Of a DNA stretch of 64,000 nt, positions 1 to 64,000 are shown piece after piece (the stretch's first letter is position 1; each line of letters starts with the position of its first letter). This stretch comes from Rubripirellula sp. (lineage in GTDB: Bacteria; Planctomycetota; Planctomycetia; Pirellulales; Pirellulaceae), in contig OZ244207.1 of assembly GCA_965216875.1 (NCBI GenBank), forward strand, positions 6,240,001-6,304,000, given 5' to 3'. Position numbers and translations under genes: made by a program. The notes under the pieces are model-generated. The model saw only the letters and a list, made by a program, of their open reading frames with translations, searched no databases and was not told the origin of the DNA.

Positions 1-21
1 CGTGGTTTCGGGATAAGTCAT
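1..21 (-). CDS. Possible 5' end of a gene running off the left edge (MTYPETT...)
   Basis: Minus-strand ATG at 21 preceded by a purine-rich AAAGGAAG; only 7 codons are visible. Confidence 0.3.
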
Positions 22-475
22 GGACGATTCGCTTCCTTTCGCGGGTTGTTGGCAGTAAGCACGTGGCATCGCCACGAGAACCGAACTTGCCGCGATGACA
101 AATTGCCCAGCGATAAATCGAAATCGGCGAAAACTCACGTCCAATCCTTTCAGTGCTCTATTGCGTTGATTCTTGGTGCTTTGCATGCAACCGAAGCGAG
201 GCATCTGACGCCGGTTTCCCCGATCATGGGAGGTCCCCCATCGCCGGAATTCAACCATCGCCAATTTCGCTCACCTCGATGCTCCAACGTAACCGAATCG
301 GACGCTACGATGTAGCCAATCGCTTTGCCCCTCCCATTGGCGGGCGTTAGCGAGTTGTGGGCAGACTTGATCGGGCGACAAACGGTCACGTTGATGAAAG
401 CAGAATCTTTGGGCAGCCTTCATCAAACGCATCGGGCGCCGCGCCGCGTCATTTGAAAAAGTAGGAAGACACATT

Positions 476-3016
476 GTGTCTGGGGCAACTTCCATTGCGT
501 CAGGGCGATCGGCTGCGCTGCGCAACCGATTCGTCGGTCTCGTGCACCGTCAACCGTTGATGCTTCTGGCAATCTCGGCATCCGTCGGTGTGTGCACGGA
601 CCAATACCTTCAGCCGTCGCTGACCTTCTGGTTCATGATCACCGGAATGCTTGTGGCGGCTGCTCTTGTGATTCAACCGCTGCGATGGTGTTTGGTGGTG
701 CTTTTGTTCGTGCCGCTTTTTGCCTTGCGGCACCAACAACATTGGCAGGACTTGTGGTCGGCTTCGATCTTGGAAGTCACCGACCCCAATGAGCGTATCG
801 CAATCGTCGAAGGGCTCATCGACACGCCCGTGACACTTCGCCGCCACCCACTGGCTCGAGACACCCATGCCAAAGCGGGCGGCGACCGCGGTCGGCCTGA
901 TCGTCGGCCGCAGTGGCAAACGCGCATCGAATTGAGCGTGCAGCGCATTCGATTGGCCAATTCACTTGAACCGACCGATGGCCGACTGTTGATTGTTTGC
1001 GATGGAAAGCTGGATCACCTTCGACCTGGTGATCGTCTCCGAGCGTTTGGAGCGTTGCGTGCTTTTGGAGCTCCGACAAATCCAGGAAGCCAAGACCTGC
1101 GGATCGCTTACCAACGCAAGGGGCTGCATGCCCGGTTTATGGTATCTGGTCCCAAGCAGATTGAATTGATTGACTCGAATCGTTTGCACGTTGGCCGTTG
1201 GGTTGCCGAACTTGCATCGTCCGGTCGTGAGTGTTTGATTCGCAATACCGATTCTACGACGGGACCACTCGCCGTCGCACTTGTGTTGGGCCAGCGCGAC
1301 TATGTCGATGCGAAGACACGCGACCAGTTGTTGGTGACCGGAACGGCTCACTTGTTATCGGTGTCAGGCTTGCATCTCGCCATTGTGGTTGTGCTTGCGC
1401 GGTGGGTTTCGTTCTTGATCCCTGCCCCCATGTTGATGCGAGCTTTATTTGTGGTTGCGGTGTGCGTTCTTTACACCATCGTCACCGGCGCTCGGCCTCC
1501 CGTCATGCGAGCTTCTGTTTTGGTGATGGCGATGGCATTGTCGACTTGGGTACGTCGTCCAGCACAACCTCTCAATTCATTGTCGCTGGCAGCGCTCGTA
1601 TTGCTCGCGACCAATCCGACACTTCTGTTTAGCGTTGGAGTTCAGCTTTCGTTTCTTGCGGTTGCAACGTTGATGAGCTTTGGTGCGTTGTCGGGTGCGG
1701 GCGATGCGCGTGACGCGTTGTCACAGCGATTGGAAGAGCTCGCTGAATCGTCCTACCGCCCCTCGGTACGTTGGATGCGAGCTGCATTGGCGAGCGTTCT
1801 GCAAATGGCAAAGTTCAGTCTTTTTGTCACGCTCGCATCGCTGCCGCTGATCTGGCAACACTTTCACGTGATCTCGCCGATCAGTGTGTTGACCAACGTC
1901 GCCCTTTGGCCATTGATGTTTGTCGCACTCAGCAGCGGTGTCGCTACCGTCACGCTCGGTTTGGTTTATGAACCGCTCGCCTTTTTGCCGGGACAAGTCT
2001 GCGAACTCGCTCTCCATGGAATGCGACTGGTCATCGAGACATCCGCCGAAATTCCTGGCGGTCATTTTTGGTTGCCGGCACCTCCAAGCGCCTTGGTCCT
2101 CTTGTACTACGTCGTCTTAGTTGCTTCGATCAGCTTGAAGCAAGAAACGGGCAATCGTCTCCGCTTGGTTTGGATTGCGTCGTGGATCATCGTCGCGGTC
2201 TGGTGCTCGCTGCAGCCCGCGCCGCTTCCCGATGGAACGCTCGAGGCCACCTTTGTCGATGTCGGGCATGGGACAAGCGTCGTGCTTCGGTATTCCGACA
2301 ACGATGTCTGGTTATACGATTGCGGACGCCTCGGAAATGACGTCGGAAGTAGCCGCGGGATCGACGAAACACTTTGGTCCCTTGACGTCACGCGATTAAA
2401 TGGCGTCTATGTTTCGCACGCTGATGCCGATCACTACAACGCACTTCCAGGATTGCTTGAGCGGTTTCGCATCGACCAAGTCCTTGTGTCGCCAAACATG
2501 TTGTCAAAACAGGAGAGCGGTCTTGAGGCGGTGCGCCGTGCGATTGAAAGTTCGGGCGTCGAGGTGAAAGAGATCTGCCGTGGCGATGTCATCAACGCAT
2601 GTCGATTCGAAACGAGCGTGTTGCACCCGCCCCGTGACCGGATCGACGGAAGTGACAACGCCAACAGTCTCGTGTTGCGGATCGCGCAAGGTGGAAAAAC
2701 GCTTGTCCTTCCGGGTGATCTCGAATCGCCTGGGACAGAAGCGCTGCTTTCGCAAGAGCGACCGCCGCCCGGCGGCGTTTTGATGGCGCCGCATCATGGA
2801 AGTTTGACCAAAGATTCGAGCGCAGTCTTACAGTGGGCTCGACCGCGGGAAACGATCGTCAGCGGGGGCCAGAGGGCTCGCCGGCCGGAGGTCGCTGAGA
2901 TGCTCTCGCTAACGGGGTCGAGTGTTCACGTGACCGCCAATGTGGGTGCGATTCGCGTCCGGATCGACAACCGCGGCGAAGTTGAAGTCCGATGTTGGAA
3001 AGTGGACCCTTGGTAG
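476..3016 (+). CDS. comEC: ComEC/Rec2 family DNA uptake protein (OB-like, Competence membrane domain, metallo-beta-lactamase domain)
   Basis: Motifs HLLSVSGLH, PVMRAS, QLSFLA, DVGHG, SHADADH, NANSLVL, GDLE, PHHGS. Confidence 0.93.
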   Translation: MSGATSIASGRSAALRNRFVGLVHRQPLMLLAISASVGVCTDQYLQPSLTFWFMITGMLVAAALVIQPLRWCLVVLLFVPLFALRHQQHWQDLWSASILEVTDPNERIAIVEGLIDTPVTLRRHPLARDTHAKAGGDRGRPDRRPQWQTRIELSVQRIRLANSLEPTDGRLLIVCDGKLDHLRPGDRLRAFGALRAFGAPTNPGSQDLRIAYQRKGLHARFMVSGPKQIELIDSNRLHVGRWVAELASSGRECLIRNTDSTTGPLAVALVLGQRDYVDAKTRDQLLVTGTAHLLSVSGLHLAIVVVLARWVSFLIPAPMLMRALFVVAVCVLYTIVTGARPPVMRASVLVMAMALSTWVRRPAQPLNSLSLAALVLLATNPTLLFSVGVQLSFLAVATLMSFGALSGAGDARDALSQRLEELAESSYRPSVRWMRAALASVLQMAKFSLFVTLASLPLIWQHFHVISPISVLTNVALWPLMFVALSSGVATVTLGLVYEPLAFLPGQVCELALHGMRLVIETSAEIPGGHFWLPAPPSALVLLYYVVLVASISLKQETGNRLRLVWIASWIIVAVWCSLQPAPLPDGTLEATFVDVGHGTSVVLRYSDNDVWLYDCGRLGNDVGSSRGIDETLWSLDVTRLNGVYVSHADADHYNALPGLLERFRIDQVLVSPNMLSKQESGLEAVRRAIESSGVEVKEICRGDVINACRFETSVLHPPRDRIDGSDNANSLVLRIAQGGKTLVLPGDLESPGTEALLSQERPPPGGVLMAPHHGSLTKDSSAVLQWARPRETIVSGGQRARRPEVAEMLSLTGSSVHVTANVGAIRVRIDNRGEVEVRCWKVDPW

Positions 3017-3222
3017 GACATTGCGGATCGCCTGACGGTTTTCCGGTTTTTCCGAATATTCGGGCAGGTAAACCGGCGTATCGGTGGTGGAGCCAACGTG
3101 ACAATTTTCGCTGAATGTGTAGGATTGAGAGGATTGGCGACGCCACGTTGGGGTTGGGTGTTGCCAGGGCCTAGCTCACTTGCTCGGCGACTCTCTCACC
3201 CATTTACCTGCCTCGAGAGTTG

Positions 3223-4194
3223 ATGCTCGCTGTTCTCCGCGAGATATCGGTAACGTGCTTTTTCACCAGCTACCTTGTGGTGCTTGTGCTGGAATTGCTG
3301 CGCGTGTTGGGCAGGATCCCAGGGCGTGCGTTGCTCGTGATCGCGATGACCGCGATTGGCTTGTTCACCCACGTCACTTTCTTGATGTTGCAGGCGTCGG
3401 CCGAAGCCGAAGCGGTTGGCACAGGGTTATTCGCAACCTGGTCCGATTGGTCACTGCTGATCGCGCTCGGACTGGCGATTTGTTTTTTGATCCTGTATCT
3501 GCGACGCCCCGACACCATTGTCAGCTTCTTTTTTCTGCCCTGCGTTTTGGCTCTGATCGGATTGTCGCTGTTGCTACGCGACTTGGCACCGTTTTCCAGA
3601 AGCGAAGCGGTCGAACTTTGGCGCAGCATCCACGGCATTTCGATGACCGCCGGTTCGATCGCGGTCTTGATCGGGTTCATCGCCGGAGTGATGTACCTGG
3701 TCCAGTCATGGCGTTTGAAACACAAGCGTGCTGGATCTTCGTTTCGTCTGCCCACACTGGAATCGCTCGGCAAACTTAACCGCCGATGTCTGGTCACCAG
3801 TACGGCTGCGGTCGCCGCTGGCTTGGTGGCCGGTGTCGTGATGAACTTGAATCGCTTCGGGCACGTCGGTTGGACCGATGGCGGAGTCCTGTTGAGCGTC
3901 TTGTTGTTTGTCTGGTTAGCAGTCGCGACGAGCGTCGAGTATTTCTACGAACCGGCGAGTCATGGACGCAAAGCGGTCTACCTGACCCTTGCGAGTCTTG
4001 GCTTTCTCGTGTTGGCCATGATCGGCGTTCTGAGTGGATCGCATGGCGAATCGGTCAACGATCCGGTGCCACCAGCAAACGTCGAACTCTCAACCGATTC
4101 AGCGACCGTCCCTTCTCCTTCGACGATCGAAAGCGCTCCTTCGGTGACGGAAAGCGCTCCTTCGACAACGGAAAATGAAGGAGACCCGGCGTGA
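3223..4194 (+). CDS. CcsA/HemX-like cytochrome c assembly family membrane protein
   Basis: Multiple TM helices with conserved His, LPTLESL motif; overlaps the hemA start; Ser/Pro/Thr-rich tail. Confidence 0.75.
   Translation: MLAVLREISVTCFFTSYLVVLVLELLRVLGRIPGRALLVIAMTAIGLFTHVTFLMLQASAEAEAVGTGLFATWSDWSLLIALGLAICFLILYLRRPDTIVSFFFLPCVLALIGLSLLLRDLAPFSRSEAVELWRSIHGISMTAGSIAVLIGFIAGVMYLVQSWRLKHKRAGSSFRLPTLESLGKLNRRCLVTSTAAVAAGLVAGVVMNLNRFGHVGWTDGGVLLSVLLFVWLAVATSVEYFYEPASHGRKAVYLTLASLGFLVLAMIGVLSGSHGESVNDPVPPANVELSTDSATVPSPSTIESAPSVTESAPSTTENEGDPA
4117..4176 (+). repeat. About 3 imperfect 21-bp tandem repeats encoding PSTIESA/PSVTESA/PSTTENE
   Basis: gaaagcgctccttcg recurs at a 21-bp spacing in the C-terminal tail. 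Confidence 0.7.
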
Positions 4195-5480
4195 ACATGA
4201 AGTTGCAAATGATCGGCTGCAGCCATCATGATGCTGCAGTTGAATTCCGCGAGCGTGTTTCGTTCACGGCGGAACAGGTCAGCGAAACGCTCAGCGCCTT
4301 TCGAAAACGCTTCCCGAAAGGTGAGCTGGTCCTGATCAGCACGTGCAACCGTGTTGAGCTTTACGCTTCGGGTGGCGACGGCGATGTTCTCGATCATGAA
4401 TCGGTCGCAAAGTTTCTAGCCGACCAACAACACCTTCGCGCCGACGAAGTTGTCGACCAGATGATTTACCGAGCCGGTTCGGAAGCGGTCGAACATCTGT
4501 TTACGGTCGCCGCCAGCTTGGACAGCATGGTTTTGGGCGAGGCTCAGATTCTGTCACAGGTCAAACAGGCGTACGACCTTGCGTTGACCAGCGGATCGGC
4601 TGGACCGTTGACCAACGCGGTTTTTCAAGCGGCACTGCGGACGGCTAAGCGGGTCCAGGACGAAACTTCGATTCACCGGCGTCGTGTCAGTATTCCGAGC
4701 GTGGCAGTTGGCGAGGTCGTCCCCGAAGTCTTCGATTCGCTTTCGAACAAACGGGTCGTCCTTTGCGGTGCCGGTGAAATGGGCGAAGAAACGCTCCGCT
4801 ACCTCAAGCAAGCTGGCGCTACGAACATCTGCATTCTCAATCGTAGCTTTGAACGCGCCGTCGCGTTGGCCAAAGCTTTTGGCGCCGAAACGGCTCCTTG
4901 GGAATCATTGAACGAACACGTCGTGGAAGCTGATTTGATGATCGGCACGACGGCGGCGACCGAGCCCATTTTGGATGATGCGACGTTTCGCGCGCTGCAC
5001 GCCAAGCGGCACGGCCGGGTGATGCTGATCCTGGATCTGGCCGTTCCACGCGACTTTGATCCGTCCATTGGCGACCACGCTGGAATCTATCTTTATCAAA
5101 TCGATGACCTCGAATCGGCCTGTGAACGAAATCGCACCGAGCGAAAGAAAGAGTGGCCAAAGGCGAAAAAGATCATCGATGATGAAACGCAACGTTTCAT
5201 TCAAGCGATCAACCACCGCGCATCAGGACCGGTGATCCAGCGACTTCGCAGTCAGGCTCAAGAAGTCAAACAGGAAGAGCTTGAGCGATTGCTTAACAAG
5301 CTCGAAGGTGGCCAGCTTGATGACGCCGAAGTTGGCAAAGAGATCGAAAAGTCGTTCGATCGATTGGTCAACAAGCTGCTGCACCCGCCGCTAAGTTCGA
5401 TTCGGGACGACGCGGCCGAAGGACACCGTCACGGTTTGCTCGATGCGATGCGAAGGCTGTTCAATCTGGGTGATGAGTGA
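4191..5480 (+). CDS. hemA: Glutamyl-tRNA reductase
   Basis: STCNRVELY, SLDSMVLGEAQILSQVK, GAGEMG, DLAVPRD; AAGGAG RBS upstream. Confidence 0.97.
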   Translation: MNMKLQMIGCSHHDAAVEFRERVSFTAEQVSETLSAFRKRFPKGELVLISTCNRVELYASGGDGDVLDHESVAKFLADQQHLRADEVVDQMIYRAGSEAVEHLFTVAASLDSMVLGEAQILSQVKQAYDLALTSGSAGPLTNAVFQAALRTAKRVQDETSIHRRRVSIPSVAVGEVVPEVFDSLSNKRVVLCGAGEMGEETLRYLKQAGATNICILNRSFERAVALAKAFGAETAPWESLNEHVVEADLMIGTTAATEPILDDATFRALHAKRHGRVMLILDLAVPRDFDPSIGDHAGIYLYQIDDLESACERNRTERKKEWPKAKKIIDDETQRFIQAINHRASGPVIQRLRSQAQEVKQEELERLLNKLEGGQLDDAEVGKEIEKSFDRLVNKLLHPPLSSIRDDAAEGHRHGLLDAMRRLFNLGDE

Positions 5481-5582
5481 TCACTTTGGGCGATAAGTGA
5501 TCACGGGAGTTTCGTCGTTCTGCCTCGGGGCAAATTCTTCGGCTGAAACTGCGACGAAGATCAAGAGTTGATTGCTGGGTGA

Positions 5583-6788
5583 TCAGTCCCAGTCTTCATC
5601 CTCGTCTTCTTCTTCTTCGTCCCAATCCTCGTCGTCGTCTTCATCTTCGTCGTCTTCGTCCCAGTCTTCGTCGTCGTCGTCGACTTCTTGCCACTCATCG
5701 CCTTCGTCATCGATGTCGTCAAGATCTTCGTCGTCGTCATCGTCGTCGAGGTCGTCTTCGTCCTCTTCGTTGTCCCATTCATCGTCGAGGTCATCGCCGA
5801 AGTCATCTTCCTCGTCGTCGTCCTCGTCGTTCCAGTTGTTCTCCTCGTCATCGTCATCGATGGAGGCGTTGGGATCTTCGATCACAGCCGTATCCGACTG
5901 AGCGTTCTGAGGATCGCTAAGCAACGAGGTTTCGGATTCGGACTCAGAGAGAACCGGCGCGACGGCAATACTCACGACAGACTCCTTCGGGGATGTCGAC
6001 AAATCATCAGTGGGAGAATCGATTGATGCAGGTTCAGGATCGTCTTCGACCTGGTCTGGATCGTCTTGCAGAGTCTGCCATTGGATCGGTGGCAGTGCAT
6101 CTGCACTAGTCAGTCCAAAAAGTTGTAAAAAACGTTTCGTGGTACCGTAAAGATAGGGGCGCCCCAACTCCTCGCTACGTCCAGCGATACGAATCAAATC
6201 ACGTTCCATTAGCTGACGCAACAGCTCACCGCAGGCGACCCCCCGAATTGCTTCGGCGCTGGCTCGGGAAACCGGCTGGCGGTAGGCGACCACGGCAAGC
6301 GTTTCCATCATCGGCGTCGACAAGCGAACTGCTGGAGGCAAATGGCCAAGTTTCGTGAGCCAAGGTGCCAAAGCAGATCGGGTCATTAACCGATACCCGC
6401 CCGCAACCAGTTCCACCCGCAACGCTCGAGCGTGGGTTTCGTAGACGCGGTTGAGTTGGCGGACAAGTGTACGGGCCTCCGTGGCGTCCGCCAAGTCAGC
6501 CAATTGAGCTAACTTTCGGGTCGAGAGTGGTCCTTTGGCCAATAAAAGTATGGCCTCCACACGCATCTGCTTGATTCGCGGGTCATCCTCTTGGCCCGAA
6601 GGGGCCAATTCAGCCGTCGTGGTCGGCTGGGGTGTCGCACGGCAAACATCGTACGGACGAACCGGACGCAAGTTTTTTTGGCTGCCCGACAGCAGATTCG
6701 CCAACGGATGACCGCACAAACTGGACGAACTTGATTTCGACCAATCAGCGGCGTTTGCAAATTCGGCGGGGGATCCTGTCCGCTTCAT
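5583..6788 (-). CDS. scpB: SMC-Scp complex subunit ScpB with a long acidic C-terminal tail
   Basis: ETLAVVAYRQPVSRA, IRGV, GRPYLYGTTKRFLQLFGL; last ~90 aa mostly D/E. Start codon uncertain. Confidence 0.93.
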   Translation of the reverse strand: MKRTGSPAEFANAADWSKSSSSSLCGHPLANLLSGSQKNLRPVRPYDVCRATPQPTTTAELAPSGQEDDPRIKQMRVEAILLLAKGPLSTRKLAQLADLADATEARTLVRQLNRVYETHARALRVELVAGGYRLMTRSALAPWLTKLGHLPPAVRLSTPMMETLAVVAYRQPVSRASAEAIRGVACGELLRQLMERDLIRIAGRSEELGRPYLYGTTKRFLQLFGLTSADALPPIQWQTLQDDPDQVEDDPEPASIDSPTDDLSTSPKESVVSIAVAPVLSESESETSLLSDPQNAQSDTAVIEDPNASIDDDDEENNWNDEDDDEEDDFGDDLDDEWDNEEDEDDLDDDDDDEDLDDIDDEGDEWQEVDDDDEDWDEDDEDEDDDEDWDEEEEDEDEDWD

Positions 6789-6831
6789 GGCTTACATTAG
6801 AGGTTGAACTGGCGTCGCCGGTTCGGTTGAT

Positions 6832-7692
6832 TTGGTTCGATCAGTCTCTTCAACCGTCCTGCACGTCCCATCGGCGTCCAAAAAAGCAACATCCCGCAAC
6901 AAAGCTCCCGTGTCCACCTCGGTTTCCAACTCCACCGCCAAGCCGCGCAAACGCAAGAGCAAGCTGCGAATTTGGGTTTCTGTACTCGGTGGCCTGTTCG
7001 CGATCGTCATCGTTGGCATTGTCGTGCGAACGCAGGGGCGTGTTTCTGGCGTCGAATTCACGCCGACCCACTTCCAACAGCGGGAGTTCAGCTTCTATGA
7101 GATCCCGATCCTGCACCTGCAAATCACCCCCATCAAACGCCGCTCGAGTACGCCCGCGACCGCGCTTTACCTGCGACAAAACTCCCTCGTGAAAATTGCC
7201 AAGGGCCCGCCGACAGACGACTCCTGGCACGTCGTGAGCGTTTCACGAGGGCTCGCAGGACAACGGCCCATCGATGCAAAGTTGCTCGTCGATCAACTCG
7301 AAGCCCAACCCCAAAGTGATCCCTTCTGGGAAAAATGGAGTATCGACAATCCAGAGCACGCAAAAGTGCTTTGGCCCGTCATTCAGAAACTGGCCCAGCG
7401 GGAACTCTACGTTCTGATTCCCAAGGTCTTTGAGCTCGCCCGACAAGACTCTCAACCCGATGAGCTCGCCGAGCGGATTGACGAGTACCTTCGCCAGGAA
7501 TACTCGCAATTGATCACCGACATGCGCGATGCAAACCGCGACGAGCTGGCTGACGGTCTGGTGGCGGAAATCCTCGCCGATTTTCCTGATGACCCTGAAC
7601 TCGCCAAGCTTCGACAGTCATCGAGTGCTGCGGCCGACAGCGACGGGGACAGCGGGGTCGATCGTGAGGATGCGGCGAGCACTGGCCGCTAG
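6832..7692 (+). CDS. Hypothetical protein with a basic N-terminus and one TM helix
   Basis: 286-aa ORF filling the gap; hydrophobic stretch IWVSVLGGLFAIVIVGIVV after KPRKRKSK. Start uncertain. Confidence 0.7.
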   Translation: MVRSVSSTVLHVPSASKKATSRNKAPVSTSVSNSTAKPRKRKSKLRIWVSVLGGLFAIVIVGIVVRTQGRVSGVEFTPTHFQQREFSFYEIPILHLQITPIKRRSSTPATALYLRQNSLVKIAKGPPTDDSWHVVSVSRGLAGQRPIDAKLLVDQLEAQPQSDPFWEKWSIDNPEHAKVLWPVIQKLAQRELYVLIPKVFELARQDSQPDELAERIDEYLRQEYSQLITDMRDANRDELADGLVAEILADFPDDPELAKLRQSSSAAADSDGDSGVDREDAASTGR

Positions 7693-7789
7693 TCCCCAAC
7701 TGGCCCCTGATCCTCAATCTTTGCGGTTTGTGTAATCTCTGCGATTGGTTTTGGACTCGCCGCTCTTACTTCCCTGACTTCCGTTTGTC

Positions 7790-8929
7790 GTGATCTACTT
7801 AGACAACAATGCGACCACCGCGATCGACCCGCGCGTTGCCGATCTTGTCGTTGAATCGTTGCGGTCAGGACCTGCGAACCCTTCAAGCCTTCACCAGCGC
7901 GGACAGAACGCCCAATTCGAAATTGACGAAGCGCTTGCCGTCATCGGTCATTCCCTCGATGCCTCATTCGACCAACCGGGCGGTCCACGACTGATTCTGA
8001 CCAGCGGCGGTACGGAATCGAATAACCTGGCCCTCTTTGGAATCGGTGACCCCGATAAGGCGGTCGTCGTCTCGCGGATCGAACACCCCAGTGTTTTGGA
8101 AGCGGCCAAAGCACTCGAGGCCGCCGGCCGCTCGGTCGTGTGGATCGAAGCCCTACCAAGCGGCGAGGTCGACCTGACGTCGCTTCCCGAAATCCTGGCC
8201 ACCAATGACGTTGGCTTGGTTTCGATCATGTCGGCCAACAACGAAACCGGTGTGATTCAGCCGTTCAAAGAAGCCGCGCAGATCTGTCGCGATGCGGGTG
8301 TACCGATGCACGTCGACGCAACCCAATCGATCGGCAAAGTCCCCTTCTCGCTCACAGATTCCGGTGCCGCCGCCGTCACTTTTACGGCGCACAAGTTTCA
8401 CGGGCCGGTTGGGATCGGTGCTCTTTACCTGGACGCTGGAATCAAAGTCCGACCGATTTTCCACGGTGGTCAACAACAACTCGAGTCGCGTCCGGGAACG
8501 GAATCAGTCCCCTTGGTACGAGGCATGGCCGAGGCGGTGCGACTGGCGGCCGACGAGTTATCCACATCGGCCGAGAGGATGCAGACGCTTCGTGACAAGC
8601 TCGAAGCGGGACTCCTTGGCCGCCATCCAGAGATCGTGATCCAGGGGGCCACGGCCAAGCGAATCCCCAGCACCAGTTGCATCTCCTTCACGGGGACCGA
8701 TCGCCAATCGATGCTGATGGCTCTCGATATGGCGGGGATCGCCTGCAGCAGCGGTTCGGCGTGCAGCAGCGGCAGCAGTCCTCCAAGCCACGTTTTGCTC
8801 GCGATGCAGGCAGAATCGAGCCAGGTGGAATCGGCAATCCGGTTTGGTGTCTCGAAGTTTTCCACCACCGAAGAAATTTCTAAAGCAATCGACACTATCT
8901 CCAATGTTTTCAACAGGTTAAGTCGCTAG
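7790..8929 (+). CDS. Cysteine desulfurase (IscS/NifS-like, PLP-dependent)
   Basis: IYLDNNATT, TSGGTESNN, NNETGVIQP, HKFHGP, SSGSACSS. Confidence 0.95.
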   Translation: MIYLDNNATTAIDPRVADLVVESLRSGPANPSSLHQRGQNAQFEIDEALAVIGHSLDASFDQPGGPRLILTSGGTESNNLALFGIGDPDKAVVVSRIEHPSVLEAAKALEAAGRSVVWIEALPSGEVDLTSLPEILATNDVGLVSIMSANNETGVIQPFKEAAQICRDAGVPMHVDATQSIGKVPFSLTDSGAAAVTFTAHKFHGPVGIGALYLDAGIKVRPIFHGGQQQLESRPGTESVPLVRGMAEAVRLAADELSTSAERMQTLRDKLEAGLLGRHPEIVIQGATAKRIPSTSCISFTGTDRQSMLMALDMAGIACSSGSACSSGSSPPSHVLLAMQAESSQVESAIRFGVSKFSTTEEISKAIDTISNVFNRLSR

Positions 8930-9052
8930 AAAATGGTGGAAAACTCGGACAATTTTACTCGCCTTGTCCGACCCTCCGCGCTAAAATGACGGCTCAAGAG
9001 AAGACTCCAGTTTTCCTCTCTTGGCAAACTTGACCTGTTTTGCGTTCTTGCC

Positions 9053-10171
9053 TTGTCATCCGCAGCAACCATCGTGGCCGAGCCTGTCGAAAGCTCGCAG
9101 ATCACAACGTTCCCGCTCGAGCGGCCGTCGCTACGCGTGCGTCGTCGCGGATCGGTTGCGCACGGACTCTCGCTGCCCTACTTCATCGCAGGACCCGAGA
9201 ATCGAATGGTTTCGTTTGTGGCTCAGTCACAGAGCGAAGTCTTTGAACTAGGAAATCCGATTCTGCTGATCGGTCAAAGCGGCGTCGGCAAGACGTCGAT
9301 CGCCCTTCACTTGGCGGCGCGACATGCGGTCGAAATCGGCGACACATCGAGCGCGGCGGTGCATTACTTGCCAGCTGTCGATTTCGCCCGTCAGTACGCC
9401 GAAGCAGTCGATGCGGATGATATGCCGCCGCTGCGGGCTTCGCTTGACGATCCTCCGGTCCTGGTGATCGATGACCTGCACTTGATCGCCGACAAAGCAT
9501 CGGCCCAGGACGAATTGACGCGTCGCATCGACGCTCGGATTCAAGCCGGCAAAGCGACGCTGCTAACCTGTCGACGACTACCCGGCGAAGTTCGTGGAAT
9601 GCGACCGATGCTGGTTTCACGTGTGTTGCCGGGGCTCACGATTTCGATGAACCCGCCGATCGGCGACGCTCGCACCCTCCTGCTTCGCGAGTTTGCCATT
9701 CAGCACGACCTTGAACTTGGTGACGATCTTGTCGAGACACTTTCCTGTGGTCTCGATACCAGCCTGCCGACACGTTCGCTCGAGGCGGCGATCAAACAGC
9801 TGGCTCTTTGGTGTCGGATGAAGGATTCCGAGCCAACGATCGATGGTGTCCGTGCGACGATTGAGCTCATCGGCAAAGGTGACGAAGTGTCGCTCAGTTC
9901 GATCACCAATGGTGTTTCGCGTTACTTTCGGCTTAAGTCGGCCGATTTGCGAAGCAGTTCTCGCAAACAACAGATCGTCCGCGCCCGCTCTCTGGCAATG
10001 TTCCTTGCCCGCCGGATGACTTCCAAGAGCATGCACCAAATCGGAGCCTACTTTGGTGGTCGCGATCACACGACCGTCCTGCATGCGATCCGCAAAACCG
10101 AGTCTCTGGTCGAAGAGGACGTCGATTTGCGCCGTGCCGCCGAAGAGTTAACAGAAAAACTTGCTCGCTAG
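9053..10171 (+). CDS. dnaA: DnaA-family replication initiator, short form (AAA+ and domain IV)
   Basis: Walker A GQSGVGKT, Walker B LVIDDLH, domain IV signature FGGRDHTTVLHAIRK; directly upstream of dnaN. Confidence 0.88.
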   Translation: MSSAATIVAEPVESSQITTFPLERPSLRVRRRGSVAHGLSLPYFIAGPENRMVSFVAQSQSEVFELGNPILLIGQSGVGKTSIALHLAARHAVEIGDTSSAAVHYLPAVDFARQYAEAVDADDMPPLRASLDDPPVLVIDDLHLIADKASAQDELTRRIDARIQAGKATLLTCRRLPGEVRGMRPMLVSRVLPGLTISMNPPIGDARTLLLREFAIQHDLELGDDLVETLSCGLDTSLPTRSLEAAIKQLALWCRMKDSEPTIDGVRATIELIGKGDEVSLSSITNGVSRYFRLKSADLRSSSRKQQIVRARSLAMFLARRMTSKSMHQIGAYFGGRDHTTVLHAIRKTESLVEEDVDLRRAAEELTEKLAR

Positions 10172-10553
10172 ATCCGGTGGATAAGTTGTTCACCGACCGT
10201 TGGATCTTGGTTGGCCCATCTGTTCGTCTTTTGCCAACCACCCTGACCCCCCGTTGATCGATGTCGGAAACCGGACTGTTTTCACACATCAATCCAACAG
10301 AAACCAACGAGTTTTCCACGGCTTCGGAGAGCACGTAAATCGTTTTCAGCAAGCGACTTGAGTGCGACACCAACAGGGTTACTGACGATTTTGGCCGACA
10401 CATTACGATGACGACGATATAAATAGAAATACTCTCTTAATGGAAGCACCACAGTGATTTTGGAAGGGACGCTGTACTAGGTGCTGTCTTTTGCAGCGAC
10501 AGGCGGTAAAACATCACCTTCGAAACAAAAGACCTCGGACCAGATCGGCTTCC
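10172..10553. promoter_or_regulatory. Candidate oriC in the dnaA-dnaN spacer
   Basis: DnaA-box-like 9-mers: GGTGGATAA 10176-10184 (reverse complement TTATCCACC), TTGTTCACC 10186-10194, TTTTCCACG 10312-10320; AT-rich tract ~10416-10442. Confidence 0.6.
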
Positions 10554-11672
10554 ATGAAGATCACTTGCCAACGCGAACCACTTACCGCTGCTTTCTCACT
10601 CGCAGCCAGCATCGCACCTGCACGATCGCCCAAAGAGATCCTTCAAAACGTGAAGGTCACTGCCGCAGGCGGCAAGATCACGCTCACAGCAACCGATATG
10701 GAAGTCGGCATTCGGCTCGACCTCGAAGAGGGTGTTGAAGTCGAGACCGAGGGAACGGCATTGTTCCCCGTCAGCCGTACGATGGCGATCTTGCGGGAAA
10801 GCAACGACGAGAAACTTGAATTCGAAACCGACGACTCAGGAATCTTGGTTCGCGGCAGCCGCAGTAAGTTCAAACTGCCCGGCAACAATCCCGACGAGTT
10901 TCCGACCGTCGCCTCCTTTGACGAAGACAAATACCACGTCATTCCAACCCGCCTGTTCCGTGAGTTGGTCAAACGAACCGTTTTTGCGACCGATGCCGAA
11001 AGCAGTCGCTACGCACTCGGCGGTGTTCTGCTGGAGATGGAAGAAAGCAGCGTGATCGCGGTTGGCACCGACGGTCGACGATTGGCTCGCATGGAAGGCG
11101 AAGGCGAACCCCACGGCGGCCACCAGACGTCCGGAACAAGCACAATCGTTCCAACACGTGCAATCCAGCTGATGGAACGTGCACTTAACGACAAGGACGA
11201 AACGGTCGACGTTGCCGCCCGCAGCAACGACCTGCTGCTTCGCACCTCACAAGCGGTCATCTACTCGCGATTGGTCGAAGGTCGCTATCCAAACTGGCGA
11301 CAAGTCTTTCCGACGCGGGAATCGAGTGTTCAGCTCGACATGACGATCGGGCCATTGTTCGCCGCACTGCGTCAGGCTGCGATTGTGACCGACCACGAAA
11401 CGCGTGGAATCGATTTCACCTTTGCCGACGGCACACTCAAATTGGAAGCCAACACTGCGGACGTCGGTGAGTCGCATGTGGAACTGCCGATTCCCTACGA
11501 TGGCGAACCGATCACGCTGACGATGGACAACCGGTACGTTGCCGACTTCTGCAAAGTCCTCGACAACGAAGCCGCATTCGTGATGGACATCGAATCGAGT
11601 GCCGCTCCGGCCGTGTTGACCACCGAAGACGGTTACGGCTACGTCATCATGCCAATGGCCCGCGACCGCTAG
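10554..11672 (+). CDS. dnaN: DNA polymerase III beta sliding clamp
   Basis: ATDMEVGI, SRYALGGV, GTDGRRLA, SRLVEGRYP, YVIMPM; ATG at 10554 preferred over the ORF-track start. Confidence 0.97.
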   Translation: MKITCQREPLTAAFSLAASIAPARSPKEILQNVKVTAAGGKITLTATDMEVGIRLDLEEGVEVETEGTALFPVSRTMAILRESNDEKLEFETDDSGILVRGSRSKFKLPGNNPDEFPTVASFDEDKYHVIPTRLFRELVKRTVFATDAESSRYALGGVLLEMEESSVIAVGTDGRRLARMEGEGEPHGGHQTSGTSTIVPTRAIQLMERALNDKDETVDVAARSNDLLLRTSQAVIYSRLVEGRYPNWRQVFPTRESSVQLDMTIGPLFAALRQAAIVTDHETRGIDFTFADGTLKLEANTADVGESHVELPIPYDGEPITLTMDNRYVADFCKVLDNEAAFVMDIESSAAPAVLTTEDGYGYVIMPMARDR

Positions 11673-11679
11673 TTTGTTT

Positions 11680-11756
11680 GTAGCTACCTTCGCCAGAAGG
11701 TGGTCCGTGCAAGCCGACCGCTCTCAACCACCCCACGCTCTGGCGAGCGTAGCTAC
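11680..11756. repeat. REP-like inverted pair, family A (GTAGCTAC-[C/G]-..CGCCAGA..GTGG)
   Basis: gtagctaccttcgccagaaggtgg ... ccacgctctggcgagcgtagctac; also at 12888-12964 and a half copy at 40071-40094. Confidence 0.9.
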
Positions 11757-11804
11757 GGGACTTCTAGACGAAACGGTGTTGGGACTTCGTAGGGACATGG
11801 TAAA

Positions 11805-12218
11805 TTGACTCTCGTGAGCGACTCGAACCAACCACCCTCGTCCCAGCCTTCCAAGCCAACGAAACGGTACCCCGCTTCGTCCTCTCAGCGTTCGTCTTCT
11901 CGAACCTCTCAAGTCCAAGAAGCCAAACCTCGGGTTCGCAAGATTGGATCGCTGGTCGGCCAGTTGATGTCGCGCCGCGGCTACGCTCAAGTCGCCGTCA
12001 ACGACGAACTGCAAGCGGTCATCGTTTCGGTAGTCGGAAGTGAAGTGGCAAACAGTCTGCAGGTTGGTAACCTCAAACGGGGCGTGCTGCAGGTGTATGC
12101 TTCCGATTCGGTGACGCTCCAGGAACTGAATTTTCAAAAGCGTCAGATCCTGAAAAAGATCCAAAAGGAAATGCCACAAAGTGGTGTGACCGATCTGCGA
12201 TTTCGCATCCAGGCGTGA
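11805..12218 (+). CDS. DUF721 / DciA-like protein
   Basis: Position after dnaN; GVLQVYASDSVTLQELNFQKRQIL...DLRFRI pattern. Start may be the GTG at 11814. Confidence 0.75.
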   Translation: MTLVSDSNQPPSSQPSKPTKRYPASSSQRSSSRTSQVQEAKPRVRKIGSLVGQLMSRRGYAQVAVNDELQAVIVSVVGSEVANSLQVGNLKRGVLQVYASDSVTLQELNFQKRQILKKIQKEMPQSGVTDLRFRIQA

Positions 12219-12856
12219 TGTCCAAAACCGATCAAATCATTCGCGGCGAAGACGGGACACGTCGCTGTTGGTGGTGCGGCAGCGATCCTCTTTACGTTTC
12301 CTATCATGACAACGAATGGGGCCAGCCGGTCGCAGATGACAACCGCCTGTTCGAGAAGATCTGTCTCGAAGGCTTTCAGTCGGGGCTCAGCTGGATCACC
12401 GTGCTGCGAAAACGCGAAGCCTTCCGCGAAGCCTTTTCCGATTTTGATTTCAACAAGGTTGCCAAGTTTGGCAAAGCTCGCGTCGACAAATTGGTCACCA
12501 ACGCCGCGATCATTCGCCATCGCGGCAAGATCGAATCGACCATCAACAACGCCAACCGTGCGATCGAGATGCAAGCCGAGTTCGGATCTCTTGCTGCCTT
12601 CTTCTGGCAATACGAACCGGCTCGGCCGCCAGTGCTAAAGAACCGCGCCGAGATTCAGGCAACCACCGAAGAGTCGACAGCGCTCAGCAAAGAACTCAAA
12701 CGTCGTGGTTGGAGCTTCGTCGGACCCACCACCTGCTACGCCTTCATGCAGGCAATGGGAATGGTCAACGATCACCTCAAAACATGCGACGCATGGAAAG
12801 TGATCGACCAGGCAAGAAAGAACTTCAAGCGACCTCCCGTGAGCCGAACGCGCTAG
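12218..12856 (+). CDS. tag: DNA-3-methyladenine glycosylase I
   Basis: RCWW, YHDNEWG, LEGFQSGLSW, IIRHRGKI, FVGPTTCYAFMQAMGMVNDH; TGATG overlap with the upstream stop. Confidence 0.96.
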   Translation: MSKTDQIIRGEDGTRRCWWCGSDPLYVSYHDNEWGQPVADDNRLFEKICLEGFQSGLSWITVLRKREAFREAFSDFDFNKVAKFGKARVDKLVTNAAIIRHRGKIESTINNANRAIEMQAEFGSLAAFFWQYEPARPPVLKNRAEIQATTEESTALSKELKRRGWSFVGPTTCYAFMQAMGMVNDHLKTCDAWKVIDQARKNFKRPPVSRTR

Positions 12857-12871
12857 CTAGCGTCGGGCCTT
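12839..12871. repeat. REP-like family B left arm, with an extra CTAG
   Basis: gtgagccgaacgcgctagCTAGcgtcgggcctt versus the intact copy at 30825-30854. Confidence 0.85.
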
Positions 12872-12887
12872 AGAGTTTTTATTCCTC

Positions 12888-12964
12888 GTAGCTACGCTCG
12901 CCAGAGCGTGGGGAAGTGGACGCCGGCGTGCCATTGTGAATCACCTTCTGGCGAAGGTAGCTAC
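12888..12964. repeat. REP-like inverted pair, family A
   Basis: gtagctacgctcgccagagcgtgg ... tcaccttctggcgaaggtagctac. Confidence 0.9.
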
Positions 12965-13057
12965 GGACCTTTCTTGGTATGTTGCAATACTGGCGGCTAG
13001 ACCTCCGCCGCCGAATTCAACGATAGTGACCAGGTCGATCCTACCTAAGGAACACCT

Positions 13058-13426
13058 ATGCGATTCGGATTGAAATCTGCATTGCTGATTGTCATGGCCG
13101 CAGCCTGTGTGTTTGCTTTCGCAACCGCCATTCAGAGGTACAAAATCCAACGCCTTGAAAAAATGCGTGCAGACCTAAGGATAGCGCCAAATGCGACGCT
13201 AGAAATCCTTGACCGTAAAGACGATCACTACCTCATGCTTGTAGGATTCAAGAATAAGTATGAACTGATAGTATCCGTGAACTATAACCGTGGTCGTACC
13301 TGGGGCATTGTGAGAGGCTTCCCGGACGGCTCCTCTGTTGACAGGGATGTCGACTATTGGCAGGAATACGATGGACCTCCGACTCCAAGGCAAATCATGT
13401 TGTTTCGCGACCGCTACTTCCGCTAG
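13058..13426 (+). CDS. Small hypothetical protein with an N-terminal hydrophobic anchor
   Basis: AAGGAA RBS then ATG; MRFGLKSALLIVMAAACVFAF; visibly more AT-rich, with AGG/AGA/ATA/CTA codons. Confidence 0.7.
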   Translation: MRFGLKSALLIVMAAACVFAFATAIQRYKIQRLEKMRADLRIAPNATLEILDRKDDHYLMLVGFKNKYELIVSVNYNRGRTWGIVRGFPDGSSVDRDVDYWQEYDGPPTPRQIMLFRDRYFR

Positions 13427-13542
13427 CGTCGGGCCTTGCAATATTGCTTTCTCGTAGGGCCCGACGCTAGCGCGTTCGGCTCACAAAGAGAGGACGCGGG
13501 GAGGTCTGAGAGTGCGTTCCCACGCAGAGCTTGGGAACGAGG
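13422..13542. repeat. Composite repeat: family B hairpin (13422-13484) plus family C (13492-13542)
   Basis: gctagcgtcgggcctt...agggcccgacgctagcgcgttcggctcac, then gagtgcgttcccacgcagagcttgggaacgagg; same order at 28359-28444. Confidence 0.85.
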
Positions 13543-13556
13543 GTGAGGCCGAGTGT

Positions 13557-14921
13557 TTATGCGAACACGTCTCGTACCGTTTCGCCGCCGATCACGAGCG
13601 GTCGATTGCTGCGGTCATAGATTTCCGTCAACGGATCGATGCCCATCAGTTCATAGATCGTCGCGGCCAAGTCTTCGGGTTTGACAGGATTTTCCTCGGG
13701 GAACTTGGCTCGTGCGTCCGACCGACCGTGAACGTAACCCCCCTTCACTCCCCCGCCCGCCAGCAGCGTCGTATAGCACTGGGGCCAATGATCGCGACTC
13801 AGGTTCTTGTTGATCTCGGGGGTACGTCCAAACTCGCCCATCCAAACGACAAGGGTTTCATCGAGTAGTCCCCGTTCTTCTAAGTCATCAAGCAAGGTCG
13901 GCAAGGTTTGATCGGTGATCGGCAAGTGATAGTTGTTGACGATTTTGTACATCCGCGTGTTATCAAAACCGTGCGTGTCCCAACCGCCAGAACCAACCTT
14001 TCGGCCGCCGATACTGTTGGAGAAATAGACCGTCACAAACTTCACGCCCGATTCGACCAATCGTCGAGCCATCAAGCAGCTTTGTCCATACGAGGTTCGT
14101 CCGTACCGATCACGCATCGCTTCACTTTCGGACGACAAATCGAATGCCTTTCGAACGCGATCCGACGTGAGCATGCCGATCGCACGTTCGTAGTACTCGT
14201 CGAAACCTTGAGCTTCACCCGAATACTCGAGCAGTCTGGCTTGTTGGTCGACAAGCTTTTGCATTTCGCGGCGACGGTGCAAACGATCAATCGTCAAGCC
14301 GCTCGGCAGGCTCAATTCGGGCAATTTGAAATTGGGATCGTTTGGATCTTCAAGGAACAACAGTGGGTCATGACGCTTGCCGAGAAAACTGGCATGTTGG
14401 GCGGGAACAATCGACCCGTCACGAATCACATGCGGGTAGGCGACGGAGGTGGGCATGCCGTTGGTGTTGGGCGCCAAGTGATCCACAACACTGCCATAGG
14501 CTGGATAGAGATCAAGCGAATCGCGTAGACGTTGATCATCGGAAGGAGGTTCATGACCACTGAGTGCATAGTAGCCCGCCGAGGCATGATTCTTCATCGT
14601 GTGCGTCATCGTACGAATCAGCGACACGTGATGCATTCGCTTGGCCATCTCGGGAAGCAACTCACAGACCTGAATGCCATCGGCACTCGACGAGATCGGT
14701 CGATAGGGACTGCGAACGGTATCGGGAGCGTTCGGCTTCATGTCGAACGTATCAAGCTGGCTGGGACCGCCCCATTGAAACAAAAAGATGACCGACTTGG
14801 CACGTTTTTTGAGTTTTTGGGTTCGATCGGAACCGCGCAAGATTCGCGGCATCGATAGTCCCAACATCCCTGCACCGCAGGCACGCAGGATTGAGCGGCG
14901 ATGATAGGCAGCCGGATTCAT
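13557..14921 (-). CDS. DUF1501 domain protein
   Basis: GGPSQLDTFDMKP, CLMARRLVESGV, WDTH, GEFGRTP, RDHWP; Tat-like HRRSIL N-terminus. Confidence 0.92.
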   Translation of the reverse strand: MNPAAYHRRSILRACGAGMLGLSMPRILRGSDRTQKLKKRAKSVIFLFQWGGPSQLDTFDMKPNAPDTVRSPYRPISSSADGIQVCELLPEMAKRMHHVSLIRTMTHTMKNHASAGYYALSGHEPPSDDQRLRDSLDLYPAYGSVVDHLAPNTNGMPTSVAYPHVIRDGSIVPAQHASFLGKRHDPLLFLEDPNDPNFKLPELSLPSGLTIDRLHRRREMQKLVDQQARLLEYSGEAQGFDEYYERAIGMLTSDRVRKAFDLSSESEAMRDRYGRTSYGQSCLMARRLVESGVKFVTVYFSNSIGGRKVGSGGWDTHGFDNTRMYKIVNNYHLPITDQTLPTLLDDLEERGLLDETLVVWMGEFGRTPEINKNLSRDHWPQCYTTLLAGGGVKGGYVHGRSDARAKFPEENPVKPEDLAATIYELMGIDPLTEIYDRSNRPLVIGGETVRDVFA

Positions 14922-14940
14922 GTCGTCGTTTTCCTATCGA

Positions 14941-17193
14941 TCAATGGCGGAACAAAAACTCTTTCGCGTTCAGCAATGCCCAGGTGATGTCCTGGAGTGC
15001 GACAACACGCTCTTTCGAAGCTTCGATCATCTTCAACGCGGCCGCTTCTTCCGAGGGCGATGGAGCACGCGACAACGCCGTCCAATAAAGTTCATCGATC
15101 ACTTCGGTATTGGATTGAGTCGACGACGCTAACTTGCCAAGACGACTTTGCTGATCATCAAGTCGTTCACTGAGCCCAGAGCCGATCAGTGTGAACACTT
15201 GCTTGAGTGTTGTTTCGTTGCTTCGTTCGCAATCACACGCCAGGATGCGTTCCGGTTTGCCAAACGTTTTCAAAAAACGATCACCCGATTTGGGCGCTTC
15301 GTCACGCGGCCGTTTCTTATGCACGCCAGGAAGCTGCACCGCTCGAATCGCATCTTTGTAGCCTACAAACTTTGCCGGTACGCCAAGGACATCACTTTGC
15401 ATGTCCAAAATCACTTCGGCCGGCAGCCGTCGAACCAGTGCCCGCGAATAGCTTGTCGTGTCATCACGATTGCTGGCCGTGGGGTACGTAGACAATTGGT
15501 AGGTCGTGGAATTCATGATCGTGCGAACGAGCGATCGCAGATCGAATCCACTGGCGACGAATTGATCGGAAAGCCAATCCATCAAGGGTGGGTTTGACGG
15601 GGGATTGGTTAGCCGAAAATCATCAATCGGGTCGACGAGGCCCCGGCCCATAACGTGATACCAAACGAAGTTGGTCTGCGACTGTGCAAACAATCGGTTC
15701 TCTGGCGACGTGAGCCACTGGCCGAGTGCCGGCAACCGCTTGTTGATGTCACCATCATCAAACGAACTTCCACCCAGGAATTTCGGGGCGGCAACCTTTC
15801 CCGTTGTTGGGTTGCGAACTTCGTTTTGCTTGGAAACCAAGACGGTCTGTTCGCCTACAAACTCATTCTTGTCTAGCTTGTCGGCCCGCTTGTTCTCGCC
15901 AACTTCGTAGTCAATTTGCGAAAACAGATTGCTCCACCGGTAGTAATCGTCCTGGGTCCAGCGATCAAACGGGTGGTTGTGGCACTTGGCACATTGCAAC
16001 CGTGTTCCAAGAAACAACCGAGCGGTGGTTTCGCCGCGTGTGCTTGGATCACGATTGGCACGATAGAAGTTTGCGGGCGGTTCTTTGAACGTGCTTCCCG
16101 TTCCGGTGACCAATTCACGAACGAACTGGTCTACCGGTTTCGCTTCGGCAATGCTCTTTCGGATCCAACTGTGAAAAAGGTCGACCCCTTTGGGATCCAA
16201 CACTTTCTCTTCCGTTCGCAGGATGTCTGCCCATTTGAGTGCCCAATAATCAGCAAACTCTTCTCGCGACAACAGTGAATCAATCAGCTTGCTTCGCTTG
16301 TCTGTCGACGAGTCAGCAACAAAGTCTTTCGCTTCATCGGCGGTGGGGAGCCGGCCGATTGCATCAAGGAAAGCTCGCCGAACGAAGACGTTGTCCGAGC
16401 AAACCTCCGAGGGATTGATTCGAAGTTTCTTGAGCTTGGCGAAAACATGTTGATCGATCGCGTTGTTTTCTTTCGGTGCGTTCCAACGAAAATCGGGACG
16501 CTCGTCGATAAACGCAATCGACACAGGCACCTGCTTGTTCAGGTAGCGAACAATCAAAGTGGTCTCGCAGAACTTGTTACGAGAAACCACACCGGAAGGG
16601 GCAACGGTTGCATCAAGATTGGAGAGCTCGTAACAAGCACGATCGGTGACATCGCGAGTGGATCCATCGGCAAAGTATGCCGTGACACTGACGGCGACTT
16701 GCTCGTTGGGAGCGGCAACGATCGCTGATTTGGGTTCGACGTCAAGACGCACGACTCGCGGCGTGTCGTGCGACGGCGCTTTTGTGCCTTGAACGATCCA
16801 GTCCAATAGAACGCCATACTCTTTTGAATCTTGTTTGAATCGTTGGCCGCCTCGGTGTGGGGTTTCGCCCGTTGCTTTTCGCAACAACAGGCTCTGGGCC
16901 GGCGCGTTTGCATTGACGCGGCGACCACGCGACGCAAGAACAAGAGCGTGGTAATCAAAGACGGGGTCCTCCCCGCGCAGCGACAACTTCATGCCACCTT
17001 TGCCATTCAAATTGCCGTGACAGGTACCCGCGTTGCAGCCAGCCTTGGACAAAACGCTCATCACATCAACTGAGAAGTTGACTGGCAGTTCAGCTTGAGG
17101 CTCGGCAGAAGTGGTGTTGGAAACCGAGGCGGCAAGCAAAACGATTCCGAGTAAAACGCGGATCATTGGTGCATGGGGCGTGACGGTGGGCAA
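14941..17193 (-). CDS. DUF1549/DUF1553 (PSD1-type) planctomycete protein with an Ig-like domain
   Basis: CNAGTCHG, FVRRAFLD..GRLPT, LQCAKCHNHPFDRWTQDDY, MGRGLVDPIDD, WALLNAKEFLFRH. Confidence 0.9.
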   Translation of the reverse strand: MPTVTPHAPMIRVLLGIVLLAASVSNTTSAEPQAELPVNFSVDVMSVLSKAGCNAGTCHGNLNGKGGMKLSLRGEDPVFDYHALVLASRGRRVNANAPAQSLLLRKATGETPHRGGQRFKQDSKEYGVLLDWIVQGTKAPSHDTPRVVRLDVEPKSAIVAAPNEQVAVSVTAYFADGSTRDVTDRACYELSNLDATVAPSGVVSRNKFCETTLIVRYLNKQVPVSIAFIDERPDFRWNAPKENNAIDQHVFAKLKKLRINPSEVCSDNVFVRRAFLDAIGRLPTADEAKDFVADSSTDKRSKLIDSLLSREEFADYWALKWADILRTEEKVLDPKGVDLFHSWIRKSIAEAKPVDQFVRELVTGTGSTFKEPPANFYRANRDPSTRGETTARLFLGTRLQCAKCHNHPFDRWTQDDYYRWSNLFSQIDYEVGENKRADKLDKNEFVGEQTVLVSKQNEVRNPTTGKVAAPKFLGGSSFDDGDINKRLPALGQWLTSPENRLFAQSQTNFVWYHVMGRGLVDPIDDFRLTNPPSNPPLMDWLSDQFVASGFDLRSLVRTIMNSTTYQLSTYPTASNRDDTTSYSRALVRRLPAEVILDMQSDVLGVPAKFVGYKDAIRAVQLPGVHKKRPRDEAPKSGDRFLKTFGKPERILACDCERSNETTLKQVFTLIGSGLSERLDDQQSRLGKLASSTQSNTEVIDELYWTALSRAPSPSEEAAALKMIEASKERVVALQDITWALLNAKEFLFRH

Positions 17194-17471
17194 CGCAAAG
17201 GTGGGTCGTTTCAGCCGAGTTGCGGCCGAAGTCAGCGTTGGCGGTGGGATCTCATTCTACTGACAACCGCCAGCCGAGGCGCGGTCAGAATCGCAGGAAT
17301 CGCAGCTCGTCTTGGCAAGTTAGGTCGGAAAATCTCACAAAATTGAGCCGAGACACGCGTAATGTGGCCGAGACCCTTTCGCGCGTGGGATAGGGGCCCG
17401 AGTGGACAGGGGCCCGAGGCCTCACGGACAGCGGATCATGATTTGCGCAAGAAGTTGTTCTGGTCCAGCAA

Positions 17472-17576
17472 TCACCCTCCCGCTTGCGGGAGGGTCGGAC
17501 GCAAAGTCCGGGGAGGGTCTTGGATGTGCTAGCCCTCTCCGGGCCTTAGAGCCCGACTCTCCCAAGGGAGAGTGTT
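17472..17576. repeat. REP-like family D (multi-hairpin, ~105 bp)
   Basis: ccctcccgcttgcgggagggtcggacgcaaagtccg...ctctcccaagggagagtgtt; inverted copy at 20868-20977. Confidence 0.9.
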
Positions 17577-17602
17577 AACGTGCAAGATTGCAATCCTCAG
17601 CA

Positions 17603-18148
17603 CTAGGCCCCTTCCGGCCCAATTTCCCGCTGAACGCAAACCGCCAGCTTGTCTCTCAAGCGACCGAGCAGCTTGTAGAGCGAATTGACCGACTTGTTGC
17701 AGTCCTCGGCGATCTTCTTCACACGTCCGTCGCCCGCATAGGGTGCGAGAAGTAGCTGTTGGTGGTGATCCGAGAATTTGGCCAGGCAAACGTTCAATGC
17801 TTGTCGAACGGCAACCACACTTTCGTTGTCGATGGCGTCGGCTTCATCGGCGATCAGTTTCAACACCTCGTCGCTCAAGACGTGGCGATCACGGCGCACC
17901 GAAGCAATCGCGGAGAGGCATTTGAAGCGCAGGATGACCTTGGCCCAGGGAAGAAACCCATCTTCGCCGTTGAGTTGGCCGAGCTTTTCCCACATCGTCA
18001 CGCTGGCTTCCTGGAGGGCGTCGTCGACCGTATTCCAATCGGGCAACATCGACCGCGCGTAGGCTCGTAGCGCCGGCTCGTGCTTGACGAACAGCCGCAT
18101 GAAGTCGCCTTCAGAAAGCGGGTTCGATTCGGAGGTAGAAGAAGCCAT
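17603..18148 (-). CDS. ECF sigma-70 factor (Planctomycete/Verrucomicrobia type)
   Basis: DDALQEASVTMWEK, FLPWA (region 2); KKIAEDCNKSVNSLYKLLGRLR (region 4). Confidence 0.9.
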   Translation of the reverse strand: MASSTSESNPLSEGDFMRLFVKHEPALRAYARSMLPDWNTVDDALQEASVTMWEKLGQLNGEDGFLPWAKVILRFKCLSAIASVRRDRHVLSDEVLKLIADEADAIDNESVVAVRQALNVCLAKFSDHHQQLLLAPYAGDGRVKKIAEDCNKSVNSLYKLLGRLRDKLAVCVQREIGPEGA

Positions 18149-18229
18149 AACGTCCTATTCAAGTCCGGCGACAAACCTGCCGCAAGTTTTTTGCAGGTCA
18201 AACAGAACCTGCTCCGCGTGGTCAGGACC

Positions 18230-18293
18230 GTTTGTAGTCCCGCCTTCAGGCGGAAGAGTCTGAAGATTCCGGCTAAAGCTCGGTACTACGAAC
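18230..18293. repeat. REP-like family E (GTAGTCCCGCC...GGTACTAC)
   Basis: Similar copies at 40139-40202 and 43850-43909. Confidence 0.88.
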
Positions 18294-18335
18294 TGCGCGG
18301 CTCACAAGAGCGTCTCTCGAGCTCCACGAACTGGC

Positions 18336-19940
18336 TCAATCGAGCGCGTACGGTGGATGCTCAAAAATGATGTTGTCCGATACACGGGGGTCGCCAGTGC
18401 TCTTCAGCTCGGACATCAACCGTTTGTGAAGTGATGTCTTCACTTCGGCATGATCATCGTCGTCGGCGAGGTTTTTCATGCAGTGTGGGTCTCGTTTGAT
18501 GTCGTAAAGTTCAAACTCAGGTCGACGGCCCACTGCAAAATCGAACGAGATCGGATCCTCTTCACGGTGTTTGACGACCCAAGCTTTTGTCGGACTGGCG
18601 TCGAGGTCACCGAAGGCGGCAAAGGTGTTTTCGCGAAGCTTGACGAAGTCTGGCATCGCACTCGCTTGCGTTCCGAACCCTGGCCCCGTTCCCATCGGCC
18701 AACGATTGGGTTCGAAGTTAATGATGTAAAGGTATTGGTCGGTTCGAATTGCGCGTTGGGGGTAAGGTTTTTCTTTCGTGCGTGCCTTCGCAACATGACG
18801 TTCACGGCCGGTGAAAACAGCATCTCGTTTCGGATCGACCGTTCCCTGTTTGTTGCTCTTGAGAACATCGACAAGTGACCGAGCGATCATCGTGTCAGGC
18901 GAGTCGACACCAGCGATTTCAAGAAACGTCGGGGCAAGATCCGGCAATGAGACAAAATCATCGACCACACGACCGGGCGTCTTGATCCCACTGGGCCAGC
19001 GGATCGCAAGGGGCACTTGAGTGCCAAAGTCGTAGAGGTTGCACTTGCCTCGCGTGACTCCGGGGATTCCGTGATCGCCACTGACAACAAGGATCGTGTT
19101 CTCATAGGCTCCGATACGTTTGAGTTCTTCGATGATCACGCCGAGCCCCTCGTCAAACGCTCGCACTTCGCCCAAGTAGTCAGCAAAGTCTTCCCGGACG
19201 ATCGGAACATCGGGAAGAAACGGTGGCAGTTTACCTTTGAGGTCATCGGGGTCGATGTTCCAGAGTTTCTTACCACTCCCCGCGATCCATTTGCGATGCA
19301 CATTGGTTGGACCGAACCAATAACAGAACGGTTGGTCGCCATCGAGCTTGCCGTCGTTGTCGGCATCAAGGAACGAACGAATGTTGCCACGAACTTCATT
19401 GAGAAGCTGTTGTTTTCCTTTTTCTGGATCCTTCGCTTTCATTGCCGACTGCGAAAAACCATTGAACCGCCGGCCGGCGCTATTGAATGCTCGAGCCGCG
19501 CCACCGTGAGGTTCGTCCCTTGGCGAACCGGGACTCCAAACCTTGTAGGTGTGACCGATACGGTAACCATCTTCTTCCAGCAACAACGGGTAGCTGGGAA
19601 TGGAGCGATCCCAAATGGCGCCTTGCAGAATGGCCCCGCGCTCGCAGCGCCAAAAGTGTTGTCCGGAAAGGAGTGAACTGCGGCAGGGTGTGCACGACGG
19701 TGCGCTGACAAAGGCACGGGTAAACAAGACGCCTTCACCCGCGACCTTGTCAAAGTTGGGTGTGACGGCGACATCGTTGATACCGCCAGGTTCGAGTTGC
19801 CCGTAGACGCTGGCGTATTTGCCCCAGTCGTCGGCAAAGGCCATCACAATGTTGGTACGCTCGGCAGCTCTTGCGGATGCACAGCAGGTGACGGCAAACA
19901 GGCAAATCGAAAAGAGAAATCGATCGCAGTGGTGGGGCAT
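18336..19940 (-). CDS. Formylglycine-dependent sulfatase (S1 family), secreted
   Basis: [16 protein letters not shown] (CxPxR), GDHG, KCNLYD, ELYD..DP; signal peptide. Confidence 0.93.
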
Positions 19941-20139
19941 GGAAGCAGATCTGATGGAGGGAGGGGATTGGGAGGGAAGCGACAGTTTAGCTACTGGGAC
20001 TGGCGAAAGGTAATCTTCTTGGCAGACGGTATTGGCCCAGAATCCACTTCAAGTGTTGGACTGATTCCCAAGTTTGGTCTCGTCTGAGAGAATACGAACA
20101 GACAGAAACCTCGATCGAACACAGGTGGGTTGCCCCTCG

Positions 20140-20814
20140 ATGAACGACACAGAAGCCAGCGAAGAAAAACAAGGTCCCGTGCCTCTTTCGGAAAACGCAC
20201 GCCGCGTTTTGGGCGTCCTGGTCGAAAAGGCAAAGACGACTCCTGATAGCTACCCGTTGACGCTTGCAGGCATCGTGACGGGAAGCAACCAAAAATCGAA
20301 TCGGAATCCGAAACTTGACTTGGATGACGAGGACGCGCTCCTAGCACTAGATGAACTGCGTTCGGTTGGCGCGGCTCGTGAAGTCCAAGGGTCGGGACGG
20401 GCCACCAAGTACCGACATGCTGCCTATGAGTGGCTTGATGTCGATAGCCCAGGCGCCGCCGTGATGACGGAATTACTTTTGCGCGGACCGCAAACGATCG
20501 GCGAGATACGAACACGAGCATCGCGCATGTACGCGTTGGCCGATTTGCAAGCGGCCCAACAAGTGATCGACGAGCTGGTCGAAAAAGGGTTGGTCGAAGC
20601 CCTTTCCCCACCGGGACGCGGACAAACGTTCGCCCACACGTTGTACACGCCCAACGAACGCCAATACCTCGAGGCACGCGTTGAAAAGCAAGCCGCTGCC
20701 GCTCCGACGCCGAAGGTTTCGAAGACCGTCGTGGATCAGCTCATCGATCGTCTCGATGCCGTGACCGAGCGAATCGAAACGCTCGAAAAGCGGTTGGAAG
20801 ATCTGGAGAGCTAG
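20140..20814 (+). CDS. DUF480 (YceH-like) protein
   Basis: RVLGVLVEKAKTTPDSYPLT, NQKSNRNP, ELLLRGPQTIGEIRTRASRM. Confidence 0.92.
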   Translation: MNDTEASEEKQGPVPLSENARRVLGVLVEKAKTTPDSYPLTLAGIVTGSNQKSNRNPKLDLDDEDALLALDELRSVGAAREVQGSGRATKYRHAAYEWLDVDSPGAAVMTELLLRGPQTIGEIRTRASRMYALADLQAAQQVIDELVEKGLVEALSPPGRGQTFAHTLYTPNERQYLEARVEKQAAAAPTPKVSKTVVDQLIDRLDAVTERIETLEKRLEDLES

Positions 20815-20867
20815 GCGTCGTTCGTAGCACCCGGCTCGAGTGCCACAGATTGCCGCTAGGCTTCGAA

Positions 20868-20977
20868 AACACTCTCCCTTGGGAGAGTCGGGCTCTAAGG
20901 CCCGGAGAGGATTCGTCTATCTGGGGATCATCCCTCCCCGGACTTTGCGTCCGACCCGCCCGCTTGCGGGAGGGTGA
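20868..20977. repeat. REP-like family D, inverted relative to 17472-17576
   Basis: aacactctcccttgggagagtcgggctctaaggcccggagagg...cggactttgcgtccgacccgcccgcttgcgggagggtga. Confidence 0.9.
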
Positions 20978-20990
20978 GTGACAGACCGTG

Positions 20991-24304
<3,314 letters not shown>

Positions 24305-24308
<4 letters not shown>

Positions 24309-25165
24309 TTCGCCTCCGGACGACGTGCCAAAAGGTCGACGAGATTGGTCAGGATTTCATCACGGTCGTTACCGGAGAGTCCGATTGCCAACTGCGCTTT
24401 CAAGACTCCGTATTTGACGCCAAGATTGCAGCGTCGTCCCTGAAGTTGACAAGCAAGGTAGCGCGATCGAGTTAGACACAGCGAAGCAGCATCAGAAAGG
24501 GTTGGCTTGGTTGCTTGCGGATTCTCAGTCCACTTGGCCAGTAGTTCTTCGATGGCCTGCATCATGTCGTCGGTCAGCACATGCATTCCAAAGAACCCCA
24601 GGTAGTGCCCTGCCCTCAAACCAGGTGTGACGAGTTCCTGTTCGGCAAGGGTTGGGGTTGGTTTTTCAACAACACGTTCAACTTCGTAAAGGCGTGAGTG
24701 TCTTGGAACATGTGGGCCGCTAACCACGCCGAAATAGGGCAAGTTGTTTTCGCGAGTCGATTCGACTGCAGACACATTGCACTGAAACTCTTCGGCAACT
24801 TGAATCAACTGCGTGGCACACGCGACATCGGTGTCGCTTAGATAAAGATGGTCACCGACTAGGTGCAAAAAGGCTTGCCCAGCCGTGAAGTCCCGCGCCC
24901 TGAAGATTGCATCGGCGTAGCCAAGCGGCTCAGGTTGCTCCACAAAATGAAGGCTGCCAATCTGATTGCCCGCCGCGGCTGCAAAGGCATCACGGTCACC
25001 GGGACGAATGACGACGCAGATTTCCTCGATCCCGGCTGCGACCGTCTCTTCGATCACCAATTGCAGAGCCGTTTTGTCCTCACCACTTCGGTCGACAAGT
25101 TGTTGAAGTGGTAGCCGGTTTTGTTTGGGTGCAGCGGCCGTGATGACCGCTTTGCTGACTTGCAT
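24305..25165 (-). CDS. GalU-like nucleotidyltransferase-fold protein with a degenerate N-terminal motif
   Basis: KAVITAA, AAGIEEICVV, QPEPLGYADAI, LVGDHLY, YFGVV, VVEKP; lacks GxGTR; 4-bp overlap with the fusion gene. Confidence 0.8.
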
Positions 25166-25354
25166 GGTTACGGTGGTTGATGTCGATAGCTACGAAACGA
25201 AGACCGCTGGGCGATTTCCCCGATCTGTCACAGAATTGGCGCATGGCCAAGTGTTTCGATGCAGCTTAGTTGCTTACACCTCGTCCGAACGGGCTGGTCA
25301 ATTTGAACCTACCATCGCGGGGGGATAAAGCACAAATGGTGAGGGCTTTGACGA

Positions 25355-26614
25355 TTATGCCGACGCTCGTTTTCCCAGAACCAAGAAGGTCGGGTTCAGG
25401 GCATCAAACCGGACGCGGTCAAGTTGATGTTGTCCACGAGCAATGTTGATCATTCGGACGTCACTTCGCAGACCAGCTTGGTCGATGACCGATTGCACTG
25501 CGACCAAATTGTCGGGGCTCGAAACGTTGACCACAATCGATCCATTTTGGCTCAACCGGGACAGTGCGCCGCGTACCAGATCGGGTACGACTCGGCCGCT
25601 GCCGCCAACAAAGATCGAGTCGGGATCCGGCAGGTCGTTCCATGCGTCGGGAGCTTGGCCGTGAATCGGGACCAACGAAGGAACATCAAACATCTTCGCG
25701 TTTTCGATCATCAAGCCGTAATCTTCGGCGTCCATTTCGATCGCAAAGACCTTGCCGTCACTTGCAATGGACGCGGCTTCGATAGCGAGAGATCCACTAC
25801 CCGCACCGACGTCCCAAACGACACTCGATTTGGACAAGTTCATTTCCGCCAAAGCGATGCAACGAACTTCGCATGGCGTCAACAATCCACGTTTAGGACG
25901 CGACTGTAAAAAGAGATCGTCCGGGTTACCAAAGAGTCGTCGATTTTGACTTCCCGAGGGTTGATCGGCGGCGCCCTGCCTGCGAACCAACACCATCACG
26001 TTCATTGCCGAAAAGCTCTGATCACGAATCGATTGCAAATCACCCTGTGTGACCGTTTCGTCAGGCGTACCCAAGTTCTCGCAAACGTAAACGGTGAAAT
26101 AGTCGATGCGGCGATCCAGCAATGCTTCGGCGACAACCGATGGCGAGATCGATTCGGTGGTGAACAATCCAACGCGCTCGGCCGTCCGAATCTTGTCGAC
26201 AACACGATCAAGTGATTGCGTCGCCAGACTCGTCAAATAGGCGTCGTCCCAACTCTCTTTCACACGGGCAAACGCAAGCTGCATGCTGCTGACGTGCGGG
26301 ACGACTTCGAAGCGATCTTTGCCGAACGACTCAGTCAAAAAACGGGCGATGCCATAAAAGAGCGGGTCACCCCCGGCCAGCATGACGGTGGGGGCATCGG
26401 GCAGGTCGAGAAGCTTCTTTTGCAGCTCTTCCAAGTTGCTGCCCGTTTCGATTCGCTTGGCGTCCGACGTGGGTATTTTGTCAAGCAACGCAGCATTGCC
26501 AACCAACACACCTGCCGCGTCGATCAACTCGCGAGCGTAACCGGTCAGGCCATCCAGTCCATCGTCGCCAATTCCAACAATGTGTATGCGTGCAGTCAAC
26601 GAATTACTCTTCAA
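25355..26614 (-). CDS. cbiET: Precorrin-6Y C5,15-methyltransferase (CbiE-CbiT fusion, CobL-like)
   Basis: IVGIGDDG, GDPLFYGI, SSMQLAFAR, ENLG, VWDVGAGSGS, FVGGSG. Confidence 0.9.
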   Translation of the reverse strand: MKSNSLTARIHIVGIGDDGLDGLTGYARELIDAAGVLVGNAALLDKIPTSDAKRIETGSNLEELQKKLLDLPDAPTVMLAGGDPLFYGIARFLTESFGKDRFEVVPHVSSMQLAFARVKESWDDAYLTSLATQSLDRVVDKIRTAERVGLFTTESISPSVVAEALLDRRIDYFTVYVCENLGTPDETVTQGDLQSIRDQSFSAMNVMVLVRRQGAADQPSGSQNRRLFGNPDDLFLQSRPKRGLLTPCEVRCIALAEMNLSKSSVVWDVGAGSGSLAIEAASIASDGKVFAIEMDAEDYGLMIENAKMFDVPSLVPIHGQAPDAWNDLPDPDSIFVGGSGRVVPDLVRGALSRLSQNGSIVVNVSSPDNLVAVQSVIDQAGLRSDVRMINIARGQHQLDRVRFDALNPTFLVLGKRASA

Positions 26615-26658
26615 TAGGTCTTAGGTGTCACGTTTGGCAGATTCAGAATCCGAGTTCG

Positions 26659-27264
26659 TCAACTCTTTGAAAGCCTGCGAACTTCTTTCAGGATCTCTTC
26701 GGCAGTGCTTCGACCGGCGTGACTTTCGCTAATCTTGGACCAACGCACACGGCCGTTCTTGTCAACAATAAAGGTTGCTGGATAGGCGGTCTCACTTCGC
26801 TTGTTCCAACGCAATCCCCAGTCGTCGACCATTTGCATGTCTTGGTCACGAACGACGACGAACGATTCGGGTAGCTTTCTGGATCCGACGAATCGCTTGG
26901 CGTTCTGTTTTAAGGTTGAGCCTTCACCGGGATACACAAAGACGACCCGATGTACATGTTCGCCAAGCACGCGAGCCCGATTGCGGAGCGTCGAAAGTTG
27001 CCGACTGCAATTGACGCATTGGTAATTCGGATAGCCGCGCAGAACGATGACGACCACAATCCCTTGATCGTATTCGTCGCTGAGCTGCAAAAAGGAGTCC
27101 TCTTGACCAACCACCGGCAGGTCAAAGTCAGGGACCTTTTCGCCAACCTTTGGCGCATTGGAAGGACCAGCGGCAAACGTCTGCTCGGTCGCGCTTGTCG
27201 CCAACCAGCAAACCGCTAATGCCAGAGTGAAACAACAAGGCAACGATTGAATTCGAATCATCAT
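26659..27264 (-). CDS. AhpC/TSA-family redoxin with a signal peptide
   Basis: VGEKVPDFDLP, CVNC, YPATFIVDKNGRVRW. Confidence 0.82.
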   Translation of the reverse strand: MMIRIQSLPCCFTLALAVCWLATSATEQTFAAGPSNAPKVGEKVPDFDLPVVGQEDSFLQLSDEYDQGIVVVIVLRGYPNYQCVNCSRQLSTLRNRARVLGEHVHRVVFVYPGEGSTLKQNAKRFVGSRKLPESFVVVRDQDMQMVDDWGLRWNKRSETAYPATFIVDKNGRVRWSKISESHAGRSTAEEILKEVRRLSKS

Positions 27265-27273
27265 GTTCGTTTC

Positions 27274-28197
27274 TTACATCCCGCGTTTTTCTCGTTGTCG
27301 CCGACTGTAGCGTTCCAACGTTTTTCGTTCCGAAGAGGTCAGACTTTCTTCGCCTTCGCGATGGATCTTTTCCAAAATGCGATCAGCTTCGGCCGCGTCT
27401 TGTTCCAGTTTGCGATCAGGATCGTGAAGCTTCAATTTCATCCGTCGCGATCGTTGCCGCAAACGCTGGGGTATCTCCCCGATCGCGGCAAGGTTAAGCC
27501 AGCGAAGATTCCAACGCCTGAAGTAATACCCGAGCGCAAAGAATGCACCGGCAAGGTGGACGGTAAACGCCGTGTTGGATTCGATACCGATGCCGAATCC
27601 GAATGCACCACCCAGGTTCATCGCCACAAAGAAGACAGCCAAGACCCAGGCTTTCACCGGGAAGACGAACATCAACAGGATTTCGGCTTGCGGGTAGTAA
27701 CACGCAAACAGGATCGTCACGGCTACCACCGCACCGCTAGCTCCGACCGTGTAGGTCGGCGTTCCGGTCATGTTGACCGCGATCATGTTCGAAACGGCGC
27801 CAACGATCCCACCGAGCACAGTTGCTAGCAAATAGAACCGAAGGAATTCCATTCGGCCGAGTCGTTGTTCGATCGTTCGCCCGAAAAAGAACAGTCCAAT
27901 CATGTTGAAAAGCACATGGTTGATGCTGTTGATATCGTGCAGAAAGCCATACGTGAGGAACTGGAACCACATCCAGGGTCGCATCAACGTGTTGCCATCG
28001 ATCGCCAAATATTCGGCAAGATTGCTGATGAATAAGATGCCACTGCCGGTGTCGGCTGAGAGGCGGTCGACGAAGTAGACGACCACATTGATCACGATCA
28101 GGGTGATGGTGATACTGCGTGGCGCGCTCGATTGGCCGCCACTTGCCCAGGGCGGTCCTTCGTCGTCTCGTCCGTAGTCTCGGTCGTATAGCCCCAT
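27274..28197 (-). CDS. Rhomboid family intramembrane serine protease
   Basis: HVLFNM, GASGA, HLAGA; C-terminal DRILEKIHREGEESLT extension. Confidence 0.93.
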   Translation of the reverse strand: MGLYDRDYGRDDEGPPWASGGQSSAPRSITITLIVINVVVYFVDRLSADTGSGILFISNLAEYLAIDGNTLMRPWMWFQFLTYGFLHDINSINHVLFNMIGLFFFGRTIEQRLGRMEFLRFYLLATVLGGIVGAVSNMIAVNMTGTPTYTVGASGAVVAVTILFACYYPQAEILLMFVFPVKAWVLAVFFVAMNLGGAFGFGIGIESNTAFTVHLAGAFFALGYYFRRWNLRWLNLAAIGEIPQRLRQRSRRMKLKLHDPDRKLEQDAAEADRILEKIHREGEESLTSSERKTLERYSRRQREKRGM

Positions 28198-28358
28198 GGA
28201 TGGTCTGTCTCTGAGAGGCGGCGGAAGTCGCGTAAAACAAATCGATCAGGAAAGATGCATCGTAGCAATCCATCCCCTTCGGCGTCGAGGCATTCCCAAA
28301 CGGTGGAGTCGGGTGTGCGCTTGCACGGACCTTTTTTCTCGTCCTAAGCCTCTTGGTG

Positions 28359-28444
28359 GGGCCCCACGCTAACGCGTACGCCTCAGGCCAAGTGGACGCG
28401 GAGCGTCCGAAGAGTGCGTTCCCACGCAGAGCGTGGGAACGAGG
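28359..28444. repeat. Composite repeat: degenerate family B arm plus family C
   Basis: ggggccccacgctaacgcgtacgcctca, then ggacgcggagcgtccgaagagtgcgttcccacgcagagcgtgggaacgagg. Confidence 0.8.
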
Positions 28445-28458
28445 TCGAAAGGCGACAT

Positions 28459-29616
28459 TCAAAAGTCCGACTTGATCCAGCCGCCGCCGAGGACGCGTGT
28501 GCCGTCGTAGACCACCGCTGCTTGGCCGGGGGCTACGGCGTTTTGAGGCTCGTCGAATTCGACCGAGAACCGTTCCGGATCGTCGAGGTCGATCGTTACT
28601 TTGGCTGGTTTCGGCATCCCGTTGTAGCGGATCTGCACGGCAAGGCCTTCGCTGGGCAATTCCTCTGGTTCGACCAGCCAATTGGCTTCGTCTGCTTCCA
28701 AGCCATCGCGGCCGAGGGCCTCTTTGGGTCCGATGACGACCTGACGTGTTTCGGGCGCGATTCGAGTGACGAAAAAAGGCTCGCCCATGGCCACGCCGAG
28801 ACCTTTTCGTTGGCCGACGGTAAAAGCCTCGTAACCATCGTGTTGTCCGACGACTTCACCATCGACGGTCACGATCTCGCCTGCCGTCTCAGCGGACCGA
28901 TCGGGCTCGCGCGCTCGAACGAAGTCGCTGTGATGTCCCTGGGTGACGAAACAGATTTCTTGGCTGTCCTTTTTGCCGGCGACGCCGAGATTCAATTGTG
29001 CGGCGATCTCGCGGATGCGTGGTTTTTCGAACCCGCCGACTGGCAACAGCATCCGAGGCAAGCGGTCGCGCCGGATTCCGAACAGCGCGTACGATTGGTC
29101 CTTGTGCGAGTCGAATCCACGATGCAGCTGGCCGGCTTTCAGAGCATCCTCTTCGTTCAAGCTGGTGCGTGCGTAGTGACCTGTCGCGACGAATTCGGCA
29201 TCAATGTCATCGGCGTAATCGAAAAGACGCCCGAACTTGATCCAATGGTTGCATTTGACGCAGGGATTGGGCGTCCGGCCATTCAAATAGTCATCAACGA
29301 AATAGTCGACGATGCGACGAAAATCTTGCTGGAGATCGAGGGCGTAGAACGGGATTTTCATATTCGCGGCGACCCGTCGCGCATCGGCGGCATCCGAGGC
29401 GGTACAGCAGCCTTGCTTGTGATCAGCCCGCCCCTGGGCCAAACCACCCAAGACAGGTAGGCCGTCGGCCTTTCCCGGTTCGACCCGGCACTGCTGGCTC
29501 GACTCTTCGCCATGCCGCATGAAAACGCCGACAACTTCGTGCCCCGCCTCCAACAGCAGGTGCGCGGCGACACTCGAGTCGACGCCACCACTCATCGCTA
29601 GAACCACGCGTGCCAT
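28459..29616 (-). CDS. mnmA: tRNA-specific 2-thiouridylase
   Basis: AMSGGVDSSV, TPNPCVKCN, ATGHYA, KDQSYAL, DSQEICF, TVGQRKGL, APGQAAV. Confidence 0.97.
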   Translation of the reverse strand: MARVVLAMSGGVDSSVAAHLLLEAGHEVVGVFMRHGEESSQQCRVEPGKADGLPVLGGLAQGRADHKQGCCTASDAADARRVAANMKIPFYALDLQQDFRRIVDYFVDDYLNGRTPNPCVKCNHWIKFGRLFDYADDIDAEFVATGHYARTSLNEEDALKAGQLHRGFDSHKDQSYALFGIRRDRLPRMLLPVGGFEKPRIREIAAQLNLGVAGKKDSQEICFVTQGHHSDFVRAREPDRSAETAGEIVTVDGEVVGQHDGYEAFTVGQRKGLGVAMGEPFFVTRIAPETRQVVIGPKEALGRDGLEADEANWLVEPEELPSEGLAVQIRYNGMPKPAKVTIDLDDPERFSVEFDEPQNAVAPGQAAVVYDGTRVLGGGWIKSDF

Positions 29617-29718
29617 GTATATTTCCTACAAAGTTCAATCGAAGGCGGGGCCGATCCCCTCTTCGCCTTCTTCACCACATCATACGCCCCCATCATAGGT
29701 TCGGAGCCGGAAACGAGA

Positions 29719-30820
29719 ATGGATGCTGAATTGGTCCAGCGCAGCGAAAAGATCCGTCAGCGCCTGAAACAACTCGGAGACTCTCTTTGACCACGCTGGC
29801 AAGCGTGATCAGATCAAGGCGATTGAGGCCCAAATGGGGGAATCCGGCTTCTGGGATGACAACGAAGCGGCTCAAAAGGTGATCTCCGAATTGAAGGGAC
29901 TGAAGGTCGTGGTTGGACCGCTCGATGAGCTGTCCAGTTCGGTCGAGGACTTCGAAGCGCTCTTTGAGATGGCTGATGAGGACGAATCGTTGGCCGAGGA
30001 AGTGACTTCGGAAGTCGGCCGCCTCGAAGGGATTCTGGACGATCTGGAACTCAAAGCTCTGCTGAACGGTCCCAACGATTCGGCTGGCGCGATCGTGTCG
30101 ATCAACGCCCGCGATGGGGGTACTGACGCCAACGACTGGGCCGACATGCTGCTGCGCATGTATTCGGCATGGGCCGTGGGCCAAGAGTACAAGATCGAAC
30201 TGATGGACGAACAGAAAAACGAAGAGGCGGGGATCAACCACGCCACGATCGCTGTTCGTGGACCGATGGCCTACGGCTACCTCAAAGGTGAGGAAGGCGT
30301 CCATCGGTTGGTGCGGATCAGCCCGTTCAACAGCGAAGGTAAACGACAAACGAGTTTTGCAGCTGTCACCGTCTCGCCCGAAATCGATGACTCGATCGAA
30401 GTCGATATCGAAAAGAAGGATGTTCGTGAGGACACCTATCGCGCGGGCGGTGCCGGTGGTCAACACGTCAACAAGACAGACAGTGCCATTCGTTTGACGC
30501 ACTTGCCAACCAATGTTGTCGTTCAGTGCCAAAACGAACGCAGCCAGCATCAAAACCGCGCAACGGCTTGGAAGATGTTGCGCGCCAAAATGGCGCGTTT
30601 GGAAGAAGAACGCCGCGAAGCGGAAGAGGCCAAGAAATATGGAACTCAACCGAAGACCGGTTTCGGAAGCCAAATTCGCAACTACTTCCTGCATCCTGAC
30701 CAACGGGTCAAAGATGCACGCACCGGACACTACGTCGGTAACTTCAACAGTGTCCTCGACGGAAGCGAGCTGCAAGGATTCTTTGACGCCTTCCTCCGCT
30801 GGAAAGCGGGCGAAGAATAG
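29719..30820 (+). CDS. prfB: Peptide chain release factor 2, programmed +1 frameshift
   Basis: 23 codons from ATG 29719 end in CTT TGA C (29785-29791); the +1 frame joins the ORF carrying SPF and GGQ. Confidence 0.96.
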
Positions 30821-30824
30821 TTCT

Positions 30825-30992
30825 CGTGAGCCGAACGCGCTAGCGTCGGGCCTTACGCTCTTTGCGGATCTTCCAGGGCCCGACGCGGATGTCGCAGGAC
30901 CCGATGCGGATCTTCCAAGGCCCGACGCTAGCGCGTACGGCTCACGTGCTCCGCAGTTTGTGGACGCTACTTTCGCGGAGCGAAAGGCGACA
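30825..30992. repeat. Family B hairpin (30825-30946) with internal 3x21-bp tandem, plus family G (30956-30992)
   Basis: cgtgagccgaacgcgctagcgtcgggcctt...aaggcccgacgctagcgcgtacggctcacg; ggacgctactttcgcggagcgaaaggcgaca is the reverse complement of 39956-39986. Confidence 0.9.
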
Positions 30993-31009
30993 CTTAAGGA
31001 GTCACAACG

Positions 31010-31549
31010 TTACTCGATGAAAGTTGGCGGCACGTGGTCGACCAGCCAGACACCGTTGTCGGACACAAAGAATTCAAATCCCTCTTGGTGCATTCGTCCG
31101 CTGTAGACTTTCAGCAGCACCGGTTTGCCGCGTCGGCTACCCACCGTTGTCGCAACTTCAACGTCGGGATGCAGATGAACGTGGTGACGTTGCATTTTTT
31201 TCAGTCCCTCGTTTCGGATGGCATCAACAAACCGCTCGGTGGTGCCGTGCCAGAGAAACTCAGGCGGCTCGGTTGGCAGGAGCTCAAGTTTAACCTCGAC
31301 CGAGTGCCCCTGGTTGGCTCGAATGAGCGTCCCGTCATCACTAAATGCGAAACGCTGTTTATCGTTTTCTCTCACGACCGTTTCCAGTTCTTCACGCGAA
31401 AGTGGTCGTTTGTTTTTGGCCAATGCGGCCAGGAGTTCTTCGACCGCGACCCATCCCGAATCATCCAACTCGATGCCAATCGTTTCAGGTTGGTGACGCA
31501 GGACGAGGCTGAGGAATTTGCTGGTCCGTTTCTGTTGTTTCTTTTCCAT
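31010..31549 (-). CDS. kptA: RNA 2'-phosphotransferase (Tpt1/KptA)
   Basis: SKFLSLVLRH, KQRF, IRANQGHS, HGT, RHHVHL, NGVWL. Start at 31549 or 31582. Confidence 0.95.
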   Translation of the reverse strand: MEKKQQKRTSKFLSLVLRHQPETIGIELDDSGWVAVEELLAALAKNKRPLSREELETVVRENDKQRFAFSDDGTLIRANQGHSVEVKLELLPTEPPEFLWHGTTERFVDAIRNEGLKKMQRHHVHLHPDVEVATTVGSRRGKPVLLKVYSGRMHQEGFEFFVSDNGVWLVDHVPPTFIE

Positions 31550-31707
31550 GGAGTCGTTTTCTTTTTTCCTTCTGCTTTTCATTTGATTTGAAGGATCGAG
31601 ACACAAAAGTGCGTCCGGCGGTTCTCGGCAGCGGAAAAAAAAGTGACAATACGTATCGCAGTAGCAGGTTGTCACGAATACCCGGTTTCACGTTTGCCAG
31701 TGCGATT

Positions 31708-32046
31708 ATGCCTTCTATTTTCACCAAGATCATCGACCGCGAAATCCCGGCTGACATCGTTTACGAAGATGATGTTTGCTTGGCATTTCGTGACATCAAT
31801 CCCAAAGCACCGACGCACCTGTTGGTGATTCCCAAGAAAGAGATTGTGTCGTTGGCCGACCTCAGCGACGAAGATGAACAGATTGTTGGCCGCTGTGTCC
31901 TCGTGGCCTCTCGAGTTGCTGCCGACGAAGGCCTCGGCGATGGCTATCGACTGGTTTGCAATTGCGGCGACGATGGTGGCCAAGAAGTCCCGCACCTTCA
32001 CTTTCATGTTCTCGGCGGCCGTAAGCTGACCTGGCCTCCTGGTTGA
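31708..32046 (+). CDS. Histidine triad (HinT-like) nucleotide-binding protein
   Basis: IFTKII, AFRDINPKAPTHLLVIPK, GQEVPHLHFHVLGGR. Confidence 0.95.
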   Translation: MPSIFTKIIDREIPADIVYEDDVCLAFRDINPKAPTHLLVIPKKEIVSLADLSDEDEQIVGRCVLVASRVAADEGLGDGYRLVCNCGDDGGQEVPHLHFHVLGGRKLTWPPG

Positions 32047-32053
32047 TCCAACA

Positions 32054-33202
32054 ATGGCCGATTTTCGTTTTCTCGCAGAGAAGATCGAACAGCTTCGAGG
32101 GCAGGATCGATCGCGCAAACTCGTCCCAAGAGTTCACGACGGCGTTCACCTAAGGTCGGAGGACGGGATGTCGCTGATCAACTTTGGCGCGAACGACTAT
32201 TTGGGAATTGCGGCACAACAAAAGACCCCCTCGCGATCATGTTTGACGGGCGCGGCAGCGAGCGCATTGGTGAGTGGTTGGACAACCGAGCATGAAACGC
32301 TGGCAAAAGCGATCGCGGCTTGGGAATCGACGGAGGCGGCCGTTCTGTTTCCGTCAGGATACGCCGCATGTTCGGGAACCATCGCTTGCCTCGCGCGCGA
32401 GGGTGATTTGATTCTGAGTGATGAATTGAATCATGCTTCGTTGATTGACGGATGCCGTTTATCCAAAGCAACGAAAGTCATCTACCCACATCGAGAGGTG
32501 GAAGCGGTTGATGAGATTCTGCGGACGTTGCGCGACCGATACGATCGAGTCTGGATCGTCACCGATGGCGTTTTCAGCATGGACGGACACGTTGCGCCGC
32601 TCGCGTCACTCTGTGACCTCGCCAAGACACACGACGCGACGGTCATCGTTGACGAAGCCCACGGAACAGGAGTTCTGGGATCAAACGGAAGCGGCCTATG
32701 TGAAGCGCTCGGATTGAAAGAAGAAGTTCCCATTCGAATTGGCACACTCAGCAAAGGCATCGGGTCACAAGGCGGATTCGTTGTGGGGCCTCAAGTGGTG
32801 ATCGACTATCTGATCAATCATTGTCGGTCGTTGATCTTCAGCACCGCACTCGCACCAGCCGCAGTTGCAGCAGCTGCATCGGCGATCGAAACCATCAGGG
32901 CGCAACCCGATCGAGCACAAACGGTGCAGCGCTATGCAAAGCAATTGCGCCAACGGTTGTCGCTCGATGGGGACGGCATCGAGTCGTGCGTGCCCATTGT
33001 GCCCCTGGTCGTTGGTTCGGACTCTGCCGCGGTTGGTCTGTCAAAGGAACTTGAGCGACGAGGTTTTTTCGTGCCGGCGATTCGTCCGCCAACGGTCCCC
33101 GAAGGGGCGGCTCGCGTCCGTGTTTCTCTCTCTGCGGCGCACGAGCCCGCGATGGTCCAGTCGCTTGCCGATGCGATCATCGAAAGTGGCTTTCTAGGCT
33201 AG
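32054..33202 (+). CDS. bioF: 8-amino-7-oxononanoate synthase
   Basis: NDYLG, NHASLIDG, VFSMDG, DEAHG, TLSKG, AIRPPTVP. Confidence 0.9.
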   Translation: MADFRFLAEKIEQLRGQDRSRKLVPRVHDGVHLRSEDGMSLINFGANDYLGIAAQQKTPSRSCLTGAAASALVSGWTTEHETLAKAIAAWESTEAAVLFPSGYAACSGTIACLAREGDLILSDELNHASLIDGCRLSKATKVIYPHREVEAVDEILRTLRDRYDRVWIVTDGVFSMDGHVAPLASLCDLAKTHDATVIVDEAHGTGVLGSNGSGLCEALGLKEEVPIRIGTLSKGIGSQGGFVVGPQVVIDYLINHCRSLIFSTALAPAAVAAAASAIETIRAQPDRAQTVQRYAKQLRQRLSLDGDGIESCVPIVPLVVGSDSAAVGLSKELERRGFFVPAIRPPTVPEGAARVRVSLSAAHEPAMVQSLADAIIESGFLG

Positions 33203-33534
33203 CCGATCGCGCTATTTTTCGGATTTCGAAATCCGTCCGGCGGCCCAAATCGTCTTGAACCTAGTGAACCGCCTGTTTGTGGTACCGGGTTTTGGTCGGA
33301 ATCTTCCCGCAATCCGACCAAAGGCAGGCCTGCGAAGAAATCATTCGCCTTAGGCGTGATTTTTGAGCAAAAATAGCGTGTTGGCCCCGGCACACGGCAA
33401 CTTCTCCTCTGGCCAGGCTAATAAACGCGACGTTGGGTCGTTTACAGCGTACCTGACAACGAACCGGCATCCGCCGTTCAATGATTTCAAAATGATCCTC
33501 CCGTCACTGACTTTTCTGACAAGGAACGACCGTC

Positions 33535-36500
33535 ATGCTTCGCTTTCCCCGGTCGCATAAAAAACAGTCCGCCCGCAAAGGGGCCCTTCGCAATTCGGTT
33601 CGTCGCGCGTTGGTCGCCCTCACGCTTTGCATCGGAGGCGCCCAAACCATCAGTGCCGAACCAATTGGCGTGATGGAACGCTACGCTCTTGCGGCAGATC
33701 GCCAAGCAATGCTTGCCGAGTTGATTCCCGGAAGCGAGGACTTCTACTTCTATCACTGCCTGCACTACCAAACGACTGGCGAGCTGGAGCGATCCGAAGC
33801 AATCTTGCGCGATTGGTTGGCCGAACACAAAGGCCGCGAAACACCGCTGATCACTGCGATGATCGATCGGCAACGTTTGCTGACCTACAACATTTCACCC
33901 CAGCGAACGGTTGATCACTTGATTCGTCGTCTTGGCATCAAGCTAGACCATGCACCGCCAGTCACAAAGGGCGAGCGTCGCTATCCGAGTGAGTTGAACG
34001 TCGCCGCGCTCGACATCGATCGCCTTGTCAAAGATGCACTACGTCGCAACGACCCATTGAAGCCAGTTGGCATGGCTCATTTGGCCGAGTTGTATCGCAC
34101 AGGGAAAACGGCGGGAGTTTCGATCAGTCTGAAGGAGTTTTTGAAGCGGGTGAATGGACCCTACATCGCTAACCTTGATGAATTGGTCATCAAAGAACTG
34201 TCCTCGCGGCGACCGAACGAACAGAAATTTGGCGACGTTGCCGCACACAACCACCTAACGCTTGATGAGCTTCGAAGTGTCGCAAAGAGCGTCTCGGCGG
34301 TTTCAGACGACAATGGCTACGTTGCGGCAGTGCTTAGACGACTGCGTCCAGACGGTGACAGCGATCCAAGCCAACAACCTGAAGTGCAACTCGCATACTT
34401 GCAGCAGGTTGAAGACTACGTCAGCACGTTGCCGCAAAGCTACAACTCGCTGAAGGCGGCGTCGATCTATCGACTGCTTGAGGCCAACGTGACTCGAGGC
34501 AATTATGACCGCGCGCTATTCCTGCGCTATCTACAACTTCCGCGAACAAGCCCAATCGTTCCGGCAGAATGGGCGCGACGACCGAGCGTGAAAGCAAAAC
34601 TCGGTGACAATTTCATGAGCATGGCGCTGCTGCCGCCCATCGGTGACGAACAACCTCTCGTCCGCGCACACCTCGAACACTTTCTAAAAGAGGCAAAGAA
34701 CACAGACGCTTTCAGCAGCTACTTCAAGCCTGAATACCTTCGCCAAGTCTTTGCGGAAACGAAACTGCTCGAGGGGATTGGCGATGAAGAGCGCTGGTAC
34801 AAGATGCTGAGTGCTTCTCAGAGGCAGGCCTTGCGCGATTCGACTCAGCTGCGTCTATCCGTCGAGAATCCACGAACGTTTGCAGCGGACCAGCCTACGA
34901 AATTGCGAGTCGACGTCAAAAACGTTGACGAACTTGTGGTGAGGATCTACGAGATCAACACCGAGTCCTATTATCGAACTCACAGTCGTCCAATTGACAC
35001 CGATATTGATTTGGACGGACTTGTGGCCACCCACGAAAAACGTCTGCCATTCAACCATCCCGCAGTGCGTCGTCACCGCGAGGACGTTTCACTTGACGAA
35101 ATCAAAGGCCGCGGAGTCTGGATCGTTGATTTGGTCGGAAAGGGCATGCGGGCACGAGCGCTCGTGCGTCGCGGCGAAATCGATCATGTCGATTCGGTGG
35201 CTGCGGATGGGATGGTTTTCACCATTGTTGACGAAAACCGCAAGCCAATTCCCGTTGCGTCGATGTTGGTTGGTTCCCGCAAGTTTGTTGCCGACGATCA
35301 AGGACGAATCCTGTTGCCGCCCGTGGCCGAGAACGTGCAGCGGCGCGCGATGATCAGCGACGGAAAAATCTCGCGACCCATTACTTTCCGTCACCTGCGC
35401 GAATCTTATCGTTTGACCGCTGGGATGCACGTCGATCGGACGCAGTTGCAAAGCGGCGGCAATGTCGACGTCTTGATTCGACCTCGATTGGTGATGGGCA
35501 ACACTCCGATCGACCCGCAAACGTTGACTGATGTTGCGGTACGTGTCGAGGCTCGCGACCTGGACAACGTCGTGACGAACATGAACATCGGTGATGTGAA
35601 GCTGGATCAAGATGCTGAATTGGTCGTACCGATGCGCGTTCCGTCGCGATTGGCGAGTCTCAAGGTAACACTCGTTGGTGTCGTCGATGGTCTTGCTGAT
35701 GGCAAAAAACGCACGGTGGAAACGAGCCGAAGTTGGGACGTCGCCGGGATTCGACGTACCAGCCACACGCATGACGCTTTCCTGACGCGTGATGGCGACA
35801 ACTTCGTGATCGAAGTTCGTGGACGAAGTGGTGAACCGGTGGCGGATGCGACGGTGAACGTCTCGCTGACAACCAACTCAAGGCGCGCCACCGTCGATCA
35901 AACACTTCAAGCGGATCGCAATGGGCAAGTGAAACTGAAAGACCTGCCAGGAGTCGATCAGATTCGATTCGGAGTCACCTCGGGTCTCCAGCACGCACGC
36001 CAATTAAAACTGAATCAAGTGCGGTGGCCAAACGAGATTCATACCACCACCGAACGTGGCGTGCGCCTGCCACTGGCCGATGTGATCAAGTCAGCCGCGG
36101 AGCGTTACCGACTTGTCGAGCTGCGTGCCGGATCCAACCGCGCCGATCAATCGGATCGCCTTTCGGTCAAAGATGGCATGCTGGTGATCGGTAACCTTGC
36201 ATCAGGCGATTATCACCTGATTGATCGATTGACAGCAGCACGAACCGTGATCGCGGTCGTGGACGGACCCGAGATCGAACGCATCGCAACGGGTCGTGTT
36301 CGACATCGTTCGATGGCCATGAATGAACCCGTTTCGATCGCGTCGATTGATCGGAACAAAGAGGGTTTGAGGATTCAGCTATCGGGCGACTCCGCAGATG
36401 CTCGCGTCCACATCTATGCGTCTCGGTACATCGACTCGACGTCGCCGATGGACCAGCTCTACATCCCTGAACCGAGTCTTTATGGTCGCCGCATCACCCT

Positions 36501-39500
36501 GCCCCGCAATGGATATGTCGGTGATTTGCGACTTGGCGACGAATACCAATACGTGCTCCGTCGTCAGTACGCCACGAAGTATCCGGGCGTGATGATTCCT
36601 CGGCCAAGTTTGATTCTGAACCCCTGGGAAACCGAGGAAACGACGAATCAAAGCCAGTCGGCTGCTGCTGGCGATGTGCCGCCGCCCAGTGCGGCCGCAC
36701 CCGATTCGATGGCCGAGGCCGCGGCCAAACGCAAGAGCGAAGCTCAATCACGGATGGTGGGATCGGACTATGACTTCCTTGGTGACTCGGGTGCTGTTGC
36801 AGCCAACCTTCGCGCCGATGAAAAGGGTGTCGTGACCGTACCGGCGGATCTGATTGAATCGATGCCGGTGATTCAAATCGTCGTTAGCGACTCACTCGCT
36901 TTGTTGCAGCGAACCATCACTGCGCCGCTGGCGGATGCTGAAACCGTCGACCTGCGATTGGCAAAGGCACTTGATGCCAAAAAATCGTACTCGTTTGAGC
37001 GGGCCGTTTCGATCGTTTCCAAGGACAACCCGCTCGATTTGGAAAGCCTTGGATCGGCCCAACTGCAAGTCTATGCGTCGGTCGGAAGTTTGCTCAAGCT
37101 TTACAAGACACTTGTCGGCGACTCGCGTTTGTCCGAATTCGATGAGCTTGGCTATTGGCACAAACTCGATCGCACTCAGAAACTGGATGCGTATTCACGG
37201 CTAGCAAGTCACGAGCTGCATCTGTTCCTTTGGGCCCACGATCACGGATTCTTTGAAGACATCGTTGGTCCCTACTTGGCCAACAAAAAGGAGAAGCAAT
37301 TTGTTGATCATTGGCTCCTTGGCGATGACTTGAGCGAGTACACAACGCTGTGGCGATACAACCAATTGAACGCGGCCGAACGTGTTTTGTTGGCGATGAA
37401 AGTCAACGACGTTCGAGATTCGGTAGCCCGTGAGCTTCGTGAACACGTTGCCGAGCAAGAAGAAGACTTTGCCACTGTCCGAATGCGTATCGACAGCGCT
37501 TTAAAAGACTCGGGACTCCGCTTTGAGAGACTCGAGGCAAAGTTGGGTGCCGACGCCAGCGACATGGTTGAGGCGGAGCCGATGATGGAAATGCGAATGC
37601 AACTGTTTGGCGCGATCGCCGACAGCGATAGTCGAGGTATCGACAAATCACGCCAACTCCGCGCCAAAGAGGTCGAGCGTGAATCGGATCGTTATTACAG
37701 CAAACAATCGCGTGGTCGACGAGTGATGTCGCGCCGCGGTGGCATGTTGGGTGGCGGAGGCCGGTCGCTGGCGTTCTACCGAGAACTCGACAGCACCAAG
37801 CAGTGGGCCGAAAGCCATTGGGATCGAATCCGAACCGTCGGCGGACCTCATCCATCGAGTCTGATTTCTCGAAACGGATTTTGGGCCGATTTGGTTGCCG
37901 GCGAACCTGGCAAGATTGATGTTTCATCCAATTTGTTGAGTCCGGTCGAAAACCGACACTCGGCATTGGTCGCGCTGGCACTTTGTGGTTTGCCTTTGAC
38001 ACCGGGCGATGTTGGTTTGCCAACCGAACGCGACGAGGCGTACGCTCCCGAGCACGCGGTTGCCGTGGTGACCAAGCGGTTGAATGTTCTTGACGCAGCC
38101 GAAGGTGAATCGAGCATTTTGATCGGTCAACGGTTCGATGATTTGCACCGATCGAGCAGTCGTTCGGACGATATCTCAGAACCGAGCGAGTTTTTGACCG
38201 GTGTTGCCTACAAGGGCCAAACCGTTGTTTCCAACCCCACAGCAGCTCGCCGAACCGTGGATGTCTTTTGGCAGATTCCGGCGGGAAGTCTGCCGCTGGC
38301 AACAAGTCAAACCACGGACAGTCGCACAATGGTGCTCGAACCGTTTGCCGTTCAATCGATCGAATACCAGTTCTATTTCCCAGCCGCTGGTAGTTTCGTT
38401 CACTACCCGGCAACCGTTTCAAGCCAAGGGAAATTGATCGCTCGTGGTGGTGAAAAAGAATTCAAAGTGGTTGCACAGCCGACTGAGCACGACAACATCA
38501 CTTGGGAGAAAGTGGTTCGAAACGGGTCGGCCGACGATATTCGCGATTTCCTGGTCGACGCTAACCTGCGTAAGCTCAACTGGATGCTGGTCGCGCACCG
38601 CATGCAGGACCAAGAGGTGTATCGCGTCGTGATCGACTCGCTGCGCGACGCCAACATGCCAGTTGCGGAACTGTGGGCATATTCGCTCAAACATCGTGAT
38701 GACGATGCAATGAGCGACTACCTGTCGATCCGCGAAGACTTGGTTGGACGCGTTGGCCCTTCGATCGACAGCCCGCTGCTTTCGGTTGATGCAATCGAGC
38801 GTCGAACCCATGAATTGCTCGAGTATGCCCCACTGGTGCGAGCACGCATCCATCCTCTACGTGGCGAAAATGAAATTCTGAATCCAACCTTCTTGGGTCA
38901 GTACCGGAGTTTCGTACGCATGCTCGGGTTCGACAACGAAATTCCCGACAGCGAACGACTCGTGCTTGCCTATTACCTGTTGCTGCAAAACCGAATTGAG
39001 GAAGCGATCGATCATTTTGGTAAGGTCGATCGCGAGAAGATCGCAACCAAATTGCAGTACGACTATGTGGATGCCTATTTGGCGTTGCATCAAGAACACT
39101 ACAAACGGGCGGAGAAGATCGCGCGTCAACATGCTGGTCATGCGGTTCCACGTTGGGCTCATCGGTTCGGTGAGTTGTCACGGCAACTCAATCAACGACT
39201 CGATCTCAATCGCACTGAAAAGCTAGTCTCCGTTGATAAAAAGGATGCGGGCGACAAGCCGGTTGATGTCGCATCAGGCGATCTTTCCGTGATTGACCGC
39301 GAGCGCAAACAACAGGCCGCCTCGCAGGCACAGCCCGAAGTGATCGTTCGCATTGAAGGCGACTCGCTAAGGATCGATCATCGCAAAGCCAAAGAGGTGA
39401 CCGTCAACCTTTATGGTGTGGACCTTGAGTTGTTGTTCAGTAAAGCGCCGTTTGTTCGTGAAGACTTGCAGCGTATGGCCATGGTTCGACCGGCTCAAAG

Positions 39501-39906
39501 CGAACAGGTCGAGTTCGAATCGGCAACCGGAGTGGGCAGGTACGAGTTGAACGAGAACCTGAGCCGTCAAACGCTGCTTGTTGAAGTGGTTGCTGGCGCA
39601 TCACGTTCAACCGCGTTGTACTACGGTGGCGAAATCACGACGTACGTGTCCGAGAGCTACGGCCAGTTGCAGACGACCGATGCGCAATCGCATCAACCGA
39701 TTCCTGGTGCCTACGTGAAGGTCTACGCAAAGTATCCCAACGGAAACGTCCGATTCTTCAAAGATGGCTACACCGATGCTCGTGGTCGGTTTGACTATGC
39801 AAGTATCAGTGCAAACGATGCCAAGGGAGCCGAGCGTTTCGCGATTCTCGTGATGAGCAGCGAACAAGGGGCGACCCTTCACGATGTTCGCTCACCCAAT
39901 CAGTGA
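33535..39906 (+). CDS. Very large (2123 aa) secreted hypothetical protein
   Basis: Uninterrupted ORF with genome-typical codons; signal-peptide-like RRALVALTLCIGGAQTISA; no family motif recognised with certainty. Confidence 0.85.
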   Translation: MLRFPRSHKKQSARKGALRNSVRRALVALTLCIGGAQTISAEPIGVMERYALAADRQAMLAELIPGSEDFYFYHCLHYQTTGELERSEAILRDWLAEHKGRETPLITAMIDRQRLLTYNISPQRTVDHLIRRLGIKLDHAPPVTKGERRYPSELNVAALDIDRLVKDALRRNDPLKPVGMAHLAELYRTGKTAGVSISLKEFLKRVNGPYIANLDELVIKELSSRRPNEQKFGDVAAHNHLTLDELRSVAKSVSAVSDDNGYVAAVLRRLRPDGDSDPSQQPEVQLAYLQQVEDYVSTLPQSYNSLKAASIYRLLEANVTRGNYDRALFLRYLQLPRTSPIVPAEWARRPSVKAKLGDNFMSMALLPPIGDEQPLVRAHLEHFLKEAKNTDAFSSYFKPEYLRQVFAETKLLEGIGDEERWYKMLSASQRQALRDSTQLRLSVENPRTFAADQPTKLRVDVKNVDELVVRIYEINTESYYRTHSRPIDTDIDLDGLVATHEKRLPFNHPAVRRHREDVSLDEIKGRGVWIVDLVGKGMRARALVRRGEIDHVDSVAADGMVFTIVDENRKPIPVASMLVGSRKFVADDQGRILLPPVAENVQRRAMISDGKISRPITFRHLRESYRLTAGMHVDRTQLQSGGNVDVLIRPRLVMGNTPIDPQTLTDVAVRVEARDLDNVVTNMNIGDVKLDQDAELVVPMRVPSRLASLKVTLVGVVDGLADGKKRTVETSRSWDVAGIRRTSHTHDAFLTRDGDNFVIEVRGRSGEPVADATVNVSLTTNSRRATVDQTLQADRNGQVKLKDLPGVDQIRFGVTSGLQHARQLKLNQVRWPNEIHTTTERGVRLPLADVIKSAAERYRLVELRAGSNRADQSDRLSVKDGMLVIGNLASGDYHLIDRLTAARTVIAVVDGPEIERIATGRVRHRSMAMNEPVSIASIDRNKEGLRIQLSGDSADARVHIYASRYIDSTSPMDQLYIPEPSLYGRRITLPRNGYVGDLRLGDEYQYVLRRQYATKYPGVMIPRPSLILNPWETEETTNQSQSAAAGDVPPPSAAAPDSMAEAAAKRKSEAQSRMVGSDYDFLGDSGAVAANLRADEKGVVTVPADLIESMPVIQIVVSDSLALLQRTITAPLADAETVDLRLAKALDAKKSYSFERAVSIVSKDNPLDLESLGSAQLQVYASVGSLLKLYKTLVGDSRLSEFDELGYWHKLDRTQKLDAYSRLASHELHLFLWAHDHGFFEDIVGPYLANKKEKQFVDHWLLGDDLSEYTTLWRYNQLNAAERVLLAMKVNDVRDSVARELREHVAEQEEDFATVRMRIDSALKDSGLRFERLEAKLGADASDMVEAEPMMEMRMQLFGAIADSDSRGIDKSRQLRAKEVERESDRYYSKQSRGRRVMSRRGGMLGGGGRSLAFYRELDSTKQWAESHWDRIRTVGGPHPSSLISRNGFWADLVAGEPGKIDVSSNLLSPVENRHSALVALALCGLPLTPGDVGLPTERDEAYAPEHAVAVVTKRLNVLDAAEGESSILIGQRFDDLHRSSSRSDDISEPSEFLTGVAYKGQTVVSNPTAARRTVDVFWQIPAGSLPLATSQTTDSRTMVLEPFAVQSIEYQFYFPAAGSFVHYPATVSSQGKLIARGGEKEFKVVAQPTEHDNITWEKVVRNGSADDIRDFLVDANLRKLNWMLVAHRMQDQEVYRVVIDSLRDANMPVAELWAYSLKHRDDDAMSDYLSIREDLVGRVGPSIDSPLLSVDAIERRTHELLEYAPLVRARIHPLRGENEILNPTFLGQYRSFVRMLGFDNEIPDSERLVLAYYLLLQNRIEEAIDHFGKVDREKIATKLQYDYVDAYLALHQEHYKRAEKIARQHAGHAVPRWAHRFGELSRQLNQRLDLNRTEKLVSVDKKDAGDKPVDVASGDLSVIDRERKQQAASQAQPEVIVRIEGDSLRIDHRKAKEVTVNLYGVDLELLFSKAPFVREDLQRMAMVRPAQSEQVEFESATGVGRYELNENLSRQTLLVEVVAGASRSTALYYGGEITTYVSESYGQLQTTDAQSHQPIPGAYVKVYAKYPNGNVRFFKDGYTDARGRFDYASISANDAKGAERFAILVMSSEQGATLHDVRSPNQ

Positions 39907-39910
39907 GACG

Positions 39911-40202
39911 AGTAGGCCGGATCAAGGAGCGACAGCGACGCAGATCCGGCATGATTGTCGCCTTTCGCTCCGCGAAAGTAGCGTCCGCAAACGCAGTTCT
40001 TGTGGAGCAGAAGGCGACTATGTTGAAGCTCGGCTAAAAAAATCACAGCCTTTCTACGTGGCAACGCACTCCACGCTCTGGCGAGCGTAGCTACAGACAC
40101 ATAGTAAAGCCCGGCCGCTTACGCGATCGCGGCTCAGCGTTTGTCGTCCCGCCTTTAGGCGGAAGAGCCTGAAGATTCCGTTTAGAGCTCGGTACGACAA
40201 AC
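39911..40202. repeat. Mosaic REP cluster: family F (39911-39951), G (39956-40020), A half copy (40071-40094), E (40139-40202)
   Basis: Each unit matches copies elsewhere in the window; the cluster lies between convergent stop codons. Confidence 0.9.
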
Positions 40203-40217
40203 GCCCTGCTCGCAGCC

Positions 40218-42125
40218 TTACGCCCAATGACGCAACCATTTTTCAAGAATCAAAAGGTTCCACAGTCGGTAACCATGATTGTGTTTGCTCTCTTCGTGAG
40301 AACGCACGAGCGATTCGACTTCTTCGCGTCGGAAGTAGGTACTGATTCTCGAGTCGTCGGCCAGAATCGTGTCATGCACCATCGGTTTGAGTTCGTTTCG
40401 GAACCATCCACCGATCGGAATTCCAAAGCCCATTTTCTTGCGATGGAAAATCGAGCGGGGAATCATCGAACCGAACGTGTCTTCGAGAATCAGCTTGCCG
40501 CGTTTTCCGCGGAACTTATGTTCGACCTCCATCGATGCGGCCAGTTCGACAATGCGATGATCCAGCAGCGGTTGACGAACCTCTAAGCCGTGAGCCATCG
40601 AGGCAATATCGACTTTGGTCATCAGGTCGCAACAAAGGTAGGTGAAGACGTCGGCCATTGACGCGCGTGTGACGACATCGCGACCTTCGGATTGATCCCA
40701 CGCTGCGGCAAGGAAATCGAACGGATCATCACCAGGCAACGTTTCGACGAAATCGTCGGTGTAGAGCGATGCCCGCATGGATTCGGGAAAGATCTGCAAC
40801 CAATTCAAGTATCGTCGTGCGGCCGGTTGATTGAGCGCTTCCAAGAATCGTTTCGCTCGCCGCGGCAGTGAACGCTGACGATTGGAATCAGGCAGTTTCT
40901 GAACCAGCGAGATGCCAGGGAATTTGTGGATGGGAAATAGCCTGAGCATTTTGTTGCTCAGCCAAAGTGCACGGTAACGTTCGTAGCCGGCGAACAATTC
41001 GTCACCGCCGTCACCCGAGAGTGCAACGGTGACTTCCTTGCGGGTCAGTTCCGACAAATACCACGTCGGGACTGCCGATGAATCACCAAACGGTTCGTCG
41101 TAGTGCCAAACCAGTTTGTCGATCACATCGACACCACTTGGCATCACTTCGAATCGCTGATGCTGCGTCCCCAAATGTTCGGCGACGGCCGCTGCGTGCA
41201 CCGTTTCATCAAAATCCGCAACGGGAAAACCGATACTGAACGTTCGGACTTGATGGTCCGATTGGCTTTGAGCGATCGCGGTGATCAGCGACGAATCGAT
41301 TCCGCCCGAAAGAAAGGTACCTAGCGGAACGTCGCTTTGCATACGAAGACGCACCGAATCGGTCAGCAATTCGCGTAGACGCTCGCGTGCCTCGCCGGGA
41401 CGCATGGGTCGTTCGATGCTTGGATCAATATCCCAATAACGCTTGACCGAGAGTTGGCCATTTTCAAAGACGGCGTAATGCCCCGGCGGCAGTTTACGCA
41501 CGCCCTTCCAGATGGTTCCGGGATAGGGGACGTATTGGTAAGTCAGGAACTCGTCGATGGCGCCGGGATCAATTTCCGAACAAACACCTTCGACTTCGGC
41601 CAAGCACTTCATCTCGCTGCCGAAAACCAGCCGATCATTCTTGACGGCGTAATAAAGCGGCTTCTGTCCGATACGGTCGCGAGCGAGGACAAGCCGGTTA
41701 TGGTGCGGATCCCAGATCGCGATCGCGAACATTCCATTGAGCTGGGAAAAACACTCGACACCAAGGTCTTCGTAGAGGTGAAGAATCGATTCACCATCAC
41801 CGTCGGTCGAAAAGGTGTGGCCTGTTCCTTCGAGCCGGTTTCGCAGTGTTTTGTAGTTGTAGATTTCGCCGTTGAAGACCATGCGAAGCGTGCCATCTTC
41901 GTTGGCCATCGGTTGGCGGGCGCCTTCGAGGTCAATGATGCTGAGGCGGCGAAACCCAAGTGCGACTCCGACCGTCTTTCCGTAGGCATCGCGGTGGTCG
42001 GTGTTGTACCAAGTCTGTGAATCATCGGGTCCACGATGTGCGATCGATGCGGTCATTTTGGCGAGTGTGTCTGGGCTAATCGCCGAGGACACCTCTCGCC
42101 AAATTGCTCCCGTAATGCCGCACAT
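40218..42125 (-). CDS. asnB: Asparagine synthase (glutamine-hydrolysing) family amidotransferase
   Basis: MCGI, HRGPD, RRLSIID, FNGEIYN, LSGGIDSS, SGDGGDELFAGY, KMGF. Confidence 0.95.
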   Translation of the reverse strand: MCGITGAIWREVSSAISPDTLAKMTASIAHRGPDDSQTWYNTDHRDAYGKTVGVALGFRRLSIIDLEGARQPMANEDGTLRMVFNGEIYNYKTLRNRLEGTGHTFSTDGDGESILHLYEDLGVECFSQLNGMFAIAIWDPHHNRLVLARDRIGQKPLYYAVKNDRLVFGSEMKCLAEVEGVCSEIDPGAIDEFLTYQYVPYPGTIWKGVRKLPPGHYAVFENGQLSVKRYWDIDPSIERPMRPGEARERLRELLTDSVRLRMQSDVPLGTFLSGGIDSSLITAIAQSQSDHQVRTFSIGFPVADFDETVHAAAVAEHLGTQHQRFEVMPSGVDVIDKLVWHYDEPFGDSSAVPTWYLSELTRKEVTVALSGDGGDELFAGYERYRALWLSNKMLRLFPIHKFPGISLVQKLPDSNRQRSLPRRAKRFLEALNQPAARRYLNWLQIFPESMRASLYTDDFVETLPGDDPFDFLAAAWDQSEGRDVVTRASMADVFTYLCCDLMTKVDIASMAHGLEVRQPLLDHRIVELAASMEVEHKFRGKRGKLILEDTFGSMIPRSIFHRKKMGFGIPIGGWFRNELKPMVHDTILADDSRISTYFRREEVESLVRSHEESKHNHGYRLWNLLILEKWLRHWA

Positions 42126-42374
42126 AGATGTTGGTCTCCGCCAGTCTGCCGTTTCTTGGCGACAGCATGTTGATGATCGCGATGGTGTTTTTAACGTGCA
42201 CTACGATAGTCGCCGTCGAACACCATTATTGCGACTTTGCCCACCGAGCGTGATGCGGGGCGCTGAAATCGAGGAGTTATTGATACGATCGTCTCAGTCC
42301 TACACGCCAACGCGTCCGTTTCTTGGTTCGGTTGGTACGATGGTGGATCTTCAGCGTCACCCGAAAGTCAAAAA

Positions 42375-43787
42375 ATGAACGAATCGCGACCCTACCAAAG
42401 ATCTCCTTTTTGGGCCCTGGCCATTGTTTTGGGTTTGATCGTTGTTGTGCCGCTTCTGCTTTGCGGAGGCGTCCTGACTTGGTTCTTTGGTCGCTATTCA
42501 GCCGCTTCGAAGGAGTTGACCGTTCGGACGGAGTCGCTTCGGGCCGAGGACGTGCCGGTTGATTACGATTCGGTCGCCGATTTGCATCGCCGATTGACCT
42601 CGGACGAGCGAACCGATCGATGGGTCGAGCTGACGGCTGTCGTTGAAGGAAGAGACTTTGATGTAGCAAGTGTTGGTCTGCCTCACTTGGGTGCCGGCCC
42701 GGAGATCCCACCGCCAGATCAACCGTGGACTGACGAGCAAACGGTGAAGGATTTCTTGGCCACTCACGATGAGTTGTTGAAGTCGATCCATGAGCTGGCC
42801 GAAGCCGAGCTTGCCGATGGGGCCAAACCCATTTTTCGACCGATCGAAATGGAGGGCCTGGGAACGCTCCTGCCCGACACCCAAGCGACGCGAGCACTTT
42901 CAAGATTGATGATGCTTGAATGGGAAGTTGCGCTGCGCGACAACGATTCCAAACGGGCCCTTGAGTGCATCCGTGCGTGCCAAGGTTTAGAAGCATCTCT
43001 GTTGGGTGAACCGATGGTGGTGTCACAGCTCGTTCGGTTCAATGTTGCCAACCGGCGCAACGAAATGCTTCGACGTTCGATCGAGCATGACCTGCTTCAG
43101 CCGCAACAGCTGCGAGCAATTCGACGCGACATTCCAAGCATTGATGATGAGCTGGCAAGCTTTTCTTTGGCGGTTCAGGGTGAACGCGGATTGTCGTTGC
43201 CGGTCTTTTCCGATCCTGCTGAGGCAGCCGCTTTGCTCGAAATCGAAGAAGCAGAAAACTCGCCGCTGCTCGGCAAACTGAGATCTCGCGACGCGATCTT
43301 TTACCTTGATCAAATCGGAGCCTTCGAAGATGCGCCGACGGAGCTCGCCGAATTTCGCGAGCACGGACAAAAGTGGGGCGAGAACTTGTCTGCAAAAGTC
43401 GATTCGTCATCCGCTGCAGAAAAGACCGACTACATCGTTTCTTACCTGCTTCTGCCGGCGCTCCAAACCGTGTCGGCCGCTTATTCAAACGCGATCGAAA
43501 TCGACAACCTTGCGAGATTGGCAATTGATGTCAGGCTCTATCGCGTGGCCGATGGCTCACTTCCGCAGACGATGGATGAGTTGATCAAGAAAGGTGACGG
43601 CACAGCGGCTTATGAAACCGCTGGCGATGAACCGTTCGGTTATTTGAAAGAAGATTCGGGCGTCACGGTGTGGGGAATTGAACGTCTCAACAGTGATGTG
43701 ATTCCCGAGACGCCACCAAACGTTCAAGGCGACGAAGAAGCGAATCGGCGCTGGGTGTGGCGGGTGCCGAAACTGGCGAGTCCGTAA
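42375..43787 (+). CDS. Hypothetical membrane-anchored helical protein
   Basis: N-terminal TM helix; 470-aa ORF; C-terminal LAIDVRLYRVADGSLPQTMDELI...PFGY segment. Confidence 0.8.
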   Translation: MNESRPYQRSPFWALAIVLGLIVVVPLLLCGGVLTWFFGRYSAASKELTVRTESLRAEDVPVDYDSVADLHRRLTSDERTDRWVELTAVVEGRDFDVASVGLPHLGAGPEIPPPDQPWTDEQTVKDFLATHDELLKSIHELAEAELADGAKPIFRPIEMEGLGTLLPDTQATRALSRLMMLEWEVALRDNDSKRALECIRACQGLEASLLGEPMVVSQLVRFNVANRRNEMLRRSIEHDLLQPQQLRAIRRDIPSIDDELASFSLAVQGERGLSLPVFSDPAEAAALLEIEEAENSPLLGKLRSRDAIFYLDQIGAFEDAPTELAEFREHGQKWGENLSAKVDSSSAAEKTDYIVSYLLLPALQTVSAAYSNAIEIDNLARLAIDVRLYRVADGSLPQTMDELIKKGDGTAAYETAGDEPFGYLKEDSGVTVWGIERLNSDVIPETPPNVQGDEEANRRWVWRVPKLASP

Positions 43788-43800
43788 CCTGCTACCAAGT

Positions 43801-43909
43801 GTAGGCCGGATCAAGGAGCCACAGCGACGCAGATCCGGCACGACAAACGGTTCGTAGTCCCGTCTTTGGGCGGCCGGCCAGAAGATTCCGGCTAAAGCTC
43901 GGCTACGAA
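43801..43909. repeat. REP cluster: family F (43801-43840) plus family E (43850-43909)
   Basis: gtaggccggatcaaggagccacagcgacgcagatccggca differs by one base from 39912-39951. Confidence 0.9.
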
Positions 43910-43914
43910 AAAAC

Positions 43915-44874
43915 CTAGGTGAGGTCGCGTACTGCGGTGATGAATTCTCGCATCGACTGATACCGCTCGGTTGGCTTCTTCGCGATTGCGCGCATCACCA
44001 CGTCGTCGGCACCTTTGGGGATGTCTCGATCGGGTGAGCGGACACTCGGTGGATCGGGCATTCGATGCTTGATGTTGTCGAAGGTCTCATCAATATTGGC
44101 GCCGCGAAACGGTTCACGAATGGCAAGCAGTTCATACATGCAAACGCCTGCGCTGAAGACATCGGTTCGTTCGTCGATGCTGCGGTTTCCATCGATCTGT
44201 TCGGGCGACATGTACAGTGGCGTTCCGGGGCGTTGCCCGCCACCGGTCAGCGTTTGAAGCTGTGTCTCTTCGCTTTGTGGTCGCAGCACACTTTTGGACA
44301 CCGGTTCATTGTGGTCGGTGTGTCCCCAGACTTTCGCCACTCCCCAATCGAGCAGAATGACTTCGCCAAAGTTCCCGACCCAGATGTTCTCGGGTTTCAT
44401 ATCGCGATGGATCACACCGCGTGCATGCGCGTAGGCGAGTGCCTGGCAGGAACTGGCCAGGATTTCGAGACGCCGCGCTGTGTCGAAGGCATCGATCGTG
44501 GGTTGGTCGCCCATCGCGATGCGTTTGAGGATTTCGAAAAAGTTCTCACCCGAGATCCGCTTCATCACAAAGAAGATGCCTTCTTTGTCGTCGTCACCGA
44601 TGTCGTATACCGGCACCGTGTTGGGATGTTGCAATTGGGCGGTGACGCGAGCTTCGCGAAGCAACCGACGTCGTTCGTTGCGATCACGCTGGGTGGCGGG
44701 CAACAGCGTTTTGACGGCGACCGTGCGACCGGTGACTGGATCGAAACAAGAACGCAAGATCGCACTTCCACCGCGACCGATTTCGCGGTAGCCGGTGTAC
44801 CGACCGAGTCCTGGCGGCAGGTTGCGCGGCAGATCGGGGTCGGTTCCGGAAAGAATGATGGATGATTCGTTCAT
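43915..44874 (-). CDS. Hanks-type Ser/Thr protein kinase (soluble, kinase domain only)
   Basis: IGRGG, VAVK, HRDMKPEN, DWG, GTPLYMSPEQ, DVFSAG; ATG at 44874 preferred. Confidence 0.93.
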   Translation of the reverse strand: MNESSIILSGTDPDLPRNLPPGLGRYTGYREIGRGGSAILRSCFDPVTGRTVAVKTLLPATQRDRNERRRLLREARVTAQLQHPNTVPVYDIGDDDKEGIFFVMKRISGENFFEILKRIAMGDQPTIDAFDTARRLEILASSCQALAYAHARGVIHRDMKPENIWVGNFGEVILLDWGVAKVWGHTDHNEPVSKSVLRPQSEETQLQTLTGGGQRPGTPLYMSPEQIDGNRSIDERTDVFSAGVCMYELLAIREPFRGANIDETFDNIKHRMPDPPSVRSPDRDIPKGADDVVMRAIAKKPTERYQSMREFITAVRDLT

Positions 44875-44979
44875 GTTTCCAGTATAGAGAAGAATCGGCC
44901 GGTATCGGGACACGACCAAACCGGAAAACGGCTCACGAACAGTCCGCTCAGTCGAAACCTGAGGGATCCGACCGGCCAC

Positions 44980-45011
44980 AAAAAAACCCGGTAGCGGGAT
45001 GCTACCGGGTT
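44980..45011 (-). terminator. Intrinsic terminator after the glutamine synthetase gene
   Basis: Minus strand AACCCGGTAGC-ATCCC-GCTACCGGGTT followed by a T run. Confidence 0.85.
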
Positions 45012-45049
45012 CAAGCTTCTCTTTGCGGAGAAAGATGCTCTCGTTTTAC

Positions 45050-46075
45050 TTAGGCAGGTTGCTCGACGCTTGCACCCTTGACCGTCGTGATGATCGCGCT
45101 GGCGACCATGTACGGGTCAGCGTTGGATGCAGGACGACGATCTTCCAACCAACCCTTCCAGCCGTGCTCGACGGTGAAGACTGGGATACGGATCGAAGCA
45201 CCACGGTCCGAGATACCGTAGCTGAACTTGTCGATCGATTGGGTTTCGTGCAGACCGGTCAAACGCTGATCGTTGTCGGCACCGTAAACGTCGATGTGAT
45301 GCTTGATGCGTGGCTCGAAAGCTTGGCAAACAGCATCGTAAACTTCCTTGCTGCCGCAGGTTCGCAGCAGGGTGTTCGAGAAGTTTGCGTGCATGCCGCT
45401 TCCGTTCCAGTCGCCTTTGACGGGCTTGCAGTGGAAGTTGATCGACATGCCGTACTTTTCGGCGGTACGCTCAAGGATGTAACGAGCGAGCCAAATTTGG
45501 TCACCAGCTTCTTTGGCACCCTTGGCGAAGATTTGGAATTCCCATTGGCCCATCATCACTTCGGCGTTGATGCCTTCGACGTTCAGGCCAGCTTCCAAGC
45601 ACAGCTCGAGGTGCTCTTCGACAATGTCACGACCGACTGCTTTGCCAGCACCGACCGAGCAGTAGTAAGGACCTTGAGGAGCTGGGAAACCTTCAGCTGG
45701 GAAGCCGATTGGACGATCGGTTTCTGGATCCCAGATGGTGTATTCCTGTTCGAAGCCGAACCAGAAATCGTTGTCGTCGTCTTCAATGGTCGAACGACCG
45801 TTGCTCTTGTGAGGTGAACCGTCGTGGTTGAGCACTTCGCACATCACCAAGAAACCAGTGCCCAAACGGCCTGGATCGGGAACGACGTAGACTGGTTTGA
45901 GCAAGCAGTCGGACGAGCCGCCTGGAGCTTGTTCGGTCGACGAACCGTCAAATCCCCACATCGGGGCGTCTTCAACGTTGCCGCTGAAATCATCAACAAC
46001 TTTTGTCTTGCTACGCAGGCTCTGGGTGGGCTGATAGCCGTCGAGCCAGATGTACTCCAACTTGCATTTGGTCAT
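45050..46075 (-). CDS. glnII: Glutamine synthetase, type II-like
   Basis: EYIWLDG, WGFDGSST, GFEQEY, NAEVMMGQWEFQI, GDWNGSGMH, RLTGLHET, EDRRPASNADPY; 341 aa; AGGGGG RBS. Confidence 0.93.
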   Translation of the reverse strand: MTKCKLEYIWLDGYQPTQSLRSKTKVVDDFSGNVEDAPMWGFDGSSTEQAPGGSSDCLLKPVYVVPDPGRLGTGFLVMCEVLNHDGSPHKSNGRSTIEDDDNDFWFGFEQEYTIWDPETDRPIGFPAEGFPAPQGPYYCSVGAGKAVGRDIVEEHLELCLEAGLNVEGINAEVMMGQWEFQIFAKGAKEAGDQIWLARYILERTAEKYGMSINFHCKPVKGDWNGSGMHANFSNTLLRTCGSKEVYDAVCQAFEPRIKHHIDVYGADNDQRLTGLHETQSIDKFSYGISDRGASIRIPVFTVEHGWKGWLEDRRPASNADPYMVASAIITTVKGASVEQPA

Positions 46076-47041
46076 AAAAGTGATTCCCCCTAGTGAATCA
46101 ATAACGAGTTTGACCGATTGGCGCCTGTCACCCTCTGTGGGCGGAATCAATGCACCGAAAACGTTCCGAAAAACTTTCCTACGAAATCTACCTACCACAC
46201 CCAGAAATCCGGGTTCCGTCGCATCGTGCGGCGACCGGAACGAACGCTCACCAAGCCTGCCGGCCCGGTGGAGCGTACAGTCTTAAAATAACCAATTTCT
46301 GTTCAAACGAAAGTCTTCCGGCTCGGCCTCAAGAGAAACTCCACCACCGCCCGCCACCGAAGCAAAGGCGAACTGTCGGCTTTGGCAGCCGGTGGCGACC
46401 CACTCATAGGGTGCAAGAATTCAGGCCAGGTCCCGAGCTTTCAAATCGCCCCCGTTGATTCTTGGCCGCGGTCGCCAATCGATCGACCGGACCAAGGGGG
46501 GCATCGCCGCCAAAAGGACCAATTGTCGGCGGCTCAATTCACAATGCCCGCGCCCCTGCGCGGAGCCGCCAAATGTGGTGCCCAGCGAAATCCCTACTGC
46601 ATCAATGTTCGGCGCTCGACCGATACGAACCTGTCCTCCCGCGTTTGGGCTACCAAGCGGGCACAATCTGCGGCCAATCGACTCGCCACCAAACAACCGA
46701 AAGAAAATTTGTTTGCCCGGCAGACCTTCGATTGGATTGAGGAGCCCATGCGGTCACCCCTTCAGAACCTTGCGTTCCACGCGTATTGGCGGTCGCTCGT
46801 TGTTCCAAGCGAGGTGGTCGTCGCGGCCGCGCCCCGCAACCGCCCCGTTTTTTGCCTAACTTTTAGGTCTCCGGTGTACTTTTGCCAGCACCACCGAGAT
46901 CGCTCTAATAGCAGCAGATTGAACAGCTCGATTTGTTGTCCCCCAATGGAGCCGGTTGCTGAGTCACCTTGGCACCGAATTGGGGACAGCCTCTCCATAG
47001 CACCGCAGAACCATCCCGATATTGGATGCATCATTGTGAGC

Positions 47042-47566
47042 ATGACACCAAACAATCCTTTTGAGCAGCAAAGCCAAGCACCCGCACCGGCCAACAAAGG
47101 TGGTGGGAAAACCTTCCTTTGGGTCATCGCGATCTTGTGTGGCGGCGGTTTGCTCGGTGGCCTCGTTTGTTGCGGAGTTTTGTACGGACTGTTCAGTTTT
47201 GGGATCGATGTGCTCACAGAATCCTACAAAGAGCAACTCGCTGGTGATCCCGTGATCGTCGAGCATATTGGCGAGATCGAATCGCTGGAGATGAGTTTGT
47301 CAAAGACCGCGGCCGAAGCTGAAAACACCGACGGCGACATGATGGCCTTTGAAGTCGAAGGCACAAAGGGTTCGGGCACCCTTTTGATCGAACAGGACAA
47401 CGCGGGGGATGGCACCGGAATCGAGTCGGCAATCTTGGTCACGCCTGATGGACAGCGGCACGATGTGATCAAAGGACGTTTCAGCGAGGGCGGCGAGTTC
47501 GATCTGAGCGAAGTGGATCAGATGCTTGAAGAGTTCAAAACCGAGCTTGAATCAATCGAACAATGA
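47042..47566 (+). CDS. Hypothetical single-TM protein (Coa1-like family by resemblance)
   Basis: Gly/Cys-rich TM LCGGGLLGGLVCCG, DPVIVEHIGEI, VEGTKGSGTL; ATG at 47042 preferred to the long upstream extension. Confidence 0.7.
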   Translation: MTPNNPFEQQSQAPAPANKGGGKTFLWVIAILCGGGLLGGLVCCGVLYGLFSFGIDVLTESYKEQLAGDPVIVEHIGEIESLEMSLSKTAAEAENTDGDMMAFEVEGTKGSGTLLIEQDNAGDGTGIESAILVTPDGQRHDVIKGRFSEGGEFDLSEVDQMLEEFKTELESIEQ

Positions 47567-47795
47567 GCCCGTGAACCTGAAGATCCGGTGGCCCTGAATG
47601 CCGCATGGATGGACAAGCGAGTCATCGATGCAAATGCAGGGTTTGACGCCTTCACCATCACCCCCGATCATTTTGGCCACCGACCAACCGGCACATCCCA
47701 CCAAGTCGGCCGTTCGAAGCATCCGCACCTCTGCGGATTCCGAAAAGAACAAACGACAAAACCGATCACATAACCACAACAAACCAAAGAGAACC

Positions 47796-48227
47796 ATGAA
47801 AGTTGCAACCTTCGAAACTGACAAAGGCAACATCCGCGTCGAGCTGTTTGCGGACAAGACTCCGATCACCGTCGGGAAATTCGAACAGCTCTGCGAAAAG
47901 AACTTTTACGATGGGCTTACCTTCCATCGCGTGATCGCCGACTTCATGATCCAAGGCGGTTGCCCACAAGGCACAGGCACCGGTGGACCAGGCTACCAAT
48001 TCGAAGATGAGTTTCATCCAGAGTTGCGTCACGATGGCCCTGGAGTCCTCTCGATGGCCAATGCGGGACCCAACACCAATGGATCGCAGTTCTTCATCAC
48101 TCACGTCGCTACCCCGCACCTAGACGATCGCCACAGCGTTTTCGGACGAGTGCTCGAGGGACAAGACGTTGTCGATGCGATCGCCCAAGGCGACAAGATG
48201 AACAAAGTCACCGTGACCGAAGAGTAA
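47796..48227 (+). CDS. Cyclophilin-type peptidyl-prolyl isomerase
   Basis: [44 protein letters not shown]. Confidence 0.96.
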
Positions 48228-48309
48228 ACCGCCTTCTGTAGGGTGTGTGGGTCGCGCCATTGGCGAGCGACCAACACCCCGTTTCGACGTCCCGCCTGAG
48301 GTGTGCAAC

Positions 48310-49437
48310 ATGCGATTCTTTTCACTCGTGATCGCAACCTTCGCGATCGGTTTCGCGTCGTCAAAAGCGGCATGGTGTGAGACGCTTCCGGTCTATATCG
48401 GAACCGGCGCCGAGGGGATTTACCTTTCACAGTTTGACGTCGAAACGGGCGAGCTAAGCGAACCCAAGAAGGTGGCTCAGACCAAACGCCCCACCTTCTT
48501 GTGGATCGAACCAAATACCCATTCGCTGCTTAGCATTTGCGAACTCGGAAGAGGTTCGGGTGATGACGGTGCGGCGATCGTCTCCTGGGCCATTGATGCC
48601 GCCACAGGCGGACTGACCCTGCGAAACCGCCAAGACGCGATGCATGACGGCCCCTGCTTCGTCGGTGCATCGTCGGATGGCAAGTTTGCTGTGATCGCAA
48701 ACTATGGTGGCGGGAGTGTTGCTCTGTATCCGATCAACGATGACGGATCATTGCAAAAGGCTTCGGCCCACATGGTGCACAGCGGATCGAGTATCAACCC
48801 TCGGCGACAGAAAGAACCACACGCGCACAGCAGCCGGTTCGATCCGAGCGACCGTCGCGTCGCTGCCGCTGACCTAGGCACGGACAAGGTCTATCTGTAC
48901 GACGTTGGCGACGGGGGATCGCTCACGCCATCCACTCCGCCCGCTATCGAGACGCCACCTGGAAGCGGGCCGCGCCACTTTGTCTTTTCGCCCGACAACC
49001 ATTACATGCTGATTCTGGGTGAGCTGACGGGAACGATCACCACCGTTCGCTACGCCCCGCCCAAGATTGAGAAGATCGAAACCGTTTCGACGATGGCCGA
49101 TGGCGTTGCCGACGATGCACCTCGCGGGTCGGCCGAGATCTTGTTTCACCCCAATGGACGATGGGTCTATTGCAGCAATCGCGGGCCCAACGAAATCGCC
49201 GTGTTTGACTATGACGCAAAGTCAGCCAGATTGAAGCGGACATCAGCGATCAGCAGCGGTGGGAAACACCCGAGGAATTTTCGAATCTCGCCTGACGGCA
49301 AGTTCATGTTGGTCGCAAACCAGCTGACCGATAACATTGTTGTCTTCAAGATCGATGCGGAAGACGGAAAACTCGTTCCGACCGACATCGAGCTGAAAGT
49401 GCCCAAGCCAATGTGTTTGAAGTTCTTTCAGAAGTGA
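48310..49437 (+). CDS. Lactonase family beta-propeller (6-phosphogluconolactonase-like), with a signal peptide
   Basis: ANYGGGSV, PHAHS, DLGTD, GSGPRH, SNRG, PRNF, ANQ. Confidence 0.92.
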   Translation: MRFFSLVIATFAIGFASSKAAWCETLPVYIGTGAEGIYLSQFDVETGELSEPKKVAQTKRPTFLWIEPNTHSLLSICELGRGSGDDGAAIVSWAIDAATGGLTLRNRQDAMHDGPCFVGASSDGKFAVIANYGGGSVALYPINDDGSLQKASAHMVHSGSSINPRRQKEPHAHSSRFDPSDRRVAAADLGTDKVYLYDVGDGGSLTPSTPPAIETPPGSGPRHFVFSPDNHYMLILGELTGTITTVRYAPPKIEKIETVSTMADGVADDAPRGSAEILFHPNGRWVYCSNRGPNEIAVFDYDAKSARLKRTSAISSGGKHPRNFRISPDGKFMLVANQLTDNIVVFKIDAEDGKLVPTDIELKVPKPMCLKFFQK

Positions 49438-49464
49438 TCGTCAAACGCGCTTAGTGGCCAGCCA

Positions 49465-50496
49465 ATGTCAAAACCACGATTACTGATTCAATGGATCGTG
49501 GGTTTGGCCCTTGGGACCGCGTTGATTGCAGCGACCTCGCCCTTTTTCGTACGCAGCTACGTTCCGCTGAGCGTAGATCAAACACGCAATGTTTGGACCA
49601 TGCCGCCAGGGCGACTTTACCGTTGGCGAAGCGAAGGTTACGCAAACACTTCGGTGGGGCCGCTTGGCATGCCAGGCAAAACCGAGTTGCCGCCGCGCGA
49701 CGAGCGGATGCGAGTTGCGTTGTGGGGTGATTCGCAAGCCGAAGGTGTCTGCGTTGTCGACCACCAAAAGCTGTTTCATCAAACCGAGATTGCTTCGGGT
49801 AACAAGGCGGTCGTTTTTCCGCTCGTCCGAAGTGGCGAAGATGCGGCAACGTGGCTGACCCAGATGCCACGTGTCGAAGCACCGCTCGCGATCGACGCGC
49901 ATGTGTTCTTGATTGTCGACTTGCCGGATCTGCAAGCCGCCATTAGCGCACCGATTGATCCACCGTCCGAGGCCGACATCCAGCAAGCCAATGCCGCGCT
50001 GGCATCGCGTTTGCCGGCGTTTGTGATCCAGACGGCTCGACATCTGTTGTACGAAAACGATGGTGCGACGCGTCGCCAATTGCGGTTTTCGATCGGGCCG
50101 ATCCAGCAGGACGAATCCAACACGCAGAACGCCGCTTCGGCCAATAACGGAAGTGCCATCGATTGGTCGCCTTCGACTCGAGCGGTACGAAGAACAACCA
50201 ACCTGCCGGTGGTCATTATCTACGCGCCGATCTTGCCACAGATTTTCTATGGCAAGCTACTTGTCGACGATCCAAACGAAGATTCGTTCAGTCAACTTCG
50301 CAAAACAGCCGAACAAGCCGGGATCGCCGTGATCGACATGCGGCCAACGTTTCGTGAGTCAATGCAAGACGGAGCGTTCGCGCATGGCTATCACAACGGT
50401 TTGATCGGAAACGGACATCTCAACGCAACCGGCTACAAACTTGTCGCCGAGGCTTTGGCGACGACCCTTGCTCAAATTGCAAACGAAGGCGAGTAA
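49465..50496 (+). CDS. SGNH/GDSL-like periplasmic protein (AlgJ/AlgX/PatB-like O-acetyltransferase partner)
   Basis: N-terminal anchor, block I ALWGDSQAEG, block V-like NGHLNATGY; adjacent to the MBOAT gene. Confidence 0.65.
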   Translation: MSKPRLLIQWIVGLALGTALIAATSPFFVRSYVPLSVDQTRNVWTMPPGRLYRWRSEGYANTSVGPLGMPGKTELPPRDERMRVALWGDSQAEGVCVVDHQKLFHQTEIASGNKAVVFPLVRSGEDAATWLTQMPRVEAPLAIDAHVFLIVDLPDLQAAISAPIDPPSEADIQQANAALASRLPAFVIQTARHLLYENDGATRRQLRFSIGPIQQDESNTQNAASANNGSAIDWSPSTRAVRRTTNLPVVIIYAPILPQIFYGKLLVDDPNEDSFSQLRKTAEQAGIAVIDMRPTFRESMQDGAFAHGYHNGLIGNGHLNATGYKLVAEALATTLAQIANEGE

Positions 50497-50502
50497 GGCG
50501 GC

Positions 50503-52065
50503 ATGCTCTTCACCCAAATTGAGTTCCTCGTTTTCTTTGCGGTCGTCGTTGCCGCGACGTGGATGGTGCCAAAGTTCGTTGGTGAGCCGTCCACTTCAGA
50601 AGACCCCGAGGTGGAAGAACCACCTCCCGAAGAAACGACATCCGATAAGCAAGAGCAAGAGCAAGAGCAAGAGGACGCGGACACTGACGCCGAGACGGAC
50701 CCCGAGGAATCCTCCGCGCCAGTGCGAGTGAAGCGACGTGATCGGAATCCGGCACGCGGTCAGCGGAACTCGATCCTGCTGTTGGCGAGCTATTACTTTT
50801 ACGCCTATTGGGACTATCGCTTTTGCGGGTTGCTACTGCTTTCTACGGTGGTTGATTACGTCGTTGCAAAGCGCATCGAAGCAAGTGACGACCAGGACAC
50901 ACGCCGCTCGCTCTTGTTGGTCAGTTTGTTTGTCAACTTGGGCGTCCTCGGCTTCTTCAAGTACTTTGGGTTCTTTGTTGAATCGGCCGCGCCGTTGGTA
51001 GAATCGTTTGGGATGAGTCCGACCACTTTGGACATCATCTTGCCGGTCGGTATTTCGTTTTACACCTTTCAAACGCTTAGCTACACGATCGATGTCTATC
51101 GGCGAGTGATTCGCCCGGTGAATCGGTTCCTCGACTTTGCACTTTACGTTGCGTTCTTTCCTCAGTTAGTTGCCGGTCCAATCGTTCGAGCGCGTGAGTT
51201 GCTCCCACAACTCGCAACCGTTCCGGAGTGGTCGACTCGCCGGTTCTATGGCGGCGCCCAGCAAATGTTGCGCGGTGCGGTCAAGAAAGTCTTGCTTGCC
51301 GATCGACTTGGCGAAGCGGTCGACGTGGTCTTTGCCGGCCCCGACCTTTACTCGGGCGTCACGATTTGGATTGCCGTGATCGCCTACGCAGGGCAAATCT
51401 ACTATGACTTTTCGGGCTACAGTGACATGGCGATCGGTGCCGCCAAGATGCTGGGTTATCGCTTTCCAATTAACTTTCGGCATCCGTACCTTTCGCGATC
51501 GATGGCCGAGTTCTGGCATCGTTGGCACATCACGTTGTCGAGGTGGCTGCGCGACTATCTGTACATTTCGCTCGGTGGCAATCGAATCAGCAGCTTGTCG
51601 ACGTACCGAAACCTGATGATCACGATGACCCTTGGCGGTCTATGGCATGGTGCGGCGTGGACGTTCGTGTTGTGGGGTGTTTGGCATGGAGCTGCTCTCG
51701 CCATTGAGAGATTCGTCAGAGCAAAAACCAACATTGCACTTCCCTCCCCTGTCGCGTGGTTGGCGACGATGACCGTCGTACTTGTTGGATGGGTGTTGTT
51801 CCGAGCTCAGGATCTCGAAACGACTGCGATCCTCTTGGAGCGGATGGTGACAATGACTTCGGGCGTTGACTGGTTCCCGCCACTCACGTTGCTTGCGATT
51901 TCGATTCTGGTCATCGAACACGTCGCCTGGCGCACGCGACTGCGAAGAGCGATGCGACTACCATGGGATGCTTGGTATTCGCCCATCGCCACCGCCGTCA
52001 TGGTCTGGGCGATCGTGCTCTATGCACCCCAGGGATTCCGGCCGTTCGTCTACTTTCAGTTTTGA
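50503..52065 (+). CDS. MBOAT family O-acyltransferase (AlgI/PatA-like)
   Basis: LPVGISFYTFQ, FFPQLVAGPI, IYYDFSGYSDMAIG, FWHRWHITLS, GLWHGA, FVYFQF. Confidence 0.95.
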   Translation: MLFTQIEFLVFFAVVVAATWMVPKFVGEPSTSEDPEVEEPPPEETTSDKQEQEQEQEDADTDAETDPEESSAPVRVKRRDRNPARGQRNSILLLASYYFYAYWDYRFCGLLLLSTVVDYVVAKRIEASDDQDTRRSLLLVSLFVNLGVLGFFKYFGFFVESAAPLVESFGMSPTTLDIILPVGISFYTFQTLSYTIDVYRRVIRPVNRFLDFALYVAFFPQLVAGPIVRARELLPQLATVPEWSTRRFYGGAQQMLRGAVKKVLLADRLGEAVDVVFAGPDLYSGVTIWIAVIAYAGQIYYDFSGYSDMAIGAAKMLGYRFPINFRHPYLSRSMAEFWHRWHITLSRWLRDYLYISLGGNRISSLSTYRNLMITMTLGGLWHGAAWTFVLWGVWHGAALAIERFVRAKTNIALPSPVAWLATMTVVLVGWVLFRAQDLETTAILLERMVTMTSGVDWFPPLTLLAISILVIEHVAWRTRLRRAMRLPWDAWYSPIATAVMVWAIVLYAPQGFRPFVYFQF

Positions 52066-52068
52066 CGT

Positions 52069-52878
52069 ATGTCTGAGGAAGCGGTCGAAACGTCCGAGAC
52101 TTCGCCAACGCCAAAAAGCGTGCATTTGACGTCTCGACTTCTTGCGCCCACAACGATCCTGAGCGTGGTATTGCTGGCGTTGACGCTATTGCCGATGTCC
52201 AAATGCAGCAACGACCCAAACGATAGCGACGGCGAAATTGTGCCAGCGGTGATCGCAGTTGCGATGCTCGGACGCGATGAACAACCACCGCTCAGTTGGT
52301 TCGAGTCTATCGAGAGATTCGTCAGCCAGGTTCCGCTTCTGTTCTTGATCACGTGGCCTTACTGGAATGCCTTTCCAGGTATTGCGGCCGGGATCGTGGT
52401 GATACGTTGGCCCCGCGCCGCGACGACCATCTATCGATTGCTGCTGTTGCTTCTTGCAGGGGCTGTCACCTCCCTCGCGTTTGCCGTGGAACCCCTTTGG
52501 CGGCCGGTTGTTGGAGTCGGCGGACTGGTTGCACTCGCGACAATCGTCGTGTCGTTTCCGTTTGTCCACCGATCGATTTTCCGCTGGACATCCTCGCAGC
52601 GCTTCGAAGGTCAACCCAATCGAGTGCACGCGGCCTTTACTTCGGTGGCCATCTTATGCGCAACCGCATCGATCATGTTGGCCACCCTCGACCAAACGAT
52701 TCTCTATGGTGGAATCTTGGCGCTCTTTACGAACCTATCAATGGTATTCGTTGCGGTGACATCGGCCGCACAATCCAAAGTCGATTGCAAACGCACGCCA
52801 CGCTTCAAAATCGCGCACGTTCTTTGTCTGACGTTCGCGATTGCAGTGATCTTGGGCTGGCTGTTTCGGAATTCCTGA
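52069..52878 (+). CDS. Hypothetical multi-pass membrane protein
   Basis: About 7 hydrophobic segments; starts 3 bp after the MBOAT stop. Confidence 0.7.
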   Translation: MSEEAVETSETSPTPKSVHLTSRLLAPTTILSVVLLALTLLPMSKCSNDPNDSDGEIVPAVIAVAMLGRDEQPPLSWFESIERFVSQVPLLFLITWPYWNAFPGIAAGIVVIRWPRAATTIYRLLLLLLAGAVTSLAFAVEPLWRPVVGVGGLVALATIVVSFPFVHRSIFRWTSSQRFEGQPNRVHAAFTSVAILCATASIMLATLDQTILYGGILALFTNLSMVFVAVTSAAQSKVDCKRTPRFKIAHVLCLTFAIAVILGWLFRNS

Positions 52879-52881
52879 TCA

Positions 52882-53709
52882 CTAGCCGATTCGCTGAATC
52901 TTTTGCCAGTCGATCTGATGCGACGCGGTCGTCACGCGATGGTATGCCGCGGTCAGGGCCAGCATGACACCAATGGCGATCGCGGCGGCGATCACGAACA
53001 TGATCACGATCTGGTACTGAACCGCTTGGATGGGCGGCGCGCCGGCCAGCAATTGACCCGTCATCATGCCTGGCAGGCTGACAATGCCAGCGACCGACAT
53101 GGTATTGAGGATCGGGATCATCGCGGTTCGCGTTGCCGCTGCGAACACGTCGCGACAGGCTTCCCAGCGTGTCGCGCCGAGCGTCAGCTGCAACTCGACC
53201 TCGCCGCGCCGCTGCCTCAACTCACTCAAAAACCGGTCCAGACCGAGGGAAATCCCAGTCAGTGAGTTGCCAAGCACCATGCCGAGAAGTGGAATGACAA
53301 CCTGAGGGCTGTGCCACGGTTGCGGGCGCACCACCAACAAGACGGTGACTCCCGTCGTCAACCAAGTACTTGCCCACACCGAAAGTACGGCCGCAGGATA
53401 GATCGATTCAAAGCGATGTTCGATTCGGCGCACCGCGGCAATACCCGCGATCAAGGTCATTACGGCGGCCAAGCCAAGAACGGGCCAAGCCGACGACAAT
53501 GCAAAAATCTGTTTGAGGATCAGTCCGACGATGGCGAGTTGGATCGTCATCCGAATCGAACTCACCGCGATCTGGCGCGCCAATCCCAGTCGCAAGACCC
53601 AGGACACGATCGCGTTGACTCCGATCAACGCGGCGGCGATTCCAACTTCGACCCACGTGATCGAAATGTCGTTTGGTTCGCCGGTCGCTAAGAGCAGTGC
53701 GTCAAGCAT
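52882..53709 (-). CDS. fetB: FetB/YbbM-like ABC permease
   Basis: RMTIQL, IPLLGMVLGNS, LGATRWEA, GIVSLPGMMTGQLLAG, AVQYQIVIMF. Confidence 0.9.
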   Translation of the reverse strand: MLDALLLATGEPNDISITWVEVGIAAALIGVNAIVSWVLRLGLARQIAVSSIRMTIQLAIVGLILKQIFALSSAWPVLGLAAVMTLIAGIAAVRRIEHRFESIYPAAVLSVWASTWLTTGVTVLLVVRPQPWHSPQVVIPLLGMVLGNSLTGISLGLDRFLSELRQRRGEVELQLTLGATRWEACRDVFAAATRTAMIPILNTMSVAGIVSLPGMMTGQLLAGAPPIQAVQYQIVIMFVIAAAIAIGVMLALTAAYHRVTTASHQIDWQKIQRIG

Positions 53710-54385
53710 GGGGTACTCCTTCAACCATGCGACCGGCATCCAAAAGGATTTGCCGCGAGGTTAGTCGATCGCGTTGGCTTTCATCATGACTGACGAGAAG
53801 GAGCGCGCGTCCGCCAGGGTTGTGCCAATCCATGACGACTTGCTCGAACCGGAGCGTCGTTTCGGGATCCAAAGATGCTGTTGGCTCATCGAGCAGCAGC
53901 ACCGAAGGATCAACAAGGATCGCGCGAACCAGTGCAACCAATTGACCTTCGCCGCCGCTAAGTTGTTCGGCCGATTGGTCCAAGAACGCCGGTTGCTTTC
54001 CGAGCTGGTCAAGCAATTGAATGCCGCGCGTCTCGTCGTATTTCGGCGAAGTTTCGCCCGCAGCGATTTGCAATTCAAACGGCAATTTCAAATTGTCGCG
54101 AACCGTCCCCGACACGACCGCAGAACGCTGAGCGAGATAGACCACTTGTCGGCGATAGCGAATGATGTTTTCGGCCGAAACCAAGGCGCCATTCCAGTGA
54201 ACGTCGCCTTCGATTGGATCGAGCATTGCGATCGCTCGAAGCAACGTCGACTTGCCTGATCCGATCGGGCCCACAATGGCCAATCGGTCACCCGCGTCAA
54301 TCGTCAACTGGGAAAGCTCCAGTAACACCTGGTCAGCATCGATGCGACGAACGAGATTCGATAATGTGAGGATCGGCGACGGCAT
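53702..54385 (-). CDS. fetA: FetA/YbbL-like ABC ATP-binding protein
   Basis: GPIGSGKS, LSGGE, LLLDEPT, SH; overlaps the permease start. Confidence 0.88.
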   Translation of the reverse strand: MPSPILTLSNLVRRIDADQVLLELSQLTIDAGDRLAIVGPIGSGKSTLLRAIAMLDPIEGDVHWNGALVSAENIIRYRRQVVYLAQRSAVVSGTVRDNLKLPFELQIAAGETSPKYDETRGIQLLDQLGKQPAFLDQSAEQLSGGEGQLVALVRAILVDPSVLLLDEPTASLDPETTLRFEQVVMDWHNPGGRALLLVSHDESQRDRLTSRQILLDAGRMVEGVPHA

Positions 54386-54410
54386 GTTGGATTGGTTGGA
54401 CCGACCAAGT

Positions 54411-56909
54411 TTAGTTTCTTGGTTTCAGGCCATTGTGTGTTGCCGTCGCCGCCGTTGGATCTTCGGGCCAATGGTGTTTGGGATAGCGACGGCGAAGGTC
54501 TTTGCGGACTTGAATGTAGGTCGAACTCCAAAAGTTCTGCAAGTCTTCGGTAATCTGCTGAGCGCGATAGTTTGGTCCGAGCAGATGCAATTGAACAGGG
54601 ACGCGGCCACCGGCAATGCGAGGGTTTTCGTTCCAACCAAACAATTCTTGAATCCGCACTTCCATGATTGGGGGTTTTCCATCCGCGTATTGCAGGCGGA
54701 TGGAATTCCCACTGGGGACACGCATCTTTTCGGGGGCGAGTCGATCGATCGTCTGCAACGTTTCGTAGTCATAGCCAGATCGGATGTGGTCCAGCCACGG
54801 CGCTTTTCGAAGCTGGGCGAACGATGTGCGCGACTGGCACAACGCGACAAGGGCGTCGTCAACAAGCTGTTGGGTTGATGGTAATTCGAGCTCCGTCATT
54901 ACCGCTGACAAAAAGCGAACGCGTTGAATGAATCCCTCGAGCTGTTGGTCGTCACTCGGAAAGACTTGATCCATCTGCTGTTTTGCGGCTTCGACCAGCA
55001 TCTCAGCAATCTCGCCACCAGGAGCGCACCGGATCGGTGTTTCTGAAAGCAACAGATCATCGTAGTAGGTGCGGTGCCGCGCGATCACACTTTGCGATTC
55101 GGGCTGAAAAATCGGCTCGTCGACTTCTCGTATGAGACCCTCGTCAAGCCAATGACGCTCAACCGCTGTGGCCAAGCGAACGCGAGCATCGGTATCCCCC
55201 GAGTCCACATCGACGCAAACGAAGAGTTCCGAGTCGCGGACAGACGAATTGCGATCGATTCGGACACCGCGACCGCCAACCATCACTCCCTTGTCACTGG
55301 ATGGTTCGCGTCGGCGTGCGACTCGATCGGGAAAGGCAGACAACAATGCGCGCGATAGTTTCGCACCATGATCCACGCCTTTTGCGTTGATGCTACGTAA
55401 GAGTTGATCGGCCACGCGACGAATCTGTTTCGCGAATGCGGGTTCGATGTCGCCACCGCGATCGCCTTCAAAGAACGCCTTCAAGCGGTCGACGCGATCG
55501 GAAACATCGCATGCTGACAAGGTTTGACTGTCCCGTCGCCGATCTCTTCGAAACGGCGATCGTTCGGTGAGCAACGCTGCTGCGATTGCAGCGTCATCGA
55601 CGATTCCTTGGTCAGCGGCCGAAAGCAGGAACCGGGCAACACGCGGATGAACGGGAATCGAGAGCATCGATCGCCCTAGCTCGGTTACCGAACGCTCCGA
55701 ATCAATGGCGTGCAGTTGTTGCAGTAGCTTGGTCGCCCGATCAACCGCCGAGACTCGTGGTGCCGTCAACCACGGGAAATCGCTGATGTCACGCTCGCCC
55801 CAAGCGAACAGACGCAGTGCAGCAGCGCAAAAATCGGCTCTCTCAATCTCGGCTGTGTCTCGTTCGGGCCGCGAACGATGCACATTGGCCGGCCATAGTC
55901 GAAGGCAACGACCGGCCTGCGTCCGTCCAGCGCGCCCCGCACGCTGCTCGGCGGATGCCTGCGAAATACTCTCGAGTGAAAGTTTCGGCAAGCCGACCGA
56001 CGCATCAAAACGCAGGACGCGCGCGAGCCCGCTGTCGATGACACCCGTCACGCCTTCGATCGTGACCGACGTTTCCGCGACATTGGTCGAAAGAATGATT
56101 TTGCGACGGTCGGACGGTCCGAGCACGTCGTCTTGATCCTTAGGGGAAAGGTCCCCATACAAGTCATGGACATCAAAGTCGTCTCCGAGTGCGGACTCGA
56201 CAATCGCGTGTGTGCGTCGAATCTCACCCACACCGGGAAGGAAACCGAGGAGGTGCCCGGACGTTTTTTCGGCAAGTTCGCGAATTGCATCGAGCATCCT
56301 TTGCTCGAGTGGCGCGTCGCTGTGATGGGCGACGTGAGCAATGTCGACGGGATAGGAACGTCCTTCACTCATCACCGCTTCGGCATCACCAAGAAAATCA
56401 ACGATCGGCCCAGGATCGAGCGTCGCGGACATCACGATCAGGTTGAGCTCAGGTCGCACGGTCGTGCGAATTCGATGGACCATGCCGAGCAGAAGATCCA
56501 TCTCGAGCGAACGTTCATGGAATTCATCCAACACGACGCAGGAAACGTCTTCCAAGAAAGGATCGGATTGCAACTGACGCAGCGCGATGCCCGGTGTGAC
56601 CACAAGAATCCGCGTCGACTTGCTTGATCGACGATCAAAACGAACTTGGTAGCCAACTTCGTCCCCCAGTTTGCAGTTCACCAGAGAAGCAAGCCGAGAC
56701 GCGGCACTACGCGCGGCAAGACGCCGCGGCTGAATCAACAGAATCTTGCCAGCTGGGGTGTCGGCAAACAGCGCGGGCGGAACACCCGTGGTTTTTCCCG
56801 CACCCGGCGGCGCCTTGAGAACCACGGGAACGTTCCGCGCGACCGCATCAACGATCTGCGTCAGACATTCGTTGATGGGCAGATCGTCTTGATACGATGC
56901 CGTCGCCAA
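54411..56909 (-). CDS. hrpB: ATP-dependent RNA helicase HrpB
   Basis: APPGAGKTT, DEFHER, MSAT, TNVAETSVTI, QRAGRAGR, YPKHHWPEDP. Confidence 0.96.
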   Translation of the reverse strand: MATASYQDDLPINECLTQIVDAVARNVPVVLKAPPGAGKTTGVPPALFADTPAGKILLIQPRRLAARSAASRLASLVNCKLGDEVGYQVRFDRRSSKSTRILVVTPGIALRQLQSDPFLEDVSCVVLDEFHERSLEMDLLLGMVHRIRTTVRPELNLIVMSATLDPGPIVDFLGDAEAVMSEGRSYPVDIAHVAHHSDAPLEQRMLDAIRELAEKTSGHLLGFLPGVGEIRRTHAIVESALGDDFDVHDLYGDLSPKDQDDVLGPSDRRKIILSTNVAETSVTIEGVTGVIDSGLARVLRFDASVGLPKLSLESISQASAEQRAGRAGRTQAGRCLRLWPANVHRSRPERDTAEIERADFCAAALRLFAWGERDISDFPWLTAPRVSAVDRATKLLQQLHAIDSERSVTELGRSMLSIPVHPRVARFLLSAADQGIVDDAAIAAALLTERSPFRRDRRRDSQTLSACDVSDRVDRLKAFFEGDRGGDIEPAFAKQIRRVADQLLRSINAKGVDHGAKLSRALLSAFPDRVARRREPSSDKGVMVGGRGVRIDRNSSVRDSELFVCVDVDSGDTDARVRLATAVERHWLDEGLIREVDEPIFQPESQSVIARHRTYYDDLLLSETPIRCAPGGEIAEMLVEAAKQQMDQVFPSDDQQLEGFIQRVRFLSAVMTELELPSTQQLVDDALVALCQSRTSFAQLRKAPWLDHIRSGYDYETLQTIDRLAPEKMRVPSGNSIRLQYADGKPPIMEVRIQELFGWNENPRIAGGRVPVQLHLLGPNYRAQQITEDLQNFWSSTYIQVRKDLRRRYPKHHWPEDPTAATATHNGLKPRN

Positions 56910-56980
56910 AGGATAGAGCTAGTTTGGTTTTGAATTCCGTCTTTGGATCGGACTCGCCACAGCGCGTCCTGCACAGAGTC

Positions 56981-58276
56981 TTATTGCAGGTGGATATCGG
57001 CAAAGTCGAGATACTGCGTCCAGTCATAAGAGGTCACGCTATGCTTGCCAGTTCGCAAGTGGTAACCGATTTTTCCGGTCTTGATCGCATTGTCGGGTGC
57101 TGGCATCTCTGGAGGCGCGGATCCACCGAAGCCAACCGTACCAAGCAATCGATAAACCGGATCGGCGTGGACGGCTGACAAGAATTCACCCTTGGGATCT
57201 GCCCAGCGATCTTCGGTCGCGCTCGCGATGTAGACGGCGCGGGGTGCGATCAACGCGATGAGCTGGTGTTGGTCGACGGGGCATTCGTCTTCGTTGAGGT
57301 TGTATTGAAGGTAGTTGTCACAGAACCAGTGCGGGAAAACGGTGTTGATGCGGCCAACCGTTTCGCCGATCGCACGGCGACTTAACGCTGCGCCGCCACA
57401 ACCCGAGTTGTTACTGATGACAAGTTTGAACCGTGTGTCGGTCGCGCCCGTCCAGAGGGAAGTTTTTCCAAGCCGCGAGTGACCCATCACCGCAAGTCGA
57501 TCGGAATCGATCCATTGGTCCGTTTCCAAGTAGTCGACGACCCGGCTGACCCCGTAGGCCCATCCTGCAATGCTGCCCCACTTTTCCCCGGAAGGGATCT
57601 TGGCTTTAGCGACATCGGCCTTCAGTGCGCCGTGCACACCATTTTCGAAACCATCATCGAAATCGGGATCGATATCGCCGTAGTAGATCGTTACCAGCGC
57701 GTAGCCTCGATCAATGATCATCTCGATAGGCCATCGACTTGAAGCAACACCTCGAGCCTTTTCCGTTGCACGGTTGTTTTGGGTCGTTTCCTTCTTCGGT
57801 CGCATCCAGCTTTCGTTCAATGAGATCGAAGGGTCTGGATCAACGCTGTGATTGCCTTGAAAGTTCAACGTGACAAAGGCTGGCGCGGGCTTTGCCGAAG
57901 TGGGCGTGTAGATCAGCACCCGAATCGATAACGCATCGTCTCCCAAAATGACATCGACTTCTCGTCGCGTTGCCTTGCCACCGAAGACCTTCGTCTGGCT
58001 AACTTCTTGATGACGAACATCGCAGGGCTCAGGAGCTCGACCATAGACCTGTGCAGCGAACAGGTCGAGGATCTCGGGTCGTCGAACTTCGAACCACGTT
58101 TTGGCGTCGGTGACGGAATCTCCTTTTTCGGTCACCAGTGGATCGGGCAACGTGAACGAAGGAATCTTGGATTCGTCATAGTTCGCGACAAACTTTTGAG
58201 CCTGCGAGATTGAGGCGAACTGCGACACGGACAAGAACAAACCGAACAAGGTTGCAGAGAGAATCAGTCGCGACAT
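56981..58276 (-). CDS. CE15-like (glucuronoyl esterase / acetylxylan esterase-like) alpha/beta hydrolase, secreted
   Basis: NYDESKI, GHSRLGK nucleophile motif, PHWF, DQHQLIALIAPR, WADPKGE, GKH. Confidence 0.85.
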   Translation of the reverse strand: MSRLILSATLFGLFLSVSQFASISQAQKFVANYDESKIPSFTLPDPLVTEKGDSVTDAKTWFEVRRPEILDLFAAQVYGRAPEPCDVRHQEVSQTKVFGGKATRREVDVILGDDALSIRVLIYTPTSAKPAPAFVTLNFQGNHSVDPDPSISLNESWMRPKKETTQNNRATEKARGVASSRWPIEMIIDRGYALVTIYYGDIDPDFDDGFENGVHGALKADVAKAKIPSGEKWGSIAGWAYGVSRVVDYLETDQWIDSDRLAVMGHSRLGKTSLWTGATDTRFKLVISNNSGCGGAALSRRAIGETVGRINTVFPHWFCDNYLQYNLNEDECPVDQHQLIALIAPRAVYIASATEDRWADPKGEFLSAVHADPVYRLLGTVGFGGSAPPEMPAPDNAIKTGKIGYHLRTGKHSVTSYDWTQYLDFADIHLQ

Positions 58277-58435
58277 GAGTGTGAACCCCGGGGGAAGTGA
58301 GTCGACGGGAGCGGGCGGGACGATTCGACCCATGACCTTGGTCGCATCGCGAAAAGCAGCATAAGAGCCGCTAGAGGCGAGTGCCAGTCTTTCCCCCGAT
58401 GAGACTCTCAATCATTTCTGATTTGTGCAGTGACG

Positions 58436-58957
58436 CTAGGCGGGTCCAAGACCAACTGCACGTCGCCAGGCACTCATTTGTCCCATGTGCAGCATGAAGT
58501 GACCACCGACATAGAAACCCAACATCGCGCCGGTGGTTGGGAATTTTGCTTTGGCGGCTTCGTTGGCGTTGGCCGTCAAGAAGACATCGTCCGGAGCGGC
58601 TTCCAACGCATCAGCCGCCGCGCGATGCCCGTCAAGCAGCGCCGCGGTGACCTCGTCCATCGAGGGATAGATCGAGCCATCGGGGTCGTCGACGCATTTC
58701 GCATCTTTGGAAAAGACTTTGATCCAATTTTCTGCTGGTTCAAACGCGCTGGCGTCGCCACCGACTTCACTGATCACTCGGCTCGAATAAAGACTCAGAT
58801 GGCCGTAGATGAAGGCGGGGTGGTTCGATTCAATCACCGTGTCGCCAATCGTCGCAAAGCGAGCGAATTGGTCTGGTTTGACATCTGAAAGAAGACGTTC
58901 CGCATACCCTAACCCGAGTCGGGCGGAAGCAGCGATGATGGGTCCGATGTTCGACAC
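58436..58957 (-). CDS. DinB/YfiT-like protein
   Basis: NHPAFIYGHL and HFMLHMGQMSAWRR His motifs; GTG start behind AAGGA. Confidence 0.8.
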   Translation of the reverse strand: MSNIGPIIAASARLGLGYAERLLSDVKPDQFARFATIGDTVIESNHPAFIYGHLSLYSSRVISEVGGDASAFEPAENWIKVFSKDAKCVDDPDGSIYPSMDEVTAALLDGHRAAADALEAAPDDVFLTANANEAAKAKFPTTGAMLGFYVGGHFMLHMGQMSAWRRAVGLGPA

Positions 58958-59069
58958 GATGGATTCCTTGGTCGTGGGAAATAGAGTCGCCTTAACGTGC
59001 AAGCCATGATTACAGCGACTGTTCGGACCGATGTCCATCGGCGTCGAATCGAGGTGTGATTCGTTCAAC

Positions 59070-59102
59070 AAAAAACGCTCCCGCACATCAGTGCGAGAGC
59101 GT
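59070..59102 (-). terminator. Intrinsic terminator after the oxidoreductase gene
   Basis: Minus strand ACGCTCTCGCAC-TGAT-GTGCGGGAGCGT followed by a T run. Confidence 0.8.
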
Positions 59103-59138
59103 CATCGTTTTCAACATTGAATCGGTCAAGCCGCTGAA

Positions 59139-60440
59139 TTACGCGTACGGGTTGTACTTTCCTGGGACAGGAACAGGGTACTTTCCGTCAGCACCCGGCT
59201 GTGTCGGTGGAATGGTATCGATCGTGTAGTCGTCGATTCCAGGAGCGAGTTCCGTTCCTTTCGCGAGCAAATCGTCCCACTTCAAGATCTTGCCCGAGTA
59301 GCAAGCTTCGCGGCCAAGGATGGCGGTGAAGGTCGACTTCGCGCCGTATTCACCTTCGTTGTAGATCTCGCCACGCATCAGAGCTTCGATCATGTCGTGT
59401 TGCTCTTGTTGGTGACCGTTGGGCTTTTTGCCGTCGAAGGCCCAGGCATTGGGACCATCGATTCGACCGCTTGGGTCGGCAGTTCCCTTGGTGCCATGAA
59501 CGGCCTCGCCAACGTGGTTCCAAACATTCTTTGCGTGACGACCTTGGCTGAACATCTTGGTGCCGTCAGCAAAGGTGTACTCACAGAACGTGTGGTCAAA
59601 AATCTGGCTCTTGGTGGCGTCGCCATCCATTCGCAGTTCGCGACCGCCCATGCCGTTGCATTCGACCGGGTACTCGCCTTTGACCCAGCATCCAACATCG
59701 AGGTTGTGGATGTGCTGTTCACAGATTTGGTCGCCCGACAACCAGTTGAAGTGATACCAGTTGTGGACTTGGAAAGCCATTTCGGTGTGTTCTGGTTGAC
59801 GGTTGCGATACCAGATACCACCACCGTTCCAGTAGACGCGTTGGCAGATGACGTCGCCGATCGCACCTTCGTGAATTCGCTTGATGGTTTCCATGTAGCG
59901 AGGCTCGTGGCGGCGCTGCAGACCGATGGCAACCATCAGGTTCTTCTTCTTCGATTCTTCAACCGAAGCGAGCACGCGGCGAACACCGGTTGAATCGGAA
60001 GCAACTGGCTTCTCCATGAAGATGTGCTTGCCTTTGTTGACCGCGTATTCGAACTGTTGAGGTTTGAATCCGGGTGGCGTGGCGATGATCACCAGGTCGA
60101 CGTCCGAATCGATGACTTGCTTGTAGCCATCCAAGCCGCCAAAGAAACGTTCGGTGGGAACGTCAACCTTTTCCTTGAACTTGTTTTGCAGGCCCTTCAG
60201 CTTCAGACCAGCGATCGATGGAAAGGGGTCGGCAACGGCAACCAATTTGGTGTTGCCTTTGGTGCTCATGATTTGACCGGCGGCGGACGAACCACGTCCA
60301 CCACATCCAATCAGGCCAAAGCGAATCGTGTCGCTTCCTTGTGCGTGAGCTGTTCGTGCGATTGTGCTGGTCAGGGCAGCACCAGCGGCTGCTGCGGTGG
60401 TTGATTTCAGGAAGCTACGACGATTTGAGTCGCTTGGCAT
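59139..60440 (-). CDS. Gfo/Idh/MocA family oxidoreductase with a Tat signal
   Basis: NRRSFLK, GLIGCGGRG, IATPP, MEKPV, EQHIHNLD. Confidence 0.92.
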   Translation of the reverse strand: MPSDSNRRSFLKSTTAAAAGAALTSTIARTAHAQGSDTIRFGLIGCGGRGSSAAGQIMSTKGNTKLVAVADPFPSIAGLKLKGLQNKFKEKVDVPTERFFGGLDGYKQVIDSDVDLVIIATPPGFKPQQFEYAVNKGKHIFMEKPVASDSTGVRRVLASVEESKKKNLMVAIGLQRRHEPRYMETIKRIHEGAIGDVICQRVYWNGGGIWYRNRQPEHTEMAFQVHNWYHFNWLSGDQICEQHIHNLDVGCWVKGEYPVECNGMGGRELRMDGDATKSQIFDHTFCEYTFADGTKMFSQGRHAKNVWNHVGEAVHGTKGTADPSGRIDGPNAWAFDGKKPNGHQQEQHDMIEALMRGEIYNEGEYGAKSTFTAILGREACYSGKILKWDDLLAKGTELAPGIDDYTIDTIPPTQPGADGKYPVPVPGKYNPYA

Positions 60441-60626
60441 CACTGGGATCCTCTATTCGGGGGTTATCTCTAAGAGTTGGACTACTTGGGGAAAGACCGA
60501 ATTGTAAACGCAATACGGCAAAAGTGGAGCGGACAAGGCCCTTGTGGCGTCAATTTGCCGTTTTCACGACGTTTTGACGCGCTCCAAATCCTGCGATCCC
60601 CCTCATCCAGCGGGATCAAGACGGTT

Positions 60627-61478
60627 TTAAGGGCCAGGTTTTAGGGGCCAGTTGTCGTCGACGACAATCAACCTCTCGGACTCTCTTCCCTCACTATCTA
60701 ACACCGCAACCATCGAAGCTGATCGGATCGATCCAGGCCTGGCCGGCGACATCGCGTCGATCAATTGCTTGAAGGTTAATGGACGATGGCCCGCGGCGGT
60801 CAACCAAAAGGGTTTGGCAAGCAGCTCAAACCGCGGCGATTCCTCGTCGCCGTCTAACAGCGACAATTCACTTTTGTGCAACCATCGCCCGCCAAGGTGC
60901 TGGCTTGAAGTCATTGCCGGAAGTTTGGCCTTGGTGGTGTGGCCGAACGGTACAAACAGCCTCCCCTTCACCAGCGCCGCTCGTTTGGTTGGCTGAGGGA
61001 ATCGTTTTTCACAAAGCCGCAATTGGTGATTGAAGAGTCGCTCGAGTTTCAGATCCAGACGGTCCTTCGCATTGGGCCCAACCCAAAGGTCGCATTGAGG
61101 ACGCGTTGGCTTAGGTTGAAGAAAGAACTTGACCGCCGTCTCAAGGTGGACGAACTCACCCTCTTCGTCTTCGAACAAAAAATCAATTTCGCCGACCGTC
61201 TTACCTGAACGTATGACTTGATGCTGATGAGCGATCAGCTTGACCGATCGAATCCGCGTCAGCCAATACAGCACCAGGGATTCGAAGTACCTGCCGACGC
61301 GATAGCAGAGACGATCTTGGATGAACTTGCCGAGGTCGGCTCGATCGATGACATCGGGGTCGATCGAGAACGGATCGCTGGCGTCGCAGGTGATCAACGA
61401 GTTGCTGTTAATCGCCCAGGCGAGATCCGCGGCCAATTGATCACGGCGGTCGTCGTCCATGATCACGCTGTGAGACAT
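60627..61478 (-). CDS. DUF1853 family protein (PD-(D/E)XK-like)
   Basis: RVGRYFE, TVGEIDFL, HLETAVKFFL, GPNAKDRLDLK, HQL; start trimmed to avoid overlap with the divergent kinase. Confidence 0.82.
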   Translation of the reverse strand: MSHSVIMDDDRRDQLAADLAWAINSNSLITCDASDPFSIDPDVIDRADLGKFIQDRLCYRVGRYFESLVLYWLTRIRSVKLIAHQHQVIRSGKTVGEIDFLFEDEEGEFVHLETAVKFFLQPKPTRPQCDLWVGPNAKDRLDLKLERLFNHQLRLCEKRFPQPTKRAALVKGRLFVPFGHTTKAKLPAMTSSQHLGGRWLHKSELSLLDGDEESPRFELLAKPFWLTAAGHRPLTFKQLIDAMSPARPGSIRSASMVAVLDSEGRESERLIVVDDNWPLKPGP

Positions 61479-61544
61479 CTGCGATAGGTAGGTCGGTACA
61501 ATGAATCTTCCATCGCTTGTATTGGCTGGTATCGGGAGTGGGTC

Positions 61545-64000
61545 ATGTTGAATTGGTTGTCTTATCCCTTCGATACCGAAGGATTCCCGCCACGTTGGCA
61601 TTGTGGCGAAGCCTGGCAGGAAGAGCCGTACATCGGATGGCTTCACATCATAAGTGATCTGGCGACGTTCGCCTCGTACTACGCAGTGCCTTGCGTCGTT
61701 GCTTGGTTTGTGATGGGAAAGCCCGAGCGCAAGTTCCCGCCGATCTTTTGGATCTTTTTCGGTCTGGTTTTTTTCTCTTGCGGTAGCGTCCACCTGATCG
61801 AAGCGGGGATCTTTTGGTGGCCGATGTACCGAATGTCGGCGATGCTCAAGCTCGTCACTGCCGTTGTATCGACCATAGGTGTGGTGGTGCTGGCGAGATC
61901 TTTGCCGCGCGCACTCGACTTAAAGACTCCCGAAGAGCTACAGGCCGAGATTGAAGAGCGGCGCGAAGCGGAAGCCAAGCTCGACTTTGAAAAGAACCTG
62001 CTTCACACGTTGATGAATCATCTTCCTGACGCGATCTATTTCAAAGATGCTGATGGAAAGTATTTGCGGGTCAGCCGAGCATTGGCGGACAAGTTGCAAC
62101 TCGATGACGTCGCCGCAGCAACCGGAAAATGCGAATCCGATTTCCTGCAGCCCGAGCTAGCGCAAAAGTTTGTCGAGAGTGACCGCAGGGTCATGATGAC
62201 TGGCGAAACCATCGAAGGTCAGGTTGAACGAGAACCGTGGCGGCGCGGCAATCAAGAACGATGGATCTCGACGACTCGCGTTCCCCTTCGTGATTCAAGC
62301 GGCGAACGTATTGGCACGTTTGGCATTTCTCATGATGTGACCAACATCAAGAACGCAGAAGAACGGCTGACGCGTCTGGCCCAGCAACTTGCACTTCCCC
62401 GTGACGGGGCATCCGAAAAACCGATGCCATTGCACCTGGCCAACTTTGGCCTGCGAGACATGATCTCGTGCGGCAGCGATATCCGCGGGATGGCGATCGG
62501 TCACGAAACACGGCGCGGACTTGATACAGCACTTTCGGAATACTTGTATCAACGCATGAAGGGCAGCGATCGGCAACCCGCGTTCGCATTGGTGCGTATG
62601 TTTCAATCAACCAAGTTTGGCGAGCTGGATGACGAACGCAAGGCCATTGCGACCCGGCTTGCTGGCGGCGCAGAACTCGACGACCAGACGCGGTGCCTGA
62701 CGTTGCAGGGAACGGCGGGGCTTGAGCCCGCGTGGAATGATCGCACGCGATCCAAGTCGCACCGAGTGATCCCGCTTCCCAGCGAGCAAGCGATCAACGA
62801 TCTACCAATGATCGCCCAGTTGCTACGTCAACTCGGATTCAACGTCGATGGTGTGCTTGAAGGACGTATTGAAGCTTCCAAGGACACACGAGCAAACGTC
62901 TTTCATATTGCCAAGGCCCGCGGCTGCGAGTTCATTCCGGATCAGGACGAATTTGTGATTCCGCACGGCATTGAATCGGTCGTTGGATTTGGTGACGTGT
63001 TGCCGAGCGGCGATTTCTTCGCCGTCATTTGTTTTTCGCGGATGCCGATCGATGCCCAGACGGCTGCACTGTTTTCTCACCTTTCCATCAGCACCAAGCT
63101 GGCCCTGCTCGCTCACGAACCGGCAGCCGAAAGAGTCGAGGCCCAGATCATTGCCGTCGATCAATTGATTCAGAATTACGAACATGTGGTGTGTCACCAA
63201 GAATCGAGCTTGCGAAACGCGATGGTCGAACTTGAACAGGCGCGTGATGTCGCCGATGAAGCGAACCGAGCGAAGAGCGAATTCTTGGCCAACATGAGCC
63301 ACGAAATCCGTACGCCAATGAACGCAATCATCGGGATGACCGAACTGGTACTCAGCAGTGATTTGCCCGATACCGAACGCGAATACTTGACGACAGTGCT
63401 TGAATCGAGCGAGTCGCTGCTAAACATCATCAACGAGATTCTCGATTTCTCGAAGATCGAAGCGGGTCGGGTAGAGTTGGATGAAGGCGAACATAACCTT
63501 CGAGATGAAGTCGCCGATATGGTCAAGTCGCTCGCCATTCGCGCGCATCGCAAACAGATCGAGCTGGCCTGCGAAATCGGCAACGATGTGCCCGATTGCG
63601 TTGTCGTTGATGCTGCAAAGTTACGACAGGTGATCCTGAATCTCGCCGGCAACGCGATCAAGTTCACCGAAGTTGGCGAAGTGGTTGTGTCGGTTCAATT
63701 GGAAGGTTTCGAAGGCGACCTGGCTCGGCTCAACTTTTGCGTCACCGATACCGGGATCGGCATCACCCCGCAGCAACAGGTGTCGATCTTCGACGCGTTT
63801 GCCCAGGGCGACGCTTCAACGACGCGACGCTTTGGCGGTACCGGATTGGGACTCTCCATCTCGGCCGATTTGGTTCGTCTGATGGGTGGCCAAATCGAAG
63901 TCAGTAGCCAAGTCGGAAGCGGAAGCACGTTTCGGTTTACGTTGCCACTAAGAGTCGGTGCGAAGAATCAAACTCCGGCGCATCCCGATGCCATCATCGA
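61545..64000 (+). CDS. Sensor histidine kinase (hybrid-type H-box), 3'-partial: ETR1-like ethylene-binding domain, PAS/PAC, GAF-like, HisKA, HATPase_c
   Basis: Translated by hand; absent from the ORF track because there is no stop in the window. [20 protein letters not shown]...CGSVH...[59 protein letters not shown]. Confidence 0.93.

What the first reader, a model, noticed from the sequence alone, without database searches (positions are those of the whole stretch)
61545..61935. Plant-type ethylene-binding domain on a planctomycete histidine kinase (missed by the ORF track)
Seen: the frame from ATG 61545 reads [132 protein letters not shown], with three hydrophobic helices. Established: the Arabidopsis ETR1 ethylene-binding domain has three TM helices with D25, Y32, I35, P36, C65 and H69 (Cu(I) site, CGATH) and a KVLTAVVS helix; functional bacterial homologues are described in Synechocystis and Azospirillum. 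Here D38 (61656), Y45, V48, P49, C79 (61779), H83 (61791) and K102-LVTAVVS keep the same spacings (D+7=Y, D+11=P, C+4=H). Inference: a copper-dependent ethylene or small-alkene receptor feeding two-component signalling in a planctomycete. I know of no characterised example in this phylum. Many Pirellulaceae colonise algal surfaces, so host-gas sensing is a plausible role.
Basis: partly seen in the sequence, partly recalled or inferred. Interest (0 to 1): 0.85.

Follow-up and report, generated by a model that had tools for sequence, protein, structure and literature searches.

The report
Remodelled ethylene-receptor-type kinase in planctomycetes
This gene encodes a bacterial signalling kinase that starts with the membrane domain plants use to sense ethylene, which is common in this bacterial group, but this copy belongs to a distinct lineage that keeps the predicted copper-binding residues while replacing residues of the predicted gas pocket, so it likely binds ethylene differently or senses another small gas.

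Summary
The domain is real: residues 30-126 match Pfam ETR1_N (84 bits, cut-off 27). It heads a 1,221-aa hybrid kinase (ETR1_N, PAS, an uncatalogued GAF-fold domain, HisKA, HATPase, two receivers, Hpt) that runs past the window end. It is not a rarity: 48 of 401 genomes of the phylum carry the domain, and this scan has noted planctomycete copies before on other DNA. These changes are fixed in one clade: 47 of 47 variant homologues share them and keep D, Y, C, H, K, against 0 of 106 canonical ones; 18 of 47 carry the uncatalogued GAF, 0 of 106 others do. Best reading: a likely Cu(I)-dependent gas sensor with a rebuilt pocket and altered affinity or ligand. Binding is untested. New variant of a known kind; interest 0.5.

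The parts
61534..61538 (+). GGGAG, likely ribosome-binding site, 6 nt before the ATG
   Evidence: read from the sequence; function inferred
61545..64000 (+). In-window part (818 aa) of a 1,221-aa hybrid histidine kinase; the gene continues to window-equivalent 65210 with receiver 1 (Asp875), receiver 2 (Asp1016) and Hpt (His1166)
   Evidence: locus L001:6545-10210
61545..61934 (+). ETR1-type (ethylene-binding-domain family) membrane domain, residues 1-130, variant clade
   Evidence: Pfam PF25487 84 bits; alignment with AzoEtr1; tree
61635..61715 (+). Helix 1 (about residues 31-57): D38 (=ETR1 D25), Y45 (=Y32), V48 (=I35, changed; 61686-61688), P49 (=P36)
61740..61808 (+). Helix 2 (residues 66-88): one extra residue before the Cys; V75 (Cys-4, =F61, changed), F76 (Cys-3, =I62, changed; 61770-61772), C79 (=C65), H83 (=H69)
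61827..61916 (+). Helix 3 (residues 95-124): K102 (=K91), S109 (=S98), P121 (=P110)
   Evidence: roles of K91, S98, P110 from PMC10266040 and PMC6586836
62001..62345 (+). PAS domain (residues 153-267)
   Evidence: Pfam PAS_4 E 1e-21
62415..63125 (+). Uncatalogued GAF-fold domain (residues 291-527), member of a large unnamed family; conserved C384, W397, M422, R351
   Evidence: no Pfam or NCBIfam family; AlphaFold2 pLDDT 94.9; GAF matches Z 13.4, rmsd 2.9, 163 aligned and Foldseek; 955 clusters at E<=1e-30; conservation
63270..63467 (+). HisKA phospho-acceptor domain, His586 at 63300-63302
63609..63953 (+). HATPase_c catalytic domain
60627..61478 (-). Divergent DUF1853 gene (283 aa from ATG 61478), 66 bp from the kinase start; no sign that it belongs to the system
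   Evidence: Pfam PF08907; start; not found in the 1.5-kb flanks of 10 variant loci

Best explanation
The gene encodes a hybrid histidine kinase whose three-helix N-terminus belongs to the ETR1 ethylene-binding-domain family and likely binds Cu(I) through C79 and H83 with D38, and whose rebuilt pocket likely binds a small alkene, most probably ethylene with lower affinity and faster release than ETR1, or a somewhat larger one. Shown: family match, residues, clade-wide fixation of the pocket changes, domain order, intact phospho-sites. Inferred: gas binding to the copper would disturb the D38-K102 link, shift helix 3 and the following coiled coil, pass through PAS and the uncatalogued GAF (likely second inputs), and change His586 autophosphorylation; phosphate would then move by His586 to a receiver Asp (875 or 1016), His1166 of Hpt, and an unlinked response regulator elsewhere in the genome. 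On algal surfaces this would act as a short-range, reversible gas cue rather than a trace-level detector.
For: Family: PF25487, 84 bits. Core kept: D, Y, C, H, K in 47 of 47 variant homologues; P36, S98 and P110 equivalents in 37 of 37 closest; these map on AzoEtr1 D35, Y42, P46, C75, H79, K98, a receptor shown to bind ethylene (PMC11819568). D25, C65 and H69 matter for Cu binding and K91 for signal transfer (PMC10266040). Pocket changed: Y32, F61 and I62 form the modelled pocket floor and their Ala mutants lose binding (PMC8879215); I35, P36, I62 are essential (PMC6586836). Here I35=V in 47 of 47, Cys-3=F in 47 of 47 (the sorting feature), Cys-4=I or V in 47 of 47, whereas 106 of 106 canonical hits have I, I and F. 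One clade, SH-aLRT 99, 43 rows. Purifying selection in the domain: pN 0.13 and 0.17 against saturated pS 0.78 and 0.75 for two orthologues; 23 of 28 scored differences to the algal-metagenome copy are synonymous and none changes the membrane domain. Natural lower-affinity receptors that still work have a precedent (D25N; PMC11971883).
Against: No binding or metal data exist for any member. In ETR1 the single change I62F (etr1-4) abolishes measurable binding (recalled from Hall et al. 1999; the paper was not held; I saw only that etr1-4 is ethylene-insensitive), which favours a gas-blind protein. Conversely F61-I62 to (I/V)-F looks like a swap that could restore the pocket fully. The register is not certain: MAFFT places the extra residue at F76, which would make V75 the I62 equivalent; counting from the Cys assumes an unbroken alpha-helix, as the model shows. 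No solved structure of the family was found to model on.
Confidence: 0.5

Rival explanations
1. An ordinary high-affinity ethylene receptor: the Phe and Ile of the pocket floor have traded places and I35V is conservative, so the changes cancel out.
For: Five of seven essential residues plus K, S and P of helix 3 are invariant. The changes always occur together (47 of 47), as compensation would require. In the left-anchored alignment I62 maps to I or V. This genome has no other copy of the domain. A near-identical copy occurs in an algae metagenome.
Against: Canonical relatives tolerate almost no change at these columns (106 of 106; 71, 69 and 68 of 71 in the tree set), and helix 2 also gains a residue and usually loses the F58 equivalent (Leu in 44 of 47). 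Joint occurrence in one clade is one event, not repeated compensation.
Confidence: 0.25
2. A gas-blind derivative: the membrane domain binds copper (or reports copper or redox state) or only anchors and dimerises the kinase in one fixed state, as recalled for etr1-4, while PAS and the uncatalogued GAF carry the real signal.
For: F at the I62 position is the recalled non-binding ETR1 allele; I35 is also changed. The Cu ligands are kept while the gas pocket is not. The uncatalogued GAF is fused in 18 of 47 variant proteins and 0 of 106 canonical ones, and elsewhere serves as an N-terminal input on kinases, SpoIIE phosphatases and cyclases.
Against: 29 of 47 variant proteins lack the GAF (some are fragments). 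Residues tied to ligand binding or signal transfer rather than to copper (Y32, P36, K91, S98, P110) stay invariant, which a mere anchor would not need.
Confidence: 0.2
3. A chance resemblance, another membrane sensor family (MASE, MHYT), a sequencing error or a decaying gene.
For: Lowest-scoring tier of the family profile in the phylum sample; no NCBIfam model for the domain.
Against: Only ETR1_N matches; contigs of public runs carry the same letters; orthologues encode V48, V or I75 and F76 with different codons; the frame is intact over 1,221 aa.
Confidence: 0.02

Closest known systems
AzoEtr1 of Azospirillum brasilense Sp7 (PMC11819568; recovered as L084, 525 aa)
   Same: ETR1-type three-helix domain, then PAS, then histidine kinase; D, Y, P, C, H, K in matching places; H-to-K spacing 19; one N-terminal Cys.
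   Different: AzoEtr1 keeps I45, F71, I72; this protein has V48, V75, F76 and one more residue in helix 2. It adds an uncatalogued GAF, two receivers and Hpt, and has no neighbouring response regulator within about 15 kb either side, whereas AzoEtr1 has one.
Arabidopsis ETR1 (PMC10266040, PMC6586836)
   Same: D25, Y32, P36, C65, H69, K91, S98, P110 equivalents; a GAF-fold domain, kinase and receiver downstream.
   Different: I35, F61, I62 and T68 equivalents are V, V, F, V; H-to-K spacing 19 not 22; a PAS domain intervenes; the GAF is of an unrelated sequence family; output is a bacterial phosphorelay. ETR1 numbering was mapped through AzoEtr1 (offset 10 in helices 1-2), not by aligning ETR1 itself.
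SynEtr1 (slr1212) of Synechocystis and GeiEtr1/2 of Geitlerinema (PMC6682694)
   Same: Multi-input layout with the binding domain followed by PAS and GAF domains and a kinase.
   Different: They keep all seven binding residues; the SynEtr1 GAF binds a chromophore for light sensing, which is not shown for this GAF.
BarA/TorS/ArcB-type unorthodox hybrid kinases
   Same: HisKA, HATPase, receiver, Hpt output (best NCBIfam match BarA, 459 bits).
   Different: Below the curated cut-off (890); different input domains; two receivers.
GAF domains (free Met-R-sulfoxide reductase 3mmh, PtsP GAF 3trc, phytochrome GAFs)
   Same: Fold of residues 291-527: Z 13.4 and 13.2, rmsd 2.9 and 3.2, 163 aligned.
   Different: About 10% identity, about 70 residues longer, no Pfam GAF match in 69 of 69 members scanned; ligand unknown.

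Membership tests
ETR1_N domain family (Pfam PF25487) | Profile score above the curated cut-off | tested here: met
   84.2 bits against 27
ETR1_N domain family (Pfam PF25487) | Three N-terminal membrane helices | tested here: met
   hydropathy; AlphaFold2 helices 28-57, 66-88, 95-124
Canonical ethylene receptors (ETR1, SynEtr1, AzoEtr1) | Cu(I) core D25, C65, H69 | tested here: met
   D38, C79, H83 align with AzoEtr1 D35, C75, H79
Canonical ethylene receptors (ETR1, SynEtr1, AzoEtr1) | All seven residues required for ethylene binding (D25, Y32, I35, P36, I62, C65, H69; I35, P36, I62, C65, H69, D25, Y32 seen in passages; the exact list of seven is recalled from Wang et al. 2006, not held) | tested here: not met
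   Five of seven kept; I35 is V48; I62 is F76 (Cys register) or V75 (MAFFT register)
Canonical ethylene receptors (ETR1, SynEtr1, AzoEtr1) | Signal-transfer residues K91, S98, P110 in helix 3 | tested here: met
   K102, S109, P121; 37 of 37 closest homologues
Canonical ethylene receptors (ETR1, SynEtr1, AzoEtr1) | Saturable, copper-dependent ethylene binding | not testable with these tools
   needs a radioligand assay
Canonical ethylene receptors (ETR1, SynEtr1, AzoEtr1) | Structural match to a solved receptor domain | tested here: inconclusive
   no significant match among solved structures by sequence or fold
Unorthodox hybrid histidine kinase | HisKA with His, HATPase, receiver with Asp, Hpt with His | tested here: met
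   Pfam; H586, D875, D1016, H1166
BarA equivalog | NCBIfam cut-off 890 bits | tested here: not met
   458.7 bits
GAF fold (residues 291-527) | GAF topology | tested here: met
   predicted model, Z 13.4, rmsd 2.9, 163 aligned to 3mmh; top rows are all GAF-type
Pfam GAF families (PF01590, PF13185, PF13492) | Profile match by sequence | tested here: not met
   0 of 69 members match at E<=0.1
MASE / MHYT membrane sensors | Profile match of residues 1-137 | tested here: not met
   no such family at E<=1; none in NCBIfam

The most novel reading that the evidence does not exclude
A planctomycete clade has retuned the ethylene-receptor fold to a different volatile, such as a larger alkene or a sulfur gas released by algae, keeping the copper site and rebuilding the pocket floor, and couples it to an uncatalogued GAF sensor: the first natural ETR1-fold receptor with a ligand other than ethylene, and a natural second-site suppressor set for the etr1-4 position.
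Probability: 0.2. Interest if true: 0.85.

Novelty: new variant of a known kind. Interest (0 to 1): 0.5.

Why it matters
How ETR1-type domains reach high affinity and selectivity for ethylene is still an open question (PMC10266040 calls it unresolved) and no solved structure of the domain was found. A clade of at least 47 sequence clusters that keeps the copper core but fixes changes at three near-invariant pocket positions is a ready-made test set: one binding assay with a few back-mutants would show whether these positions set affinity, ligand size, or neither. It also warns that a Pfam ETR1_N hit with Cys-x3-His is not enough to call an ethylene receptor. Second, the kinase carries a GAF-fold input domain of a large unnamed family (955 clusters at E<=1e-30) that has no Pfam entry. 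The mere presence of the domain in a planctomycete is ordinary.

Tried and rejected
Solved-structure searches for the membrane domain gave nothing significant by sequence or by Foldseek. A weak profile hit of the middle domain to IsdI heme monooxygenase (E 0.03) was rejected because the fold searches give GAF. The one scan of named genomes returned a single locus, a canonical copy in Kolteria novifilia, so no cultured, named organism could be attached to the variant clade; the look-up of cluster members could not be made. DUF1853 linkage: not found in the 1.5-kb flanks of 10 variant loci (short flanks, weak test). No separate receiver or Hpt gene between window-equivalent 46000 and 80000 using the protein's own domains as queries. 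Alkene/phenol monooxygenase family PF02332: no match in this genome, but the control rang nowhere, so uninformative. Expression: no RNA holder listed. Runs X6 and X8 gave only short scattered pieces and are not used as habitat evidence. Promoter and terminator scan: promoter-like sites at chance level. Literature: 'ethylene receptor' with 'planctomyc' gave 3 papers, by their listings unrelated; four searches for the I62F/etr1-4 binding result found no passage stating it (and reads 19, 36, 79, 80), and Wang 2006 and Hall 1999 were not held. The careful tree search did not finish; the quick tree is reported. No complex prediction was run, since a homodimer would be the textbook expectation.

Full report
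Observation. It has no stop in the window; in the genome it runs to 1,221 aa. Residues 30-126 match Pfam ETR1_N (PF25487) at 84 bits, cut-off 27, and no other family matches that stretch at E<=1. An AlphaFold2 model from a 29-sequence alignment gives three long helices, 28-57, 66-88 and 95-124.

Anatomy. Pfam on the whole protein gives ETR1_N 30-125, PAS 153-267, HisKA 576-641, HATPase 689-803, two receiver stretches and Hpt 1135-1206; the phospho-sites H586, D875, D1016 and H1166 are present. Residues 291-527 have no Pfam or NCBIfam family. The gene stands alone: a DUF1853 gene diverges 66 bp upstream, the next long ORF downstream is convergent, and no separate receiver or Hpt gene was found between window-equivalent 46000 and 80000. 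It is the only ETR1_N match in this genome.

How common. The domain matches above the cut-off in 48 of 401 genomes drawn from the phylum (51 of 401 at E<=0.001) and, with this protein as query, in 84 of 301 genomes of the family at E<=1e-10; both counts include this genome. A profile search gave 2,972 proteins among 7,991 candidates scored. Earlier AI notes of this scan report intact planctomycete copies on other DNA. So the domain in a planctomycete is ordinary, though two literature searches found no paper on one; surveys in subscription journals (Lacey and Binder 2016; Carlew et al., Small Methods), which I did not see, may list some.

What is unusual. Against the 30 best phylum matches, this protein has V48 where 30 of 30 have I, V75 where 29 of 30 have F, and F76 where 27 of 30 have I. 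AzoEtr1, recovered from its plasmid with D35, C75, H79, K98 as in the paper, has I45, F71, I72 there, that is ETR1 I35, F61, I62. PMC6586836 names I35, P36 and I62 among residues essential for ethylene binding; PMC8879215 models Y32, F61, I62 equivalents as the pocket floor and cites loss of binding for F61A and I62A. That I62F is the allele etr1-4 and abolishes binding is recalled, not seen in a call; I saw only that etr1-4 is ethylene-insensitive. Helix 2 also has one more residue between the conserved F-W motif and the Cys. Counting from the Cys along an unbroken helix (as modelled) puts F76 at the I62 site; MAFFT instead treats F76 as the insertion and V75 as I62. In both readings the site is not canonical.

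A clade, not an error. Contigs of a public run carry the same letters over the whole stretch (X3, possibly this DNA's source), and one contig of an algae metagenome carries it with 33 differences in 2,601 bases; of the 28 of these that I scored inside the ORF, 23 are synonymous and none alters residues 1-130. Among 153 homologues examined (50 of the 51 hits, self left out, and the 103 new ones among the best 120), 47 have F at Cys-3; all 47 also have V for I35 and I or V for F61, keep D, Y and K (C and H by the parsing rule), and have a D-to-C distance of 41 or 43; the other 106 all have I35, F58, F61 and I62. The F58 position is Leu in 44 of the 47. These sets are top hits of planctomycete-like queries, so they do not sample the whole family, and weak matches (44-77 bits) were not read. 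In a quick maximum-likelihood tree of 114 rows (11 near-duplicates dropped; careful search unfinished; SH-aLRT only; midpoint root) the variant forms one branch with support 99: 42 labelled rows plus P0096, which my pattern mis-parsed there but which has the variant motif. In the family sample the variant was read in 11 genomes among the 30 loci fetched. For two orthologues pN is 0.13 and 0.17 against saturated pS of 0.78 and 0.75. Because the changes sit on one branch, their joint occurrence is one event and does not by itself prove compensation.

The hidden domain. Residues 291-527 found 76 relatives of 130-415 aa, named 'hypothetical' where named at all apart from three kinase labels; 0 of 69 aligned members match a Pfam GAF family. 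The AlphaFold2 model is confident (pLDDT 94.9) and matches GAF domains: free Met-R-sulfoxide reductase Z 13.4, rmsd 2.9, 163 aligned, PtsP GAF Z 13.2, phytochrome and phosphodiesterase GAFs by Foldseek. The family has 955 clusters at E<=1e-30 and 1,539 at E<=1e-10. Of the best 150, 144 have it at the N-terminus and 52 are 300 aa or shorter; of 50 longer ones scanned (of 78 chosen), at least 30 carry a HATPase domain, 5 SpoIIE, 3 GGDEF, 1 a guanylate cyclase domain, the pattern of an input domain. It is fused in 18 of 47 variant receptors and 0 of 106 canonical ones; 8 of its 15 matches in 301 family genomes lie in variant-receptor genes.

Mechanism. Shown: family, residues, clade, selection, domain order. 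From established work: D25, C65 and H69 contribute to copper binding and D25-K91 is proposed to pass the signal to helix 3 (PMC10266040); AzoEtr1(1-130) binds ethylene and needs D35 and C75 for function (PMC11819568); a D25N receptor with about 100-fold lower affinity still works, and such variants occur in cyanobacteria (PMC11971883). Inferred: this protein binds Cu(I) and a small alkene in a reshaped pocket (by recalled side-chain volumes the three changes leave slightly more room), signals through PAS and GAF to the kinase, and relays through its own receivers and Hpt to an unlinked regulator. I put 0.5 on altered affinity or a shifted alkene ligand, 0.25 on a fully compensated ordinary ethylene receptor, 0.2 on a gas-blind copper or anchor domain. 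The algal link rests on one metagenome of one study.

Papers seen. Passages only: PMC11819568, PMC10266040, PMC7700396, PMC6913735, PMC6682694, PMC6586836, PMC9603746, PMC2923533, PMC8879215, PMC11971883, PMC7020288, bioRxiv 10.1101/2025.11.28.691086 (80). No supplements were read; the alignment of 1,221 domains behind PMC10266040 may already contain such variants. Wang 2006 and Hall 1999: nothing seen, recalled.

Verdict. A correct family call of an ordinary domain, with an overlooked twist: a conserved planctomycete clade with a rebuilt pocket and an uncatalogued GAF. It works like an ETR1-type sensor kinase; it fails the seven-residue test for a canonical ethylene receptor. New variant of a known kind; interest 0.5.

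Noticed in passing
window 62415-63125 (+): Uncatalogued GAF-fold input domain of about 240 aa; large family (955 clusters at E<=1e-30), stand-alone or N-terminal on kinases, SpoIIE phosphatases, GGDEF and cyclase proteins; near-invariant R351, C384, W397, S403, M422, F453, F470.
   Followed up: partly
window 60627-61478 (-): DUF1853 gene divergent from the kinase, 66 bp apart; its first-start ORF call overlaps the kinase gene, the likely start is ATG 61478.
   Followed up: partly
window 61593-61607 (+), residues 17-21: An R-W-x-C-G motif before helix 1 is invariant in the 29-row alignment; AzoEtr1 has P-H-G-V-C-L there. The single Cys may link dimers, as suggested for cyanobacterial receptors.
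   Followed up: no
matches of 44-77 bits (e.g. G694:C167:33259-33642, G527:C157:65243-65626, G632:C231:9959-10333): A further group of divergent ETR1-like domains on kinases of about 1,070-1,170 aa in the same family; residues not read.
   Followed up: no
L007 and L008 (G360, G308): ETR1-like domains with Thr at the I62 position and C-A-N-T-H instead of C-G-x-T-H.
   Followed up: no
G401 (three matches), G506 and G634 (two each): Some genomes with the variant receptor hold further copies of the domain; whether these are canonical was not read.
   Followed up: no
window 49465-52065 (+): A membrane-bound O-acyltransferase-like gene (50503-52065) behind a putative SGNH-type gene; named by eye from the translation, not tested.
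   Followed up: no
window 54411-56909 (-): HrpB-like DEAH-box helicase gene, named by eye from the translation.
   Followed up: no
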